This document shows positions 1 through 64,000 of a stretch of DNA of 64,000 bases, in pieces. Every line of letters begins with the position of its first letter. Positions within the stretch are counted from its first letter, which is position 1. Source of the stretch: Octopus vulgaris (Eukaryota). A program made the translations under genes and the position numbers. Location of the stretch: contig OX597816.1 of assembly GCA_951406725.2 (NCBI GenBank), positions 79,980,001-80,044,000 of the forward strand, given 5' to 3'. Below the pieces are notes generated by a model. The model did not search any database, had not been told where the DNA came from, and was given only the letters and a program-made list of their open reading frames with translations.

Positions 1-506
1 GGAAGGGGCTATACCTTGGAAATCCACCGGCCCAATGGTTTCCCTTCTTGGCAGAGTTTATAGTCGAGACTATTTAAGCATTTTATCAGATCAAATTCAT
101 CCTATGGTTGCGGAACTGTTTCTGGAGGGAAACGCAATCTTTCAGGATGATAATGCAGCAATTCACACAGCTAAAGTTCTTACTGAATGGCACGAAGAAT
201 ATTCTAGTGAAGTTGAACATCTTATCAGGCCACTACAGTCCCCAGATCTCAATATTATTGAACATTTATGGTGCATTTTAGAAAAACAAGTAAGGAGTCG
301 ATATCCTCCACCATGATCACTACAAGAACTGGAGACTGTTTTAGCTGAAGAATGGACAACTATTCCTTTGGAAACAATTCAAACTTTCGACGAGTCCTTT
401 CCTCGTGGAATTCAAGCTGTAATTGCTGCTAAAGGCGGTCCTACCCCATATTAAAATAAATTTGTTTGAAATGTTAAGGTGTTTCCATTATTTTGTCCAA
501 CACCTA
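1..506 (+). mobile_element. Tc1-family DNA transposon, 3' part (transposase C-terminus + right TIR), degenerate
   Basis: ORF 35-316 has FQDDNAAIH...SPDLNIIEHLW (DD34E signature). Ends GTTTCCATTATTTTGTCCAACACCTA followed by TA. Same family as 18198-18566. Confidence 0.9.
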
Positions 507-712
507 TATATGAATGTGTCTTTGTATCTGTGCTTGACCCCACAGCACTGCTTGACAACCGGTGTTCGCATAAGAAACCAATAGAATAAGTACTCGGTAT
601 AAGAAAAGAATAAGTCCTGGGGTCGATTTGTTCGAGTAAAGCCCTTCAAAGCGATGCCCCAGCATGGCGATAGTCAAATGACTGAAGGGAATAAAAGATT
701 AAAGATATAAAA
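507..712 (+). mobile_element. SINE family A, 3' fragment (RTE-like tail)
   Basis: GCTTGACAACCGGTGTT...GGGGTCGATTTGTTCGA...CCCCAGCATGGC..AGTCAAATGACTGAA matches the tails of the full copies at 12470-12876 and 53305-53742. Confidence 0.75.
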
Positions 713-1400
713 AGCAAATTCAGAGGGCTTTTTTTTTTTTAATGTGAATCTTCTGATTATATTTTTTTTCATAAATATGTTCACACATTGCTGAATTCGA
801 AAATCTCTGGAATGAAATTTTCCATCTTTCATTCAGACGAAATATTACAAAATTTCACGTTTTTTTTTGCTTTTTTTTTATTTGAAGAAGCTGGTAATAA
901 TAATTATGAGGATAACCATCATCTCATCATCGTGATCATAATCTTCGTCGTCATGATCATCGTCAGGTGGCAGGAGAAGAAGAGAAGGAGGTGTGTTAAA
1001 CAAACATCAGTTAGTAGAAAATATATGATCTCTAGGTTCCAAAAGGAATTATTTAAGGCATATTTTATTCCATCATAAATACATAAATTTCAAAGTTAAT
1101 TTTCCTCGCCATGCATTTTGTTCTTTGTACGAACATCATCATCACTATGACCAACACCACCACCTCTAACAGCAACACCACTAACATCACCACCAACGTC
1201 ACGAATACTACTACTACTGCTACTGCTGCTGCTTCTACTGCTACTACTAAAACAAATATATTTCGTCATGTTTAATCTTACTTTAAAAACAAAATTATAT
1301 CTTACACATTATTTTGTATCAGTAGTTATAGCAACTGCTATTGCTCTCTAGCTTCCATTCTCTGTATCTTTCTAGACCTTTCTCTTACTCTCTCTCACTT

Positions 1401-1431
<31 letters not shown>

Positions 1432-2194
1432 ATACCTTTCTCCCTCTCTGTTTATCCCTCTCTGCTTTCTCTCTTTCTCTCTCCTTTTCTCCCTTTCTTT
1501 TTCTCCCTCTCTGCTTCTCTCTCCCCCTCTCTCTCTGTCTCTCTGTGTGTCTCTCCGCCTATCTATTTATTTACTTCTATCTATCAGTGCATCTACGTAT
1601 CTATCTATCTATCTATCTATTTTGCAACCTATCTCTATCATTCTATTTATCGAATGATCGATCTTTCTATTTATCGATTTGTCTATCTGTTTTTTAGTTT
1701 GTCTCTACCATTCGCCATTCTTTTTAATTCTTTTATTTCTTTCTTTTTTTCTATGTTAGTCGTACACCAAAGTGCCAATTGCTTAGAATTTACACAAACA
1801 TTCAGTTGACAACATGGCTTGGCGTGTTGTAATGGACATCCTTTCTATATTGTTTGCCTTCGACAACACTTCCGGCTGAAAGAAAAAAAAACGGTCGGTT
1901 TTATCTTCGTTGTTTCAACTAACGACCGTTACGCACATGCGCGTGCGAACATCACACGCACGCAAACAGACACCAAACACACACACATACACACACACAC
2001 ACACAATCTCCCCCTCTCTCTTTCTCACTCTAGCACTCTTTCTCTATCCCTCTTTCTCTCTTTAAACGTTGAACAATTCAGAAGCAACCGCATACGCTCA
2101 CGTACATGTAGAGTTGTAGTCTTATAGAAAGACAAAACAATACACGCGCACATGTACACACACATATCAACAGACACACACACACACACACACA

Positions 2195-2229
<35 letters not shown>

Positions 2230-2676
2230 TCTCTTTCTCTCTCTTACCCTTTCTCTCTCTCTCTCTCTTACCCTCTCTCTCTCTTACCCTCTCTCTCTCT
2301 CTCTCTCTCTTTATCCTTCTATCTCCTCTTTCTAGTTGCATATGCATGGACAGTTCACGAGTCGATTGTATATCGAACATGCAGAATACAGCAACAAAGC
2401 AAGCGTTATATTCAATGTGTGTGAATATGTATGTTTCTTTGTGTATGCACCAGTACACGTGCACATATACCACTGCATATATACGTGAGTGTAAGCACAA
2501 AAGAAAACGTATGTGCTTATATGCATGCATCTATGTATGCAAGTATGTATGAGTGTATACATTCAATGAATACACACACACACACATATATGTTTACGTA
2601 TGTACATACGTACCTATGTATGTATGTATATATGAACGTATGTATGTATACACTCACACACACACTTATGTGTGTG

Positions 2677-2715
<39 letters not shown>

Positions 2716-2719
2716 GAAT

Positions 2720-2942
2720 GCGCGTAGCTTAGTGGTTAGGGTGTCGGACTCATGATCGTAACATTGTGGTTTCGATTCCTGGATCAGGCAGCGCTCAAAG
2801 CACTTCAGCTTTTGTTGCTCCAGTCCACTCAGCTGATAACAATGCGTATTCCTGCGACGGACAGGCGTCCCATCAAAGTGGAGAATATATACGCCACAGA
2901 AACTAATCTTATGAATCTATATGGCTCGTGAAGGAACTTTAC
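2720..2942 (+). mobile_element. tRNA-derived SINE family C
   Basis: Pol III A box TAGCTTAGTGG and B box GTTTCGATTCC. Related copies at 33633-33870 and 34030-34245. Confidence 0.7.
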
Positions 2943-2946
2943 CCCC

Positions 2947-2989
<43 letters not shown>

Positions 2990-4809
2990 CACAGATGAGA
3001 TCAAGATATTCTCTGTATAGAATATACTTAGTACTGCTCATGAGATTTAAACTTGAGCATGCAGAGCCCCCAGAAACAGCTGTTGGATTTGTAATACTCT
3101 TCCTCCACCCCTTTAATTCTCTATTTCATATGTATTCTGTTTAAGTCAGGCCTTTTTGCTATACATATATACACATTGTTTTGTATTTCATGTATTTAAT
3201 ACATTTTATACATTGATCTGTCTAATTTGTTTCTCCCTACATTTACTTCTAAGCACACACACACACAAACACACACACGCGCGCGCGTGTGTGTATTAAT
3301 GTACGGAATATATATAAGCATATGCATATATAAAAACCATACAACATTGAAACTTTGAAGTATATAAAATTGTGCAAAATTTCTCTTTGTCTATTCACTT
3401 TATCCATTTATTTACCGCCCCAGTTCGCTCTTATTTACACACTCATACATCATATATGTATGTGTGCATTTATCATTTCTAACTGATGATTTATTATTAC
3501 ATAACTGCATATTTAACATTAGAAAAATCCCGAACTTTCAGTCGCGTCTTTAGTGATGTAGTAACAGAAATATTGACTCACGTAGTTTACGTTGTTGAAA
3601 GTAAAAAAGGTTAAACATTGCAAAATAACAAGTACTTAATTAGTGCGCTTACGTCTTTCCAAAGTTTCTATTGTAAATACAGAAGGGAACATCTGTTATA
3701 AAATGATGCTTTTGAATTTCAATAAGATTAATTGTCAATCCTTTGACGAACTATTTGTCTACAGAAGTTGCCTTTTAATTTCATATTTTCCTGCATTAAA
3801 CAATGTGGAGATAAGTATTTATTTGGACAGGGAATCTGTGCAAGTGATTTTCTCATGAAAAGAACGTGAGTGATGAAAGCCACTGATTATAGTGATGATC
3901 GATAACAACTTGCAATAAGATATGGCATCATGTAAATGGCTGTTCAAAGTTAAGAGGTTTTTTACGATACAGTTTAGATGATGTGTGCTGCTTCAATCAC
4001 CAAATTTTTGATATACAGATAAAACTTGAAAACTGATAATGAACTGCATTGAGAAAATAGCTTATAAAATTCGTAAAATAAAGATAAGTTCGTGTTTTGT
4101 GACGTGAGGAACGCTCTGGAGTTTACGTTCATAACGTTTCTTCTGAATATTGTGAAAGTTATAACTTTATATTTTTCTCTTTTATGTACTTTAGTGGTTA
4201 TGTCAACGACCTGATTCAACTCTCGTCAAATTGAATGCTGAATGTGTCGAAAAGCCGAAAGCACCAGTAAAGATATGGCTAATTTGAGACGTAAAAAAAT
4301 CCAACTGCAGATTACTCCAAATATCATAGAAGATAGCTTACAGTGATGAAATGTATTGCATCAAGAAGAAGCCAATGAAGAAGCCTCTACATGGTTGTTT
4401 GACTGCTAAAAATAATATCTAAATTTTTCTCAAATCACAGCCTACCGTCTTCGAAATTAGCTAAAACAGTTTGCATTGAAACGTAACACACTAAAAGTGA
4501 TGTTTCAATGCAAATAGAGTATAGTTGTGATTCAAATGCTTTCTAGAATATTATCGCTTCAAGTGAAAATTGAAAGCAAATGTAGGTAATCGAAATCTTA
4601 AATCGTTACAGAATTTACTTTGTTGTTCTTGGTCACTATATTAGTAATGTGCGCTGTGTAACAAGACTTTAGCTAAAAGTAGTTTTAATTCCAAAGACTT
4701 TGCCAATTCTTCGCTGAAGGTGTTTCATTTCACGCATGTAAATTATGGCCTTGGGAAATACATGAACATTACAGCATATTAGAGAGAAAGAGAGAGAGAC
4801 AGAGAGAGT

Positions 4810-7800
4810 ATTTCTTTATTCACCATAAGGTTGAGAAAAAGAGGGGACAAAACAAACGTTGGGATCAGGGTATCGAATGAGACGAAACGTATGAATAAAC
4901 AAACAATTAAAATTTATACAATTATATGAGAATGAGTGAATAACAAAAGATGAAGCGGAGGACGCGGTTGACCCCACAAACCACATACTCACACTAAAGA
5001 CTTTGCTTTCTCCTTTTTTACATTCTCGATTAAACAGGTTCTTTCACTCGCAACATACTTGCTATAGACTTCCATCTTTTACAAAACACACTTTGCGACA
5101 GGCATTTCTTCTCCAGCCTTATTTTCCGTTTCATGTGGAAAACGAAAAAGTCGATTAGCTCGAGACTGGAGATAAACATTGCAATTCCTTTTACTCTCGT
5201 CTTCCATACTACTTCTTTCGCCATAGCAACTACCGAGAGAAAACAGGCTCGCTCCTCCCTATTCAGGGAGTTCGGCGGAACTATCTTAATTACAGATTCG
5301 CTCGACAATTGAACTCTTCTCGAATGCGACAACAGGTGTTCGACATAAGCCCAGAGTTCAGTCACCTTCGGGCATTGTACAATCGCGTGCAGGACAGTTT
5401 CACTGTCCCTCTCACATCTTGCACAAACCGGCGAAGGTGCACACCCATGTCTAAAGAGCTTATCTCGAACCGGTAAAGCTCCTCTGTAACATTGCCAGGC
5501 CAGGGACTTTTGGTAATTATCCATAGGCCCCGGACCGAATGTTCTTTGGAACAGGCTGGCCAGTTGGTTTTCGTCGAAGCCCAGGGTTTCTCCCAAGACG
5601 TCGTCACACTTAAACTCTACTAACCCTCTATAGAAGAACGAGGTAGTACCCCCGCCACCGGCGTTGCCCGACTGGGATAGAAGCACGAGTGTCTGATGGC
5701 ACTCTACATACCACACGCCCAACCTCGGTCTACACTCGATCCATGGGTTCAGTTTGGTAAACGATGTGAACTGTGGAAATAATAGCTTGACGAACGGAGA
5801 CCACACCTGCTCACCGTCAAGGTAAAGCCAGAGGTGCCTAGGCCTGAGCGCATGTCTGCGCATTTTTAGCCACGGCATCCCTAACCCACCCTTCAGCGGC
5901 TTTTGACAGCAAATAGAGCGCCTTACAAGAGGTCTGCTGCCCCTCCACAAAAAGCGAAAGAACATGCGTTCCAGCTTGTTCAGCCACGAATCGGGGCAAG
6001 GCACGACGGTCAGGCGGTAAGTGATTACAGAGGCGATAAACACCTCTGCAACCTCCACCCTCCCTTTCAAGGACAGCTTTCGCTCAGACCAGGTCTGAGT
6101 TAGGAGAGCCACCTTTCTCGCCACCTCGCTTCAATTCTTCTCTATCTGGAGATCTGGACCTAACCGGATTTCAAGCATTTTCACCGGCCCTTCCGTCCAA
6201 CGTCCTACGACGCTGTCGGAAGACATCGACTTGCCCCTCCATGTGCCGAGTTGCAAGCCGACCGATTTATCCCGGTTGACTTTCGCTCCTTCCACCGCTT
6301 CGTAGACCCTTAAGGCCTCACCCACCCACTGTAGGTGCTCGACTCGGGAAACGATGATGGTGATGTCGTCCGCATACGCCGAAGCTGACTTTCCGCACCC
6401 TAGATCTTGCGGAGTGCCCCTCATAGTTTCCAACCTCCTCAGCAACGGCTCGAGGGCCAAAACGTAGAGAAGCGGGGAGAGAGGACACCCTTGACGTACC
6501 GAAAGTTCAATGCTGAACGGCTCCGAAAAGAAACCATTCACCCGAACTACCAATTCAATGTTGCTGTATAAAGAGTTGATCCATCCGCGGAAGGTCGGGC
6601 CGAAGCCAGCCGCCGTGATGACCGCCGCCAGATACTGATGGTCCACACTATCGAACGCTTTCGATTGGTCCAAGTGGACCATAGCCCCACCCTTGCCAGG
6701 AATCCTATTTACCCTTTCTAAGGCATAGCGTAGAAAGTGGAGATTGTCATGGATGGTCCTTCCAGGGATGGCGCAAGTTTGCGCCTCGCCAACAAGTTCA
6801 CCCACGACCTGCGCCAACCTTTTTGCTAAGACCTTGGCCAAACTCTTCAACTCTGCGTTAAGCAGAGTGATGGGCCGAAAATTACCAATTAAATCCCCCT
6901 TGTTTGGGTCCTTTCTTAACAGCGCTACCACCCCTCAGCTCACAGACTTAGGAATTCTCCCGTTCTGCTGCCAGTTAGTGTACTCGCATGCAAGTAGGTG
7001 CCCAAACAAGTCTGACATGCTACTATAGAGTTCGTAAGGCGATTTGTCCTCGCCGCAGTCTGCCAACATATCCTCGACTTCTTTGGCTGTGATCGGCGCC
7101 TCACAAGATTCCGTGTCCGGCCTCGATAGACGCGGCGAACCGGCTAGGAAGTCTGCGAGCTTCTCCCCGCGCTCCAGTCCGCCGCTCCTCCCGAATAGCT
7201 GGGCGAAATGATCGTGAAACACCTAGCACATCTCCTCGGGTTCGTTTACTAATCGAACATTTGGGCCCGTCAAAGATTGAATGGTTGAGTTGTTGCCACG
7301 CTGGCCCACTACCACTCGGGCCCATCCGGCTGCGTTGATCCCTTCCTGTCTCATTTCTCGGATCTTAGCCCTGACAATGCACCCTTCATGTTTAGCTTTG
7401 AGATGTTGGTCGAGTGCCAACCTCGCCGCTAACACTCATTGCCTCATCTTTTGCCTTAACTAGTTCCTTTTCTACTTTGTTTCTAGCACTAGCTAGTTCT
7501 TTGCTAAACCTAGTTGACTCAAATGTGATGGCTCTTTTCAGGGCGTACCACCATTTGTTGTTGATAATGGATCCGGTTAACGCCCTCATTACTAATTGTT
7601 TAATCCGATTCCTGTAGGCTTCACAGTCCAATAGTGACTTGTTTAGCTTCCAGTAACCTGTACTTCGTCTACACATGCTATCTATGTCGAGCGTACAGGT
7701 CACTCATTTGTGATCGCTGTAGCTGACGATATGGTGTTGTGGACAGCTAAGTATTTTCTTATCTTTCCTTCTAGTTATGATTCTATCTATGTAAGATCTG

Positions 7801-9030
7801 GACGACCCGTCGTTTCTTGCCCAGGTCCACGCTGGAGTGTCTGGGTGGTCCAGTCTGAATCGATCTGCCAATTCGAAACGACTTAGCAGATCGTTGAGGT
7901 GAGGTAATCCCCTCCTATTCTTTCTCGAGCCAACGTAATCTCCGCGTGCATCGCAAATTATGTTGAAGTCACCTAGCAATACTAACGTGTTCGATGTGCC
8001 AAGAAAATTCTCTTTCTGCCCGGCTTTTCCTTCGCAGGGAGCATAAACAGCGACCAGCCTGAACACTTTACCACTGCTGTGCGTCACATCCAAAACGACC
8101 AACCTGCCTTCCGGATCTATAAAGACGGTTCTAATCTCTAAATCCAGGTTTTTCCTGACCAGCACTGCCACTCCTCCGCTCCCTCTAGGTCGACAGGGAG
8201 AAACGTATTTCTCGTAGCCGTTTAGAAGGGGCGAAAATGCCTGCAGCCCACTCAGTCTGGATTCGGTAATTACCACTACATCCAAACGATACGACCTAAG
8301 GTCGTTAAGGAGGTAGCCTTGCTTCCAATACGACTCCAGGCCGCGAATATTTATACAACCGAGTTTAAACGAGAATGTGAAAAATTAGTCGAATGTTTAA
8401 AACTTACTGTTTTAACGGAAGAGAGGGTGTAGTTTCACCCTCCTCTTTTCTGTCTGTGAGTGTTGTGTTTTGCGAGGTCATTTTTTTTTCGCGAATTGCC
8501 TGTACAGATGGCTCGAAAAGTTCATCTGTAATGGACCGACGTCCTCCGTAAAAGATTTTTTTATTTCAAAATAGTCAGAGTTATCTATAGTATAAAATTC
8601 GACATTTTCAGAAATAGTATTATTTACATCTGTTGCGATATATTTTTTCGCCGATTTCATTAAAATAATTTTTTTCTCTTAATAGTTTATCATTTTTATT
8701 TATCGCCGTGAAGGTGTTTCTTTTTTTATGTTAGGAGGTAGTGGAGGGGTGTGTGTGTGTGTGTTTTTGTGGTGGTATGTGTGCTTGTAGAAGCGTGGGT
8801 GTTTGTAGGTGTGTGTGTGCTTGTGTGTGCTTTTTCCAGTGTGTGTGTTTTTTTAACTACGTGTGTGTTTGCGACTGTATTTGTGGGTGTGGGTGTGCTT
8901 GTCTGTCTCGGAGCATAGTCCTGTGTATCCAAAGAGGGTGGGTTTTTCCGTTTCCGTCTTCTTTTTGAAGGTTATATGGTGACCCACTCCTGGATGCTGT
9001 TGTTGTTGTTCTGAACTTCGGCAATTGGGG
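4810..9030 (-). mobile_element. L1/Tx1-clade non-LTR retrotransposon (ORF1 remnant + disrupted ORF2 + 3' UTR), 5'-truncated
   Basis: APE endonuclease (CINIRGL, VVVITES, VAVYAP, LGDFN, IDRI, SDHK), RT (NFRPITLLN, DQSKAFD, RQGCPLSP, YADD) and a C-terminal CxxC...HxxxxC motif. The 3' end AATAAAGAAA abuts a (TC)n run. The 5' boundary is approximate. Confidence 0.92.
5030..8372 (-). pseudogene. ORF2 (endonuclease + reverse transcriptase) of the Tx1-type LINE, with in-frame stops and a frameshift
   Basis: Collinear ORF pieces 7704-8285, 7392-7703, 7223-7435, 6935-7222, 6131-6931 and 5030-6124 are separated by stop codons, with one frame change near 7435. Confidence 0.9.
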
Positions 9031-10347
9031 TGCGCGACGTTACTGCTATTTCTAAATATAACAGCCAAATTTTCCTTGAAGTCCACCCATCTTAAAGAAA
9101 GTGAATTACACATAAGACAACGTTGTCCTTAAACAAGCAGAATAGTAACGGTTAGAATATTTTTGAACATAGATGTACTCTATCACAGTTGATCTGTAAA
9201 CGACAACAACATAACAGTTTCATTGCTACAGTAATTTAATTAAAAGTTTTACCTTTAACACAAGATCGAAATTAATAGGTATGAGGCATAACAGATTGAA
9301 TCAACAAGTATCTAATTGCTTGAACACTACTGGGGGCATATGGTTGGCATAAACAAACTTCCACAACTCACGGTAAATTAAGCTGAGTAGGTAAAATATG
9401 GTTATTAAAGATGTGAAGAAAATGCAACTCCACGTCATACTTCACATCTCGTGGGAGAAAAATAATGGCAATGAATTCTCATTGCGAACTGGAGGTTTGT
9501 AAAAAGGCTCTAAGCGCTAACAAATTACCTACTGACGGTAAAAGATAAAATTACTTCCTTCGTTACTTGGTTAAAGATCAGCCGTACATATTGTATGGAT
9601 GAGCCACTTAGGGAGTGTGCACGAGTTGACTTGCTACCAAATAAAAGCAAAAGTACCTTAAAAATCACAACCCACTGTCCTAGGAAGAAGAAAAACCATA
9701 CATGATAATGTAGCCCTAGAAACAGCTATGGTCACAGGTGGTCACAGTTGAAATGCTTTTGTTCATAGGTTTGCTCGGTTAAGGTTGACTTTGCAGTAAA
9801 AAACGAACAGTAAATTTAGAAGTTTGGTATTAGAGTAAAACTTTAATTTCCGATCTCCTCAGTTGTCAGTGGTTTTCTTGTGGTTCAATGTTACTTCACT
9901 CAGTCTAACTTATAAGGAACCTTCTGCAGAAAACTAGAACTCAAGAACCGAGCACCCAGCAAGTTTTAGTAAAGCAATTTCTATTCAGAATATGCTTTAC
10001 TTTCAGATTTGATAAGTCAGATGTTATTTTCAACTTAAGAAGTTGAACCTCCTTTAAGTTTTGTAAACTAACCTGAAAAGAACCTATTTCTGACTAGTAT
10101 TTTCAGAAAAGAAAATGAAAGACAGTAGGCTCAATGACATTACCAGGAACATTGAAAACAATGAACGAAGAGAATAATTTCTCTTCGAGAATTGAAAAAT
10201 CTACAAACCAGCGCACATTACTAATTGTAATGTTAATCGCAATGAAATGTTTTGACGATTAAATTCATCACAGTTTATTTCTAAAAACCATTTCATAGAT
10301 TCCTGTGGTGTAAATTACTGTCAAAAAATGTTTTCTTTAGTGATAAT

Positions 10348-10398
<51 letters not shown>

Positions 10399-10724
10399 AT
10401 ACATTATTGTGATGGATTTCTTTAAATAACTAAAATTATATAGAAGCAATGGTTCGTTTTTGACATTGCCGCAACACTGTTTTAGTTAATTTATTAAAGA
10501 TTATTTTTATATTTGTTTGCATATAGATATTGTAAATATGACATCAAATAATACAAAAAGAAGAGAATTAGCAAGCGGCAGTTACTAATAAAGTTGGAAA
10601 GGAATTGATAAACAATAAGGCAACATGAAACGGTATGTATGTATAGCGTTACATGTTGCTAGACAATAGAAAATCTTTGCATAATACAATTGTTTCGGCT
10701 GCTTCACTCATTACTTCCACACTG

Positions 10725-11235
<511 letters not shown>

Positions 11236-12187
11236 ATGTAAATACTCAGGATCGATGTTACAATACAATGTGCAGTGATAAAATGAAAATGGAAAAAAAA
11301 GCAGTGAAAAATAAAACATCACTAAATGAAGCAAATAGAGTTTGTGTGTTACGTTTGTGTGTAACGTTTGTGTGTATGTGTAATTAGTTAATCCCGTAGA
11401 AGTCATTGCTCTTAGTATTCTTAAGTTATTCTAGGTTCGGAGATAAGGAAAACTGAGTGAGTTTAATTGACATTGTCCTTATCAACCTGACGAGTTTTTA
11501 AATCTCTGTTCTTACTGGCTTCCAGGCAAATCAAGAATATTAACATATTAGTGTCTATTGAATCTTAAACGTTGTATTATGGAAGCTAAAACCTTGTACT
11601 GCTCATAGGATTAAGTTGTTGCCCAGCACAGTTCCAATCTAGCGTTGTCCCTCCAAAAGAAATCGTCTACTGATATACAGAGGTCAATATATTTGGAGCC
11701 AGTGATATTCCGAGTAATAAAAATAAGATCGCGTCATTTTATCTTGTTGTCCTGCACCTGATTTACGGGGTGAGTACTAAATATGTACTGAAACAGTAGG
11801 TTATACACCGATCAACTTCGTAGCACTTAACTAACATTACACTGAAAGCTTACACTTATGTCCGTTCAAGAAAATGTCGAAGTAAGTGGAATAATAAAAG
11901 AAAAACATAAAGCCTTTAAAATTTTGACTTCTGGCATACATACATCAATGTTTTCAATATGAACATCAATAATATCATCAAAATCATTATTGTCATCGTC
12001 GTAGTTGTCGTTGTAGCTGCCATTGTCGTTGTCATTGTCGTTGTCATCATAATCATCATCATCATCATCATTGCCATCAACATCGATAATATTTCATTAT
12101 GATCGCTATCATTCGCACTACAACTAGAAACGAAAAAGAGCAAACACTCACCGATCAGCACATATTGTGCTACCGACACAATCACAA

Positions 12188-12271
<84 letters not shown>

Positions 12272-12309
12272 TATATGCATATATATATATGTATGTATAT
12301 ATGTGTATA

Positions 12310-12363
<54 letters not shown>

Positions 12364-12371
12364 TACACATG

Positions 12372-12431
<60 letters not shown>

Positions 12432-12469
12432 TATACTTATATGTACACACACATACACACACACACATA

Positions 12470-12875
12470 TACTCTTTTACTCTTTTACTTGTTTCAGTCA
12501 TTTAACTGCGGCCATGCTGGAGCACCGCCTTTAATCGAGCAACTCGACCCCGGGACTTATTCTTTTGTAAGCCCAGTACTTATTCGATCGGTCTGTTTTG
12601 GCGAACCGCTAAGTAACGGGGACATAAACACACCAGCATCGGTTGTCAAGCAATGCTAGGGGGACAAACACACTCACACAAACACACACACGCATATATA
12701 TATATACATATATACGACGGACTTCTTTCAGTTTCCGTCTACCAAATCCACTCACAAGGCTTTGGTCGGCCCGAGGCTATAGTAGAAGACACTTGCCCAA
12801 GGTGCCACGCAGTGGGACTGAACCCGGAACCATGTGGCTGGTAAACAAGCTACTTAATACACAGCCACTCCTGCG

Positions 12876-12876
<1 letters not shown>
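12470..12876 (-). mobile_element. tRNA-derived SINE family A (octopus OR/OK-like), full length
   Basis: Minus-strand head GCGCAGGAGTGGCTGTG...GGTTCAGTCCC (A/B boxes), a central domain, and tail GCTCCAGCATGGCCGCAGT.AAATGACTGAAACAAGTAAAAG. The family name is recalled, not searched. Confidence 0.85.
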
Positions 12877-12947
<71 letters not shown>

Positions 12948-12975
12948 CATAGCATTTTCATACCGTTTTTTCCGA

Positions 12976-13049
12976 TGGCCGGATAACTGAAGAGATGGCG
13001 GCGTGGAATTCCACCCCGACATCCGAAACTCAGAGTTTTATCATGGCCA
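12976..13049 (+). ncRNA. Minimal type-I hammerhead ribozyme in a PLE-type terminal fragment
   Basis: gataa-CTGAAGA-[stem II gatg...catc]-c-GAAAC-tcaga-GTT-ttatc. Stem I extends via tggcc/ggcca. Second copy at 28028-28101. Confidence 0.7.
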
Positions 13050-13194
13050 CCGAATAATTGTCACATATTACATGTACAGACATATGTATGAATGTATGTA
13101 TGTATGTATGTACCGACATACATATATAAACGCATTTATGTACACACAAATATATGCGTGCGCGTGCTATTCTAATCTATCACGATATTATTAG

Positions 13195-13700
13195 CCTTCA
13201 TATTTGAGAGTGGTGAGGCTGAAAAAGTACCTTGGTTTTATCAAATTAATTTGTTGCCTGAATTCACGTGCAGACATAGCTAGTGTGAAGGAAATTGTTT
13301 GCATGTCATCTGCTAGTATTATTTCACGAATGCTACAGAGTCTTGTCTTTGAATTTGATTTCAGTTTGGACAGGTCAAATTGTTTAGCACCATGTCTTGT
13401 CAGTAGAAATACTCCCTTTTCTATGTTATTAAACACACCCTCGATAACAGCAGAAATATATATACTGAAGCAGCCAGAGGCCAACGCACTTTCTTGCTTA
13501 ATGCTGTTTGTAACTTCGAATGAGTCAGACATTTCATTGTCCATGCTAACATTAACATTCATACGCTGATGAAAAATCATCGGAAGTTCAATAAATCTAT
13601 GAGAACACCTTTAGTCTCTCATGACCTTCCATAACTTGTGCATGGAACAGAATATGCCAATGTCTGCTGTCTTCGTTGACTTTAAGGAAAGCATTTCACA
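13195..13700 (-). mobile_element. RTE-clade LINE reverse transcriptase fragment, degenerate
   Basis: FEVTNSIKQ..LAS..FSIYI...IREIILADD resembles RTE/Bov-B RT motifs. Confidence 0.7.
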
Positions 13701-16379
13701 TACACATGTACGTATATAAGTACACAGAAATGCACTTACACGCGCACGCGCGTGCACACACACACACACACACTCATACATGTGCCACCAATTTACATTT
13801 GTATTTGTATAAATATGTTTATGTGTGTATGTGAATGCATATGTGTGCACCTATTGGGTGTAGGTACAATCGATGAACCTCAGCAATTACTAGTCAAGCA
13901 AATTTAAAATGTCTAACCTTATCACCGCCGATAGCATGAAATAACATAGATGTATATTTAAAGGTCGGTTATTGGTACAAAAATTGCTTCCGCTACTGAC
14001 AATCTGGAATTAGCAAACGAAACATGGTCCCTAGAAATATTTATGATATTGACTCCGTTCTTTCAGATGAGGGAAACGAGTAAAAGAAATATATTGGACT
14101 GCGCGAAAGTGAATTTAAAAAGAAATCGATAACCATCAGTCGTCTTCCAAGCACGTAGACAAAAAGAAAAGCACGACGCTAGCAAACCATATCTGGATCC
14201 TAAAGGATAGAAATAGACTATACATCATGAAGTGAAGCGTTGGGCAGCAGATTTAATGTTATCATCTGGTTTTTAACACTATTATCTGACTGAGGTTTGG
14301 ATGCCTTTAGCAGGCTCCACTCAATTGGAAATAGTCGGAACACTTGCTTATTTTAAGGATACCTTCTTTTTCCCTCTTACAACTCTCAGAGACTCTGTAA
14401 TGTGTCATGGACACAGCCTTTCTTTTTTGAATAAAATATTAAAATAAGTTACCCAATTTGCTAAGCTGAATATGTTCTTACCATGAATCGTGAGCGCCGC
14501 AGAATGTGCCGCCGACTATAGGTAAGCTGTGGCTGAGATGCATTAAATCTGGTGAGAATCAGCTCTATTTACTTACGCTGCTGTTGCTGTTGCTTACTCC
14601 TTGGTCAGCCTTGACCTAGCAGGCCTATGATCAAAGATATCTCGGCCTTGACCATACCATCGTTATTTCAAACAAACTGAATCTAGGTCCACATCATCCA
14701 ATGATACGATGTGGTTTCAAGAATATCTGTTATTACCATTCAAAATGATATAAAAATGAAAACTACCATCTTTTCATCACCTCAAATAGAAAAGATTTTA
14801 TTCCAATCAATGAAGAAACTAACAATTATTAAGAGTAAGTAATACCAGCACTGAATAACTGACAAGTGTTATTGATCTTCTCCAGTACGTAATTTCTTGA
14901 CGATGAATAGGTTTCATTGCTAAAGAAAAAATTATTCTTTCTTCATCATAGGATAAGGAAGTTTCCCTTTCGTTGGGGATTGAAAGAAACTAACAATTTG
15001 TCAAATACTGAGAAGCTGGGATTATACATAACCGACTGGATTTCTCCGCCTAAATCTGTAGTTTTGAGCCTATGTTAGAGATTATTACTCTACAGAGGCG
15101 AAGTGGGTGGAAGGCACAATTGGAAAAGTAGCAGACTGAGTGTTGCAGTATTTAATTACGCTATTTTTCGTTCTCACTTCATATTCCAAGAAGGTTATTT
15201 TTACCTTTCATCTTTCTGGGATTGATATAAAATATGTACCATCAAACACTGGATTCGATATAATCGACTGTCCCTCATCTCTCAAACTTTGCGGCCTTTT
15301 ACCTATGTTAGAAATCAATATTATATGCAGGTGAAATTTTCATTTTGTGTCTCTTTACAACGCAATGTACTATCCGACACACCTCATAATTCCTATCTGG
15401 GTGTTCTCGAGAATGCCCATATAAAGATGAGTAAGACAAAAAGAAAAAAAAATGGAGGAGGAGGAGAGTGCTTCAGCCCTCCCCCTCTCCTCGTTCCTTC
15501 TCATTTCTCACTATATCTGAATACAATCAATTGCACGTTTTGCAAGAGATGTATGTATTTTTAAAGCAAAAATGTTTGATCTTCAAATATATAGTTCAAT
15601 AATGTGACTTTTAAATCGATTGCCAATGGAACTGCAGTTAAATATATAACCCTTCAGAGCATGGATGATATAGCAATTTAAAAGAATATACCTCTACCCC
15701 GACAAACAGTGAAATTGAATCTAACACCAGAGCTATTTTTATTACTCTAAATGACACACGTAGAAATGTTAGACTGAAGGTATTTTATCTATCAGCAGTG
15801 AAAGATTTATTGAGTGACATTATATGGAAACGAACTAACATATGCAAACATCTCCACTTCTCTCCCTCTCTATATACTCACTCACACACCGAAAGAGAAA
15901 GATAAATACACATACATACGTACAAACACACAAAAATCTTTGTGAGTATGTATGTAGAAACTAATGTGTCCAACATATATATAAAGATTTCATGCTGCTA
16001 GCTCCATGCAGAGTTATCGTCAGTAAGTATAGGCATAAGATTATGGGAGGTTTGGAATTATAGTTAATGCACAGAGACATACATAAGCATATAAACATCA
16101 GCATCAACCTCACTACTATTCTTTTAAAAGTGTATATCTAGCTTTGTCGCCTTTTTTTACAGCGTACATTTACTTTCAACATATAGACTCATACACACAT
16201 ACATGCAGTACACATATAGAAACACACATATAAATAGATAAATAGACAAATAGATAGAAAAATACACTGACAGACAAACAATTATAGATGTGTATGTGTG
16301 TGTGTATTCATAAGTCACTTTAATATTTATAGTTTATTTTGGTACAATATTATTTTATTTAGTTTTGCACGGTTTTTGC

Positions 16380-16559
16380 TAAATAAGCACACACTTACAG
16401 ACACACACGGATATATATTTACATATATACGCGCATATATACGTACATACACGCATATATATGCATACATATACATACATATACATATATATATATACAC
16501 AAATAAATATATAGATATACACACACACACATATATATATATATAAAGATACTTATATA

Positions 16560-16611
<52 letters not shown>

Positions 16612-16917
16612 TATATGTATATATGTATATACATATATATGCATATTTATAGACATATACTTATATACATACATAGACATATATATATATACATATATAC
16701 ATATACATATATACCATACATACATATGTATATGCATATATATACATATACATGTATACATATATACATATATACATATATATACACATATATTCATATA
16801 TATATACATATGCATATATACATACATATATATACATATATGTATATATAAATATACATTCATATATATCATATATATACATATATATAGATACACACGT
16901 ACATATGCATACATACA

Positions 16918-16951
<34 letters not shown>

Positions 16952-16970
16952 CATACATATATATATATAT

Positions 16971-17001
<31 letters not shown>

Positions 17002-17100
17002 AATAAATACAGATATACATATAGATGTAAAGACATATATACATAAATATATATACATACATAAATATATATATATGTATGTATATATATATATATTCAT
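16380..17100. repeat. Long degenerate (TA)/(CA)/(TACA) microsatellite field
   Basis: Seen directly. Similar fields at about 12190-12470, 31040-31280, 34670-34960, 37355-37600, 39000-39260, 42640-42900, 47720-48300 and 55530-55850. Confidence 0.95.
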
Positions 17101-17484
17101 TTATTCTTTAATTTGTTTCAGTCATTTGACTACGACCATGCTGAAGCACCGCCTTTAGTCGAACAAATCGACCCCCAGGATTTATTCTTTGTAAGCGTAG
17201 TACTTATTCTATCGGTCTTTTTTCCAGAACCGCTAAGTTACGGGGACGTAAACACACCAGCATCCGATAGTGGGGGAAAACACAGACACACAAACATATA
17301 CACACAGACATATATATATTCGACGGGCTTTTTTCAGTTTCCGTCTACCAAATCTACTCACAAGAATTTGGTCGGCCCGAGGCTATAGTAGAAGACACTT
17401 GCCGAAGGTACCATGCAGTGGCTCTGAACCCGGAACCATGTAGTTGGTAAGCAAGCTACTTACCACACAGCTACTCCTTCGCCC
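17100..17484 (-). mobile_element. SINE family A, full length
   Basis: Collinear with 12470-12876. Confidence 0.85.
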
Positions 17485-18197
17485 CTATATTATATATATA
17501 TAATGCTTATAAACAAGCCAGAAAGCTTTGTAAGTTATGGCGATAAAGCGACTATGGAAGTCTATTAGTACAATAATAAGTATATAATAATATATCATAA
17601 TAATATATATATACTCCGAATTAAAGTGACATTTATATATAAAGAATTGACTGAAAAATGACGAGCTAACTCAAACCAGAATCGGATCCACAAATCAACG
17701 CTTACACGCCTCCTTGCACATCCGATTGGGCCAAACGCTCAGCCATCAATTTATGCCAAATTTTATGAATATATACTTTAACTGTCCAATATTACATATA
17801 GTATGAGTAAATAAGCAGGAAGACATTGAATGTTACGGAGATAAAGCAACTATGGATGTCTATTAGTACTATAATAACAACACAATAATAAATCATAGTA
17901 ATAATATATATACTCATCAAATTTAGCTGAAATTGTTGGGTTGAGCATTTTGCCCAATTGTATGCGCAAGGAGCCATGTGAGCGTTGATTTGTGGGTTCG
18001 ATTCTGGCTTGGGTTAGCTAATCATTTTGTCAGTCATTTATTTATATATAAATGTCGCTTTAAATCGGAGTATATATGTATGTGTGTGTGCCAGATACAC
18101 AGGTGCGCGCGCGCACATACATGTATATAGGCCAGTATAGGCTGTAGAAAACATTATAATAAAAAAGTTTTGGATGTGGATAAATCTCCACTCTCCT

Positions 18198-18566
18198 CTT
18201 CGGAGGGGAACGCAATCCTTCAGGATGTTAATGTACCAGATCACACAGCTAAAGTTGTTACTGAATGGCACGAGCAGCATTGTAACGAAATTGAACAGTC
18301 CCCAGATCTCAATATTATTGAACATTTATGGTGCATTTTAGAAAAACAAGAGAGGAGTCGATATCCTCTGCCATCATCCTTACAAGAACTGGAGACTGTT
18401 TTAGCTGAAGAATGGACATAAATTCCTTTGAAAACAATTCAAACTTTGTATGAGTATATACCTCGTAAAATTCAAGCGGTAATTACTGCCAAAAGCGGTC
18501 CTACCACACATTAAAATAAATTTGTTCGAAATTTTAAGGCGTTTCCATTATTTTGTCCAACCCCTG
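18198..18566 (+). mobile_element. Tc1-family transposon 3' fragment with right TIR
   Basis: LQDVNVPDH...SPDLNIIEHLW. Ends ...TTTTGTCCAACCCCTG|TA. Same family as 1-506. Confidence 0.88.
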
Positions 18567-18568
18567 TA

Positions 18569-18630
<62 letters not shown>

Positions 18631-18644
18631 CATATATGTATATT

Positions 18645-18682
<38 letters not shown>

Positions 18683-18692
18683 TATTTATATA

Positions 18693-18729
<37 letters not shown>

Positions 18730-18802
18730 GGTTCGTTTGAATTTTCGATTTTTCGAATTCTCACTTCGTTCGTCTCCTTCCTCCTTGTCCGTTTTTACAG
18801 TT

Positions 18803-18852
<50 letters not shown>

Positions 18853-18855
<3 letters not shown>

Positions 18856-19675
18856 GGGTGTGGTGAATAAATTGTCTAATTTTCGCAAAAATGAAAATAA
18901 CACTAACATCTCATTTTAACAGACATGTTTATCAAAATTACATAAAAATATGATGAAATACTATAGAGTAAATTCATTCAATAAAATCGCCATTGACTTC
19001 AACAACGGCCTTCCAACGACTTCGGAATCTCCTGCAACACTTGTGGACGGTCTCCTTGTTTAAGGTGGTGAATGCTGCCATAATCATTGACTTCAGTACA
19101 TCTTTGATCTTACAAACCGTTTTGTTGGTCTCTGGTTCAACTGCGATCCATACACAATAATCAAGGGAATTACAGTCTGATGGGTCTAGGGGTTATATGG
19201 TCGCAGAAATTATCTCTGACAGCCATGACTGGGTTCTCCTGCTTGTTTGGCATGGTGCAGAGTTCAATTCTCAGACAAAGGGTCTTCCAGCCGCCACCCA
19301 CTTGATCCAGGGCAGCACTACTTCTTCCTGGCACTTGATGTAGACCTTGAGTCTTTGGCCGTGTGAGAAGATGAATGGAGGCATAACGTCGCTATCACTA
19401 GTGGTGACTCCAAATACAATGATTTTGACTGGATGCTTGATATTTGTCACTCTCGGTACGAGTCCTCAGATTACACTGTTTTCATATTGACACCCAAATA
19501 CACATTGGAGCTTCCAGCGCGAATGCTAAGCAGTACAGCATGTCCTTTCCAAATTTCTGTCGGAGTGAACTGCGTCATGGTGCTGTTTTTTCTCCCAGAC
19601 GGTACCCAGCTGACCCAACTATACTACTAATCAAAGACAAAAATATAAAAATAGCGACAATTTACCCATCGTACA
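18853..19675 (-). mobile_element. maT (DD37D, Tc1/mariner superfamily) internally deleted transposon
   Basis: Collinear with 20937-21605 and 40748-41598. Degenerate TIRs next to TA. Confidence 0.8.
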
Positions 19676-19689
19676 TGTGTGTGTGTATG

Positions 19690-20060
19690 CAATCCTTTTA
19701 CTCGACTAATGCGGAAGGTGAATTTGAAGTATCGGCCTGCTTAACTTGGATCGGACTGATGTCCATATATCGGCCGCACATTTACAAGCAGATACAAGGG
19801 CAAGATTTTTTGGGGAAGCAATTACACATTCCAGTCTCCCTTATCCACACTACTGTCTTCATCCAATACAGATTGACACTCGTTTCATCACCATTGTTAC
19901 AGTTAGTACTCAAAGCAATTCGTCTGACTTCCAAGCTCTTGCCCGAAATTGGAACTATTTATAGACTTCGGTTTTTTTCCTTTATCTCAGAGTGCAGGGT
20001 CGAAGAAACAACGTGAGGCATTCGGTCGAACACTATAACGACCGTGACATTTCACTGCCT
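19690..20060 (-). mobile_element. SINE family B, degenerate
   Basis: Residual similarity to 26777-27015 (TTACTCGAC...GAAGG..AATTTGAA). Confidence 0.4.
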
Positions 20061-20756
20061 TTAATGTTCATGCAGGTATTAATCTTATAATTCTTCTTGA
20101 TAGTCAGCAACTGATCACAGCTAGTGTTTCTTCAATCTGAAGAAAGCGTCTTTGGGATACAATTTCATCATGGTGAGATTGCTATGAAAGATCATCAACG
20201 ATTGCAAGGTCTAGTAATATTTGTAACTTTAGGAGTTTAATTTTTGTGTTGTACATATTTAGCATAATGTGTTGTCTATGACGAGAAATGAAAGTTGGCA
20301 TCATCTACTTAGGACTGTAAGTATTTACACTTAATAACAAGTAGGTGGTAATATACATAAGATATATAAGGGAGAGTGAGAATGACTAATTATATTTGGA
20401 GTATATCACAGTTGATAAACTATAAGGAGAGGAGTCCATAACTTCACGTTTGTAGAAGACTTCCAAAGCAAGAGATAAGATAAATGTGGAGAATATAGTT
20501 TGTTTAGACACTGCTTGATGCTTTACTGACGGTAAGAGTAACATGTTGTCCTGGGAAAGCTCAAGCGAGACAAACCACTGGAGTACGTCGTAGGAGAGCA
20601 AGATTTAGTAGATCTAACAAATAAAAACTTTCGTGGACTGATAGCTATCAAGTGTCCCTAACGATTAATACGTACACACACACATACACACACGCGCACG
20701 CACACACACACACGCACACACACACATACACACAGACACACACACATGCCAGTGCC

Positions 20757-20828
20757 TCCAGAGCGGGAGCAATACTATCAATAATGGCTGAAATTGACCC
20801 TCTGACCGATAACTGGTGACCTGTATTT
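20757..20828 (+). ncRNA. Candidate non-circularly permuted hammerhead (degenerate copy) in a short repeat between (CA)n and (TA)n
   Basis: caa-TA-ctatc-aataa-tgg-ct-GAAA-ttg-accctctgacc-gataa-CTGGTGA-cc has the same C-B-A order and 2-nt insertion as 44537-44607. It carries one core substitution and one stem I mismatch. Confidence 0.55.
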
Positions 20829-20885
20829 TCTGTTCAACTGCGTATTCTGTATATCTTCGTTTCTTTATTTACTACACATTTTTAA

Positions 20886-20936
<51 letters not shown>

Positions 20937-20939
<3 letters not shown>

Positions 20940-21605
20940 TGCCATAATCCTTGCCTCTAGTTTATCTTTGGTCTTACAAAGAGTTTTGTTGGTCTCTCGC
21001 TGAACTGCGACCCACACATAAAAATCAAAAGGGTTGCAGTCTGGGGAGTTAGGTAGCCAGATGTTAGGGGTGATATGGTCGCAGAAATTGTCTCTGACGG
21101 CCATGGCAGGGTCCTTCTGCTTGTGTGGACTGGCGCAGAATCCTGTTCCCAGACACAGGGTATTCCAGCAGCCACCCTCTTGATCCAGAGTAGCACTACT
21201 TCCTCCAGGCACTTGATATAGGCCGCCGTGTTGAGTCTGAAGCCGTGTGAGAAGATGAATAGAGGCATAAAGTCGCCATTACTAGTGATGACTCCAAGTA
21301 CAATGATTTTGACTGGATGCTTGATATTTATCACTCTCGGTACATGTCCTCAGATTGCACTGTCCTCAGATTTAGATCCACACACTCTGAAATGTTCGTA
21401 TGGAAGTATCAGGCCCGAATGCCAAACAGTACAGCATATCGTTTTCAAATTTGTGTCAAAGCGAGTTGTGTCATGGTGTTGTTTTTCTCACAGGTGGTGC
21501 CCAACTGACCCCACTATACTGTGTAGTCGACAAAAGGAAAAACAAACAATGCGCATGCGTGAAATTTAAAATATAAAATGGCAACAATTTACCCATCGAA
21601 TCTGT
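20937..21605 (-). mobile_element. maT (DD37D) internally deleted transposon, 3' end missing
   Basis: WEQDSAPVH and IWLPNSPDCNPFD motifs, with 37 residues between the second and third D when the frames are joined. Left end CAGATTCGATGGGTAAATTG next to TA. Confidence 0.85.
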
Positions 21606-21607
21606 AT

Positions 21608-21644
<37 letters not shown>

Positions 21645-21883
21645 CATATATACATTTTTATCACTTTACTTTTCTCACTCACACACAAGCGAGACATCAC
21701 CCCTCTCTCTCTGTACTGGAACAACTGTGCATCTAGTCTCTCTCTCTCTCTCCTCTCTCTCTTACTTTCTCTCTCCACATTTTTGGTGTTATTTCCAAAT
21801 ATATTTACTTTCTCACTCAAACACGAGCGATACATACTACTCTCCCTCTCTCCCCCCTCTCTCTCTCTCTCCCCTCTCTATCT

Positions 21884-21914
<31 letters not shown>

Positions 21915-22116
21915 GTGTATATATATATATATGTGTGTGTGTGTGTGCAGGAATAAATGTGTATCTAATGTCTTTCTCCCTTTCTCTCTCACATTCTCCA
22001 AATATATATACCCTTTTCCTCTCACTCTTTTTCTCTCCATCACTTTGCTCTTATTTACAAAGATTTTTACTTTCTCACTCACACCCTAACGAGGCATACA
22101 CCTCTCTCTTTCTTTG

Positions 22117-22147
<31 letters not shown>

Positions 22148-22503
22148 GTACTAAAATAAATGTATAGCTGGTCTCTCTCTCTCTCACCCTGTCTCACTTT
22201 CGTCAAGTATATATCCTTTTCCTCCCACTCTTTTGATCGCCACAACTTTGTTCTTATAAAAATTGAATATTAATTTGATTAATATCAATTTAAAACCACT
22301 GGTCTAGCATATTCAAAAATCTGAAGTTTCAGAAAAGTTATATTACATACATATAAAAGGAATGACCTGTAAGTGGACATCCATTATGCTAGAAGAAGAT
22401 CCGTCATGGTCTTACCACTAAGAAAGGAATGTTCTCAAGAAAATTTAGCAAACATCAGAACGTAAGCAAGCAAGACAAATGAAAAAATCCAAAATATAGT
22501 TTA

Positions 22504-22575
22504 ATCACAAACAGGGTTTCGTTGTTAATGCTTACGTAATCATTTACGTAATTATAAGCAACTCGTCAGTGTGAT
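22504..22575 (-). ncRNA. Minimal type-I hammerhead ribozyme
   Basis: Minus strand: atcaca-CTGACGA-gttg...caac-GAAAC-cct-GTT-tgtgat. Confidence 0.75.
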
Positions 22576-22976
22576 CGTCTTTGCAAATATAATTTACAGA
22601 ACTATACACAAGACGTCCGCATGAGCTTGAACATGTATATAGTTCTACCATTTACAATTGGGTCACTTTTCAAAAGTGTTATATAATTTTTCTGAAACTT
22701 CAGGTTTTTAAATATGCTAGACCACTGGTTTTAAATTGATATTAATCAAATTAATATTCAATTTTTCACCCTTATTTCAAATTTAAATAGCTATGCTCTC
22801 TAACCGCAAAATTCACTGCAGAGAATTATTTTCTGCAGAAATATTTCCGGTAGTTTGGCGCGCCAGAACGAAGACTTTTGAAAAGTGACCCAAATTGTAA
22901 TTGGTAGAACTGTATACATATTCAATCTCATGCAGACGTACCGTGTATAGTTCTGCACATTATATTTGCAAAGACG

Positions 22977-23034
22977 ATCACACTGACGAGTTTGCGGATA
23001 ATTAGGTAAATAATTACGAAACCTGGTTTGTGAT
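22977..23034 (+). ncRNA. Minimal type-I hammerhead ribozyme (inverted partner of 22504-22575)
   Basis: atcaca-CTGACGA-gt...ac-GAAAC-ctg-GTT-tgtgat. Confidence 0.7.
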
Positions 23035-23190
23035 TAAACTATATTTTGTATTTTTTCATTTGTCTTGCTCGCTTACGTTCTGGTGTTTGCTAAATTTTCT
23101 TGAGAACATTCCTTTCTTAGTGGTAAGACCATGGTGGATCCACTTCTAGCATAATGGATATCCACTTACAGGTCATACCTTTTATATGTG

Positions 23191-23265
<75 letters not shown>

Positions 23266-23269
<4 letters not shown>

Positions 23270-23414
23270 GTAGCTATGTGGTAAGAAGCTTGATTCCTAA
23301 CAACATAGTTTCGGCTTCAGTCCCACTGCGTGACACGTTGGGAAAATGTCGGGCGGACCAAAGAAATGCGTGGTGGATGTGATAGGCGAAAACTGAAAGA
23401 AAGTCCGTCTTATG

Positions 23415-23453
<39 letters not shown>

Positions 23454-23677
23454 GTCTATGTATATGCATGTATATGTTTGTGTGTCTTTGTTTGTTCCCT
23501 CCACTCTCGCTTAACAACCGATGTTGGTGTGTTTACGCCCCTATAACTTAGTTGTTCTGCAAGTGGTTCCGACAGAATAAGCACTAGGCTTACAAAAAAT
23601 AAGGCTTGTGGTTGATTTGTTCTACTAAAAGGTGGTGCTCCAACATGGCCGCTGTCAATTGACTGAAACAAATAAAA
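23266..23677 (+). mobile_element. SINE family A
   Basis: Head TAGCTATGTGGTAAG...TTCAGTCCC and tail GCTCCAACATGGCCGCTGTCAATTGACTGAAACAA. Confidence 0.8.
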
Positions 23678-23683
23678 AAAATC

Positions 23684-23738
<55 letters not shown>

Positions 23739-23739
<1 letters not shown>

Positions 23740-23950
23740 TTTATTTTAAGCAGCAGAAAATTCAACAAAATCTGTTACTCTGAGTTTCTCGTTGCCGTTC
23801 ATCAGACAGTTTTTCTGATGAACGGCAACGAGAAACTCAGAGTAACAGATTTTGTTGAATTTTCTGCTGCTTAAAATAAAGCATATTACTCTACCACTGG
23901 TATTTGAGTACTCTTTTTTCCACCTTGTTTCATATTTATGTGTTTACTCC

Positions 23951-23952
<2 letters not shown>
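23739..23952. mobile_element. PLE-type terminal fragment with a perfect 68-bp foldback, inserted in (TA)n
   Basis: 23739-23806 is the exact reverse complement of 23814-23881. (TA)n lies on both sides. Confidence 0.7.
23772..23809 (-). ncRNA. Very minimal hammerhead ribozyme (38 nt)
   Basis: Minus strand: ctgt-CTGATGA-a-cg-gcaa-cg-a-GAAAC-tcaga-GTA-acag, with a near-palindromic stem III. Confidence 0.65.
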
Positions 23953-24002
<50 letters not shown>

Positions 24003-24257
24003 CTCACACACATACATATGTTTCCTGGGCTGAACGAAACAGTAACAATCGTCCGTTCCAGGACAGCCACATTATGTTGGTAAATAGTCTTTGCTTTACA
24101 CACACGCTCACACACACACACATACACACACGTATATAGAGAGAGATAGAGAGAGGAGGGAGGGGGAGAGAGAGAATATGAATGAACTTATATATCAATA
24201 GATTAATCAATCAATCGATCAATTATCTACGCTACTTCATCAATATCCCACTTATTG

Positions 24258-24320
<63 letters not shown>

Positions 24321-25564
24321 CACACATATATATATATAACAAGAAGTGGGATATTGATGAAGTAGCGTAGATAATTGATCGATTGATTGATTAATCTATT
24401 GATTTATTGACTCATTTTTATTCTGTATGAACGAGACGTGAGACTGGCAATAATCAATTTGAAAGACAGGTGTAGAGGATTTATTTAATGATAATTAGCG
24501 AATAGTTATAATTCTCATTAATCTTTTTAACTCAGTCTGTTCTATTGCATAGCTTGCTTATCTGCGGCCATTTCTTTTATATCTACGCGTGCGCGCACGC
24601 CCACACGCACGCACATACACACTTATACATACACACACATGTACATACACACACATATACTTACACATACATATACATACATTCAAACATGCATAAATAG
24701 TACATACATAAATACATACATACATACATACATACATACATACATACATACATACATAAACACATACATACATAGTGCATCAGGTTGTGTACCAACAAAT
24801 TTGCGCAAAAACCTAGAAATACTCAGTTTTACAGAGAAATAGCAAAAGAAACTAATGCAGATTCTCCAAATCCAATTTATTGGTGGCACCGTGAATATGT
24901 GTAAGACATTCCAGAAAGTTTTCATATGAGATTCTTATCTGAATAGATGTACACACTTGGGTGTATGCATCGACAATTCAAACAACACACCAACTCAGTA
25001 AGATATTTACAAACACGGGAACTCTCTTAACTCAAAATTCTTGTTGCTTTGTTAGCGACTAGCTTGAACTCTATTCAGAAGAACTTAAATTAAGCTCAAG
25101 GAAAAATCATACATACATACCAGCATAATACAAACATTCATACATACATAACACATACATACATACATACATACATACATACATACATACATACATACAT
25201 ACATACATACATACATACATGAAATCAACCGACTCGCACATTGCAATACATTCTGTAAACAGAACAGTAAAACAATGCTAAACTTTTAGGTTTAAAATGA
25301 GACATTATTTTCGTAAACTACATTACAATGGTTGAACTTTGTGTCTTTGTTAGAAACCAGCTTCTTATTCAAAGGAAGAATTCAAATGATTAAAAGCTAA
25401 AAAGAACATTCTTATGTGTGTGTCGTAATCAAATAGTTGTACAGTATGCTGATAATATATTCTACATTCTACAAAATATTATTTAGTATAGAAGTCAATA
25501 TTTTGAGTAGATCATCAACTTTTAATATAATAATTATGCGTGTATTTTGTGTGTTTGTGTGTGT

Positions 25565-26530
25565 GTCTCGAAAACAATACGTTCCTTTTCAATGGAAAAA
25601 TCTACCTCCAAATTCGAGGCACAATAATGGGTATGCGATTTGCTCCAGTTTTCGCGAACTCAGTATAGGGATACTTGGAACAAAACCTATATTAAAAAAA
25701 TTGAAGAGAACTACAGCATGACCTTTAAAAGACATGTAGAGGACACATGGAAAAGATACCTCGATGATTGTCTCCTAATTTGGACCAAATCCCTAGAAAA
25801 TCTGGAATAATTTAGCACCCTCCTCACTAATCTACACCCTAGTCTTAAATTCACAAGAGAAATGTGCAACACACAATTACCATTTCTTGACATAATGGTA
25901 ATTAAAACAACAACACAATAACAACCGATATTTATTATAAAAGCACAGATACACACCAGTACCTAAATTTCAAATCATGCCACCCAGCACACACAAAGCG
26001 CAACCTCCCATACTGTCTAGCCAGGAAAATTTGTACTATAGTCGATGATCCAAATATCAGAAACACACCACTTATAGAACTCAAAGGATTCCTGCTCATG
26101 CAAAATTACCCTTTCCTACTTCTAGAAAATAACACACACCTACAATATAACTTAGAGCAGCATGAAAAAGGCAAACCCATCAAAAGCATATAATACCATT
26201 TCTAGTAACACAATCCGAATCGCCAAAACATTTTTAACATCATCAAAACAAATTTGCCAATCATAAAACAAAGTGAAAAATTAAAAGACATAATGACTAA
26301 TCAAACTCTTATCTTAAGCAAAAGGCAACCACATAACCTAAAGAAACTATTAACAAAGGCAAAATTCAGCATGAACAAACGGGATAACACATTAACAGTA
26401 TCCAAGTGTAATGATAACAGCTGTGGTAGATCCATTAGAACAAAAAATGGACAGACTTTCGCAAATGCAGATATGAAGTGCAAAAGCAGAAATTTGATCT
26501 CCACAAACTACATGACGCAAGTGTGGTTGG
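25565..26530 (+). mobile_element. Penelope-like element RT/linker pseudogene
   Basis: Across frames: LENNTFLFNG..YLQIRGTIMG.RFAP.FAN, WKRYLDDCLLIW, LPFLDI, TDIYYKSTDTHQYLNFKSCHP, SKRQPHNLKKLLTKAK. Many stops and frameshifts. Confidence 0.85.
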
Positions 26531-26776
26531 AAGAAAGATAAAAAAAAAAACGATATATTAAAATGTTTAAACCTGTTCTGAATTGAAATAACAGCAATAA
26601 TATAACAACCAGTTAATGATGTGGATTAAATAAATATAAGTTACAGAATATTGGTACTCCTGGAAAAACCGTGATGTTTAAGAGCATGCGGATTGATCAA
26701 AATGGTATTCTAAAAATTCAGTTTGTTGGAGTGTTCTAGAGAGGTACTAATGTTGCCAAGAACTCAACTGTCAGTT

Positions 26777-27015
26777 GAGGCTGCGAGCTAGCAGAAACGT
26801 TAGCACGCCGGGCGAAATACTTAGCAGTATTTCGTCTGTTTTTACGTTCTGAGTTCAAATCCCGCCGAGGTCGACTTTGCTTTTCATCCGTTCGGGGTCG
26901 ATTAAATAAGTATCAGTTATGCACTGGGGTCGATATATTCGACTTAATCCGTTTGCCTGTCCTTATTTGTCCCCTCTGTTTGTAGCTCCTTGTGGGCAGT
27001 AAAGAAAAAAGAAAT
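26777..27015 (+). mobile_element. SINE family B, full length, with 19-bp target-site duplication
   Basis: B box GAGTTCAAATCCC and A-rich tail. TSD AAGAACTCAACT(G/A)TCAGTT at 26758-26776 and 27016-27034. Confidence 0.88.
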
Positions 27016-27114
27016 AAGAACTCAACTATCAGTTAAACATATTTGAAATCTGATGAGTAGATTATGTATGAAAATACCATAATAAAAATGTTAAAAATGT
27101 TAAATTTATTCAAC

Positions 27115-27170
<56 letters not shown>

Positions 27171-27282
27171 ATTTAGGAATGGTAATTTTGCCAGTTTAGC
27201 CAGTAAAAACACACGCACTATATATTTGGTGTTACTTTGCTTCAGCGTTATTTATTTTTTACATTAATCTTAATCTTATTTC

Positions 27283-27327
27283 GGCCAGAGTTCTTTCGTA
27301 ACACTCCTGTGACCTCATCAGTGGTCC
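27283..27327 (-). ncRNA. Minimal type-I hammerhead ribozyme in a PLE-type terminus next to (TA)n
   Basis: Minus strand: ggacca-CTGATGA-ggtcacaggagtgttac-GAAAG-aa-CTC-tggcc. Confidence 0.65.
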
Positions 27328-27568
27328 TTTGTTTTCTTCTTTCTTATTTGTGTGTCTCTCCTTACTAACGGTCAGCCATTTTGTATTTTGTATTCCTGTT
27401 GTATGCGTCTTCATTTGTGCATGTGTATACCTCTATGTGTGTCTATGTTTAGTTAGTGTGTGTGTGTGTGTGGGGGGGAAGTATCTGTAATATTTGTATC
27501 TCCTGTTTATATACGTTCGTGTAATTTGTTTCTGTTTATTTTTATTTTGTTCATGTGTTTACACCTAC

Positions 27569-27623
<55 letters not shown>

Positions 27624-27633
27624 GTATAATATG

Positions 27634-27697
<64 letters not shown>

Positions 27698-28027
27698 GTA
27701 GATGTAAACACATGAACAAAATAAAAATAAAGAAAAACAAAAACAAATTACACGAACGTATATAAACAGATGCAAATATTACAGGCACTTCCCCCCACAC
27801 ACACTCTAACTAAACAGACACACAAAGAGCTATTCTAATGACCACTAAATAAGGTAAGTGGTAAAAAAATTCATAGTATTCGCGTAAGCGCTCCTGTTCA
27901 TACCTACACATGTGCGCTCGCACACGCACGTCATTAATGGTCATTAGAATAGCTCTTTTGACTTAATAACGGTCAATAACAGTAATTTCCCTTTGTATAA
28001 CGGTCATTTTTCATAGCATTTTTCCGA

Positions 28028-28101
28028 TGGCCGGATAACTGAAGAGATGGCGGCGTGAATTTCCACCTCGGCATTCGAAACTCGGAGTTTTATCTTGGCT
28101 A
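28028..28101 (+). ncRNA. Minimal type-I hammerhead ribozyme (same family as 12976-13049)
   Basis: gataa-CTGAAGA-g...c-GAAAC-tcgga-GTT-ttatc. Stem III AACTC.GAGTT is palindromic. Confidence 0.7.
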
Positions 28102-28190
28102 CCGAATAATTGTCACATATTACATTTACAGATAATTTCCTCTATTTACATAATACCGAGGTCTCTTTCTTTTGTTATCTTACCGTTTTT

Positions 28191-29358
<1,168 letters not shown>

Positions 29359-29362
29359 TATA

Positions 29363-29660
29363 TCCATTCTTGGATATACTAATTAAAAAAATTAACCTTA
29401 AAATAGAAACAGACATTTTTTACAAAGCCACAGACGCCAAACAATACCTTCTTTTTAATTCATGCCACCCAAGACACACTAAAACAAACATCCCCTTCAA
29501 CCTTGCAAGAAGGATATGCACAATAGTGTCAGAACAAAATACCAGGAACTTTAGACTGCAAGAACTCAAAAACACCCTAATTGACAGACATTACCCAGCT
29601 CAACTCATAGAGGATGGGATCAGACGTGCAACAGAAATCAACATAGAAACTTTAAGAAAA
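29363..29660 (+). mobile_element. Inverted 5' segment of the same PLE (RT thumb region)
   Basis: PFLDILI...TDIFYKATDAKQYLLFNSCHPRHTKTNIPFNLARRICTIV. Its last 31 bp (29630-29660) are the reverse complement of 29328-29358. Confidence 0.9.
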
Positions 29661-29664
29661 ACCC

Positions 29665-30100
29665 TAGCTTGACAACCTGTGTTGGTGTATTTACGCCCAC
29701 ATAACTTAGCGGTTCGGCAAAAAAGGACCGATAGAGTAAGTGCTAAGCTTACAAAGAATAAGCCCTGGGGTCGATTTGTGCGACTAAAGACGGTGTTCCA
29801 GATTGGCCGCAGTCAAAATGACTGAAACAAGTAAAAGATTAAGAGAATAAAAGAATATATATATATATACATATGTATGAATGTATGTATGTCTGTGTTT
29901 GTTCCCCCATTCCACCGCTTGAAAACTGGTGTTGGTGTGTTTATGCCCCTGTAACTTAACAGTTCGGCAAAAGTGATCGATAGAATCAGTACCAGGCTTA
30001 GAAAAAAGTACTGGGGTCAATACATTCGACTATAGATCCTTTAAGGCGGTGCCCCAGTATGAACGCTGTCTAATGACCGAAACAATTAAAAGATAAAAGA
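29665..30100 (+). mobile_element. Two tandem 3' fragments of SINE family A
   Basis: GCTTGACAAC..TGTTGGTGT...TGACTGAAACAAGTAAAAG appears twice (about 29665-29850 and 29890-30100). Confidence 0.75.
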
Positions 30101-30197
<97 letters not shown>

Positions 30198-30423
30198 GAG
30201 TGAGAGAGAGAAAGAGTGAGAAAAATATATTGTGATCGACAGACAGACAGACAGACAGATTGATAGATAGATTTACATGTACATAATGTGTATAAGTGCC
30301 TTAGTCAATGATAATTTCAGAGTAGAAAAGACGAGCGGGCAAGGTGAATAGATTCTTGGCCTACGTGTCAAGAGTCCTTACTTTTGTTATGGCTTTTACC
30401 TAACTTTGTGTATTTGAGATTTA

Positions 30424-30467
<44 letters not shown>

Positions 30468-30929
30468 ATGTATGTATGTATGTATGTATGTATGTAAGTA
30501 TATTAGTCCCTGCATTTGTGCGGAATCAGTATTGTTGGTAATTCTATGACACTGCATGCCAATTTTTTTCACGTCCAAAGAGTTATTTTACGTTTAAAAT
30601 GTAAAACTATGGGGTGGAAAAGGGACAAAGAACAACGAAAAAGTGACAAACAGTCCATCGTCCCCAAAGCAGAAAACAAACTAAGTGACAAACAAATAAA
30701 CAGGCTAATAAGTTTGTGTCACCTTTCTAGAATAACAATAAAACAACAACAACAATAATAATAACAGAACAAATGGTTTTACAATAAGTGAAATAAGAGG
30801 CGGGAAACAAGCATAATAAAAGATATACTCCCTTTTCTGTTTTGCATTTATTTGCGCAAGGATGGCAAAACATTAACTAATGACTGTGCGTCTGTGTGTC
30901 AAAAATAAACTAATGAGAATGAATGAATA

Positions 30930-30960
<31 letters not shown>

Positions 30961-31070
30961 GAGAGAGAGAGAGAGATACCAAGAAAATGCGTGAGGGTGC
31001 ATGTCTTGTTGTGAGAGGGAGAGAGAAAGAGACAGATGTATGTATGCATATATGTATGTGTGTGTGTGTG

Positions 31071-31111
<41 letters not shown>

Positions 31112-31149
31112 TATAAATATATATATATACATACATACATACATATATG

Positions 31150-31180
<31 letters not shown>

Positions 31181-31202
31181 ATGTATATATATATATATGT
31201 AC

Positions 31203-31236
<34 letters not shown>

Positions 31237-31285
31237 GTATGTACACATGCACACACACACACACATAATATGTATATATACATGA

Positions 31286-31317
<32 letters not shown>

Positions 31318-32129
31318 CAGATTATCGTCTCTTGCAATCCATGCATACAAACAGACAGACAGACAGATAGATAAGCAAACACATACACACACATACGTTT
31401 GTATGTACGTATATATGTACGTATGTATGTATATGCATGTGTATATATGAGCGAGGGAGAAAGAGAGAGTGAACGAGTGTCTAGATTCAATGAATAGATG
31501 AATATATGAATGAAAGTAAACGAACTGACAGGATGTGTCAGGTGACAAAACAAAGTTTTTATAGAAATGCCCGGTAGTTTGGGTGGTGAGAAAATAGATT
31601 TGACGACTGCAAGGCTGTAACGATATATCATACAATTGACAGTACATTATCTGCTTAATAGACCAAGACATGTCTTAACCACTCTATTCTAAAAATCAGT
31701 AAACGACATAAGAAATGGTAATTGAAACCTAATACGTAAAACCAAACTGAATTGAAGATTTTGAGTAACTTCAATTGGAAGAAAAAAAAGTTGCTGAAGA
31801 AATGTCATTAGATTTTTAGCTTTTGCATTACATTCACTTGAGGAAGAAAATTTCCTCTTCTTTTACCATCTGTCCCCCCTCTCTTTCTCATCCCTTTCGC
31901 TTTCTTCTCCCCCCACTCCCGTTTTTCTTCTTCTTCCTCACTTCGCTTCCTCCATTTTTTGAACTTCTTAATTTTCTCTCCTTTTACTTCTCCTCATCCT
32001 CTTCCTCCTCCTTCTTCTTCTCCTTCTGCTCTTCTTTTTCTTCATCTTCTGTTCATTCTCCTCCATTGTTCTTCTTCTGCTCATCCTCCTCCCATTGATC
32101 TTCTCTTTCTGCTAATCCTCTTCCCATTT

Positions 32130-32700
32130 TTGTTGTTGTTGTAGTTATTATTATTGTTGTTGTTGTTTTTGTTGTTGTTGTTGTTGTTGTTGTTCTTCTT
32201 CTTCTTCTTCTTCTTCTTCTTCTTCTTCTTCTTCTTCTCTCCTTCCACCTCCTATTCTCTTTTTCCTTCTTTTTTCCTTATATTTCCCCTTCTTTTCTTT
32301 CCCTCCTCCCTTTCTCTTCTTCTTCTTCTTCTTCTTTTTCTTCTTCTTCTTCTTCTTCTTCTTCTTTTTCTTCTTCTTCTTCTTCTTCTTCTTCTTCTTC
32401 TTCTTCTTCTTCTTCTTCTTCTTCTCCATTATCATCAATTATTTATTTGTTTATCTATTATATACATGATGTGGTCAGTTACTAATCAATGTCTCTGAAT
32501 ATTAAAAAAAAAATCATGTTATTGACACGATAACATTTAATACCAAACAGATCGATTCCCGAAAGTTGTTTAACACACATTGCTGTTGTTGTTGCTGCTG
32601 CTGCTGATGTTGTTGTTGCTGATGTTGTTGTTGTTGTTGTTGTTGTTGCTGCTGTTGCTGTTTCTGTTGTTGTTGCTGTTGTTGTGGTTGTTGCTGCTGC

Positions 32701-32761
<61 letters not shown>

Positions 32762-32765
32762 GACA
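32130..32765. repeat. Trinucleotide microsatellites (TTG)n/(TTC)n/(TGC)n
   Basis: Seen directly. These explain the poly-K, poly-L, poly-Q and poly-T ORFs. Confidence 0.95.
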
Positions 32766-33150
32766 TTGGTGTTTAATCCTCAATTCAGACAATAGCGAAC
32801 AGATCTATGATCAAAAACGTGTTCCGACGTGAGCATTATTTTATTCACGCATAACGTTTCTAGTACTACAGAGGGAATGTAACTGAAGGATTAAATTATT
32901 CAATGCATCGCACTCTTTCTTCTGTTGTTATTGTGATTGTTACTATGGCTGGTTATCCATATTAACCGATTATTGGTGATAAAGTACTCGGTCATACCAG
33001 AACAATTTGATGTGGCTCTAATAGGTACATTCATAATTCGAAAAATTTTCCGAGCTCAGTATTTCCTTTCACTTTTTCGGTAGTACTGCTCCGGATTTAA
33101 TTTTTTCCCCCTATATCTCTGTCTCTCTATGTCAATATCGACTCACCTTC

Positions 33151-33195
<45 letters not shown>

Positions 33196-33632
33196 CGAGT
33201 TACATTGCACAGTGAGAAGGATTATGAGGAACCACTCACTGCACCATTTTCTCCGGAAACGGAGAAGAATTGAGCGAGAAACTACCAACCTTTCCCGACA
33301 GTATTGCACATCAATCCATCCAATAACGAATCGATATGCAGTACAGCACGAGGAGTATATATATATATATATGTATGTATGTATGTATATGTATAGCAGC
33401 GTACGTACAATTTGCTCTCTCTCTCTCTCTCTCTCACTATATATATATATATCAGGAAGAAAGATCAAGTGAAAAAGAGACTTGGGTGACAGAGAAAGAA
33501 AAAATCGGCCGCAGTACTTCATCTCTACATTGTTTATCGACTTCAAGGATGAAAAGAAAAGTTGAAATAGGAGAGATTTGAACTTAGAGCACAGTGAACC
33601 GGAACATATCTCGCATGGTACTCTCTCCATCA

Positions 33633-33870
33633 GGCGCGTGGTTTAGTTGTTAGAGTGTTGAACTCTAACAATTGTATGACTGTAGTTTCGATTCCTGGAC
33701 TTGACGATGCGTTGTGTTTTTAAGCGAAAGCACTTTATTTCACATCGCTCGAGCCCGCTCAGCAGATAAAAATCTGAAATTCTGTGATGGAATGGCGTAT
33801 CATCCAATGGATATACGCTGCTGAATCCGGTAAACTAGCCTTATGCGCCTATCATTCTGGAAAAGCCATT
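33633..33870 (+). mobile_element. tRNA-derived SINE family C
   Basis: GGCGCGTGGTTTAGTTGTT...GTTTCGATTCC. Collinear with 2720-2942. Confidence 0.65.
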
Positions 33871-33937
33871 GACCGATTGGCCTTTGATTCTCTCCAGCGC
33901 TGTAACAAACTGTCATTCATAGCATATGAGTATATTC

Positions 33938-33972
<35 letters not shown>

Positions 33973-34279
33973 TGTGTGTGTAGATATATAAGTACTTACA
34001 TAAAAACATTATATTGCATATAAATATGTGGAGATATGGTTTAGTGGCTAGGGCTATTTAGATCGTAAGATCGTAGGTTCGATGGTGCAAAACATTTTGG
34101 ATCATGTTGAATCTCCCTAAGAACTACTATAAGGTTATGCATGTCTGTAGAATGCTTGGCCACTTGCGTTAATTTCACGAGCAGGATGTTCCAATGATCG
34201 GATCAACTGGAACTCTCGTCGTCGTAACCGACGGGGTGCCAGTTGAAAATAAATAAATATGTATGTGTGTGTGTGTGTT

Positions 34280-34339
<60 letters not shown>

Positions 34340-34742
34340 TGTGTGTCTGCATGTGTGTGTGTACAGAAGTTACCAAATACATGTACAAGCTATGTTTAAA
34401 TATATTTGTGTGGGGTGGGGTGTAGGAACTCTCTCATTTTAATATAAATACAGAAATTGATATGAAAAGATTACGGTTATGATCTTCCAATATTTTTTGA
34501 CAATTCGTTGATTCATTGAGCAGGTGCTTTGAAACACATTTTAGAGACTACCTGTTAATGCAATATATAACAATTAATGTATAGGAACATACTCCAACAT
34601 AGATAACAGAAGCTAAAACACATACATAAACGTACATTTGTACATATACATCTACACAGATACGAGTGAGTGTGTGTGTATGTATGTATTTATTTGTGCG
34701 TGTGTGCGTGTGTATGTATACATAAACTTATATATATATATA

Positions 34743-34784
<42 letters not shown>

Positions 34785-34811
34785 AATGTATATTATATGT
34801 ATATATATATA

Positions 34812-34924
<113 letters not shown>

Positions 34925-35267
34925 TATATATATATGTTTATATACATATATATTTATACACAAATGTTTGTTGACAGTGAGTGGGCCAGCTAAGGCATCG
35001 ATGGCTTAGGTAGCCCAAAATTCGAAGTCACTGTCAACTACATTATTGTATAAGAATAATAAATTTATTTTCTACAAAAGGGTAGAGTAACCCATCAAAT
35101 TAATGCAAAATCGCTTTTATTATAACTGAACAAACATTAATACACACATACACACGCACGCACTCACGCACACTCACACACATACATACACACATGTATA
35201 TACAAACATACACAGACAGACATGCATATACATATATAGACATGTACATGTATATGTCACACACACA

Positions 35268-35307
<40 letters not shown>

Positions 35308-35362
35308 CCCATTCTCTCACATACATATTTATATAAATCGTTTAATGGGTATGAGTTATACA

Positions 35363-35456
35363 TGAGCTACTTCTTTAAATTTCATACTCAGATTTTACAG
35401 TAATTAAGCGGGCATGTATATCGTATCGTACACGAACTGGCAATCATTCAGGCTCA
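35363..35456 (-). ncRNA. Degenerate hammerhead 3' of a PLE GIY-YIG relic
   Basis: Minus strand: tgagc-CTGAATGA(+1 nt)-ttgc...gtat-GAAA-tttaaagaa-GTA-gctca, with a perfect 5-bp stem I. Confidence 0.5.
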
Positions 35457-35559
35457 ACTGACATGGCTATTCCATGAAACAAAACTCTCTGACGAGAAAA
35501 CGTTAAAGGTCCTTTTTTAAGAGAAAGTGCATAATGGTTAAATGAAGAATATTGTAAAT

Positions 35560-36150
35560 GTTGAATGTTTACATCTGAAAAAAAAAACTATTCATAGTCG
35601 AATGTGTGCTAAAGTAAATTAAACTGTGTGTAATCCGGTGAAGGTGTACGTCTTCCAGTTTGCTAATAAAATCTTGCCAAGATCCATACCTCTTGCAAAT
35701 TTTTGATCTTGAGTTCAGGAGGTTGGTGCACTTCTTCAATCTAATAAGGAAGTTTTCTTTCAGCTATACATAGCTTGCACATTTTTTTATCTGTTAACAC
35801 ATCACCTTAGTCTCTCACATAATAGATGCATGGTATACTGCTAACCTTCAGGATCCAGATATTGCTTCCTAACTTCATGTTTTTCTTTTTGTCTACGAAT
35901 TTGAAAGACGACTGATAGTTTACGTATCTCTTTCTAAAGTTAATTTCGAACACTGTAATATATATTTTTTCTTTCAGTTCCCTTATCTGGCAGAACGTAT
36001 GTGACCTCAGCTTCATTGATGATTGAAATAACCACGTATGCCTTGTCTAGTGGGCAAATATCTGAATTGCTGAGGTTGCAGTTTGGAGAGAGCATCTTGG
36101 TTCGTTTACGTGTAATGATACTTTTTTCTTTCATTACTAGAGCCGCCGCA
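35560..36150 (-). mobile_element. Degenerate PLE GIY-YIG endonuclease relic (Naiad-like)
   Basis: CNLSNSDICPLD...SIINEAEVT and KIYITVFE.NFRKRYVNYQSSFK....MKLGSNIWILK across frames. The clade assignment is from memory of the motif. Confidence 0.6.
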
Positions 36151-36964
36151 GCACTAAGAAACTTTCAACGAGCATCTGTTTTCTTATATTATGTCTATCG
36201 GGCTAGGAATATTTTTCCATAGAAAAAAGGAAAGAAGCACCTTGTCTTTAAAGCCACTGTTGACCTGAGTCCAAAATATATACCATGAAAGCATAAAATT
36301 ATTGGTTTTATCCTCCTTATATCCTAGGTGTGACAATTTTGTCATCTGACTTCAGCTAACTAAGAGTCGTCCAAGGATTTTTCGCAGAAGACGGAAAACC
36401 ATTGGTAAGATGAATTCTCTTTTTCTCCCGAAGTTAGAAAAAGAACTTCAATCGGTTTTTGTCAATTGAATCTCGTACACAGTTTTTGCTTTTTTAAAAA
36501 ATTTGAATTCCGATTAGTTGTTCTCTCTGCTCTATAAATATACATATCTTCCTCCAACCCACTTTTTTCTCTTTTTCATCATACTAGGATATTCTGTTTT
36601 TTCATTCTTCTTCTCTCCAACTCTACCACAATGTTTCTCTCCTTTACCACAATGTTTCTCTCGCCATTCTAACCGTAACATCCATAGTCATACGCCGTTC
36701 ACTTATATGGTTTTGGTTTCCGACCTCATAAAAAATGGCTTTCTACACTATGCTTTGATAACTACGATTAACTTTTGTCAGCGAACAGTTTACAATTTGC
36801 TGGCTAATGTCATTTCGTACTTACTACAGTTTCTCTAATTTTTTCGTCGTTCTGATGTACATTTCTTTAGCCTTAACTTTTTCACTGGTCATTCATCTTT
36901 ATATTTCCTTGTCCTTTCCTGTCTCTTCAACATTTTCCTCTCTCTCTTTTCCTCTCTCTCTTTT

Positions 36965-37008
<44 letters not shown>

Positions 37009-37400
37009 TCTTCTTTCTCTCTTTCTCACTCTTTCTTTCTCCTGTTTACTTCCATATAAGTGTCTTTCTTTCACAGATTTTTTTATCATTTCTGTCTTCT
37101 GCCATTGTATCTGAATGCCGTGTCAATGTCAAATTCCGAACATTTTAAATGTTAAATGAACATTATGTTCGTTTAAATCTGAGAATCTTAGTAGTTACAA
37201 GCATTATTTTGACCAAATATATAACAATCTTCTAACTTACAATGGAACTCTTATCGTATCGAAAAGTTTAACCAGAAAATTTCAGTTTTAACTGCTTATT
37301 ACAATTAACTCTATATATTCTATACTTTTTTTTCTATTAAATTTGTAAATTTATATGTATACGTACATATGTTCATGCATTTATGTATATGCGCATGTAC

Positions 37401-37455
<55 letters not shown>

Positions 37456-37488
37456 CATATACGCATATATATATATACATATATATAT

Positions 37489-37549
<61 letters not shown>

Positions 37550-37613
37550 TAATGTATAGCTACTTGTGTATCTGTGTATATGCATACATATATAATACTA
37601 AAAATGCTAAATA

Positions 37614-38029
37614 TCTATAATAATAAACGCAAAATTCTGTCTGTCCGTCCGTTCAGGGCCACTGTATTTCAGTCTACATTTATTCTACATAGACATATTA
37701 TACCCTTTTCGAATCAGGATGATGCCGGAATTTAAAATTTGCCCTTCATTTGGTTCTTGAACATCCAGCATTGAAATCATTGAAAACAGGTCTGGATGAG
37801 GATTTGTTATATGCTAACAGTTGAAAATTCAAATTTTAAAAGAAGTCAAAAAATTTGTGAACTTACAAGCTTTTCATCTAAACTGAATTTAAAGTAATAC
37901 CATATTGGTAGGGTACTAATACATGCTTTATTATTATTGCTGTCTTTAGTTTTGGGCTGCAGTCCCAATTAGCCCTCTGCAGGAGGCTTTTAAGGAAGTT
38001 GTGCGGTTAGAGTGCAGCTTTTAAGCTAG
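37614..38029 (+). mobile_element. Non-autonomous Helitron
   Basis: Starts A|TCTATAATAATAAA with TCTGTCTGTCCGTCCG near the 5' end. Ends with an imperfect hairpin (GTTGTGC...GTGCAGC) followed by CTAG|T. Confidence 0.65.
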
Positions 38030-39064
38030 TTAAAAATATGCTATACTTGAGTAACGCAAACATAAAGCACAAAGCCACAATGTTATAAACAACATATCAG
38101 GGATACGCGACTGAGCTTTACTGGAAGTCCACCCCATTGATATTAAAATCTACACGAGATCAAAAATATTAAACGAAAATATTTAAGAAGAAATGATAGT
38201 CAAAAACCCTAACCTCTCTTCAGACAACCCGGGAAAACCAAACACAAAAATAGCCAAGATCTCTAAATGGAAAAACGCTATTGTTTCCATGTTGCAAGCA
38301 AACTCTTCAAAATCCACCAGAACTATTGACGTACTTACTTTTAAGAAAACCCCCGAGGAAAAGATCCCTGCATGCCAACAAGTAATTATGTGTTTGTATT
38401 TAAGAATAGGAAACTTGAGAATTGAACACAGAATCGTTAGCACATTTCAAGATGTTAGAAATCGTTTAAAAAATGGTGCAAAAAACTGTGATATTCAAGC
38501 TGAGAGTGAAGCTATCAAACACATATTCAGCAAATTTCACTTGAAAATAGGAAGCGCGAATACACAAACAATTTTTATATTCTGTCGTTTTGTTGATCTC
38601 TAAATTCCAAACATGTTCTTCGTTTCTTCGTAAGAAAAACTCCATCTTCTTTATAGGAAAATTTCAAAGAAAGATATCAACGCACGTGCGTGAGCATACA
38701 CAAACACACACACACACACACACACGCACACATACATGCATTATAAGTGCTTAAGGTACATGGAGTAGGATTAACGTTAAAGCATTACTTCATAAAGAAC
38801 TCAAAATAAAATGCAGAGTCGTATACATAGTTACATAGATATTTACAAACATTTTTGTGCATGTGTATGTGTGTGTATCCGTGTGTATGTGTTCACATTC
38901 ATGCACCCTCCCCACACATACACACACACGCACACACGCACGCATATATATATACATACAAATACACAAAACATTTACAACATACAATAGCTCATATGGT
39001 TATATATATGTATGTATGTATGCATATACATATATATATATATACACACACAAATATATGTATA

Positions 39065-39134
<70 letters not shown>

Positions 39135-39230
39135 TACTTACATTCATTCATACATACGTACATGCGTTCATTCATACATACATGCATACATACATACATA
39201 CATACATACATACATACATACATACATACA

Positions 39231-39262
<32 letters not shown>

Positions 39263-40253
39263 CGGGGACAGGTAATGGCCAGGTGCTAGCAATAAATTGA
39301 TTTCGTCTATCACTACGACCATGCGAAGCCTATAAACGACACGTAATGAGCCAGGCTTGGTGATACGTGTGTTTGATTAGAATCAATGGGTGGTGGACTA
39401 TATAAATAAATATAATAAATAACCGAATGCATAAAATAAAATATTAACCCGGTCAAGAACTACAGCTGCCCTTCCCTGTCAAGAATTTTTGTAGATGCAA
39501 ACTTTAAAAAAAAATATTGAATATGTTTATAAATACACATCAAATCTTCAAAAGAACATTGTGTGCACGTGCGCGTATCTATTCATATAACCAGAATCGT
39601 GCACACATACTTATACAAACATGCATATACATACATAAATATGCATAGATGTATGTATATGTATTGTGTGTATGTGTGTGCGTGTGCGCGTTCCCGGTGG
39701 GTGTAGAAGTATACAAATGTGCCTGTGATTGTGTGTGCCTTGCGTGTGTACGTGTGTCTAAATATCTAAAAGGGTCACCTTTTTCAAAGTTCTCATCAAT
39801 AATATATTTTATTCATCCCTGTATATCTCAAATACTTTCCCAAACCTTACGTATGCGTTTATATATTTACATACACAAATGTATACATACACACATTTCC
39901 ATACATATTTATATTAGCGTGTGTATATGTTAACAAAAATAAGCGAAGGTGAATAACTCAGATTGGCCAGTGGCATGCATATGAATAATATACAGGTATA
40001 TAAAAGTTAAGTACTGTATTCAATCGAATTATCTCCGCGTGGAAATGATGTTTTCATACTTAGGCCATAAATATGTTCTACTGAATTTGTTTATGCAGTT
40101 GTTTTTTTACTACTTAAATATGATAGGATGATTGTCATGCTGATGACGCTTATTATGGCCAAAATACGTATCCTCTTATCTCCAGGCAAAAAGCCTGTCC
40201 TTTTTCTGGATACGAGTAACATGGAAAATTTGGAGAAATTTTGACACTTCATA

Positions 40254-40313
<60 letters not shown>

Positions 40314-40682
40314 GTTAATTCTTTCAGTTCTTGAACTGTGGCGATGCTGGAGGATCGCCTTGAAAATGTGTGTGTATGTGCGCGCATGTGAAGATATTTA
40401 AACCTCTTACAGGGATTCTTTTATCCAAGATTCCCCGGTTTAATATATTATATTATGAAGATATATTTCTTCAAGAAATATATTATATAAAATATCAAGT
40501 ATTATTAATAATAGGTTTGAAAACGGACAGGTTAAATGGATATAAATTAATTTAACAATTATTTAACATTGCCTACAATTGTTTCACTTTGCACATAATT
40601 TAAATTATAAAACATATATAATACTATAAGTTTGTATTATAAGGTTGTACTTTGAATATCTTGAGTGGAAGATCTTCCTGCT

Positions 40683-40747
<65 letters not shown>

Positions 40748-41598
40748 CAGTGTATGATAGGTAAATTCTCACCATTTTATATTTTTTAATTTTGCGCATG
40801 CTCATTGCTTTTGATTTTGTCGACTACACTGCATAGTAGAGTCAGTTAGGCACCGTTTGTGAGAAAACCGGCACCATGACGCAGTTCATTCTATCAGAAC
40901 TTGGAAACGACATGCTGTACTGCTTGACATTTGCGCCAGAAGCTCCTATACGAACATATAGTGAACACACAGAACAACCGTTCGCTTGCCGTGACTCCAA
41001 AACATGTACCGAGTGTATTAAAAATAAAACATCCGATCAACATCATGGTGTTTGGAGTGATCACTAGTGATGGCAACGTTATGCCTTCTTTTATCTTCTC
41101 ACACGGCCTTAGTCTCAACACAGAGGCCTACATCAAGTGCCTGGAGGTGGTAGTACTACCCTGGGTCAAGAGAGTGGATGCTGGAAGACCTTATATCCGG
41201 CAACAGGACTCTGCACTATGCCACAGAAGCAGAACATAGTCACAGTTGTCAGACAATTTCTGCGATCACACCAGCCCTAACATCTGGCCACCTAACTCCC
41301 CAGACTGTAACCCCTTGATTATTGTGTGGGGCACAGTTGAGCTAGAGATCAGCAGAACTCTGTGTATCACGGACTATGGCAACATTCACCAACAAGGAGA
41401 CCGACCAGATTTGCAGGCGATTCCGAAGTCGTCTGGAAGGTGTGGTTGAAGCCAATGGCGATTTTATTGAATATATTTGCCCTTTAGTATTTCAAGATAT
41501 TTTTATGTAATTTTGGTAAATACATCTGTTAAAATGAGATGCCAGTGTTATTTTCACTTTTGCGCAATTTAGACAACAATATATTCACCGAACCCTGT
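40748..41598 (+). mobile_element. maT (DD37D) internally deleted transposon, both ends present
   Basis: TA|CAGTGT... and ...ACCCTG|TA. MVFGVITSDG, QQDSALCH and WPPNSPDCNPL motifs. Confidence 0.88.
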
Positions 41599-42658
41599 AT
41601 ATATATATATATATATTATGAATAGCAGTGAGATGTCGGGTTGTCAGTTATAACTGAGTGTGGATTTGTCGTGGTAATCAACAAATATAACTGTTTTCTT
41701 TTGTAAATATATTACCAGTTATAATCCTCAAGTTAAGCTGCGTTTATATGTGTATATATATAAATAAAAGTCGCTATATCTTAATGAGTTATTCGCGAGA
41801 GGTTTAGAGGTGTAGATAGATTGTTAGATGTAATAATAAATCGTAGCGGCGTTCAGCATGCATGTTGAAGGTACCGACATTTCACTAGCATGTTATAAGA
41901 CAGTTTAAATAGGATAAGAAAATGTTGTTTTTGAAAGCAAGGTGAAACTATCTATAGAAGTGAATTTAAGAAGTTATAATTATCATAAGAATGTCATTTC
42001 GTTTCTTCACTCTGGGTTGACTGTATTTTCTCGTGTTGACAAGATTGAGTATCTCTTCATAAAGGTGCATGTGAATAAATCGTTAACTAATTCATTTCCT
42101 TTATAATCATACAGAGTTCGTACAGATAATACCAAGAGAAGAAGGACTGGATTTAACACCAATCATTTATTTACAGAAATTAAAAATATATACAATGAAT
42201 TTATCACAACATAATAATGAGAGGAAAAATTGCAGTACATGTTATAATGAAGAAAAACATGATTTAAAAGAAATATGTCGTGAGAATGACGACAGGAAAA
42301 AGTTTCTTAGCTAGTTCTTCAAAACTACACTAAAAAGGTCATGAAGGATGAACAATGCAACTAGAATTGCCAGAATGAGTGACGAGGTCCCGAGTGGCAA
42401 ACCAAGTGTCACTAAATAATTTCCCCAAAACATCTGGGTTTTTTATAACGGCCGTAAACCTGATTCTAAGAATCTTTCTCCATTGAAAAGAAACTTTTCA
42501 CGAAGATTACAATCAATGTATGGTCTATGTAAAATAGACCAATGAAAAAGCGTAAGACTTTTATAAACTAAAGACAACCGACACGACTATGACGTCATTC
42601 TGCTGCTGCTGCTAAAGTCTTATAACCGCTACCATATGTACACATACATATACATACA

Positions 42659-42717
<59 letters not shown>

Positions 42718-42728
42718 ATATATCTATG

Positions 42729-42762
<34 letters not shown>

Positions 42763-42893
42763 TATATACACACATATATAAGTACATATATATACATATA
42801 AATATATTTATACATATATATACATATATGCATGCATATATATATATGTATATATGTATACATGTGCATATATGTGTATATATATATATATAT

Positions 42894-43396
42894 ATATACA
42901 AAGAAGTAAATATATGGCACAACGAAGTACCGATATTTACTGGAAATAGCGAACGTAATAATACGACGCTAATGTATAGCTTCACCGCGTATGTACTAGC
43001 AAAAATGCGTGAGTGCAACAAACTAGAAAAAAATTTGTCTTACCTCCAGGGAGAACATCTGAAAGATGAAATACCTAGAAAAGGATAATGTGGGACCGGC
43101 GCCGGTTTCAGATTTTTCAAGATATGTCTGCACCCATAAACTTGATCTATCTTCATCAGCCAAACATATACCACGACAACACTTCAGATGTTACCACATT
43201 AATGCCAATACACTCGACTGAAACGCCGAAACGCTAACAGCACGAGAACGGTGAAGAAGTTTCAATAAATTAGTAATGCAATACTAGAGTATTGCTTTCC
43301 AGTAAAGAATAGCCCGTGAGGGAAAAATATACAAAGAAGTAAATATATGGCACAACGAAGTACCGATATTTACTGGAAATAGCGAACGTAATAATA
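42894..43396 (-). mobile_element. 503-bp non-coding retrozyme-like/PLE pLTR element with 70-bp identical direct terminal repeats, in (TA)n
   Basis: 42894-42963 is identical to 43327-43396 (period 433 bp). It contains an intact hammerhead. Confidence 0.75.
43089..43166 (-). ncRNA. Type-I hammerhead ribozyme, intact core, palindromic stem III
   Basis: Minus strand: tgtttgg-CTGATGA-agat..tcaag...cttga..atct-GAAAC-cggcgccg-GTC-ccaca. Predicted cut between 43094 and 43093. Confidence 0.85.
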
Positions 43397-43400
43397 TATA

Positions 43401-43620
43401 CTAGTAGCTAAGCCCGGTTTCACCAGGTCGGTTTGAATGATATGGCTGTAAAACCTGCTCTGTGTAAGCATTCGACTTGTTTGGGCACGCTTGCGTTAAA
43501 AAAAAAATTAGAATGACATTTTTCTGTCAAAACGCTAAAATAACTGAGAAAACAACCAGGATTCAACCAAATCAAAAAATAAGCTCAAACACCTAGCGAA
43601 CAAAGATGAACTATCCCACT
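43401..43620 (-). mobile_element. Helitron 3' terminus (extent uncertain)
   Basis: Minus strand: hairpin CCTGGT-GAA-ACCGGG, 8 nt, then CTAG|T at 43401. Confidence 0.55.
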
Positions 43621-43635
43621 TCCAATGCGCGTGCA

Positions 43636-43677
<42 letters not shown>

Positions 43678-44006
43678 TACCCCCCTTTTATATACACACA
43701 CATATTCACACAGAGTTGAAATGCTCACCCCTTCCTTCTTTATTCATCTATCATCCCTTCCTTTCTCATTCATAAACGCAAGAGTATTATTATAGTAGAT
43801 TATCTCGGTAATCATGGAAGCTATGAAAAAATACAAAGCCCAGCATCACCACCGGATCATTATACACATCTGTGTAATTTTTCGCGCATTTCCATCCAGC
43901 CATTTGACCATGAATCCCAAGACAAGAAAGAATCGCCCATGTCAAATTTATATGTATAGTTATATACATATATATATGCATATATACACATATATATATG
44001 CATAGT

Positions 44007-44041
<35 letters not shown>

Positions 44042-44049
44042 ATACGTAC

Positions 44050-44410
44050 AGAGTTTGACCACCTCCTGTACCTACACCTTAGCACCATCATGGCGTCTGA
44101 TGTGGCCTTTTAAACCAAACAATATTCTGGAAAGGCACCTACCTAGATTGCACCTCTGATTTGGACCACCAATACCTGCAGATAAGTTCTGCTCTTTGTG
44201 GATCTTAACATGACTTTTGAGGCCTCCATTGGATTTGCAGACCTTATGGATTACACTGCATTCAAAGGTTTGCACAGACGTATAGTCAGAATAGTTGATG
44301 GAGGTTTGTTTTCCATGCATTCGCTGATGAGATTTGAGGCCAGCCAAAGACAGGCATGGTCAATTACAGACTGTGCACACAAAAAGGTCATTGTCATTCA
44401 CCTTCTCGAT
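44050..44410 (-). mobile_element. LINE (probably RTE) C-terminal fragment with tandem C2H2-like fingers
   Basis: GLKSHQRMH, CSVIHKVCKSNGGLKSHVKIH and GLKGHIRRH. Degenerate. Confidence 0.5.
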
Positions 44411-44453
44411 CGTTACATTCTTCCGTATATATATATATATATATATATATTAG

Positions 44454-45429
44454 GGTATGTAGAAAAATACAACATGGACAAGAACGTATAACTCAAGAAA
44501 ACGATACAATAAACACGGACAGGACATTCGAAACCCTCAGTCTTCAGTCAAGAACCGGATCATCGTAGTAATTTCGGCTGATTAATCTTGAGATTACTAG
44601 ATCACGGCCAGCCCTCCAAGAAAAACTAAGCAACGAGCATTAGAAAAACTAAGCCGGGAGCGTAGATTTCCTGGAAGAAGGATCGAATGCATACGGACAC
44701 CAGGACAGCAAAAGGGACGAATATAAAAAAACAAAAAAATAATGGAATACAGAAACATGAAATACAGAAGCATTAACGGTGAAAACAACAACAAGTGTCT
44801 TACGACTGATAACAAGCAAACAAATTTTTTCTCTGGCGCAAGGAAAGGAGCCTTATCGGCGATGCCTATAGCGGCGGACGAAAAACAACGATGTTAACAC
44901 GACGCTGGTCAGAAGCTGAAAGGCAGATTTCGGCCGGCAGTCACGTGACAGAGAAGAGAGAAAAGAAAAGAAAGAGAAGCAACGGAAGAGAGAGAGAGAG
45001 GAGGGACAAACGCAACAAAGAGAGAGAAGAGAGAGAAAGAAGGAATCAGAGAGGAGAAGGGATGGGTGTCGAAGAGCGACCTGTGAGTGCAGAGCGAGAC
45101 AAAGAAATAGGAGGGTAGTGGAAGATTAGACCAAAGAATCAGAGGAAAGAGAAGAGAAAAAGAGGATAAGTAGAGAGAGAAGGGGACAGATCAAGTAAAA
45201 GTGAGAGAGAGAGAGAGACAAACAAAGAGTCGTACCAGTTATTAAGAATATGTGCTCACATTAATGTTAAGAGGGTACGTGGCGCCTGGAATATATGTTA
45301 AGGTATGTAGAAAAATACAACATGGACAAGAACGTATAACTCAAGAAAACGATACAATAAACACGGACAGGACATTCGAAACCCTCAGTCTTCAGTCAAG
45401 AACCGGATCATCGTAGTAATTTCGGCTGA

Positions 45430-45434
<5 letters not shown>
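44454..45434 (-). mobile_element. 981-bp non-coding element with 133-bp identical direct terminal repeats, in (TA)n (PLE pLTR/retrozyme-like)
   Basis: 44454-44586 is identical to 45302-45434 (period 848 bp). (TA)n lies on both sides. A related fragment is at 54050-54174. Confidence 0.75.
44537..44607 (-). ncRNA. Candidate non-circularly permuted (pseudoknotted) hammerhead ribozyme
   Basis: Minus strand: tagtaa-TC-tcaaga-ttaa-tcag-cc-GAAA-ttacta-cgatgatccggt-tcttga-CTGAAGA-ctga. Stem III 7 bp, stem I 6 bp and stem II 4 bp are all Watson-Crick. Confidence 0.7.
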
Positions 45435-45488
<54 letters not shown>

Positions 45489-45534
45489 GTATATATATAT
45501 ATAGATATATATATACGCACACACATATATGTAT

Positions 45535-45565
<31 letters not shown>

Positions 45566-45954
45566 CACACATATGTATATACATATGTATAATAAAACAA
45601 GAGGACGTACACATGGAATGTATTAGTCCAACGCTCAGGAGAAGTGGAAAGAAGAGTAGGTTTTTAACACTGAACATAGCTTTTCGTCAGAAGGGAAAAC
45701 GGAAAAGTTCATATATACGCTTATGTATACACATACTGTACGTGTATTTTAATATGCTGACGTATATCGTATTTATATTCACCGGCACTCTCATTTATGT
45801 GTTTAGGTATGTGTTTTTATAGTTTACTCCAGTACTATCCAGGGAAGTACACTTATCACCGGTATATAAATTTACGACACCTTGATCTGTAACTAGTTTG
45901 ATAAGCGCTAATACATGAAACTCTCGGCCCTTCAGTCACTCTTGCTTCTGCTAA

Positions 45955-46006
<52 letters not shown>

Positions 46007-46044
46007 TCATGTTCTGAGATCTGTTTTTTTTTGCATCACCAAAC

Positions 46045-46099
<55 letters not shown>

Positions 46100-46382
46100 T
46101 AATATGGGTGGCTTATTAGCAATTTAACAACCTAAAGGCAAATTTATAGACGTCACTAAGGTGATAGAGTGTACGAAGTTGTACTGGCATTGCTAGAAAT
46201 AAGTCAAACCGACTCACTATCTACAACAGCACTATCTTAATGATTGACAAGGGAGATAAGCTCCCTTTGCAGACAGTCATATCATCGTGATTTCGAATTT
46301 TGGTGTAGTCCATCTTAATTCTCATCGGTGACTCTTACCGTGCCTAGGGTTAAACTCAGCTAACCATGTCAGTTTATAAGGT

Positions 46383-46495
<113 letters not shown>

Positions 46496-46504
46496 TAGTA
46501 CATA

Positions 46505-46729
46505 ATATCTTTTATCATTTACTGGTTTCAGTCATTAGACCACAGCCATGTTTAGTACCGCTATGAAGAAATTTAGTCAAAGAAATCAACCCCAGAACAT
46601 ATTTTTTAAGCCTCGTTTTTATTCCATCAGACTCTTTTGCCGGATCACTAATTTACGGGGGCGTGAAGACACCAACACCGGTTGTCAAGCGGTTGTAGAG
46701 GACAAACACAGACGCAAACACATACACAC

Positions 46730-46792
<63 letters not shown>

Positions 46793-46935
46793 TACGATGG
46801 GCTTCTTTAAGTTTCCGACTACCAAATCCACATATGAGGCTTTATTTATAGAAAAAGACACTTGCCCACGATATCCTGGTGTAAAACAGAACTCAGAACT
46901 ATGTGGGAGGGAAACAAACTTTTTATCACACAGTC
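46505..46935 (-). mobile_element. SINE family A, degenerate
   Basis: Collinear with 12470-12876. Confidence 0.75.
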
Positions 46936-47727
46936 GGAGAGATAGTGGAGGAGGAGGAGGAGGAGGAAGAAGAGGAAGAAGAAGAAGTAGAAGAAGAGGA
47001 GGGAGATTTTATGGTTTTGATCGGCGAGGGCTGAACTGGAGTTGGGTAATAATAGTGGGTTTTAGACCAATACGCTGAAAAACCAAGTCACTCGACTACC
47101 TGCAAGTTTTGAAAAAAAATTGCTTAGTCATTTTTCATTTCGACGAATCAATAACATAGATCACCCATTGATAGATGCATCTGATCAATAAAAATCAAGC
47201 AGGATCGATAAAGGACGAAGGAATTTTACGACATTGATCTAAAAACACACTCGCATACACTCACATATATACACACCGGTTTCTACAAAATACATAAAAA
47301 GTAAAAAATGTACATATATAAAATAAATTAAATAAAAGACAAATATATAAATGTAAAAGAGAAAAATAAAAGCGGAAAAAAGTCCGCAGCAAGAATTAGT
47401 GAATAACCAATCAAAAAAGCGATGGAAATTTTAAGGCGTTACAGCTATATATTTTTAAGTTTTATTATATTTGCTTCTTTTGATGTTTAAATGAATTTAT
47501 TATTTGATAGCGAAAACACACATTAACTTACCTTGATGTAAACGAATAAAAACAAATATTAGTAATTTTACATGAAAGAGAACTGACAACGAAATACAAA
47601 GGGAGAAAATACGAAATTGTACATGCATACCATATACACTCGCGCATACAAACACACATACAGGTTAACACAAACAGAAACACACACACACCTGTACATA
47701 CACTCAAACACACTAACATTATTCATA

Positions 47728-47773
<46 letters not shown>

Positions 47774-47831
47774 TATATTTATGTATGTATATATATATAT
47801 ATATGTATACATATATATGTATTTATGCACG

Positions 47832-47864
<33 letters not shown>

Positions 47865-48011
47865 ACATATATATATATATGTATGTATGCACACATATAT
47901 CTATGTATATATACATATATATATGTATACATATATGTATATATATATGTATGCATATATATATCTCTGTATACATATATATATATGTATACATATATAT
48001 ATATATATGGT

Positions 48012-48054
<43 letters not shown>

Positions 48055-48186
48055 CGTACATGCACAGACATACTCACACATACACATATTGTTGTTTATT
48101 GTGTATAAGAATGTGCCTGAATTATCATGCATGCGTTTATGTGCTGTGTGTATATGTATGTGTGTATAGATACATGTATATATACG

Positions 48187-48234
<48 letters not shown>

Positions 48235-48257
48235 TGAGTGAGAAAGAAAAAGCGATA

Positions 48258-48299
<42 letters not shown>

Positions 48300-48729
48300 T
48301 GTATGTGCATATATGTATTTACTTACATGTAAGTACACACCAACACACACGGCACAACTATGTGTAAGCATACATACAAACCCACAAATTTACCTACATT
48401 TACACATACATACTTTCACACATATACATATAGATATACATACACATGCGTACACGCCATACATACATACATACATAATAGACAGTCAGGTTACTCCTCA
48501 CATATAAGCTAATAAACGTTAGAATTTTCAATTTACGTATGATGTTAGAACTACAAAAGTCATGGTAGAAATAGATAAAGATAAAGCATTCAAGTAGTTT
48601 TTATATCATAGTCTGTCTGTAACTGAAGTAATCAAAGTGTATCAGTGTTTCTATCGCGACTTTTGTACCCAGAGGAAAACTGGCTTTTGAAACAGGAATC
48701 TTACTCTACTTGTTTATACAACTATATGT

Positions 48730-49020
48730 TAGACACACACACACACACGTTTATAGGCACATATGTGTGTGTGTGTGTAAATACATACATACAAACATAC
48801 ATAATTAGATACACACAAACGCACACACACACACACACACACACGTTTATACGCACATATATGTGTATGTAAATACATACATACATACATACATACATAC
48901 ATACATACATACATAAACACACACACACACACACACACGTTTATACGCACATATATGTGTATGTAAATACATACATACATAAACACACACAAACACATAC
49001 ATATATACACACACACACAC
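48730..49020. repeat. Triplicated composite microsatellite unit
   Basis: ACACGTTTATA(G/C)GCACATAT...GTAAATACATAC occurs three times. Confidence 0.8.
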
Positions 49021-49949
49021 ACTTCTTTTCCACATTCTTCTCTTACCATCATCCTTTTCTTCACCTTATTCTCTTCCCCCTCCTTCTCCTCCTCCTCTTC
49101 TCCTCTTCTCCCGCCTTCTTAAATCCATTAGACGATCTTAACGCTTAGGCTTTTGTTTTCCCAGTTACATGACTCAAGAACATGGTACAAAATGCTTGTC
49201 CAAGAATCTACGCTGCAAGATCGATCCTGAGACCTTGAGATAGCGAAGTGAATGTCTTACCAATCCCACCATACTAGCTATATTGTCATCGTACTAGTCA
49301 CCACGTCGATCACCATATCAAATTCCGTTTCAATGGCAAATACTATTTCTAGCAGTTTGGGCAAACACATACAGAAAACGTTGTTAGGTCGTTAGCTTGT
49401 TGCTAGAAGTTGGCAGTATAGGATTCTCTGTTTCATTACTGTAAATAGTCTGAAAATCGTTAAATGAGTGATTCATCTGAACTGCAAAGGAAAGTTCAAT
49501 TCTCTCTAAAAAAAAATCTTGCGCATTCGTTTAATGTAGTAGATCTCTGGTTCAATTTGAACCGAAACTGTTTGGTCTTTAATTGCGAAAATTTTCATAA
49601 ACACAAAGGATTTTTCTTATTGAGGAATGACATAGGCAAAAGTTTGCCCAATGAAATTACATATGAACTTGCCACAGATTTATTTCAGATTTATTCTGGA
49701 GCACATAAAAGAGACTATATCTGAAGATAAAGGAGAGAACTTAACAGGCTGGCTGAGTAACCGGCTGAATCTCAGGATTTTAACAACAGATCAGCATGAG
49801 AACTTTCATTACAAAAAAAAAAAAGAATGGAAAAGGAGAATGGGACATTGAGAAAATGGAATACAAACTATTCATTTGCCAATAAACAAAAGACCACTGT
49901 CCAAACCATCGCTCTACTTATCAAAAAACAAAATTCTCCTCAATAATGC

Positions 49950-51000
49950 TAAAGAAACGGCGAAGATTCTACAAAAGCCATACTACAATATTTATAGTGA
50001 TACCATTGAAGCTGATTTAGAAAGCGTCAAATAATTAACTCTAAGTTTATTATCTCCAAACATCTCGGTACGCCAAATATTATCGGTGTAATAAACCAAA
50101 TAAAACATTATCCAACTGTAATTCCGTATAGATTTCCGACTAATGTCCTGAAAGAAACCCGACATCAACTTGCATCTCCAGCTATTGGCTGAAGAAAATC
50201 CCTAGGCATAGGTTATATATCTAGTTGTTTTATAAAAAAAAAAAAAAGAAAAAAGAAAAAACGGAATTAGGTTACTCGCAACAATCAACCTTGAGAATTT
50301 GATGAGATCAAGAATAACTGATTTCATGGAAAGCAACAATTTTCCAAATTCTAGCCAGCAAAGCTGTCGATGTAACAAAATCTTCCTGACAGTTCGACTT
50401 TAGCAAGTCTTTCACTTGAACTGACTAATATTCTGTTGTTAAGATTGTTCAACATTGGTGTTCGTGGAAAATTGTTGCAGTGGAAAAAGTGCTTTTTGCT
50501 AAGCATACCCCATGTTGGAATTGATGGAATCCACTCCAGCTCAGAAAAAGTCCATAGAAGTGTTCCCCAAAGAATGTATTGGAACTAAATTTCTTCATAA
50601 TTTACATAAAAGTATCACAAATACCTTTAAACATGGCAAAATATTCGCAGCTAACTTTTAATACCCAGAATGATACCAATGGAAAAGGTGACCGAATAAC
50701 ATTTCTGTCTGGTTCACATGCTGTAAACTGACAAAAATTAACGCTATTAAATGGGGATAAAATCTGGACACATTCACTTTAGAACGGGGATGTGTTTAAT
50801 CAACAATGTCTCTTCTCGTAAGAAAATTGTTAATGGCATCTAACAACATCAGAGAGTTAGAAGTAATTGTTGACAACCTCAGGTGAAGTACTTTCATCAG
50901 CAATAAAGTTGATATGGCACGCACAATGCGTTTCTGGATTCTCAAAACACTGGTCCAGATGTTAGCATTCTTCTTTTCTCTTCCTTTACGAGGTCTCAAC
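49950..51000 (+). mobile_element. Highly degraded CR1/L2-group LINE RT relic
   Basis: Remnants resembling DFSKxF (about 50397), SVPQ...LFIIYI (about 50560-50610) and IFA (about 50641). Boundaries are vague. Confidence 0.45.
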
Positions 51001-51520
51001 TGGAATAAATGCTATGATGGTCATTAATTGTCCCGCTACCAAATAAAACATTACATGCATTATATAATTACGGGTTCGCTTCTAAGCATCATTTGTACAA
51101 TGTAGAAAATAAACCATTAGCGTTGACCAAATGATCATAACATTGCGTATTAAAATCACTAGGACTTGGGGACTTCGGGTCTCTATGTCGCTTACACAGA
51201 TCAAATCCACTACATTGTGACACAAATATCTTACTTTAACTGACCTTGCTTTAATTTACATTATTCTAAAGGATAGAAGAAAAGAAACACCACGTAACTT
51301 TCAGATGACCATTAAACAAATTCCTTCAAGAAATATCAGACAAGCAACCGGTCAAACTTGACTATAACTTCTTAGGCGAATAAGCTTTGGTGACTCAAAA
51401 CATGACCCTTCTTTCACTCGAGCCCATTATTTTAATCTTACTTTGGTTTTGGTGTATTTGCATTCGGCTGCGTAAGGCAGAATAATACTGTGAAAACCGT
51501 AACTTCCTTTCACTGTGAAT

Positions 51521-52410
51521 ACCCGTGTTTCCTGCAGAGCAGCGATATCGACGTTCAGTCTTTTGAGCTCCTCGTTGATGACTGCTATTTTCCTGGCGTC
51601 ACTGATGTCCTGAAGGTCCTGGGAGAGGCCAGGCATCATTGACGGGACATTCCAACATCCCAGTTTTAGAGCTAGTCTCTTTTTGATAGCTTTTCTATTT
51701 CTGCCTGGTACTGTAGTTGATGATCTGCTTGTCGGGTGTTCTCCTAATCCCCATGCATCCAACGAGGAAAGCAAGCCGTGACGGGACAACACCTTACTGA
51801 CTGAGGTCTGCCTAACTTGAGGCGGGTGGTAACTGTCCAATGAGACACGAAGATCTCTCCCACCGTCGGAAGCAACCCCTGGCGCCGCACTCTACGCCAA
51901 TTGAGTAAAGGCTTATAACAGTATCTGTTGCTTCCTGTGTTGTGTCGACACCAAATAAATGGCGAAGCTGGAGTGTCCTCTCTAGGTGCAAGTGTGCATG
52001 TTTAATGATGGCGTGGATGGATCTGAGCCTGGGCAATGTGGTATGGAGAACAGGTTGTTGCCCACGTAACTTGTCTCCCCTTTTCCACCTCGCTGACGAA
52101 TCCAAAGGAACAGTTTGGTGCCGACGTGGTCGCAGGAGCTGCCAGGACGAAGCTGAAGTCAACATCGAGCTGCCTTAAGAGCTCCGACTCCTGATTTTTT
52201 CGAGGTTTACTCCTGAAGCCTTCCATGTCATAAGGTATCCCGCAAGATGGCAGAGGTTTGAAATCAGGGTTTCCCTTCCCCCAGGTGGACTGCTTTCCCG
52301 GATTGACGAGCCTCACCTGCTCGAAGCAACTGGTTTTGAGGCGCCAGATACCCGCCTTTGCCCCTTCTCCCGTCAGTGGTAGCAGTTCTGACGGGTTTAG
52401 AAGCTAAACC
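51521..52410 (-). mobile_element. RTE-clade LINE 5' part (GC-rich 5' UTR + start of APE endonuclease)
   Basis: LKLGCWNV.SM...ARKIAVINEELKRLNVDIAALQETR, preceded by a GC-rich, hairpin-rich leader. Confidence 0.8.
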
Positions 52411-52766
52411 GCAATACATATACAATTACAGAACACAATATACAATATGTACACACACATGCTGAAAGACAATTTATACAATACGCACACTCAGCGTTTA
52501 AAATGCAATATATACAATACACACACACAAACACTCCACAAATACACGTAGTTGAATGGCCGTTGACTATGTTGTAGTTCCTTCGCCCTTTGACGGGTCT
52601 TATATTTTTGTTCCACAGGGTGTTCAACAAGCACCCACCTCACCAAGCAGGTCTGGTGGGGTTGCCAGTTTAGTCGCCGACAACCCAACCATGGAACAGG
52701 TTGTACTAGACTACATGGTACCAGTAGCACTCAAGAGCAACCTGACATGTTGGTATTAATTATTCC

Positions 52767-53170
52767 TTAATAAGCCTATTGGCTGTTTGTGATATCGGAG
52801 CCTGAACAGTCACTAAAATTCCATATACTACTTGCTGTGAGATTTGGCTGTATGCAACAACCTGACGTCTGATACGCAAGCAGCCAACAGGCTTATTAAA
52901 ATATATCTAATAGCGACGAAAGTATATTGATACCAAAAGACAATTCTTATATCCAACTTAAAGTGGATGTATTGTTATAGCATCGTGGAGAGAAGGGGCA
53001 CATCGAAATTATGTGATCTGGCAGTATAAATATACGTTCCTTTATGCACCATGTGTCCATATAAGAGGACCTTTCCCGGTAAGTAACGCAGTATTCGGCG
53101 CTCTAACAATACCTTCACCTTAAGCTGGATATAAAGATTGCTTTTGGTATTAATGCGGCTTCTGTCGCTA
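52767..53170. repeat. Two adjacent MITE-like inverted-repeat units
   Basis: 52767-52799 pairs with 52868-52899, and 52911-52966 pairs with 53114-53170 (both imperfect). Confidence 0.6.
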
Positions 53171-53304
53171 ATAATTATTGTACAGCACAGATCTTTTTAA
53201 ATATATTTACTTTATTTACAGTGCTTGGATTTAAGTTGATAAAACCTGTTCTTTCCTTAAATTATATTTCATTTCTTCCTATTTCTCTAAATTCTTGGCA
53301 CATG

Positions 53305-53460
53305 TACAGGAGTGACTGTGTGGTAAGAGGCTTGCTTCCCAACCACATGGTTCCGGGTTTGGTCTCACTGCATGGCACTTTGGGCAAGTTGTCTTCTACT
53401 ATAGCCTCGACCAAAACCTTGTGAGTTGATTTGGTAAGCGGAAACTGAAAGAAACCGTTA

Positions 53461-53499
<39 letters not shown>

Positions 53500-53742
53500 A
53501 CATATATATATTTGTGAGTGTGTGTCTGTGTCTGTGTGTGTCTGTGTTTGTTCCCTCTCCATTGCTTGACAACTGATGTTGGTGTGTTTACGTCCTCGTA
53601 ACATTAGCGGTTCGGCAAAAGACACTGACAGAATAAAGTACTGGGCTTAAAAGAATAAGTCCGTCCTGGGGTCGATTTGTTCGACTAAAGGCGATGCTCC
53701 AGCATGGCCGCAGTCAAGTGACTGAAACAAATAAGAGAATAA
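53305..53742 (+). mobile_element. SINE family A, full length, tail-to-tail with an inverted copy at about 53750-53990
   Basis: Head CAGGAGTGACTGTGTGGTAAG and tail CAGCATGGCCGCAGTCAAGTGACTGAAACAA. Confidence 0.85.
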
Positions 53743-53985
53743 CCGGTTTTTCTCCCTTTTTGCTTCAGTCATTAGACTGCAGCCGTGCAGCAGCACTACC
53801 CAGAAGAATTTTAGTCGAACGAATCGACCCCAGTACATATTATTATTATTGTCGATGTTGTTATTGTTATTATTTATTTATTTATTTGTAAACCCTGGCA
53901 TTTATTTTATCAGTCTGCTTAGACGAACTGCAAAGTTACGGAGATGTAAACATACCAAGACCAGTTGTCAAGCAGTGGTGGTGAA

Positions 53986-54049
<64 letters not shown>

Positions 54050-54050
<1 letters not shown>

Positions 54051-54174
54051 GTATAAAAATACAAAATAAGACAAGAACGCAAAACATCCAAATAGACGAT
54101 ACAAAAAACACGGATGGGTCATTCGAAGCCTTTAATCTTCAGTCAAGAACCGGATCATCCTCGCAATTTCGGTT
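54050..54174 (-). mobile_element. Diverged terminal fragment of the 44454-45434 element family
   Basis: Shares GACAAGAACG...ACGATACAA.AAACACGGA...ATTCGAA..C...TCTTCAGTCAAGAACCGGATCATC....AATTTCGG. Confidence 0.8.
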
Positions 54175-54335
54175 GGGGACAAACAAGGACAGACAAAGGG
54201 ATTAAGTCGATTACATCGACCCCAGTGCGTAATTAAGTACCAGTTACGCACTGGGGTCGATGTAATCGACTTAATCCCTTTGTCTGTCCTGGTTTGTCCC
54301 CTCTATGTTTAGCCTCTTGTGGGTAGTAAAGAAAT
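54175..54335 (+). mobile_element. SINE family B 3' part with a 60-bp foldback at its 5' end
   Basis: 54175-54234 is a near-perfect reverse complement of 54242-54301. Confidence 0.8.
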
Positions 54336-55529
54336 ATATATATATATATATATATATGGCCTGCTTCTTTCAGTTTCCGTCTACCATATCCATCCACAAG
54401 GCCTTATTTAACTCCAGGCTGCAGTAGTAGCGACTTGCTCAGGGTGCCACGCAGTGGGACTGAACTAGGAAGTATGTAGGTGAGAAGCAAACTTCTTACT
54501 AGACAAGCCATTTCAGAATAGTGGGAATTTTACCGGTCTGTTAAATTATAAGGCACAAAAAGAAAATGGCCCTCCCCAGACACAACAGAATATGCTTCAA
54601 CGCACGAACTCACATAAAGAATCTTGCAGACCAAATCCAAAAACAAAATAGTAATACAGATGTATATAGAGAGAGTATTAATGAGTTTTATAATATACTA
54701 TGGTAATTAAAGTTTTATAAGATGCTATGCTAATTGAAGTTGTGCTGATAAGATATCCGGAAACTGACAACTCTCCGATCCCCGTGGTGCCAGATGGCTG
54801 GTGGGGGTATTGAATTTGTGTGTGTGTGTGTGTGCGTGTGTGTGTGTGTTTGTGTGTTTGTATAAGCCGCATGTTTCTGAGTGAAGTAGAGCATCTAGAG
54901 TTCTGTGGTTTTCTTCTTATTAGCAAGCATGGTGAAGTATAACCGCTGCGGCTGGGGATTGAAACTGCAATTTGGTATCAGTGAGTTAAGAGCTTACTTC
55001 ATGCTGCTACTATGTCTGTCTTCCAAGGTAAATACTGTCATTAGAAGTAACATAGGTGACTACTCATAAAATATGGCCCTCTTTCGCATATCTTTGTTTC
55101 CATAGCAACCCAATGATAAGATAAGACAACAGCTTGGATTCTCCGCCCTCACCCACACCTCTCCCTTTCTGAATTAGTGACCATCAAGCTGAGGTAAAAA
55201 GTGGTGGAAATGTATTTGTGATGTCGATGGTAATAGAGGAAGTGGTGGTGAGTTTGTGGAAACGGTGGTGTCAAAGGTGGAGATGTGTTAGTGGTGGTGG
55301 TGGTGGTGGTGGTGGTGGTAGGTTTAGTTGTTTGTTGAACTGTGGAGCCACTCCCTGTCTCTACTGATTTACAGTACAGCTTGCTGTCACCAGTGAAAAC
55401 TATATAATGGAAAAAGAAAAAAAGAACAATCCACCAAGATTAAGATATCTGTGTAAATGCGTGCACCGATAAATATCATGTGGGTATATATATATATATA
55501 TAATTCGTTGCTAAACCCTTTATTGCTTA

Positions 55530-55622
<93 letters not shown>

Positions 55623-55673
55623 TGTATGTATGCATGTATGTATGTATCTATATATGTATGTATTTATATATAT

Positions 55674-55752
<79 letters not shown>

Positions 55753-57019
55753 AGTGTGTCTGTGTATTTATATGTTTGTATGTATGTAAGTGTGCATGTA
55801 TGTATCTATGTGTGTGCGTGTGTTTGCATGCACACACACACACGTTTAGTGTCGTCTATCGGAAGAGTACGCGATACTATTGTAGATATTAATAATATAC
55901 GGCTTTACCCGGACATAAAACCAAATGACATCGAAATTCTGACTCAAGAATTCGACGCTTGTTATTGATGGGACAAACACGTGTTTCTTTCACTCGAAAA
56001 TTTTTTTCTAAATTTTTCTAAATGGTAAACCATTCTCCTACTCTGTATACTGTAAACAAGATCATATGAGCAGACTTCATAAGCGTCAGGGTCAGAAATA
56101 CATATAGAAGACATGAATTCTGCATACAAGGGGATACCCAAAAGTAGTTCTCTGTAGGACAAGCCCAGTGTAGGTCAAGCTTCCGCCACTTGATGCAACG
56201 CTCAGGCATCAGTCTGCTGACCGGTATCTGAAGTCGTGCTGCTACGTGGTGCATGTTTGTTTTGCAGTGCTTCTTCCCTGTTCGTCGATTTTGCCGTGGT
56301 TGAAGCGAAGAGATTGCGTGGTTCCGGGATCTAGTCTTTCTCATTCGCAAAATGAGCCCCCTTAATTTTGCTCAGATTGCTTTCAATTTTGATGTATCGA
56401 TGCAACTCTGAATTTTGATTACAACCAACCAATTACTTTATCTCGTAAATTAAAGAATCTGATGTTATTTGGAATTAAAGTTGGGAAATTTGGGCAATTT
56501 TACCCAATCAAGACAATGTAGCATTAGCAGCTAGTTACCATGACAACTGCACGCTGTGTTGTGGTTCACTGTTGTCTGTGCCGTTATTGTCTACGTTGAT
56601 TTTTCACACATAATATTTTTACATATTTTTCATTTCATATATTTTCGGGACTCATTGACTCAGATAGCTGGATTTATGATTTAACTGGGTTAATTTTATT
56701 CATAAACATTTTAATTAGGAGTATTTCTTAAACCGTTAGCTTCACATTTCAACAGCTTGACTAAAATTTAGCATACGTAACAGGAACTGAGAAGGATATC
56801 GTGGAACAGAGAAACTGTGGGTGATACAGATAATTTGACATTATTTTTTAATTCTACATGCAAAAACATATGATACAGGTATTCTTCTCCTTGGGAGAAA
56901 TTCTTTGTTGACCAATGTTATTCTTATCGTAGTTTACAAATCCAAGCATGAAAACGTTACTCAACTTTGGAGTTTTGGAGACAGACGCCTTTTCATACAC
57001 ACGCACACATGCACTTATA

Positions 57020-57269
57020 TATTAATGATGTTCTCATGAATAAAGTCCTTGAAGAAAAATGTTTTGTAGATGTGGAAGAGGTGAAGAAAAAAGGACGGAG
57101 GCGTTAAAAGGTATCACTTCGCAAGAGTTCTAGGACTGCTTCGAACAGTGGAAAATGCGTCTGGATCGATGCATTGCTTCAAATAGAGAATACATTGAAG
57201 GTGATAAAAGTGCAAACATGTAAAACTAAGTGAATAAAATAATATTGTAAAATTCCCGTTTCTTTGGAG
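57020..57269 (+). mobile_element. Mariner transposase C-terminal relic
   Basis: VEEVKKK..EALKGITSQEF*DCFEQWKMRLDRCIASNREYIEGDK across a frameshift. Confidence 0.75.
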
Positions 57270-57627
57270 TATTGTAATTGACATTTTCGAGTGGTGGAAT
57301 GTTAGTGTAGAAGATCGAAGCGATGGTGAAACCGTTTCATGTATAACGGAAGTCAATCAACATACATATAATTTTATTTTAGGTTGAGTCAGTCTCCGCT
57401 ACATTGAGTTTCACATGTGGGTGAACAGGGTTTTCGGATAAGTTACGAGATGTTACTTGCCTATAGGCCTAGTGCACCCACAGATGAAATTCAGCATAGC
57501 AGAGTCTGACACGTCCCATATAAAATCGTATGCATGTCGATTAACTTCCACTATTCGTGAAACGGTTTCACCATCGCTCCGCTCTTCTACATCAACATTC
57601 CACCACTCGAAAATATCAGTTACAGTA
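57270..57627. mobile_element. MITE with about 155-bp imperfect TIRs and TA flanks
   Basis: 57270-57426 is an imperfect reverse complement of 57472-57627. Confidence 0.7.
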
Positions 57628-58823
57628 TTATATTCAAATATACTGATACACATATACAGGATTCGTGTCTTTTTCTATACTTATTGCCGATCCTGACAAT
57701 TATGAAGTTTGCCTGTATGACCCTGTTCACAGAGTACAGAGCAGGATGGCGGTTTAGCATTTAGAAACATTTCGAGAAAATTTTCCAGTGAAAAAAATCG
57801 ACTTTGTCCCTTCAGTAACAGGCATCGAATTCCTGAGCCAGAATTTCCGTATCATTTGGTTTTATGTCCAGATAAAGCCATGCTTGGTCAAGATTTGAAA
57901 TATGTCTGGCTACAACAGAATAAAGATAATGAAGATCTTCCTTCTGGGAGTCTCGAGGTACTCGATACGAATTTGTAATTAAACTTAGGGGAAGATTAGG
58001 AAGCGGATTCTGATCAGAGGTTTTTCAAGCTTGGTGCTGGAAGAATTGCAGGGAATCAGTCTTTGGTGGATAACAACTAGTCTGAACAAATTTAACAGCG
58101 GTGCATCAGCAAGGCCGCAGCTCTGAGCTGAAACTAGAAAGAAAAAAAAACAGTCAAGAGAATTTACCAGTCGATCAATTTAGTTCAATAGCATCGGAAG
58201 GAATTGAACGAAGAAAAGACATGAAATCAGCAGTTTCTGTTGTTAGAGCAATAGGATCTTTGACATTAGTCTAAAGTGAATGGGACGAAATCAGAGAAAC
58301 CTCGTGTTCATCAGACTGTGACAGAAAATGCCTCAACTGTGAAATCAACCAATTTATCTGTATCTGCTATAGTAAAATTTGGATATGTGGTGTGAATCAA
58401 AATTGTAAAAGAAAGAAAGCCAAAACAAAGAATGCCTGTGCCAGAACAGTGATTAAGTAGAACCACCTACCCCTATGTCGACTGAAAATGAAGACAAAAC
58501 AATTCCCATATTTGGAAGTAACTTCGTTGGATTAACATATTGGAAGAACGAGAGTCTGCTGGATTGTCAGCTGATAAATACCAGATCACCAAAATAACAA
58601 TGAAAGAAACGTTATGTAAACAATTAGAAGCCCTGGAATTAAGAAATAATCGAAGACTAGCGAAGCCTTAACTGCCGTAATACTTTAAATTAATAGATTC
58701 AAACTTATTCTATTTTTCTTTATAAATATGTATTTATAAATATGTATATATACATATAAAAATTCAGGGTGAATACTTGATAGTTGTAAGCACCTGTATA
58801 TGTCCTTGAAGTAGTAATTGTAC

Positions 58824-58911
58824 GCGGCTGACGAAGGCCATAGACACACATTTACATTAATTATGCATTGTTATAAAACCGTCTAATAAAGGCCCAAAAC
58901 ATATGTACCGC
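58824..58911 (+). ncRNA. Hammerhead ribozyme with long stem II; GAAA damaged
   Basis: gcgg-CTGACGA-a-ggcc...ggcc-caaaac-atat-GTA-ccgc, with palindromic stem III ACATATGT. Confidence 0.6.
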
Positions 58912-58941
58912 TAAATCCTTTGAATTATGTTTTTATTTTGA

Positions 58942-58974
<33 letters not shown>

Positions 58975-58978
<4 letters not shown>

Positions 58979-59291
58979 GCAGTTTGGAAGGTGTTTGTAA
59001 GCCATTTAAGAAACACACAAAAGCCTTTCGATTCACTTCAACATTTAAGTTTAATTTGTCAAAATATTTTCGTCGCTAAAATCCGCTCAGATGCAGCACG
59101 GATTTTTGTCAGTGAACAGGTCGCGGATTTTAGCGAAGAAAATATTTTGACAAATTAAACTTAAATGTTGAAGTGAATCGAACGGCTTTTGTGTGTTTCT
59201 TAAATGGCTTACAAACACCTTCCACGCTGCAATTGTTTTTGTTCCAGCACACGATCTCAGATCAAATCACTTGCCATGCGAGTACATCTCC

Positions 59292-59292
<1 letters not shown>
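58975..59292. mobile_element. PLE-type terminal fragment with a 112-bp foldback, in (TA)n
   Basis: 58975-59086 pairs with 59123-59234. A hammerhead-shaped motif with an atypical core lies at 59105-59154. Confidence 0.6.
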
Positions 59293-60427
<1,135 letters not shown>

Positions 60428-60979
60428 CAGCGAAATTTCGTCTCTTTTCAAGTTCCGAATTCAAATTCCGTCTCTTTTCACCACGTTCTGAGTTCAAATT
60501 CCGCTAAAGTAGAATCTGCCTTTCATCGTTTCGGGGTCACTAAAATAAATACCAGTTGATCTCTGGGGTCGATGTGATCAACTAGCCCATCTCTCCAAAT
60601 ATTTCAGGCCTTGTGCCAATGATAGAAAGAGTTATATAGTCACAGACAATAGATGTACGCGGCAGATTTCTCTCTTAACAAATATCAGAATCACCATATA
60701 TGGCATGCACTAAGAAAGTGAGGACAATCGATAAATACGAATTCAGTAACAAACAATAAAGTAAATACAATAAAGTGAAAAACTAAAAGACAAAATAAGA
60801 AAAAATAAGTTTATCATAAAAATTTGTTTCCTAAAGATTCATCTGACTATTACGTTGTGTCTAAATGAATAAATTATGATGAAGAAAACAGAGTGAGATA
60901 ATAAAATAAAAGACTAAATAAGCAAGCAAATAGAATGAAATGTATACAGAGAAATGAAGGAAAAACAAATAGGGTTTAA

Positions 60980-61192
60980 CACTTTAACATTTAAACCGGC
61001 CGTATATGGATCAAATATTCTACTTCTTTTACGTTCAAACTGACCGGAGCTGGTTTCTAATCTTACAATGTCATTTTAAAAATAGGAATCACATATCTGA
61101 AAATTCAACACTGCAAGATGACGTATGATTAGTTCACAACAATGTGAATAAATAAGCATTACATTTGACAAAGAAATCTAAATTCTACAGGG
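60980..61192. mobile_element. piggyBac-type MITE
   Basis: TTAA at 60976-60979 and 61193-61196 flank the imperfect TIRs CACTTTAACATTTA / TAAATTCTACAGGG. Confidence 0.6.
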
Positions 61193-61944
61193 TTAAAGAT
61201 CGACAGAGGAGACTTGGCTTCTTAAAGACCATGTTTTTTATGTTTTAGTCGAGGTACTTAGGTGCATAGCAAGACGACCTAAACAACTGGAATTTCACGC
61301 ACTACTTATTAAAGACAGACATGTCATTCTAAGACCTTTGATAATGGCACTAATATATAAAAGCATACACCTAATATTAATATTCCCAGATACACCCATA
61401 CACATGCATTCACATACACACGCCCTCTCTCGTTCTCTCTCTCTCTCTCTCCCACCAGTTCGGACACAAAATAATTATATTAAATAGTAATTTCATAAAT
61501 AGTAATTCATCATTTTGTTTACGTGACCGAATCAGTCTATATCATTATTTGCGTATATATACACATACATATTCATACCTATGCAGGGGATATTCACATA
61601 CATACATACATACATACATACATACATACATACATACATACATACATACATACATACATACATACATCGATTCATGGCCTATCAAGTTATTTCACAATCA
61701 ATCGTAAATATTAGGATATACTACATTATAGTTAAGATTATATATTATGTAAATGAAGATGACAAGCTAAAACTGAGGAATCATATATAATAAAAAAAAG
61801 CACAAGAAACAAATCTGGAAATAAATCAAAGGGGTTACATTTTAATTAACTGGCAGTATCATTAGAGCACATGGTTTACGTTAATAGTTTAGTTATTACT
61901 GAAATATAGAGGGGAGCATCAGTATATAATAATAATATGATAAT

Positions 61945-62260
61945 GAAATTATTGTATACAATGCTCAGGTGCACCACAACTTGTCAAAAGTGCGTTTAAA
62001 GCATATGCAGTAATGTACAAATGTCTGGAAAGCGAACAGTGTATGAGTCAGATACATGCTTGTACGTGTAAGGAGGGGAGAAAATCAGGTGTAGTGTTGG
62101 CGAATCTCAGGAAGCATGGAAGTTTTGAAGGATGCAGTGCTCCGACAACAAACAACTGATGCCGGCAGTTTGTTCCATGCTAAAGTAACTCTTAGCGTGA
62201 AAAGTGTTTCCGAAAGTCATGGGAGCTGTGCTATTTTATGACTTTGTAAACATGTCCACG
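61945..62260 (-). mobile_element. CR1-group LINE 3' end
   Basis: RGHVYKV...RKHF..RV..AWNKLPASVV...ASFK, then a 3' UTR and an (ATT)-rich tail. Confidence 0.75.
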
Positions 62261-63016
62261 GATTATACTCGAGGATTTACATGTGCGGATTATACTCGAG
62301 GATTTACATCCAGCAAGTGGATACAAGGAACTATTTCTAAAATTGCAGAGTTCGTTTACTCGACTGGTTGCATTAGGATTATTGCTTATTGTTGTACTAC
62401 GATGTGTGTTATTTTCCTGATTTTTAGATCTCGGTGGATAAATGCTATTGTTTAGATTGTTAATTTGGGGGATTTTACAATTAGAGGATAAACTGTCTAA
62501 TCTTATATTGTTGAATCTTAGCTATGTATTGGGCAATATTAAATGTTGGGGCGTTGACCAGCTTCACAGAGCGTCTGTTAAAATCTTCCAGTATGAGCTA
62601 GATGTAAAGAAATGCTTTTCTAAAGCTTTGGAAAATTCGACAGTTATGTTGGTTGCTAAATTTAATGTGCATGATGGATTAAACCACACCATGCTTCTCT
62701 TACATAATCGTCTATAATTTTTTATTTCTGCCGTATTAGTTCGAGTGGGATTATAGGTAAGGTGTGTCTGTCTTTACTTTAGGCTCATCGGTTAATTATT
62801 TTCTATTTCCACCTTCGAGGCTTAATTGCTACTCGAGAATTAATATATTTTGGCCTAAACGTTTCTACATTATTTTCCCTGCAATTATTGCCGCAGTTTA
62901 TTGTTTTCCAATTGTCCTTTCTACTTGAGCTATCATTTTTGCCTAGTTAATTATTAACATGGTTTCTACCTTTCGTATAATCATCCTCATCATCATCAGT
63001 AGTAGTAGTAGCAGCG

Positions 63017-63086
<70 letters not shown>

Positions 63087-63446
63087 TAGTGGTGGTGGTG
63101 GTGGTGGTACAGCTGTTATAATCAGCATTCGTCGTGTTGAAATACCTTTCATTTTAACAACAAATAGGATCCAAAGTTTTCATGCACTTGTGTCTAGCTA
63201 TAGTATCGTGGTTAATATGCTACTTAATATAATTTTGCTATTAATATTTATCTTCCTACAATGATATCCATTATTATTATTATTATTGTTGTTGTTATTA
63301 TTATTTTTTTTCCTTCTTTCTTCAAATTTTCTTCCGTTTCTCGCCGAGTATTTTCCATACACCTAGGGTAGAGAAGCTCATTGTATGCATTCCCAGATTA
63401 CACACGCAAATTCACAGGTAAAATATGTATTTAAAAAATAAATAAA

Positions 63447-63489
<43 letters not shown>

Positions 63490-63492
<3 letters not shown>

Positions 63493-63695
63493 TAGTTTTA
63501 TTTTTATAGCGTGCTTTCACTTCACTACCGAGCGCAGCTCTGTGTGCCTTGGGTATGTGCTGTGATTTGTTGTGATGCTCTGATGGTTATTGTATGGAAA
63601 GTGTTCTGCGTAGGATGTGTGCAGTGCCTAGTAGTGCAATTTTCTGTATGTTATATGTGTTTGTAAGTCCTGGTGTTTTTGTTATGTATTTGTCT
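63490..63695 (-). mobile_element. Dong/R4-clade LINE 3' end embedded in (TAA)n
   Basis: The C-terminus IQKIALLGTAHILRRTL* is typical of R4/Dong. (ATT)n lies on both sides. A second probable 3' UTR fragment starts at 63750. Confidence 0.75.
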
Positions 63696-63708
63696 ATTAT
63701 TATTATTA

Positions 63709-63750
<42 letters not shown>

Positions 63751-64000
63751 TATGTTTGACTTTTGCTTTATATTTGTACAAGTTGGCTCCAAGTCTCACC
63801 CAGAGACCTCAAGAGACAACAGGGTTGTAAGTTCATGTTGTTGTTATGCCTAGTGTGCCATATATTTGGGGGGTGGGGATGTTGTACTAATGAATGTCTA
63901 AAAGAAAAAAAAAAAAGGTTTTTTTTTTTTTTTTTTTTTTTAAACCGAAAATTATGTTTGTTTTAAACCTTGAGATTACATAGAGAGTATTTTGCGTAGG

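Follow-up and report, generated by a model that had tools for sequence, protein, structure and literature searches.

How does a small non-coding element come to start only a few bases past the point where a ribozyme would cut its RNA, and was the template copied into DNA a linear piece or a circle? These questions are raised by a copy in the window analyzed here, a stretch of 64,000 nucleotides of Octopus vulgaris DNA. The copy is built as the earlier note described it: identical 133-bp direct repeats (44454-44586 and 45302-45434, exact, with a period of 848) enclose a non-coding interior, with (TA)n on both sides. Together with the flank, the repeat extends to 144 bp at 98.6% identity, and none of the six frames, read from stop to stop, holds an open frame longer than 101 codons. 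We numbered the unit as u = 45302 minus the window position, which places position 848 at window position 44454 and the predicted cut, 710/711, at 44592/44591. The copy then spans unit 716-848 plus 1-848 on the minus strand. Its start at 45434 reads ATTAATCAGCC, five bases past the predicted AUC cut, as had been noticed before; the first two bases possibly belong to the (AT)n flank, which gives an offset of 5-7 nt. In agreement with the earlier note, a complete motif is present only in the inner copy, but the junction to which the note had tied it, 44586/44587, is a mere edge of the repeat overlap, and the real unit junction is 45302/45301. The repeat length of 133 bp is not family-wide: the 3' end is fixed and the 5' ends differ between copies. 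The features are as follows.

45433 to 45591, either strand: (TA)n target, 5' side.
45302 to 45434, minus strand: 5' partial unit (unit 716-848), without the cleavage strand or the stem II strand that lies upstream.
44454 to 45301, minus strand: complete 848-nt non-coding unit, U/C-rich on this strand.
About 44532 to 44621, minus strand: complete hammerhead-like motif in SGC order with its peripheral helices, in the inner copy only.
44609 to 44613, minus strand: stem II 5' strand GGCUG, located 22 nt upstream of the cut and separate from CUGAAGA; it forms 5/5 pairs with the strand before GAAA.
44586 to 44597, minus strand: block S (stem III 3' strand, AUC triplet, stem I 3' strand), with the predicted cut between 44592 and 44591.
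44568 to 44580, minus strand: block G (stem II 3' strand, GAAA, stem III 5' strand).
44541 to 44553, minus strand: block C (stem I 5' strand, CUGAAGA core).
44443 to 44453, minus strand: fixed 3' end and putative priming site, where unit 1-11 is microhomologous to the (TA)n target.
44426 to 44450, either strand: (TA)n target, 3' side.
54035 to 54175, minus strand: solo 5'-truncated copy of a sister family (family B, about 80% identical), which starts about 12 nt past the same predicted cut.

The strands of the motif follow each other as cleavage strand, GAAA strand and CUGAAGA strand (the SGC, non-circularly permuted order), and the CUGANGA and GAAA words and the UH triplet are all present. 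A descriptor of this order gave 216 matches in 28 variants over 2.3 Mb, made up of the window and selected loci, many of them copies picked on purpose, and no match in reversed or in shuffled controls. Stems I and III vary on both sides between the 848-nt family (A), B, Naiad, a family C and several single diverged copies in flanks, and compensatory changes between these families affect stems I, II and III, as counted by the descriptor and not by an alignment-based statistic. In stem II, the bases directly after CUGANGA make one of five pairs in family A, without a 10.1-11.1 pair, and none of five in family B, against five of five for the upstream strand. In A, B and Naiad, the last with a different sequence, the strand before GAAA pairs with one that lies 22 nt upstream of the cut. 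Since the stem II strand lies upstream and not after CUGANGA, block C is interrupted and the motif is not a plain member of the SGC type. It is likely a hammerhead with stem II opened from its core, that is, a predicted ribozyme.

Standard searches do not return this structure. The Rfam scan of window positions 43000-47000 (E<=1) gave no hammerhead match, only miRNA matches driven by microsatellites, and simple folding of the unit RNA does not yield the ribozyme. By eye, we rejected an HDV-like reading, whose HDV-like word has no P2 partner, and a canonical type I or III hammerhead, which would require loops of about 800 nt. High self-pairing of the unit RNA was not found: the predicted circle is no stabler than shuffled sequences (circular MFE of -129.7 vs. 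-132.8 +/- 5.5 in 25 shuffles, z=+0.57), with 46% of it paired. Across the whole window, CTGANGA occurs 41 times, vs. 24.9 +/- 5.0 in shuffles, which suggests that further ribozyme-bearing remnants are present. Other, unrelated sequences with the S-G-C order lie in the flanks of loci L013, L019, L028, L161 and L268, hence additional families exist.

Type-SGC hammerheads (HRIMA-1 and its variants) come from metatranscriptomes only, with none in genomes of known organisms according to the accessible text of Eckert et al. 2023 (PMC10085705). The octopus motif resembles them in block order, in the short linker between stems I and II and in the presence of all core bases. However, their block C is uninterrupted, whereas here the 5' strand of stem II is upstream of the cut, and the octopus motif, for which cleavage is predicted, resides in a high-copy animal retroelement. 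Opened-core variants may exist within their set. Among the tested hammerheads in the accessible parts of the literature cited here, none has a stem II discontinuous from CUGAAGA.

The family is large and young. In this 2.8-Gb genome, the 27-mer at unit 737-763 has 1384 exact matches and the 3' end of the family 849, with about a thousand copies belonging to the subfamily of the window. Units are 97-100% alike within subfamilies, and arrays of 2-6 units are present, the longest with 5.6 units. Most of the unit is covered by contigs from four sequencing runs, guessed to be of RNA, one of them showing a single dominant haplotype at a depth of 636-1034; such contigs are blind to ends and circles and were kept out of the evidence. 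Family B has 970 matches and also makes tandems of about 850 nt and inverted pairs; in four of its copies (L343, L127, L137 and L143) fold-back or inverted 5' junctions lie at or near the predicted cut. With its fixed 3' end, its 5' ends truncated to varying extents, its partial tandems and its microsatellite target, the element has the traits of a non-autonomous Penelope-like element (PLE). The 3' ends sit in microhomology between unit 1-11 and (TA)n: 84 of 101 read TTAATATAT and 4 keep the C of the unit. One copy (L357), inserted in (AGAT)n, has its 3' end at unit position 73, and its template therefore continued beyond 848/1. Both observations are consistent with internal priming in a longer or circular RNA. 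Within another copy (L165, G000:C2:29.148 Mb), the sequence skips at a short microhomology from about unit 751 to about 31.

These traits recall several known systems. Targeting of (TA)n, heavy 5' truncation and partial tandems are shared with Naiad and with non-autonomous PLEs such as MRC1, as far as these are described in the available part of Craig et al. 2021 (PMC8557442). The AT-rich DNA target and the proposed fixed internal start site of reverse transcription would have a counterpart in the Anolis Poseidon PLE, for which priming inside the RNA has been shown in vitro (available text of PMC11167929). Metazoan non-LTR retrozymes carry type I hammerheads and form circular RNA, and are presumed to be non-autonomous Penelope-like elements that move via this RNA (Cervera and de la Pena 2020, PMC7229834; Li, Clavereau, Pollet 2026, bioRxiv 10.64898/2026.07.22.740005; both from their accessible portions). 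Like them, the octopus element consists of non-coding head-to-tail units with one ribozyme per unit, in dimers to multimers, and its 848 nt fall inside the 51-972 bp range given in the accessible portion of the 2026 survey. Unlike them, it has the SGC order in place of a type I hammerhead, and its unit RNA is not highly self-paired. It also differs from the plant LTR retrozyme, since its repeat length varies freely and its ribozyme is not of type III. In short, the element is retrozyme-like in its behavior yet has no type I hammerhead, and SGC-like yet has no continuous block C.

If the RNA cuts itself, the 5' ends of copies should accumulate at or just 3' of the AUC, as the earlier note predicted. 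A first sample, 30 loci taken by best BLAST score and biased to multi-unit copies, had scattered 5' ends and no peak, and was kept out of the statistics. The second sample was selected by the 3' end only: among the first 100 pattern places 95 were taken and 92 ends called, after leaving out two duplicated loci (L063 and L148) and one beside an N gap (L176) and correcting six ends by eye. The window copy is not among these 92. Of 77 copies, 28 (36%) stop in unit 711-735 during the first pass, compared to 2 of 49 in the adjoining upstream stretch (unit 686-710; Fisher p=1.3e-5) and 5 of 82 in the adjoining downstream one (unit 736-760; p=3e-6). Five first-pass ends are exactly at 711, and the peak covers 25 nt and not a single base. 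In line with this, the 22-mer just upstream of the cut (689-710) has 769 exact genome matches vs. 1384 for the downstream 27-mer, a comparison in which polymorphism touches both words. A gapped pattern with (TA)n within 28 nt upstream listed 22 distinct loci, 21 of which end at 711-718 and one at 692; as 18 of them are on C1, this set overlaps with the 92 insertions. The predicted peak is thus present, with a sharp upstream edge, and self-cleavage as its cause is supported at the level of the family, the mechanism being read from DNA.

The window copy is a less common case. It runs through the cut once and ends at 716-718 on the second pass, so that 45302-45434 would represent a second round of copying halted 5-7 nt past the predicted cut. 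On later passes, 4 of 35 (11%) stop at the cut, a frequency below the 36% of the first pass (p=0.007) and above a background of 3% (p=0.02). From 11% vs. 3%, about 70% of such stops are related to the cut, and an accidental end there has for the window copy a chance of roughly one in four, with a wide interval given the small numbers. Hence, the earlier claim that self-cleavage set the template's 5' end is supported for the family, and for this single copy it holds only at the level of that 70%: the copy is probably one of the rarer later-pass stops with an end defined by the cut.

What kind of template crosses the cut? Two routes had been put forward, a short cleaved RNA copied in tandem, as in pLTR formation, or a monomer or circle copied for more than one unit, as in retrozymes. 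We rejected the first, in which the short RNA is joined at the start of the unit: none of the 92 insertions has its 5' end at unit 1-30, and there are no scars at the junctions. Indels are absent at the cut from all 149 pass-through units (136 of them exact) and at the 848/1 junction from all 71 units. The background drop-off amounts to 0.9-1.4 per kb across passes 0-3 and is constant over six passes. A third element comes from base changes. Clusters of A>G on one strand are what A-to-I editing is expected to leave behind. In the longest array, L185 (G000:C1:108.238-108.243 Mb) with its 5.6 units, A>G at 713, 714, 719, 729, 730, 733 and 759 is common to all six ribozyme copies, and A>G at 765 to five of the six. 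These changes all fall inside unit 713-765 on the ribozyme strand (clustering P=2e-7), and two of them alter GAAA. In two other loci, L163 with five A>G and L357 with nine, the patterns differ from this one and span the cut. The edited 23-mer of L185 was found only in its six units and in L357, and its full pattern nowhere else; overall substitution counts give no general excess of A>G, the signal being confined to these three molecules. Patterns that are unlike between molecules and identical within one array indicate that one RNA unit was copied six times. L185 thus likely records copying round a single RNA circle, an argument drawn from one array that was possibly touched by assembly polishing. 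Taken together, the seamless junctions, the constant drop-off and the A>G shared by six units favor the retrozyme route over the short cleaved RNA.

We put at roughly 68% the probability of the following reading: a young non-coding retroelement inserts into (TA)n as tandems, its RNA likely cuts itself once per 848 nt, and a borrowed Penelope-type reverse transcriptase (RT) likely copies it from linear pieces and from a circle. A tandem locus would be transcribed and each ribozyme would cut, giving a monomer that runs from 711 to 710. The nicked (TA)n end would prime inside this RNA at unit 1-11, and because this site is 138 nt from the cut 5' end, a linear monomer would yield the abundant solo copies of 113-138 nt. 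Part of the monomers would be ligated into a circle, or kept closed by the fold of the ribozyme; copying would then pass the cut site and enter a further round, with losses of about 1 per kb. Finally, a minority of multi-unit copies, probably including the one in the window, would end at the cut on a later pass, the template being a dimer cleaved in part or a circle that had reopened.

The competing explanation that best withstands these data keeps the cutting ribozyme and dispenses with the covalent circle: long copies would derive from uncut linear multimers, or from an enzyme that, having reached the cut 5' end of one monomer, switches to the 3' end of that monomer or of a different one. 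The arrays of 2-6 units are available as donors of such multimers, yet equal cutting at all sites would give equal stop rates on each pass, and these are 36% and 11%. The 4 of 35 later-pass stops at the cut are unexpected from an intact circle, and a Poseidon-type enzyme accepts unprocessed RNA in vitro (available text of PMC11167929); however, independently edited units of a linear multimer should differ from one another, just as the patterns of L185, L163 and L357 do, and the 149 units are free of indels at the cut. An enzyme that switches ends on one and the same monomer may be at work and would mimic a circle. We consider this explanation unlikely, and keep copying from both linear pieces and a circle as the preferred reading.

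The pile-up itself could also have arisen by means other than self-cleavage, namely a transcription start at 711, stalling of the enzyme in a stable hairpin, or a T/A-rich 711-735 that favors joining to (TA)n. The ends do cover 25 nt and prefer A/T positions, and one fold closes a hairpin at unit 726. However, the upstream edge of the peak is the very base that had been predicted beforehand from the structure, the TA-containing sites at 703-708 are hardly used, and stalling or a joining bias should hit every pass equally, whereas later stops are three times rarer. The comparison with other families cuts both ways. Family B has 8 of 30 stops after the cut vs. 0 of 22 before it (p=0.015, ends read by eye), but it shares the sequence of 711-730 and this replicate leaves a sequence effect possible. 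Two families of unrelated sequence that share the layout lack a significant step at their own predicted cuts (4/30 vs. 0/26 in family C, p=0.12; 4/30 vs. 2/26 in old Naiad, p=0.67), yet the core words and helices are conserved in such families. All considered, a pile-up made without the ribozyme seems very improbable, and we retain self-cleavage as its source. Growth of the arrays in DNA after insertion, by unequal crossing-over or gene conversion, which would make the shared A>G uninformative on the RNA template, is the least probable of all: direct repeats are able to recombine and one C>T is common to two non-adjacent units of L185, but most private variants in arrays are confined to a single unit (35, vs. 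10 shared between units), so that homogenization of DNA is not general, array length obeys the same per-base drop-off as truncation within a unit, and the partial 5' unit of L185 is edited too.

A bolder version of the preferred reading, which we hold at about even odds from these genomic patterns, is that an 848-nt RNA circle is made by a hammerhead wired outside the six published permutations, the chain entering between A9 and G10.1, and that the genome records its whole cycle. Linear RNA would give the short copies and circles the arrays, and A-to-I edits that kill the core would lock a circle, which is then copied into the germ line. If true, this places in an animal genome a non-circularly permuted hammerhead so far known from environmental RNA only. 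The role of the hammerhead in Penelope-like elements is stated to be unclear in the accessible text of PMC8557442. For the Anolis Poseidon PLE, hammerhead cleavage is dispensable in vitro and no reads end at the cut, according to the available part of Frangieh et al. 2024 (PMC11167929), whereas in octopus RNA that has been cut seems to act as a main template in vivo. Genomic copies, through their 5' ends, would then provide an in vivo read-out of the predicted cut, and edit-barcoded arrays make rolling-circle reverse transcription, hitherto a hypothesis for animal retrozymes, directly testable. In a literature search that left most subscription papers outside, we found no report of such a ribozyme layout in an animal genome, of 5' ends of genomic copies clustering where a PLE hammerhead cuts, or of arrays barcoded by edits.

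The same layout bears on Naiad. The accessible part of Craig et al. 2021 (PMC8557442) lists the octopus Naiad as 'HHR_half_core'; the strands of this Naiad are arranged in the same way, and we found it in this genome behind an RT piece. Its tail has no sequence similarity to the 848-nt unit, and the Naiad copies seen are old and broken, in contrast to the young 848-nt family. If the motif is what we propose, the 'half core' motifs of Naiad would be explained.

We searched for an autonomous partner with the Naiad RT piece, scoring 150 of 2725 candidates. No match to the 3' end of the unit occurs in 30 Naiad RT loci or in 12 loci of a young intact family encoding RT and GIY-YIG, except for one unrelated flanking insert. 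Besides broken Naiads, the search yielded a Penelope-like family that is young and has intact 753-aa frames of RT and C-terminal GIY-YIG. This family, seen at L285 (G000:C18:77.00 Mb), L286 (C1:90.01 Mb) and L288 (C3:134.78 Mb), inserts into (TA)n and has an upstream frame of 340-370 aa. Its 3' tail holds by eye a minimal type I-like hammerhead with a U3/A8 core variant, and the family has no sequence similarity to the 848-nt unit; it is only a candidate for the source of the helper enzyme. The window contains a fragment of a Penelope-like frame with a C-terminal GIY-YIG endonuclease (28641-29357, minus strand), kin to this young intact family. It also contains broken frames of a non-LTR retrotransposon, with endonuclease-like and RT-like parts named by eye (5030-8384, minus strand). 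Finally, an identical 70-bp direct repeat (42894-42963 and 43327-43396, 433 bp apart) adjoins a (TA)n tract and may be another small partial tandem.
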